Positions 1 through 18,089 of a stretch of 18,089 bases of DNA are shown here, one piece after another. The stretch covers positions 9,341 through 27,429 of the forward strand of contig JBBITJ010000009.1 of NCBI GenBank assembly GCA_037440825.1. Reading direction: 5' to 3'. Made by a program: the position numbers and the translations under genes. Numbering within the stretch: the stretch's first letter is position 1; each line of letters starts with the position of its first letter. Below the pieces are notes generated by a model. It was given only the letters and a program-made list of their open reading frames with translations. It was not told the origin of the DNA and searched no databases. Origin of the DNA: Candidatus Micrarchaeota archaeon (GTDB taxonomy: Archaea > Micrarchaeota > Micrarchaeia > Anstonellales > Bilamarchaeaceae).

Positions 1-477
1 CGCGTCTTGAAGCACCTTTACCCTCGTGTTGTACAGGAGCACCGCGTCGTTGTAGAATTCCCTCCTGTCCGCCATCTGGTCCTCCATCGCGGAGAGCTGC
101 TTCTGGAGGTCGAGGAAGATCTGGTTCGCCTTGAGCTCAGGGCATCCCTCGGCTACTGCGAAGACGGATTTGAGCGCGCCTGTGAGCAGCTCGCTCGCCT
201 TCGCCCTCTGCGCCGGAGTCCCGGTCACGATTTCGGACCGCAGGCAAGTGAACTCCTCCAATGCGCTTTTCTCGTATTTCTTGTATCCCTTCACGGTTTC
301 CATGATATTCTGGATGAGATCGGAACGCTGCTTGAACACCGCGTCTATGTTCGCCCACGCCTTGCCAATGTTGTTCTGGAGCGCGAGGCCGTTGTACGCG
401 GTTATGGCGCAGAACGCAGCCAGGAAAGCCAACGCCACCAGAACGAAGCCTATGTAAAGTTCGAAGCCGACCTCCAT
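1..477 (-). CDS. lemA: LemA family protein (3' end runs off the window)
   Basis: Translated by hand from the ATG at 477: MEVGFELYIGFVLVALAFLAAFCAITAYNGLALQNNIGKAWANIDAVFKQRSDLIQNIMETVKGYKKYEK...FAVAEGCPELKANQIFLDLQKQLSAMEDQMADRREFYNDAVLLYN. It has an N-terminal TM helix and the LemA motifs AWANID..QR.DLI.N..ETVKGY, AVAE.P.LKAN and RR.FYND.V..YN. It is absent from the ORF track because there is no stop in the window. Confidence 0.92.
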   Translation of the reverse strand, partial: MEVGFELYIGFVLVALAFLAAFCAITAYNGLALQNNIGKAWANIDAVFKQRSDLIQNIMETVKGYKKYEKSALEEFTCLRSEIVTGTPAQRAKASELLTGALKSVFAVAEGCPELKANQIFLDLQKQLSAMEDQMADRREFYNDAVLLYNTRVKVLQDA

Positions 478-539
478 GCCATCACTATAGGATATTCAAT
501 TCCGAGAAGAATATTAAAAGGCTAACTTCACGTGCACAT

Positions 540-881
540 ATGGCAGAAAACTGTTGCGTATACTCGGCAATCGGATTCGCAGTGGGCATCGGCATGATCT
601 ACGACGGGGCGCAGAAATATCTGCTCGCGCAGAAGATAAGGAAGATGCTCGTAGAGCCGCAGGGCGCCCAGATAACAATCCCTGTGGACGCCACTTACAG
701 GGCCACCTTTCCGGGCATCTTCGGCATACAGCACAAGCCGATGGATTCAAATGTGCTCGCTTTCGTGGATTCCCCGGACGCTGACAGGAGGCGCACATTC
801 ATGAACCACAAGAACGAGGGCGTGCGCATCATGGAATCCTGCATAGCCGAGGGCGATCCCCTCTACGTGCTCGGCAGCTAG
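540..881 (+). CDS. Short membrane-anchored protein resembling an internally deleted GIDE-domain (LemA-associated) protein; possible pseudogene
   Basis: 113 aa with an N-terminal hydrophobic helix and a C-terminal E..IAEGDPLYVLG motif recalled from GIDE-family proteins. TATA-like TATTAAAA at 512-519. Lies next to lemA. Confidence 0.5.
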   Translation: MAENCCVYSAIGFAVGIGMIYDGAQKYLLAQKIRKMLVEPQGAQITIPVDATYRATFPGIFGIQHKPMDSNVLAFVDSPDADRRRTFMNHKNEGVRIMESCIAEGDPLYVLGS

Positions 882-951
882 ATTAGGCGGGGAGAATAAA
901 AACATTCTGGAATACAACACATTTTTAAAGAGATTTACACATAATAAAAGC

Positions 952-1968
952 ATGCAGAAACTGCACGAACTTAGGATTCCGGAAGGCAGGAAGGCGTTCG
1001 CCTCGCTCCTGTTCGCGAATTTCGGGAAGAAGGAGGTTCTTTTCGACACGTTCCTCGCAAATGCGCACAAGTACAGGGACGAAGAAATGGCGCAGGCCCT
1101 CAGGAGCGTCCTGTCCCTTTCCCAGTCCGACATAAGGAAATGGGTAAGGGGAGTGAAGCATCCTGCGAGCCTCATCACCAGGAGTGCGGTGATTCCGAGC
1201 GACATGGAAAGCATGCTCTGCGAAGCGAAGAATTTCGTGATTGCGAGGAACGCTTACATACCTTACTACATAATCGAAAGGCCGTATTCGGACCACGTGC
1301 TGGATGCATACCAGGACGTATGCAGGAAGCTGGTGGAATGCAGCAACAATACGCTGAAGGCTGCGTACCTGGACATGGCCGGCATGATGGGAAACGCGCT
1401 CCCTTTGGAAGAGAAAGCAAAGCTGGCCGGATTCCTGGTTGATTACCTCATGGCCGAGGATGACAGGGTCCTGAAGGTGGCGGCCACGTGCGCCCTCGCG
1501 ATGCTGCTGAATCCTCAGGCGCCGCTCGCGATCATGCACGAAGCGGAAAGGAGCGGGGATGAGAATTACCAGGTCGTGGCGTACAGGGCTGCTGTGCTGG
1601 CGGCCGCGATAAAGGCGCCGAAAACGCTGGAGGTATTGCTTCCCGGATTCCTGTTCGGAAACATGGGAGCGGACGTGAAGGTCGCTGCCGCTTCCCTCAT
1701 GCTCTCGCTGGGCAACGCAGGGCTTTACAGCAGCGTTATGTCTTACATGAAAACGGTGGGTGAGACTGTTGACGAGCTGCATAGGTTCGCGCTGAGGAAG
1801 GCGGACGAAGAGCTTGGCGCGGATTCCCCTGAGAGGGTGGAGCGTGCGAACAGCCTGCTGCTCGAATTCTACAAGTCCAGCGGGTTCCACAACGATGTGG
1901 CGGCGTACAGCGCGCTTGCTGGAAATCCCAAGATCCCAAGATCTGGCATGAAGGCTGGCAGAGGTTGA
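952..1968 (+). CDS. Hypothetical alpha-helical protein, possibly HEAT/ARM-like
   Basis: 338-aa ORF with natural composition, rich in Ala/Leu. TATA box TTTTTAAA at 922-929 and a T-run after the stop. No family motif recognised. Confidence 0.75.
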   Translation: MQKLHELRIPEGRKAFASLLFANFGKKEVLFDTFLANAHKYRDEEMAQALRSVLSLSQSDIRKWVRGVKHPASLITRSAVIPSDMESMLCEAKNFVIARNAYIPYYIIERPYSDHVLDAYQDVCRKLVECSNNTLKAAYLDMAGMMGNALPLEEKAKLAGFLVDYLMAEDDRVLKVAATCALAMLLNPQAPLAIMHEAERSGDENYQVVAYRAAVLAAAIKAPKTLEVLLPGFLFGNMGADVKVAAASLMLSLGNAGLYSSVMSYMKTVGETVDELHRFALRKADEELGADSPERVERANSLLLEFYKSSGFHNDVAAYSALAGNPKIPRSGMKAGRG

Positions 1969-2023
1969 TTGTTTTTTAACCTTTCTAGCCAGATTAGTAT
2001 TGAGCAATTCAGATTTTTAGCCT

Positions 2024-2057
2024 CGAAACGCTGAACTCAGAACTGGAAACTCCAACT
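2024..2057. repeat. Degenerate 7-bp tandem array (NRRAACN)
   Basis: Units CGAAACG CTGAACT CAGAACT GGAAACT CCAACT. Confidence 0.7.
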
Positions 2058-2090
2058 GCATTTCGCGGTTGTTTCGAATACAAATAGTTT

Positions 2091-2257
2091 GGGCCCGTAG
2101 CGCAGCCTGGATAGCGCGGCACTCTCCTACACATATTCCTTTTCTTTTGCGAAAAGAAAAGGTCTGAGTGGTTCACCCCAAAAGAAAAACGATTTTCTTT
2201 TTAGTGAATTATTGTGGAGAGAGGTGAAGGTCGTGAGTTCAAATCTCACCGGGCCCG
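2091..2257 (+). tRNA. tRNA-Arg(CCT) with a 92-nt intron at canonical position 37/38 (intron 2130-2221)
   Basis: Acceptor stem GGGCCCG/CGGGCCC, D-arm GCGC/GCGC, anticodon CCT at 2126-2128, T-arm GTGAG-TTCAAAT-CTCAC. BHB: CTCC (2124-2127) pairs with GGAG (2216-2219), with 3-nt bulges TA|C and AG|A. CCA is not encoded. Confidence 0.95.
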
Positions 2258-2387
2258 AATATTAGGGGCGAACAACAATGCCCGTTTTAGCAACCCTTTC
2301 TGGAACAGGCAGCACACCATCATCAAACCTTTCGGGTTTGGAAAATGGCTAAAACTTGTTTTTGATTTTAGAGCCGAATGTGGGAAT

Positions 2388-3152
2388 ATGATAACCGACC
2401 TCGTGAAAGCGTTGGAAAAAAGCACCGAAGAGTGCCTTGAAGACAGGATAGCAGTCTCCTTTTCAGGGGGATTGGACAGTGCAACAATAGCCACGATAGC
2501 GAAGAAGAGGTGCGAGGTTTCCTTGATTTCAGCAGGGACTGACGGAAGTGACGACCTGATAAATGCGGGGAAGGTCGCTGAGGAACTCTCGCTTCCCCTG
2601 GAAAAGATAGTGCTGGACGAGAAACGGATACTGGAGATTTATGGGAAGATACACTCTTTTTACCCTGGCCCGCTGCTCAAGGTGGAAATAGGAGTTCCAA
2701 TCTACGCGGTATGCGAAGCTGCGAAGAAAAGGGGGCTGGACGCCGTGCTGTTCGGCTCTGGGGCCGAGGAGCTTTTCGTAGGATATGAGAGGTATTACAA
2801 ATACCTTGAAGAAGGAAAAAACCTGGACGCAATACTCAAAACCGAGTTCGAAACCCTCAAAGATGGCGACGCGGCGATGGTGAAAAAAATAGCGTACCGA
2901 TGCGGGGTTGAGGCGAGGTTCCCGTTCTATTCGAAACAGCTTGCGGAGCTTGTTTTCAACATCCCGCTGGAGGAGCGCATGGCTGACAAGGAATTGAAGA
3001 AAGGGGTTTTGAGGGAAATGGGCAAGCTTCTCGGCGTGCCGAAGACCGCACTGGAGAGGAGGAAGAAGGCGGCGCAGTACGGAAGCGGGGTGCACAAGGT
3101 AATAATGAGGAATGCGGATAGATTGAACATGGCATTCCCTGAAAAGAGATAA
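2388..3152 (+). CDS. Asparagine synthase C-terminal-domain protein (PP-loop ATP pyrophosphatase), no glutaminase domain
   Basis: Motifs SFSGGLDS, GSGAEELFVGY, EARFPF, K.VLR and RRKKAAQYGSG. The start was moved to the ATG at 2388 because the ORF-track start (2214) lies inside the tRNA. Confidence 0.88.
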   Translation: MITDLVKALEKSTEECLEDRIAVSFSGGLDSATIATIAKKRCEVSLISAGTDGSDDLINAGKVAEELSLPLEKIVLDEKRILEIYGKIHSFYPGPLLKVEIGVPIYAVCEAAKKRGLDAVLFGSGAEELFVGYERYYKYLEEGKNLDAILKTEFETLKDGDAAMVKKIAYRCGVEARFPFYSKQLAELVFNIPLEERMADKELKKGVLREMGKLLGVPKTALERRKKAAQYGSGVHKVIMRNADRLNMAFPEKR

Positions 3153-3155
3153 TGC

Positions 3156-5423
3156 CTACTTCTTCATCAGTGCCTCTTCCTCGCGGATGAGGTTGGGAAA
3201 ATCCTCTTCCCACTTCTTCTGCGCCACGCCGAAATCCACTTCCCCGTTCTCGTTCTCCAAGGATTTCAGCATCCGGTTCGCGTAGTTGTTCGCCTTGAAC
3301 ACGAAGTCTATTTCCATGAGCCTCTTGTTGCCGGTCTTCTCCGCAGCGTCGGCCACGTCGTTGAACACCTTGCCCTTAAAGAAGGACTGGAGGATGTACT
3401 GCTCAGGGTCCACGCCCGTGCTTTCCGCCCTGCGCTTGAGCGCAGGAGGTATGAACTCTATCTTGAGCTCCTTCTCCAGCTTTCCGAGATTTATCTTGGT
3501 GAGGTTCCACGAGTAGGCCTCCTCGTTGTGGAGGAATTTCGGCTTGAGCGTGCACGCGTCTATGTTCTTCCCCTTTTCCAGCGAGAACACCTCTATGAAA
3601 TTCTTCTCCTGCTGGTCGGTCTCGTAGGAGTTGCCGAGCACGCGGTACACGCGCCCCTTCCTCCCGAACTTTATCTTCGTGAGGAAGCTGTACCTGTCAG
3701 TTGCGAGCATGCTCACAGCAGGGATGCCGAACACGAGCTCGAGGCGGTCCTGGATGTCCTTAAGGGATTCGGCATGCAGGTTGTAGAGCAGGAACACGCC
3801 GGGCTGGGTGTTGAGCAGGTTGATTATGCCCTGCACCGCCACGCGGCTGCGCACCTCGTTGATTATTATGGCTGCTTCGCCCATCCTGAGGAGCGCGTTC
3901 GCCATGCTGACCAGGTCCAGCTCGCGCGTCTGCAGCTGCATCTCTGTGTCCGAACTCTGGACGCGCGCAGCGCCTATGTGGAAGCCGCGCTTGCGGAACA
4001 CGCGCACCGGGATCTCCTCTATGTCCTGGATCGGGATTATCCTCTTCTTGGTGCCTATGGAGATTATCTTCGCTGCGGTGAACGCAGTCTTTCCGCTCGC
4101 CTTGAGACCTAGCACTGCTTCGCTTGCGCCCAGAGTGACCAGCACATCGTCGTAGCCTGCGAAGAACGGGTTCAGCGTTTTGAGCGCGAAATACTGCGGA
4201 TAGGTGAACGGCAATTCCTTCATTATCCTGAGCGCGCCCTGCAATTCCTCGAACGTCGCGGGTGGGCGCTGGAGGTGGGCGCGCATGCTCAGCCGCTTCA
4301 CCACCACGTCCGCTATGGGGCTTGACTCGTCGAATTTCCTCCCCTCTTTTTCTCCGTATATTATGTGCCTGAAAGAATTCTCCAGGAGCTCGCGGTTGTA
4401 TCTGTAAAGCGTGTGGCACACCCCGAATTTCCTGTGTTCTATGTAAATGGGGGAGTTCTCGCTGTCTATATAGATGTCGGTTATGTTGTCCTTGTCCAGC
4501 GCGAGGTTTTCGAGCGGAGCGCCGAGCCCTGCGACCCAGGCTGCGGCTTCGCGGCCCATCGCGATCGCCTGCTTAGGAGTTATCGGGATTCCGCTCAACA
4601 CCGCGCGGTCGAGGAATTGCTGGCGGTATTCCTTGCTCTTGAGCTCCGCGAGTATGCTCCAGTCCGCGCCCTCGAAATTCTCCTTGCTCTGCTCGATTAT
4701 GGTGCGCTTAAGGAGCTTCTGGAGCTCTGGGGTTAGTTCGGAAATGTAGGGGTTCTTCTGGACGTAGAGGTATGTGTCCGTGCCCGGAATCTCGTAAATC
4801 TGCACCGAGATGCCGTATCTGAGGTCGTAGTTCGCATCCGGGCCTTCCAGAGGCACCGCACCTGGAGGTATGTCCAGCACGATGGAATTGACGAAGTAGA
4901 GGCTCTTGAGCCCCGCGAGCGAGAGGAACGCCATCCTCAGGTCGCCCATCTTCCGCGTGAGGCCGAGGAATTTGGTGTCCGAGTAGCGTTTGAGTATCCC
5001 GTTCACCCAGGCGCGGAAGGTGTAGTAACCTTGCATGAACGCCTGCTTCTCAGGCATTGGTTCAGTGTATTCGGCGAGCGTCTTTTCAGCCGCGATCGGG
5101 TTGGTGAACATGTATTCGTAGAACAGCCGGAGCAGCTTTTTCCTGGATTCGTAATGGTCGTCCTGCTTGATGCCGTAGATGTCCTCGCGGAGCATTATGG
5201 ATTCTACCTGCTTGATGATGTTCGCGTATTCGGTGAGGTACGCGGTCTTCTCCTCGTCAAGCTCTATCACGAGCTCCTCCTCGTACCTTATGCGGCTTAT
5301 TGTGCCCTCTATGGTGGCGAGGTCCTTGAGGTGGAAGTTGAGGAATTCTGGGGAGCCGAATTCGAAGGGGCATTTAGCCAGATCCACTATCGCGAGCGTG
5401 CCTTCCATGTAGGCGTTGCACAT
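3156..5423 (-). CDS. Type II/IV secretion system ATPase (VirB11/TadA/FlaI-like) with a long N-terminal extension
   Basis: Walker A GLKASGKT, Asp box IQDIEEI, ALLRM..AIIINEVRS (Walker B region), His box NLHA, and the NITDIYID motif. Alternative start at 5408. Confidence 0.85.
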   Translation of the reverse strand: MCNAYMEGTLAIVDLAKCPFEFGSPEFLNFHLKDLATIEGTISRIRYEEELVIELDEEKTAYLTEYANIIKQVESIMLREDIYGIKQDDHYESRKKLLRLFYEYMFTNPIAAEKTLAEYTEPMPEKQAFMQGYYTFRAWVNGILKRYSDTKFLGLTRKMGDLRMAFLSLAGLKSLYFVNSIVLDIPPGAVPLEGPDANYDLRYGISVQIYEIPGTDTYLYVQKNPYISELTPELQKLLKRTIIEQSKENFEGADWSILAELKSKEYRQQFLDRAVLSGIPITPKQAIAMGREAAAWVAGLGAPLENLALDKDNITDIYIDSENSPIYIEHRKFGVCHTLYRYNRELLENSFRHIIYGEKEGRKFDESSPIADVVVKRLSMRAHLQRPPATFEELQGALRIMKELPFTYPQYFALKTLNPFFAGYDDVLVTLGASEAVLGLKASGKTAFTAAKIISIGTKKRIIPIQDIEEIPVRVFRKRGFHIGAARVQSSDTEMQLQTRELDLVSMANALLRMGEAAIIINEVRSRVAVQGIINLLNTQPGVFLLYNLHAESLKDIQDRLELVFGIPAVSMLATDRYSFLTKIKFGRKGRVYRVLGNSYETDQQEKNFIEVFSLEKGKNIDACTLKPKFLHNEEAYSWNLTKINLGKLEKELKIEFIPPALKRRAESTGVDPEQYILQSFFKGKVFNDVADAAEKTGNKRLMEIDFVFKANNYANRMLKSLENENGEVDFGVAQKKWEEDFPNLIREEEALMKK

Positions 5424-5445
5424 GGTTGAGGTTTAGGAAAGAGAA

Positions 5446-5453
5446 TTTTAAAA
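5446..5453. promoter_or_regulatory. Palindromic TATA box, probable bidirectional promoter
   Basis: TTTTAAAA lies about 21-23 nt from both the minus-strand ATG at 5423 and the plus-strand ATG at 5474. Confidence 0.55.
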
Positions 5454-5473
5454 CCATGGTGCGATATCGCACC

Positions 5474-6847
5474 ATGCTCTTTGACGTGTTTTCCTCTTTT
5501 TCCGGAAGCGGGCGCAGGAACGCGGAAGTCGAGGCGTCGATGCCTCTTTTCCTCAGGTCCCTTGCGATGCTGCTGGACATGAGGATCCCGTTCGCGGACG
5601 CGCTCAGGGAGGCATCGAAGAACGGCGCGGCAGGGAATGAATTTGCTGCTGCGGTGGAGGAGATAAGGTTGGGAGCAGGAGTGTCTGCAGCGCTCGCCAA
5701 GGTCGCGGAAAGGAGCGGCAGCGGGGCGGTCAAGAAGGCTGCTGCGCAGATAATATCTGCGTACGAGCACGGCGCAGGGGGCGAGGCGATAAGGAGGATC
5801 GCTGAGGACATGTTCTCGCTCCAGAAATACCGAATGCGGGATTTCATCTCAAAAAGCTCGCTGTTCGGCCTGCTTTTCGTGGTATTCGCCGCGGTGGTCC
5901 CGACTCTTTTCGTGGTTATCGCCACTGTGGGGAAGGCCGGAATAGGGATTGAAGTGGAGGAGGGGATGTTCACGGCTGCGTTCGTGATCGGGTTTCCGGC
6001 AGTCGATGCGCTTATCCTCGCCGTTTCCTCCTCGCAGATGCCTCCTGCGATGCACAGCAGAAGGAAAAACAGGGGGCTGGTGGTGGCTTTCGCGCTCTGC
6101 GCTGCGCTGCTTGCAGGAGTGATGCTGCTTGGGCTGGACTTGGAGTTGAAGGCAGGCGCCGCGATCGCGGTTTCCGCAGGGGCGTGGGTGATGTTCGGAA
6201 AGGAATATGCCGAGGCGAAGAGAATTGAAAAGCTGGAGGCGGCGCTCCCGGACGCGCTGCTCTCCGCATCCGGCCTGCCCAAAAGCCATGGCGTGGAGAG
6301 GGTGTTCGAGCGGCTCGCGGAAGAAAAAAATGATTTCGCGCCTGAGGCGCAGAAGACGCTGCGGCAGCTGCGTGCGAACGTGAGCCCGGAGAATGCGCTC
6401 GAGGATCTGTGGAAAAGGAACGGATCGTTCATGCTCAGGAGGATGGGGGAGCTCATGGCGGCTGCGCACACTGCCGGCGCGAACGTCTCAGAGAAGATGC
6501 ACGAGTTCGCGGAAGACCTGCTGGCTGTGGCCGAGCTGAGGAGGGAGCGGGAGAACGCGCTTTCCATGCAGAAGTACACGCTGCTGCTGGGCGCGATCGT
6601 GGTGCCTGTGATACTGGGGGCTTCGCTCTCGCTGGTCTCGCAGGTTTCGTCATTCCTGGAGAACGGGGCTTCCGGAGTGCTGGAAACCGCGCCAAGGGCG
6701 GTTGCGGCGTACGTAGTGCTTTACTCTGCAATTTCCGCGCTGTACATTTCCGAGATGGAAGGCAGGAATTCGAGGCTCGCGGCTTATTTCGCCGCGATGG
6801 CGCTCTGCGGGCTCGCTGGATTTTATATTCTTTCGCACCGATTCTGA
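5474..6847 (+). CDS. Type II secretion system F family (TadB/TadC/FlaJ-like) membrane platform protein with two T2SSF domains
   Basis: Two repeats of the T2SSF pattern (EASMPLFLRSLA..IPFADAL..EF....EIRLG and LEAALPDALLSAS....ANVSPENALEDL), each followed by TM helices. Start taken at the ATG at 5474. Confidence 0.85.
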   Translation: MLFDVFSSFSGSGRRNAEVEASMPLFLRSLAMLLDMRIPFADALREASKNGAAGNEFAAAVEEIRLGAGVSAALAKVAERSGSGAVKKAAAQIISAYEHGAGGEAIRRIAEDMFSLQKYRMRDFISKSSLFGLLFVVFAAVVPTLFVVIATVGKAGIGIEVEEGMFTAAFVIGFPAVDALILAVSSSQMPPAMHSRRKNRGLVVAFALCAALLAGVMLLGLDLELKAGAAIAVSAGAWVMFGKEYAEAKRIEKLEAALPDALLSASGLPKSHGVERVFERLAEEKNDFAPEAQKTLRQLRANVSPENALEDLWKRNGSFMLRRMGELMAAAHTAGANVSEKMHEFAEDLLAVAELRRERENALSMQKYTLLLGAIVVPVILGASLSLVSQVSSFLENGASGVLETAPRAVAAYVVLYSAISALYISEMEGRNSRLAAYFAAMALCGLAGFYILSHRF

Positions 6848-6851
6848 GCGT

Positions 6852-7361
6852 ATGGACATGCTGACATCCAGCATAGCGCAGATGAACGTCCCTGAGATAA
6901 CACTGGTGGCGGCGCTGCTGGACAACGAGCTCACGATGGTGGCGGCGACGTTCGTGCTCGTGCTCCTGACCGAACGAAGGAAGAAAAAAATAATGAAGAT
7001 AGGGTTCGCTGCCGTGCTCGCGTTCGTGCTAAGCATGGGAGTGAAGTACGCGCTGCACGTCGAACGGCCTTGCGTAGCGGTTCCCAGCAAGGTCGCATGC
7101 CCGGATTCCTATTCGTTTCCCAGCGGGCACACGATCGTGGCATTCACCGTGATGCTCGCATTCCTGAACAAGCCCACGTTCGTAGTGTATTTCCTTTACG
7201 CGATATTCATCGCGTTCACCCGCATATATTTAGGGGTGCATTCGTTTGAGGACGTTGCCGGAAGCGTGGCGCTGGCGCCGTTCGTGTATTACGTCGCTGA
7301 CCTGGCATGGAAAAAGATCGAGGGAAGAAGGTATGCTTTTAGGAACGAGCATGGGCAATGA
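6852..7361 (+). CDS. PAP2-family membrane phosphatase
   Basis: Motifs K....ERP, SFPSGH and TRIYLGVHSFEDV, plus TM segments. Confidence 0.92.
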   Translation: MDMLTSSIAQMNVPEITLVAALLDNELTMVAATFVLVLLTERRKKKIMKIGFAAVLAFVLSMGVKYALHVERPCVAVPSKVACPDSYSFPSGHTIVAFTVMLAFLNKPTFVVYFLYAIFIAFTRIYLGVHSFEDVAGSVALAPFVYYVADLAWKKIEGRRYAFRNEHGQ

Positions 7362-7905
7362 AACCAAGAGGAAAGTGCTCCATATAATCAGCGGAGCTGT
7401 TTTCCTCGCGTTCCTGCTCGCGTTCGGGAGGACGCGGCTGATAGGGCTTCTCGTGGCGGTGCTTCTCGGCGGAATCCTTACGATAAACCTGCTCATGATG
7501 GGCTGGAAATTCCCGATTACAGACTGGTTCATAAGGAATTTCGAGAGGCCGAGGATACGGTTTCCCGGATATGCGACTGCGTGGTACGTGGCAGGGCTGC
7601 TCATAGCCACGACGCTGCTGCACTCCGAAGGCGAGATAGCTGCGGTGATATGCGCGCTCGCGTTCGGGGACGGCGTTTCCGCCATCGCAGGGGAGAGGGG
7701 AAAGCGGAGATTGCCGTACAACAAGGAGAAGACCGTGGAGGGTATGGGGACGTTCGCGCTCGGCACGCTGCTCGCTTTCCCTTTCGTGGGGTGGATCGCG
7801 GTGCCGTTCGCGCTGCTTGCTGCGGTGTTCGAGAGCCTTCCGCTGGGCATAGACGACAACTTCTCCGTGCCGCTTTTCGGAGTGGTTTTTTTCTACCTGC
7901 TTTAG
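7351..7905 (+). CDS. Dolichol/phytol kinase-like (SEC59/DGK1/VTE5, CTP-dependent) membrane kinase
   Basis: Motifs RKVLHI, LAFGDGVSAIAG, KTVEG and DDNFSVP. The ATG at 7351 overlaps the end of the PAP2 gene. Confidence 0.88.
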   Translation: MGNETKRKVLHIISGAVFLAFLLAFGRTRLIGLLVAVLLGGILTINLLMMGWKFPITDWFIRNFERPRIRFPGYATAWYVAGLLIATTLLHSEGEIAAVICALAFGDGVSAIAGERGKRRLPYNKEKTVEGMGTFALGTLLAFPFVGWIAVPFALLAAVFESLPLGIDDNFSVPLFGVVFFYLL

Positions 7906-7906
7906 G

Positions 7907-7934
7907 CGGAACCTGAAACACAAGGCAGGAAACC
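7907..7934. repeat. Degenerate 7-bp tandem array
   Basis: Units CGGAACC TGAAACA CAAGGCA GGAAACC. Confidence 0.55.
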
Positions 7935-7973
7935 ACTTTTTAAACCGTTTTCAGCATATAATTCCTATAACAT

Positions 7974-8123
7974 GCCAAGGTAGCTCAGTTGGCTAGAGCG
8001 CTAGACTCATATAAACTGTTATGTGAGTTATGAGCCCTTCGGGGCGATGATATGAAAAATGCGTTCTGCACAGGTTTCTTTTGAGAAATCTAGAGGTCGG
8101 GAATTCGAATTTCCCCCTTGGCA
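7974..8123 (+). tRNA. Elongator tRNA-Met(CAT) with a 76-nt intron at 37/38 (intron 8012-8087)
   Basis: Acceptor stem GCCAAGG/CCTTGGC plus A73, anticodon stem CTAGA/TCTAG, anticodon CAT at 8008-8010, T-arm GGGAA-TTCGAAT-TTCCC. BHB: CTCA pairs with TGAG (8082-8085), bulges TA|T and AA|A. The GCC start fits elongator Met rather than initiator or Ile2. TATA TTTTTAAA lies near 7937-7944. Confidence 0.95.
8019..8052 (+). ncRNA. Putative intron-encoded box C/D-type guide module for Cm34 of tRNA-Met
   Basis: Guide TTATGTGAGTT (8019-8029) is complementary to GACTCATATAA (8004-8014). It is followed by box-D-like ATGA, the hairpin GCCC-TTCG-GGGC and GAT-GA-T, which together give K-turn geometry. Confidence 0.7.
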
Positions 8124-8156
8124 ATAATTTTTCTAATCCTTCCCTCCTCGTGCCGT

Positions 8157-8185
8157 CGTTGCACGGTTTCCAGTTGCGCGTTTTG
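8157..8185. repeat. Degenerate 7-bp tandem array (NGTTYYN)
   Basis: Units CGTTGCA c GGTTTCC AGTTGCG CGTTTTG, abutting the dtdA stop codon. Confidence 0.55.
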
Positions 8186-8995
8186 TCAAATGCGCCTTAT
8201 CTCAATGCCATACTGGTTCGCAAGCTTCTCTATTTTCTCCCTCTGCTCCTTGTTCACGCCCTTCTTGTCCAGGAGTATCGCGGCCGGAGGCTCGACGTTC
8301 TTCTCCAGCGCCTGCCTGAACGTGTCTTCCGCGATTGAATCTGCACGATACTTGGGGAGCATGTGCCCGAACGCCATGCCTTTCTCTATCGCGTATCTGG
8401 TGAAGACAGGGGCGTAGTGCCCGCCCCCAACGCCGAAGAAGGTTTCCTGTCCCGAGTTTCGCGTTCCGCCTTCGGTTATCGCCTCGAATACTGATTCCGC
8501 AATCACTTTCGCTGCAAGGGGATTTTTCCACTCGGGTTCGGAGCTTCCTATTTCCACGAATATTATCGGTTTTGATATTGTTGGGCCGTGATGATCGACT
8601 TCGAAATTCACGTTGAAGCCGAGGTTGTATTTCAGGTTCTTCCAGTGCATTTTCTGAAGGAGGGTTTTCTGCATGCTCGCATAGGAAATATTGAGCGTCC
8701 TGGGGCTTCCGCCGTGCTCGGCCTTGTCCCAGTTGCCAGGTATGTGGACAGTCAGGCTCTGCAATTTCATCTCGCTCCTGTGCGGCGAGAGAACAATAAA
8801 ATAATCGCCTTCGCAATCAGTCGGAACATTCAGGGAGCGGTCGAATTTCGTGTCGATGAGCCTTGCCTTTCCGCATTTCCATTCGCCTTCCCCCGAGGGC
8901 TCGAAGCCCAAGCCCATGAGCTCGCGCGATATGTTGTCGGACGCATGGTTTTCCGCAACGGAGGTCATGGAGGAGAAAAGTATTGACGGAATCAT
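8186..8995 (-). CDS. dtdA: Archaeal D-aminoacyl-tRNA deacylase (DTD2)
   Basis: Motifs SPHRSE, SLTVHIPGNW, EVDHHGPT, FVEIGS, GGGHY and GHMLPKY. Confidence 0.93.
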   Translation of the reverse strand: MIPSILFSSMTSVAENHASDNISRELMGLGFEPSGEGEWKCGKARLIDTKFDRSLNVPTDCEGDYFIVLSPHRSEMKLQSLTVHIPGNWDKAEHGGSPRTLNISYASMQKTLLQKMHWKNLKYNLGFNVNFEVDHHGPTISKPIIFVEIGSSEPEWKNPLAAKVIAESVFEAITEGGTRNSGQETFFGVGGGHYAPVFTRYAIEKGMAFGHMLPKYRADSIAEDTFRQALEKNVEPPAAILLDKKGVNKEQREKIEKLANQYGIEIRRI

Positions 8996-9029
8996 AAGAA
9001 TTTTAACGGAGGCAGATTAATAACCCGCT

Positions 9030-9704
9030 ATGGTGAGGGAGGAATTTTCCAGGAACATCGGCCCGCTCACGGAAAAGGAGCAGGAGAAGCTGGAGGGCGC
9101 TAAGGTCGGAATCATCGGCGTAGGGGGGGTGGGGAGCCCTGCCTTCGAGATGCTGGTGCGCGCCGGAATACGCAAATTCGTGGTGTTTGACTGGGATAGG
9201 TTCGAGAAGAGCAATTTCAACAGGCAGATATACGCGACCGTGAAGAGCGAGGGGAAGCCGAAGACTATAGAGGCGAAGAAGAAGGCAGGGGAAATCAATC
9301 CGGAGGTGGAGGTCGCGGCTTTCACTGAGATGCTGAACAGCTCCAGCGCCGGGAAACTGGCTGGATGCGACATAGTTATTGACGGGACGGACAACCTTCC
9401 TACGAGGAAGATCGTGGCGGCTTTCTGCAGGAAAAACAAAATTCCATACGTGTTTGCTTCCGCGGGCGGCTCGCGCGGAATGGTCGGGATCTTCACAAAA
9501 GCGGATTTCGAAAAGACGTTCAGGCACGCGAAAGACGCCGGCTGCGCGAAGAAGGGCATTATCGGGGTCGCTGCTGTGCTCTCGGGCACGCTCGCTGCAG
9601 CGCAGGCGATATGCGCACTTTTGGGGAAGAAAACGGTCGAGGCGCCGGAATTCCTGTTTTTCGACGTGTTCTCAGAAAGAGCATTCTGGAAGGCGAAGAT
9701 ATAG
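9030..9704 (+). CDS. ThiF/MoeB/HesA family E1-like adenylyltransferase
   Basis: Motifs GVGGVG, D.DRFEKSNFNRQ, GKPK and IDGTDN...R. Candidate catalytic Cys in AGCAKKGIIG. Confidence 0.9.
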   Translation: MVREEFSRNIGPLTEKEQEKLEGAKVGIIGVGGVGSPAFEMLVRAGIRKFVVFDWDRFEKSNFNRQIYATVKSEGKPKTIEAKKKAGEINPEVEVAAFTEMLNSSSAGKLAGCDIVIDGTDNLPTRKIVAAFCRKNKIPYVFASAGGSRGMVGIFTKADFEKTFRHAKDAGCAKKGIIGVAAVLSGTLAAAQAICALLGKKTVEAPEFLFFDVFSERAFWKAKI

Positions 9705-9711
9705 CTGGATT

Positions 9712-9737
9712 CGGAACTTGGGGCGGGAACCTCAACT
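9712..9737. repeat. Degenerate 7-bp tandem array
   Basis: Units CGGAACT TGGGGC GGGAACC TCAACT. Confidence 0.5.
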
Positions 9738-9743
9738 GCATCC

Positions 9744-9751
9744 TATATAAA
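9744..9751 (+). promoter_or_regulatory. TATA box of the RNase P RNA gene
   Basis: TATATAAA ends 22 nt upstream of the P1 helix. Confidence 0.7.
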
Positions 9752-9772
9752 CCTCCGAAGAGCAAATAATAT

Positions 9773-10004
9773 TGCTGAGGCGGAGTGGCTACGCTCGCAA
9801 GAGTGAGGAAGTTCCGTCCATCTAGGCGCAAGGGCCTTTAAGGGGCCCGGCAGCGATACAGAAAACCACTTTCCAAGGCGCGAAGGCGATGATACGAGCC
9901 GCTGCGGAAGGATGAAATGCAACGCTGCTGCTGTTTGAAGATGCAAGATTGAATCGCTCAGTCAAATGCCACGTAAAACCTAAGGCGGACTAACCGCCTC
10001 AGCA
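9773..10004 (+). ncRNA. rnpB: Archaeal RNase P RNA, compact (232 nt), type-M-like
   Basis: P1 TGCTGAGGCGG/CCGCCTCAGCA, P2 GTGGC/GCCAC, CR-I GAGGAAGTTCCGTCC (9805-9819) pairing with GGCGGAC (P4), P5 CATCT/AGATG, ACAGAAA (CR-II), GATGAAA (CR-III), and a 3' AAACCTAAGGCGGACTA. Confidence 0.93.
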
Positions 10005-10011
10005 CCCTTAC

Positions 10012-10039
10012 TGTCTTCAGTTCCCGGTTTCGGGTTCCG
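10012..10039. repeat. Degenerate 7-bp tandem array
   Basis: Units TGTCTTC AGTTCCC GGTTTCG GGTTCCG. Confidence 0.7.
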
Positions 10040-10050
10040 CACGTGAAAAC

Positions 10051-10683
10051 ATGAAATTAGACCTCCATCTGCATACGAATTATTCTCCGGATTCCCTAAA
10101 CACGGTCAGGGACATTGCCGCGAAATCCTCGAAGCTGGGCATAGTCCCTGCGCTCACGGACCACGGGAACACGAACGCGCACGCTGCAGCGGAGGAGGCC
10201 GGGCTGGAATTCATTCCGGGAGAAGAAATGAAGACGAAAGCCGGAGACCTAATAGGGCTGTTTCTCACGGAGCAGATAGAGGATCGGCGCGATTTTCTGG
10301 AAACCCTGGACAGGATACGGGAGCAGGGCGCGATTGCGTACGTACCGCACATGTACGACACAACGAGGCAAGGCGTTTCCAGCGAGGAGCTGGCTAAGAA
10401 GGCAGATATCATAGAAGTGCTGAATGGGCACTGCACCAGAGCGTGCAACGACAAGGCGCTCGCATTCGCGGAGAGGAACGGGAAATTGAGGGGCGCTGGA
10501 AGCGATGCGCACCTCATTTTCGAGTTCGGGAGGTGCTGGATCGAAGTCGAGGATTTCGACATTGAAAATCCGAAGGAATTCCTGAAGGCGGTGAAGAAAG
10601 GCAAGATCTGCGGAGAGGCTAAGCCGACCATCAAGGGCGTGCACGCGGTTGTGAAAGCGGCCAAGAAAGTTTTCAGGATTTAG
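10051..10683 (+). CDS. PHP-domain metal-dependent phosphoesterase
   Basis: Motifs DLHLHT..SPDS, TDH, GEE, PH, EVLN and GSDAH. Confidence 0.92.
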   Translation: MKLDLHLHTNYSPDSLNTVRDIAAKSSKLGIVPALTDHGNTNAHAAAEEAGLEFIPGEEMKTKAGDLIGLFLTEQIEDRRDFLETLDRIREQGAIAYVPHMYDTTRQGVSSEELAKKADIIEVLNGHCTRACNDKALAFAERNGKLRGAGSDAHLIFEFGRCWIEVEDFDIENPKEFLKAVKKGKICGEAKPTIKGVHAVVKAAKKVFRI

Positions 10684-10736
10684 CCGTATTTGCTCCCTTT
10701 TTAAACAAGGTCCGCCGGACAGGCACTGCAGGCATC

Positions 10737-10964
10737 ATGGAAATAGCGCTCAATGGAAAAGGGAACGAACGTCTCAGGCAGGCGATTGCATCATCCACCG
10801 GCGGCACGGAACACGCCAAATTCGTGCTGGCGAACCGCTGGGCAGTGTCGAACCTGCTGCTTTCGCACGATGCTAACGGCATGGTCACGTTCACGTACAA
10901 TTTGAAAGATGCGGAACTTTTGGAAGCGAACCGGATTATATTGGGGCATAATGCGCTGGACTAG
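10737..10964 (+). CDS. Small hypothetical protein
   Basis: 75-aa ORF with TTTTTAAA near 10698-10705 upstream. It fills the gap and its stop overlaps the fen stop. Confidence 0.55.
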   Translation: MEIALNGKGNERLRQAIASSTGGTEHAKFVLANRWAVSNLLLSHDANGMVTFTYNLKDAELLEANRIILGHNALD

Positions 10965-11998
10965 AACCACTCGTCCATCTTCTTCTGCGCGCCTTTCTCC
11001 TTGAGCGATTTCTCCATCCCGTTGAGGGCGCGGTCCACCCTTTCTTCGGAAAAATCGTGCTCCTCCACGAGTATCTTGCGCACTTCCTCGAAACTGAGGG
11101 AGCCCTGCTTCACTTTCCCCACGTCCTTTGCAGGCGGGTTGAGGAAGAAGTCCAGGATCGCCTCCACGTCTTCTTCGAATTCGTAATTGTATTTCGTTTT
11201 CACGTGCGATTTCACAGCTGCGAGAGTCGGGTGCTCCTTCACAATCTTGAGCGCGGTCTTCGCTCCCACTCCCTTTACCCCGGAATTGAAATCAGTGCCG
11301 CTCAGTATTCCGACCAGGACGAGCTGCTCCCTGTTGACTGAAAGCGAGGAGAGTACTTCGTCGAAAAGGATTTCCTCAGGCTCCACGAGCACGTAGCGGT
11401 CCTGCCTCGGCACCTTCCTCCTCCCGGTTATGGAGAGATTGCGGATAAGGCGCGGCGAGCCGAAGAGTATGGAATCGTAGTCCTGGGATGCTGATGCGTA
11501 TGCAGCGCCGGTTTTCACCATATGCGCTGCCTGGGCTTCCCCTTCGCTAGGCGCTTCCACGCACGGGATGCCCATCGCGGAGAGCAGCTGCTTGGATTCC
11601 TCCACCATTTCTTTCGTGAGGCGGCTCGTTGCCTGCGCGAATTTCCTCGCGTCCTCGATCCTTTCGTAATCAAGGGCTTCGCGCCATTTCGCCTCTGCTT
11701 CCTTCTTCGCCTCTTTTCGCCTTTCGATTTCCTTCTTCTTGAATTCGGGCTGCTCGCCATCGAAGACGTAGATGGGCTTTATGCCGTTCTCTATGAGGTT
11801 GGCGTTGCGGTAGAACAGGCCGGAGAGATGCCCGGTAGGGCGGCCTTTGAAATCCATCAGGGGCGTGCCGTCCTCCTGCCTTATGGAGGCCAGGAACTGG
11901 TAGAGGATGTTGAACGCATCCAAGGCCACGTACTTGCCGCTGAGGGCTTCCAAGGTTGTCGGGTGCTTCGGAACCAAATCGCCTATGTCCACGCCCAT
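10961..11998 (-). CDS. fen: Flap endonuclease 1
   Basis: Motifs MGV.IG, DAFNILYQFLASIRQ.DG, YVFDG, EAPSEGEAQAA, SQDYD, GTDFN.GVKGVG.KTA, and the C-terminal PIP box QKKMDEWF. Confidence 0.98.
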   Translation of the reverse strand: MGVDIGDLVPKHPTTLEALSGKYVALDAFNILYQFLASIRQEDGTPLMDFKGRPTGHLSGLFYRNANLIENGIKPIYVFDGEQPEFKKKEIERRKEAKKEAEAKWREALDYERIEDARKFAQATSRLTKEMVEESKQLLSAMGIPCVEAPSEGEAQAAHMVKTGAAYASASQDYDSILFGSPRLIRNLSITGRRKVPRQDRYVLVEPEEILFDEVLSSLSVNREQLVLVGILSGTDFNSGVKGVGAKTALKIVKEHPTLAAVKSHVKTKYNYEFEEDVEAILDFFLNPPAKDVGKVKQGSLSFEEVRKILVEEHDFSEERVDRALNGMEKSLKEKGAQKKMDEWF

Positions 11999-12001
11999 GT
12001 G

Positions 12002-12036
12002 TGTCTCCAGTTTCCTGTTTTCGGTTTCGGATTTTG
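12002..12036. repeat. Degenerate 7-bp tandem array
   Basis: Units TGTCTCC AGTTTCC TGTTTTC GGTTTCG GATTTTG fill 35 of the 42 intergenic bp. Confidence 0.75.
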
Positions 12037-12040
12037 CAGC

Positions 12041-12508
12041 TCACTTTTTCTTCTTATCCTCCTTCCTCTCTATCTGCGCAACGTCCAGGAGCGTTAGTTC
12101 CTTCTTCCCGTAGCCGATCTTGGTCTCGGTCTGCGTGGATGCGGAGGTTTCCACGAGCCTGATCTTGAATAGCTTCTCCAATTTGCGCGCCAGGTCAAGG
12201 GAAGGAAGAGTTTTTTCCTTCTCCACGTGGTCGAGGTAGTTCGCCTTCTCCGCTATTTTCAGCCCGAGCTGCTCTATCGTGAGCCCCGCCTTCTCCCTTG
12301 CGGCCTTTATCAGTTTCCCGTAGCCGTCAACTATGTCTTCCTCGCTCTTCACGCGCCTGGAAACAAGGGGATTCTCGTCTTCGGATTCGGAACTGAAGTA
12401 ATAGAGTATCTTCCCGCCGTGGGCGCAGCCCGCGCATGCGCTCATCTTCGCACCTTCCAGGTAGGCGAGGCACACCGCCTCCTTCTTTCCGCAAATTTCA
12501 CATTCCAT
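12041..12508 (-). CDS. mbf1: Archaeal multiprotein bridging factor 1 (Zn ribbon plus HTH)
   Basis: CEICG...EGA....C..C Zn ribbon, YG..IK.ARE..GLT..QLG HTH, KLEK.F.I.L and a C-terminal TL.D motif. Confidence 0.92.
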   Translation of the reverse strand: MECEICGKKEAVCLAYLEGAKMSACAGCAHGGKILYYFSSESEDENPLVSRRVKSEEDIVDGYGKLIKAAREKAGLTIEQLGLKIAEKANYLDHVEKEKTLPSLDLARKLEKLFKIRLVETSASTQTETKIGYGKKELTLLDVAQIERKEDKKKK

Positions 12509-12603
12509 GATTACCAACTCGTTCGTCCATTATGGCCACTTCAAGTGCAAGCAGTACAAACATAACGGCTACTTATATAAAGTTCCTTATTCTTTTATCA
12601 CTT

Positions 12604-13944
12604 ATGCTAAGCATTTCACTGATAGCCCTGCTGGGAATCGCGCTGCTCGTGATGGTGATAAACCTGCCAGTGCACGTGATGTTGAAGTTCTTTTTCGGAG
12701 TGGTGCTCATGTTCGGCGTGAGCAAACTCCTGGCAGGGAAGCTGAAGATGAAGGACGACTGGGGCATGCTCATGGTGAGGAGCCAGGCAGGCCTCAGGGT
12801 GATAGAGAAGCTTGCGAAGAGCGAGGCTGTGTGGAAGGCGTTCGCGGACATCGGGACAGTGGTCGCGTACGGGCTCGCGTCATTTTTCATAATCAGGAGA
12901 CCGCTCAAGGAGCGTGCAGTGATCATGTTCGTGGGGTTCTGCGCGCTCACGCTTATATCCTTGATAGTGGCGCCTGTGGTTTTCCCGTTCCTGCTCTCAA
13001 ACCTCGGCGCTGAAGGGCTGGCTGCGAAGAGCGCAGAAGGAAGCGGTTCTGCGCTGCTCGCTGGAGGGCTCATATACACAGGCGGATTCGCGCTCGGAAC
13101 TTTCGCAAGCCTGCTGACCTATACCGGAGTGATAGCCTCTGCCGCAATCGGGACGCTCTTCTTCGGGACAAGCGAGCTTGCGAAGACCGCTCCTGGAGCC
13201 ACGCTCATACTCCCCGGGATAAACATACATTTTGCCGAAGGTGTGATCGCACTCGCCCTCATCCTTGTTGTGCATGAAGGCGCGCACGCTGTGCTCGCGC
13301 GCATAGCGAAGACAAAGATCCTTTCTTCAGGAGTAGTGTTTTTCGGCATAATCCCTGTGGGGGCGTTCGTGGAGCCGGACGAGGAGCAGCTGAAGAAGCT
13401 GGACAAGGAAAAGCAGACCCGGGTGCTCGTTGCAGGAAGCGCCGCGAACTTTTTCGCGTCTCTCACTATATTCCTGGTGTTCCTCGCGTTCCTTTACGGA
13501 ACCATGTCTTTCAAGGAGGACGGGCTGCTCATCGTGGGAGGTAACCAAAGCGGAAGCGTGATATACAGGATAAACGGGCAGGACGCGAGCGAATTCCTCG
13601 CGACAGCTAACAACACGACCAAGTACAACAGCACGCTCACGTTCGAGACGAGCGCGGGCACATATGAAACGACGATAGGGAAAGGGCAGCTGCACTATTA
13701 CGACCTAGGCACGAGCTTCTTCATTGCAAGGTACGGCAACCCGGCACTGGACTTCGTTTACAACCTGCTGGGGCTAGCGTTCTCGCTCAATTTCGTGATA
13801 GGCGCGGTGAACCTGCTTCCGCTGCCGCTCTTCGACGGATACAGGCTGCTTGAGATAAACGTAGACAAGAAGATAGTTGTTACTGCGGTGTCCTGGGTTG
13901 CGGCGCTCGCGTTCATCCTGAATTTCCTTCCGTGGGCATTCTGA
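12604..13944 (+). CDS. Site-2 protease (M50 family) intramembrane zinc metalloprotease
   Basis: Motifs HEGAH, GAFVEPDE, AGSAANF and NLLPLPLFDG. Start 12604 was chosen because TTATATAAA lies at 12573-12581; the ORF is open from 12532. Confidence 0.93.
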   Translation: MLSISLIALLGIALLVMVINLPVHVMLKFFFGVVLMFGVSKLLAGKLKMKDDWGMLMVRSQAGLRVIEKLAKSEAVWKAFADIGTVVAYGLASFFIIRRPLKERAVIMFVGFCALTLISLIVAPVVFPFLLSNLGAEGLAAKSAEGSGSALLAGGLIYTGGFALGTFASLLTYTGVIASAAIGTLFFGTSELAKTAPGATLILPGINIHFAEGVIALALILVVHEGAHAVLARIAKTKILSSGVVFFGIIPVGAFVEPDEEQLKKLDKEKQTRVLVAGSAANFFASLTIFLVFLAFLYGTMSFKEDGLLIVGGNQSGSVIYRINGQDASEFLATANNTTKYNSTLTFETSAGTYETTIGKGQLHYYDLGTSFFIARYGNPALDFVYNLLGLAFSLNFVIGAVNLLPLPLFDGYRLLEINVDKKIVVTAVSWVAALAFILNFLPWAF

Positions 13945-13971
13945 GTTTTCAGTTTCGGGTTCCGGGTTTTG
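13944..13971. repeat. Degenerate 7-bp tandem array
   Basis: Units AGTTTTC AGTTTCG GGTTCCG GGTTTTG, between convergent genes. Confidence 0.75.
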
Positions 13972-13979
13972 AGGTTTAG

Positions 13980-14777
13980 TCAGGAAAAAGTGAAAAAGTC
14001 GTAGGCGAGCTTGAGCCCGAAAATGGCGAGGAGGGCTGCGAACGCCTTCTTAACCATGGCGTCATCCACCTTCCCTTCGGCCATCATCCGCGAGCCGAAG
14101 AACGCACCTGTTGCGGCTGCTGCGCCAGTCATGAGCAGGAGGCCGTAATCAAGCTGGCCTATCGCCGCATGGCCGATGAGGCTGAAAATAGATGCGAAGA
14201 ACACCACGAATGTGGATAAGACGGCGGCCCTTTTGGGCTGGGAGCCGGTTTCTATCAGGAATGGAACGAGGAAGACGCCACCCCCTATTCCCAGGGTGCC
14301 GCTCACTACCCCTGTGACGCTGCCTGCTGCGCCGCGGGATATGGATGCGCCGAGCACTGATGCGCCGACCTCTTCCACGAAGCCCGCTTCCCCCTCCCGG
14401 AACGCGCCGTCTTTCTTCGCGGGCTTTATTTTCGTGAAAAGCATGCGGAGCGCGGCTGCGATGAGCACGAATGAGAAGATGCCGATTATCCATTTTTCAG
14501 GAAGCGCGGAGGAAAGCCATACCCCTATCGGCGAGCCTATCAGGACTCCTGCGAGTATCCAGAATGCCGCCTTTGGATCGAACATGGCGCGGTAGTTGAA
14601 TGACGAAATTCCTGTAGAGACGACGTTGAGGAAAAGGCCTGCGGAAATGGCGGCTTCCAGCGGGATGCCGAGCCAGAAGAATATCGGGACGTAAACCGAT
14701 GCCCCGCCCAGGCCCAGAAGCGCGAAGATTCCTGAAAGTAGCAGCACAACCACGAACGCGATCAAAACCGGATCCAT
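13980..14777 (-). CDS. TauE/SafE family (DUF81) sulfite exporter-like permease
   Basis: Duplicated GLGGASVYVP / GIGGGVFLVP motifs and about 8 TM helices. Confidence 0.9.
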   Translation of the reverse strand: MDPVLIAFVVVLLLSGIFALLGLGGASVYVPIFFWLGIPLEAAISAGLFLNVVSTGISSFNYRAMFDPKAAFWILAGVLIGSPIGVWLSSALPEKWIIGIFSFVLIAAALRMLFTKIKPAKKDGAFREGEAGFVEEVGASVLGASISRGAAGSVTGVVSGTLGIGGGVFLVPFLIETGSQPKRAAVLSTFVVFFASIFSLIGHAAIGQLDYGLLLMTGAAAATGAFFGSRMMAEGKVDDAMVKKAFAALLAIFGLKLAYDFFTFS

Positions 14778-14873
14778 GAATTAGTTTGAAAAAGAAGTTT
14801 ATTTATGATGAGGGGTTCATGGAAAGAGTGATAAACTTTGCAGTTTTTATTATATGCGCCTGCGGGGGCTTCC

Positions 14874-15488
14874 ATGACAAGGACATTTGAATACCAGGGC
14901 GTTTCGATAACCTGGTTCGGGCATTCGAGTTTTCTCATTGAACACGGCACGGAAGCGATTTACATAGACAATTACGCGCTTCCGGACCAGGTGGAAAGGA
15001 AGGCGACCATAATCATACATACGCACGGGCATTACGACCACTGCGCGGATCCCGCGAAGATTGCGGATAACAAAACGGTGTTTGCGGGTATGTGCAGGCA
15101 TGCGCACGACACCATAGGGGACAAATTGAAGATAGGGAGCGTTCAGCTGGAGTTCGTGGAAGCTTACAACATATCCAAGCCGTTCCACCACAGGAACGCG
15201 GGCTGCGGAGTGATAGTCACCGTCGGAGGGGTGCGCATATACCACGCCAGCGACACTGATTTCATACCTGAAATGGCAGGGTACAGGTGCGACGTCGCGC
15301 TGCTTCCTATTGGCGGCACGTTCACCATGAACGAAAAGGAGGCAGCTGACGCTGTGAAGGCGATAAACCCGAAAGTCGTCATACCTATGCACTATGATTA
15401 CATACCGCAGACCAAAGCCGATCCGGTTTATTTCAAGAAGCTCGTAGAGGGCAATTTCAACAACGCGAAGGTCGTCATTTTGCACTAG
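14874..15488 (+). CDS. Metallo-beta-lactamase-fold hydrolase (UPF0173-like)
   Basis: Motifs WFGHSSF, THGHYDH, YHASDT, LLPIGG.FTM and IPMHY. TATA-like element at 14844-14855 before the ATG at 14874. Confidence 0.92.
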   Translation: MTRTFEYQGVSITWFGHSSFLIEHGTEAIYIDNYALPDQVERKATIIIHTHGHYDHCADPAKIADNKTVFAGMCRHAHDTIGDKLKIGSVQLEFVEAYNISKPFHHRNAGCGVIVTVGGVRIYHASDTDFIPEMAGYRCDVALLPIGGTFTMNEKEAADAVKAINPKVVIPMHYDYIPQTKADPVYFKKLVEGNFNNAKVVILH

Positions 15489-15648
15489 TTTTAGAGGGGT
15501 CAAAAAGCGCGAAAGGAACGCTAGCGAGGCAGATAGTGGATTTGCCGATTTTGTGCGTGCACGCTTTAGAGTCACGCGCACTCGGTTTGGGTATGTAAAA
15601 AGGGGGTTCCTGGAAGGGGCAAGAAAGTTCGTACAGTATATGCCCCTT

Positions 15649-16365
15649 CTAAAAGGACTTGGACCTGTAGAGGTTTATCATCACGAGATAGGAGATAGGG
15701 TAGAGCGTGATCAGAGGTATCAGCGGAATCACGGACAGGAGTATCGAAATCGTGTAGAGCGCATATGCGCCGAGCACCCTCAACGGGTTCTTCGCCACGA
15801 ACATCATGCCCCCGGTGACTGCCGGAATGGCGCCGAGGCCTTTCACCGCCGCAGCGATGTCCGCGAACGAGAACAGGAATTTCACGGTGAACGTGACGAG
15901 GAACATAAGCGCGATTACTGCTATGCCTGCTTGGGAGAACGGATCGAGCTTCAGGAACACGAATGCGAGAATCATGGGCAGGTTGAACAGGAGGATGAAA
16001 AAGTTCTTTATCGCGAATATCGCGAAGAAGCGGGGACCGTGCTTGACCGCGAACCTGAGGAAATCGTGCATGTGCACAGGCCCGATCTCGGCGTCCATGA
16101 GCGACTTTATCATCGCGCCCTTGTAGGCAGCCCACAGGTAGGCGAACAGGAAGAGCGAGCCGAGGGCGACAGCCGCAGTTGCAGGGACGCCATATGCGCC
16201 CATAAGCCCGAATGTCGTGAGGGTGAGAATCGCGAGGAATATTATCGAAAGGCTTGCGAAAAGGCTTATCGCTGCCGCGAAAATCCGTATGAGGATCGCG
16301 TATATGAACGGCGTGGGCTTTGCTGCGTATTTCTTCGCTGCGCTTGCTGCGATGTCGAAAAACAT
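15649..16365 (-). CDS. Hypothetical polytopic membrane protein
   Basis: 238 aa with 5-6 hydrophobic helices. TATA-like element on the minus strand near 16399-16406. Confidence 0.8.
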   Translation of the reverse strand: MFFDIAASAAKKYAAKPTPFIYAILIRIFAAAISLFASLSIIFLAILTLTTFGLMGAYGVPATAAVALGSLFLFAYLWAAYKGAMIKSLMDAEIGPVHMHDFLRFAVKHGPRFFAIFAIKNFFILLFNLPMILAFVFLKLDPFSQAGIAVIALMFLVTFTVKFLFSFADIAAAVKGLGAIPAVTGGMMFVAKNPLRVLGAYALYTISILLSVIPLIPLITLYPISYLVMINLYRSKSF

Positions 16366-16464
16366 TGGATCACTGGCGCCCTAATATCTGCGAAAACCCT
16401 TAAAAAGCCTGCTAGGGACAATCGTTTAAAATTCTAACATAGTATTCTTTCCAAGGTGGTTTCT

Positions 16465-17208
16465 GTGAAGATTGTTGTTGCTGACGCTCCGAGCCTGAAG
16501 TTTTCCGTTGACGCTATCGCAAGCCTCGTGGAGGAAGGCGTTTTCGAGATAGGGAAGGACGGGATCCGCCTCAAGGCCATGGACCCGTCGCAGATTTCCA
16601 TGATTTCGTTCACCATGCCCAAAGAGAGCTTCCTCGAATATCACGTGGAGGAAGAGAAAAAGATAGGGCTGGACATAGAGCAGCTCTCCAGCGTGCTCGC
16701 GCGCGGCAGCAAGGGCGAGAAGGCCGAGCTGGGCGCCGAGGAAGGGAGGTTCATTGTGAGGTTCGTAGGAGAGAAGAAGAGGAGGACGTTCAAGATACCG
16801 ATCCTGGATATAGGCGAAGGGATGCAGAAGGAGCCGAAGATAGAGTTCAAGAATTTCGTGAAGATAAATGCCGACGCGTTCAAGGAGGTGCTCAAGGACG
16901 CCAAACTCGTGAGCTCGCACATACGGCTCTCCCTGGGCGCGAACGAATTCGTGGCGGAAGTGAAGGGCGACAGCGGCGACGTGCGCGCGGAGTTCGAGAA
17001 AGACGGCGCCGAAATAGCGGAAATGAAGACCGCTGGCGAGGCGAAGGCGACTTTCCCGCTCCAGTACCTGGAGGACATAACGAGGGCGAGCCCGGGGAAC
17101 GAAGTGATAACGCTTTTCATAGAGACGGACAGGCCGCTCAAGATAGAATACAAAATACTCGGCGCGGAAGTGCGCTATTACCTCGCACCCAGGATAGAGA
17201 GCGAATGA
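16465..17208 (+). CDS. pcn: Proliferating cell nuclear antigen (sliding clamp)
   Basis: Motifs GI.LKAMDPSQISM, KIGLDI, F.L.YL.DI, D.PLKI.Y and YYLAPRIE. The GTG at 16465 follows the SD-like AGGTGG; alternative GTG at 16456. Confidence 0.97.
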   Translation: MKIVVADAPSLKFSVDAIASLVEEGVFEIGKDGIRLKAMDPSQISMISFTMPKESFLEYHVEEEKKIGLDIEQLSSVLARGSKGEKAELGAEEGRFIVRFVGEKKRRTFKIPILDIGEGMQKEPKIEFKNFVKINADAFKEVLKDAKLVSSHIRLSLGANEFVAEVKGDSGDVRAEFEKDGAEIAEMKTAGEAKATFPLQYLEDITRASPGNEVITLFIETDRPLKIEYKILGAEVRYYLAPRIESE

Positions 17209-17223
17209 GCGCAAGGCTGCGGG

Positions 17224-17382
17224 ATGAACGCATTCGAACGCATCGCGCACTGGCTTCTCGCTGGCTCGAAGGAGGGCAGGAACAGGGCCCGCATACTTGT
17301 CACGCTCAACCGCAGCCCCATGAACTCGAACAGGAAGGCGATGATGCCGCTCATAAAGAAGGTGATCGGGGATGAAAGCTAA
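17224..17382 (+). pseudogene. Truncated ArsR-like winged-helix regulator lacking the HTH core
   Basis: Translated by hand: MNAFERIAHWLLAGSKEGRNRARILVTLNRSPMNSNRKAMMPLIKKVIGDES (52 aa). The first 36 aa resemble the recalled archaeal W.L.AG..GG.NRARI...L...P.N.N family. The expected QLA..L..DY.T..HHL helix-turn-helix is absent. Confidence 0.6.
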
Positions 17383-17836
17383 AGGCAAAGTCGGAGAAAA
17401 CGGCAGCGGCATGAAAGCGCTGCTCGGAAGCATAGGCGTATTGGCAGCCGGGCTGGCGGTGATTTTCGCAGCGACAATGCTCATCCCCCAGGGCCTGCTC
17501 GCGCAGTACGAAGTGCGGTTGGCGATAGATTTCCTCTCGCTGGTGGACATCGCGCTCGTGCTCTTCCTCCTCTATACATACATAAAATCGTACATAGAGG
17601 TGAAATCCAAGTTCACTTTCGGGCTGCTGCTTTTCGTGACCGCGATAATGCTATTCGTCATGACGACGAGCAGGATTGTGCTCGGGCTCCTGGACCCGGC
17701 GCAGTTCGGGTTCGGCATGACTGTATGCACAGACGCAGGAACCCCGCCCGTTGCTGGCGTGCAGGCTTTGGACATAGTGCCGCTCTTGTTCTCCGCCATC
17801 GCGCTCTCCATCCTCGCCTACCTGAGCAACGAGTAG
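17372..17836 (+). CDS. Small 4-TM membrane protein, typical partner of the archaeal ArsR-like regulator
   Basis: Motif YIKSYIEVKSKFTFGLLLF. SD-like AGGTGA upstream, and the start overlaps the preceding ORF. Confidence 0.75.
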   Translation: MKAKGKVGENGSGMKALLGSIGVLAAGLAVIFAATMLIPQGLLAQYEVRLAIDFLSLVDIALVLFLLYTYIKSYIEVKSKFTFGLLLFVTAIMLFVMTTSRIVLGLLDPAQFGFGMTVCTDAGTPPVAGVQALDIVPLLFSAIALSILAYLSNE

Positions 17837-17960
17837 GCATGTTGCTGCTGATTCGCGCCGGACTGGGGCGCGAATGGGGGCAGATTTGGGAATGAATGCG
17901 GCAAATCCTTTAAAAAGCGGACCGGCACGCTAGACTCACTTCAAAAAAAGAGGTGAGAAA

Positions 17961-18089
17961 ATGAACGAGACAGTATTTGCTGTGCTCGCGCTCGTTTTCG
18001 GAGGGGTTGCGTACGCTCACCCCGGCCACGGAGGGCACATGTGGATGGGCCACATGCCGCCCCGCCCTTTGGAGTGGAGGGAAAACATG
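17961..18089 (+). CDS. Secreted His/Met-rich protein, 5' part only
   Basis: MNETVFAVLALVFGGVAYAHPGHGGHMWMGHMPPRPLEWRENM... SD GAGGTGA at 17950-17956, TATA-like TTTAAAAA near 17908-17915, and a signal peptide ending in AYA. Confidence 0.75.
   Translation, partial: MNETVFAVLALVFGGVAYAHPGHGGHMWMGHMPPRPLEWRENM

Follow-up and report, generated by a model that had tools for sequence, protein, structure and literature searches.

Results

An elongator-type tRNA-Met gene is split by a 76-nt intron

The window, that is, the whole 18,089-nt stretch of DNA that was analyzed, carries an elongator-type tRNA-Met(CAU) gene at positions 7974–8123 of the plus strand, which is split at the canonical 37/38 site by a 76-nt intron. 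In silico splicing, with nucleotides 8012–8087 taken out, gave a 74-nt cloverleaf that ARAGORN called as tRNA-Met(cat). As a correction, the gene ends at A8123 and does not extend beyond it. The parts of the gene and its flanking signals are as follows:

7939–7944 (+): candidate archaeal TATA/box A, TTTAAA, ~30 nt upstream of the mature 5' end (judged from sequence)
7974–8011 (+): 5' exon, tRNA positions 1–37, with C34 at 8008 and A37 at 8011 (sequence and ARAGORN call on the spliced product)
8012–8087 (+): intron, 76 nt, at the 37/38 position (sequence and ARAGORN call on the spliced product)
8088–8123 (+): 3' exon, positions 38–73, with discriminator A8123; CCA is not encoded (sequence and ARAGORN call)
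8128–8132 (+): T5 run, likely transcription stop (judged from sequence)

The TTTAAA at 7939–7944 and the T5 run at 8128–8132 would fit a free-standing archaeal transcription unit. TTTAAA box A elements have been reported upstream of nanoarchaeal tRNA genes (Randau 2012, PMC3491384). The gene appears to encode elongator tRNA-Met and not tRNA-Ile2, because its acceptor stem starts with G1-C72, its anticodon stem (CUAGA/UCUAG) is without the three G:C pairs of initiators, and its acceptor GCC... differs from the GGGCC... of the tRNA-Ile(GAU) of the same genome.

In its default mode, ARAGORN called no tRNA in the whole window and missed this gene; with introns allowed, it found the gene with a 76-nt intron but misplaced the intron and miscalled the anticodon. 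At the gathering score, no Rfam family covered the tRNA-Met locus. With E ≤ 10, the region 7900–8200 returned nothing besides a CRISPR-DR32 match on the minus strand, which we rejected as chance (E = 3.4; 16.4 bits versus a gathering score of 48). The module described below is a simple sequence signature by which tRNA-Met genes missed by default ARAGORN and Rfam can be annotated.

The window holds a second intron-bearing tRNA gene at 2091–2257 (+), with an Rfam tRNA score of 41.8 bits and a 94-nt intron. Its anticodon was read as CCU (Arg), while ARAGORN with introns miscalls it as Lys(ctt). That intron contains two A/U-rich hairpins and a CUGA, and we found in it neither an antisense to its own anticodon nor a K-turn that could be drawn.

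The intron carries an antisense element in register with C34, followed by a potential K-turn

Within the tRNA-Met intron, we located the following elements:

8004–8014 (+): target strand of the antisense, G30–A37 plus the first three intron nucleotides (by hand; the helix also occurs in MFE structures)
8019–8029 (+): antisense (guide) UUAUGUGAGUU, in which G8025 pairs with C34 (sequence)
8030–8033 (+): D'-like box AUGA (sequence)
8034–8045 (+): hairpin GCCC-UUCG-GGGC, which gives the K-turn its canonical (C) stem (sequence, fold, and covariation)
8046–8053 (+): 3-nt bulge GAU, then GA and UAU; the C'-like box AUGAUAU occupies 8047–8053 (sequence)

The original prediction had described an 11-bp pairing with two G-U pairs between this antisense and the anticodon arm, a guide lying 4 nt from its target, a wobble C34 facing the N+5 position, and K-turn geometry behind a box-D-like AUGA. 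Direct reading of the sequence bore out each of these. The duplex between 8019–8029 and 8004–8014 consists of nine Watson–Crick pairs and two G.U pairs (G8023.U8010 and, at one end, U8029.G8004), with U8019-A8014 as the outermost pair at the other end, and the two strands are separated by the 4-nt loop 8015–8018. The fifth nucleotide upstream of A8030 is G8025, and its partner is C8008, the wobble C34. The antisense directly abuts the D'-like box and with 11 bp falls within the ~10 to 12 nt of a C/D guide. Behind the box, GCCC (8034–8037) and GGGC (8042–8045) form a 4-bp stem closed by the UUCG loop (8038–8041), followed by the bulge G8046 A8047 U8048. For G8049 and A8050, tandem sheared pairing with A8033 and G8032 is possible, and U8051.U8031 comes next in the predicted K-turn. 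The boxes are degenerate, as the C' box fits RUGAUGA at five of seven positions and the D' box fits CUGA at three of four.

Chance complementarity next to an ordinary intron hairpin could in principle account for this arrangement. The region is AT-rich, G.U pairs were allowed, and 12 of 5000 mononucleotide shuffles of 8015–8087 also reached an 11-bp run against 8001–8014. The predicted fold of 8001–8093 was more stable than expected (z = −3.55), with none of 200 dinucleotide shuffles as stable. Conservation, as judged from the sequences of relatives below, is a stronger argument against chance than these shuffle statistics.

The module is conserved in related and more distant archaea

A DNA search in 61 related genomes, including that of the window, matched 38 of them and returned 30 tRNA-Met loci. 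All 30 loci carried UGAGU-K, NUGA, a hairpin, and RAUGA in this order and with identical spacing. A strict expression of this pattern fitted 24 loci, and the other six deviated either in a single letter or through a long insert in the hairpin. An exact pattern search found one copy each in 40 of the 61 genomes and none (0/61) when the pattern was read backwards as a control; five further genomes carried one-letter or long-hairpin variants of the module. No match to the module pattern was found in 16 of the 61 relatives, the completeness of which is 71 to 100%. The preservation of the antisense, of its spacing to the box, and of the K-turn in relatives, on which the original prediction had been made to depend, was thus seen in 30/30 loci and in 40/61 genomes against none in the control. 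The feature is real and conserved.

A stricter pattern, applied to one genome per prokaryotic species, found at least 120 loci in named archaeal genome records. Among the matches listed, most were labeled Micrarchaeota, with others labeled Woesearchaeota, Nanoarchaeota/Nanoarchaeia, Aenigmatarchaeota, and Iainarchaeum/Diapherotrites. The matches listed further included six Hadesarchaea/Hadarchaeota, three "Marsarchaeota," and a set of "uncultured Methanosarcinales" bins; labels are given as deposited, and we do not vouch for the last two. One carrier, L068, is the complete genome of Micrarchaeum A_DKE, which is cultured together with other organisms. From 150 tRNA-Met loci among the matches listed, both exons could be placed in 137, which gave 127 distinct elements. 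The 13 others (L033, L051, L078, L084, L087, L088, L100, L122, L132, L138, L142, L143, and L149) were dropped as the parser rule did not find their 3' exon. From L032 onward, the search pattern itself fixes the boxes and the register, so that information comes from the hairpin, the linker, and the tail alone; the set of 30 loci from the DNA search is less biased.

Covariation of the hairpin and a constant register to C34

In the 30 loci of the DNA search, the core UGAGU(U/G) was present in 29, the remaining one reading UGAAU. The D'-like box was ATGA in 17, CTGA in 7, TTGA in 4, GTGA in 1, and AGGA in 1. The (G/A)AUGA motif was found in 28, with AGUGA and UAUGA in the other two. Both GA dinucleotides were kept in 29 of 30 loci, the exception being L028 with its AGGA box. 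The register was constant in all 30: one free nucleotide (G/U) is followed by U-A31, G-C32, A-U33, and G-C34.

By contrast, the hairpin changes in sequence and retains its pairing. In the 127 elements among the matches listed, pair 1 was kept in 125 (shuffle mean of 97), pair 2 in 124 (shuffle mean of 61.3 and maximum of 76), and pair 3 in 110 (shuffle mean of 66). Pair 2 was CG in 64, GC in 47, AT in 5, TA in 4, and TG in 4 of these elements. RNAalifold, run on 29 of the 30 DNA-search loci (without L008, whose hairpin holds a 97-nt insert), recovered the anticodon/antisense helix as well as the 3-bp stem; the counts of double-sided changes were 9 and 4. A variant of the hairpin region is seen in the six Hadarchaeota-labeled records among the matches listed, in which the boxes are joined by 7 to 8 nt without a stem (K-loop form). 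The K-loop is the form taken by the internal C'/D' motif in canonical archaeal C/D RNAs.

Together, the covariation of the hairpin, the RNAalifold consensus, and the pattern search refute chance complementarity: conservation with covariation extends over several phylum-level labels, and the probability that we would still assign to coincidence is negligible.

The length of the duplex, in turn, differs between lineages. In the genus of the window, it amounts to 10 to 11 bp and reaches three intron nucleotides. Counted as a contiguous run from A31 in the 127 elements among the matches listed, it is 5 to 7 bp in 86, 8 to 12 bp in 40, and just 1 bp in a single element. A duplex of 11 bp is a genus feature, and the family-wide core of 5 to 7 bp is short for a C/D guide. 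Pairing across the exon-intron junction was more frequent than expected from permutation. L004, from the same genus, shows compensatory changes at intron nucleotides 1 and 3. Among the matches listed, 123 of 228 junction cells (i1–i3/g9–g11) were paired as compared to 92.3 ± 4.7 upon permutation, and 0 of 2000 shuffles reached the observed count; in the DNA-search subset, 46 of 72 were paired versus 36.7 expected, and 3 of 2000 shuffles reached the observed value.

These duplexes bear on whether the element might act only after its release, with the excised intron, linear or circular, guiding Cm34 in trans on other pre-tRNA-Met molecules or on other CAU tRNAs (initiator or tRNA-Ile2). Other tRNAs with a CAU anticodon probably share ACUCAUA, the stretch of the target that lies in the exon. 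Published work also speaks for the trans mode: a stable RNA accumulates from the tRNA-Met intron of Nanoarchaeum equitans, with 31,500 reads in the supplement (Randau 2012, PMC3491384); tRNA introns, including that of tRNA-Met, circularize in Haloferax (PMC7714728); and the pre-tRNA-Trp guide has been reported to act in trans (Singh 2004, cited in PMC7994747). However, the core duplex of only 5 to 7 bp in most elements among the matches listed is weak for a bimolecular reaction, which weakens the trans mode. The longer duplexes gain their extra pairs from intron nucleotides, which requires a substrate that has not yet been spliced. A 4-nt loop connects target and guide into a tight hairpin in several lineages. 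Moreover, neither an initiator tRNA-Met nor a tRNA-Ile2(CAU) gene was found as another target in the assembly of the window's genome by ARAGORN, by an anticodon-arm scan, or with the Rfam tRNA model; these genes may be split, intron-rich, or unassembled. Overall, we consider action in trans unlikely.

Additional introns were seen in the tRNA-Met genes of some relatives. L004–L008 and L010, from the same genus, have an extra intron of ~30 to 55 nt in the D-loop, ~15 nt into the gene, which the tRNA-Met gene of the window does not have. At the order level, L012, L014, L017, L018, L021, L026, and L031 carry an extra T-arm insertion, so that tRNA-Met is split by two introns.

No second guide unit is conserved

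Canonical C/D guides are bipartite, and the original prediction had noted only one K-turn/guide unit. This holds for the window as well as for the family comparison (127 elements among the matches listed): we found no C box 5' of the guide in the window or in the family alignment, and no second box pair or second guide is conserved across the family. Among the matches listed, introns span 37 to 191 nt, and in many the 3' splice site lies only 6 to 10 nt beyond the C' box. The shortest introns, of 37 to 48 nt, leave no room for a second box pair.

One further complementarity was considered as a second guide:

8061–8067 (+): GCGUUCU, a 7-bp complement to 7995–8001 (the D-stem's 3' strand plus positions 26 and 27) (MFE structure of the whole pre-tRNA)

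Read as a D guide, the segment GAAAAAUGCGUU with CUGC (8054–8069) is not conserved as a family feature. Some families contain GGCGCU and CUGA 10 to 12 nt past the C' box, complementary to tRNA positions 23–28. We rejected a second guide because no more than 23 of 127 elements among the matches listed have CTGA as the 4-mer preceding the BHB strand, the spacing ranges from negative to 87 nt, and there is no partner C box. Complements resembling 8061–8067/7995–8001 occur in some families at variable spacing.

The guide fold and the splice fold are mutually exclusive

The 3' half of the intron contributes to two further structures:

8072–8091 (+): 8-bp hairpin, 8072–8079/8084–8091, which would bury the 3' splice site and the BHB strand (predicted fold)
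8082–8085 (+): UGAG, which pairs as 3' strand with C8006–A8009 in the 4-bp BHB helix; the 3' splice site is 8087|8088 (by hand)

The splice fold has the layout of an hBHBh' motif, in which the helix C8006–A8009/U8082–G8085 is flanked by the bulges U8010 A8011 U8012 and A8086 A8087 A8088. Beside it lies the anticodon stem (8001–8005/8089–8093), and the BHB fold was feasible when forced. Of the 127 elements among the matches listed, 64 have an H helix of 4 bp in this motif and 54 one of 3 bp. Because the guide duplex and the BHB helix both use the CUCA of C8006–A8009, the two folds exclude each other, as originally predicted and as can be read directly from the sequence; the guide duplex also covers the 5' splice site. 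In the pre-tRNA-Trp intron, too, there is competition between the guide and BHB folds.

For the whole pre-tRNA, the guide fold was the MFE structure at −54.6 kcal/mol as compared to −45.6 kcal/mol for the BHB-forced fold, a difference of 9 kcal/mol, these energies being predictions for RNA alone, without tRNA tertiary structure or proteins. The guide fold was lower in predicted energy in 23 of 29 loci of the DNA-search set and in 96 of 126 of all elements among the matches listed; the BHB fold was lower in 6 of 29 and 29 of 126, respectively. The mutual exclusivity of the helices and these predicted energies are what would suggest a methylate-or-splice switch. In L003, from the same genus, the intron tail has a CUCA of its own that can pair with the BHB strand UGAG (UCUCA-UCUU-UGAGA), and it is possible that this CUCA is a decoy that also hides the splice helix.

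The predicted folds raise the question of whether the K-turn might recruit L7Ae only, with the antisense hairpin serving as a folding or timing device for splicing and neither fibrillarin nor methyl transfer being involved. L7Ae binds K-turns in several unrelated archaeal RNAs. In the window, the guide fold is predicted to hide both splice sites, and a single K-turn, short duplexes, and degenerate boxes would all be compatible with such a device. However, a folding device needs neither an NUGA placed exactly one nucleotide from the helix nor C34 at N+5, and both were found in 30/30 unselected loci. The K-loop variant of the Hadarchaeota-labeled records, which mimics genuine C'/D' motifs, also argues for a C/D function, as does the fact that Cm34 of elongator tRNA-Met is a known C/D-RNP product elsewhere (PMC4033218). 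We therefore regard a role confined to L7Ae binding as quite improbable.

The genome encodes the C/D machinery

The genome of the window (875 kb, 45 contigs, 95.6% complete) encodes fibrillarin (289.7 bits), Nop5 (188 bits), and L7Ae (104.2 bits); the absence of fibrillarin or Nop5, which would have counted against the original prediction, was not observed. Among the 61 relatives, fibrillarin was above the cut-off in 58. Of the three in which it was not, two carry the element, G016 (91% complete) and G046 (82% complete).

In a crude scan, we also found a candidate for a textbook bipartite C/D sRNA in the window's genome at C23:741 (+), with GUGAUGA, 12 nt, CUGA, 3 nt, AUGACGA, 12 nt, and CUGA. 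On the basis of this candidate, ordinary C/D guides are probably present there too. Two further copies of the 10-mer antisense plus box in this genome (C12:3477 and C23:4441) have no K-turn behind them. By eye, the module was not found in its other intron-bearing tRNAs, and the tRNA-Trp(CCA) gene at C7:38881–38974 (−) has a 21-nt intron without C/D boxes. A loose genome scan for NUGA-hairpin-NAUGA gave 154 matches, mostly in coding DNA.

Discussion

A candidate single-K-turn guide acting on the unspliced pre-tRNA

The explanation that we favor, and consider probable, is that the intron contains a single-K-turn guide of the box C/D type for Cm34, which would act on the unspliced pre-tRNA and compete with the splice fold. 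In the unspliced transcript, the antisense 8019–8029 would pair with the anticodon loop and the exon-intron junction, and AUGA and AUGAUAU, flanking the Watson–Crick hairpin 3' of the antisense, could form one K-turn. L7Ae would bind this K-turn, on which Nop5 and fibrillarin would assemble, and fibrillarin would 2'-O-methylate C34, opposite the fifth guide position. Given a single K-turn per RNA, two such RNAs might share one Nop5 dimer, or the particle might be a true hemi-RNP. As long as it persists, the guide duplex would block the splice helix and cover the 5' splice site. Methylation would come first, followed by refolding of the RNA and then by excision of the intron. In Methanopyrus kandleri, introns are removed after modification (PMC3695527).

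A more far-reaching version of this proposal, which we put forward only tentatively, is that the element forms a natural, obligately single-K-turn C/D particle in cis, with guide and L7Ae platform both supplied by the substrate, in which tethering replaces the second box pair and methylation of C34 serves as a checkpoint before splicing. If this single-K-turn reading in cis is true, its occurrence in several DPANN lineages and in Hadarchaeota would point to an old design, and the element might serve as a model of the first origin of guide RNAs within the RNAs that they target. If C34 is methylated via the element, it would represent a natural one-motif C/D guide conserved in well over 100 species-level genomes and run counter to the reconstitution-based view that specificity needs a bipartite RNA. 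It would also provide a compact example of splicing that is gated by modification, in organisms whose genomes are very small, and would explain why this tRNA intron is kept and structured across DPANN lineages.

Comparison with known systems

The idea is less unusual than first thought, as there is an established precedent in pre-tRNA-Trp and an N. equitans intron RNA in print. Across the text of the freely accessible literature searched, no paper assigned C34 as the target of a tRNA-Met intron, and among the papers listed, Randau 2012 alone contained the phrase "tRNAMet intron." The main text of Fujishima 2011, on ARMAN-2 introns, makes no mention of tRNA-Met or box C.

A close counterpart is the N. 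equitans RNA, which the original prediction had mentioned and which is real. Randau 2012 (Genome Biol 13:R63, PMC3491384) describes the elongator tRNA-Met's 66-nt intron as a stable and abundant RNA and potential C/D box sRNA, in which box D fits the consensus, box C departs from it by one change, and a G:C hairpin is present, and lists its target as "no prediction." The window's intron is of the same type, a 37/38 intron of elongator tRNA-Met with a D box, a hairpin, and a C-like box; host gene and position are the same, and the size is similar (76 versus 66 nt). The printed N. equitans sequence has the same layout, with an antisense to the anticodon loop directly 5' of CUGA, a short G:C hairpin, and GAUGA, and in our reading of it C34 is also at the fifth position upstream of the box. 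In contrast, the tail of the window's intron is longer and has extra hairpins. The accessible portion of Randau 2012 makes no mention of self-targeting of C34, of a single K-turn, or of an occurrence beyond Nanoarchaeum.

The euryarchaeal pre-tRNA-Trp guide (Clouet-d'Orval 2001; Bortolin 2003; Singh 2004) likewise resides in the intron of its own target and directs Cm34, together with Um39, through duplexes that span the exon-intron junction (PMC7994747). As proposed for the window, this makes the unspliced precursor the substrate. However, the pre-tRNA-Trp RNA is fully bipartite and within about 100 nt holds two guides, one for C34 and one for U39, whereas the element of the window has a tRNA-Met host, one K-turn, one guide, and no match to an Rfam family, and is thus distinct from the pre-tRNA-Trp guide.

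Position 34 of elongator tRNA-Met is also served by stand-alone guides. In haloarchaea, its Cm34 is made by a box C/D RNP, sR-tMet (Joardar 2011, listed in PMC4033218); Pyrococcus has C/D guides for position 34 of tRNA-Met (PMC7994747); and in humans, SNORD97/SCARNA97 is a stand-alone C/D guide for Cm34. They address the same nucleotide as the candidate guide described here, presumably through the same enzyme family. In contrast to the latter, which sits in the intron of its substrate, they are separate genes that act in trans and have two box motifs.

Last, with one box motif and one guide, the element resembles the synthetic hemi box C/D RNPs. Single-site hemi-RNPs were reported to be active but unspecific, and the bipartite architecture to be "absolutely conserved" in nature (Hardin and Batey 2006, PMC1635284). 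Whereas those particles were engineered and lost their site specificity, the element of the window is natural and conserved, and its guide is tethered to its target. Such tethering could restore the specificity that is lost in hemi-RNPs.
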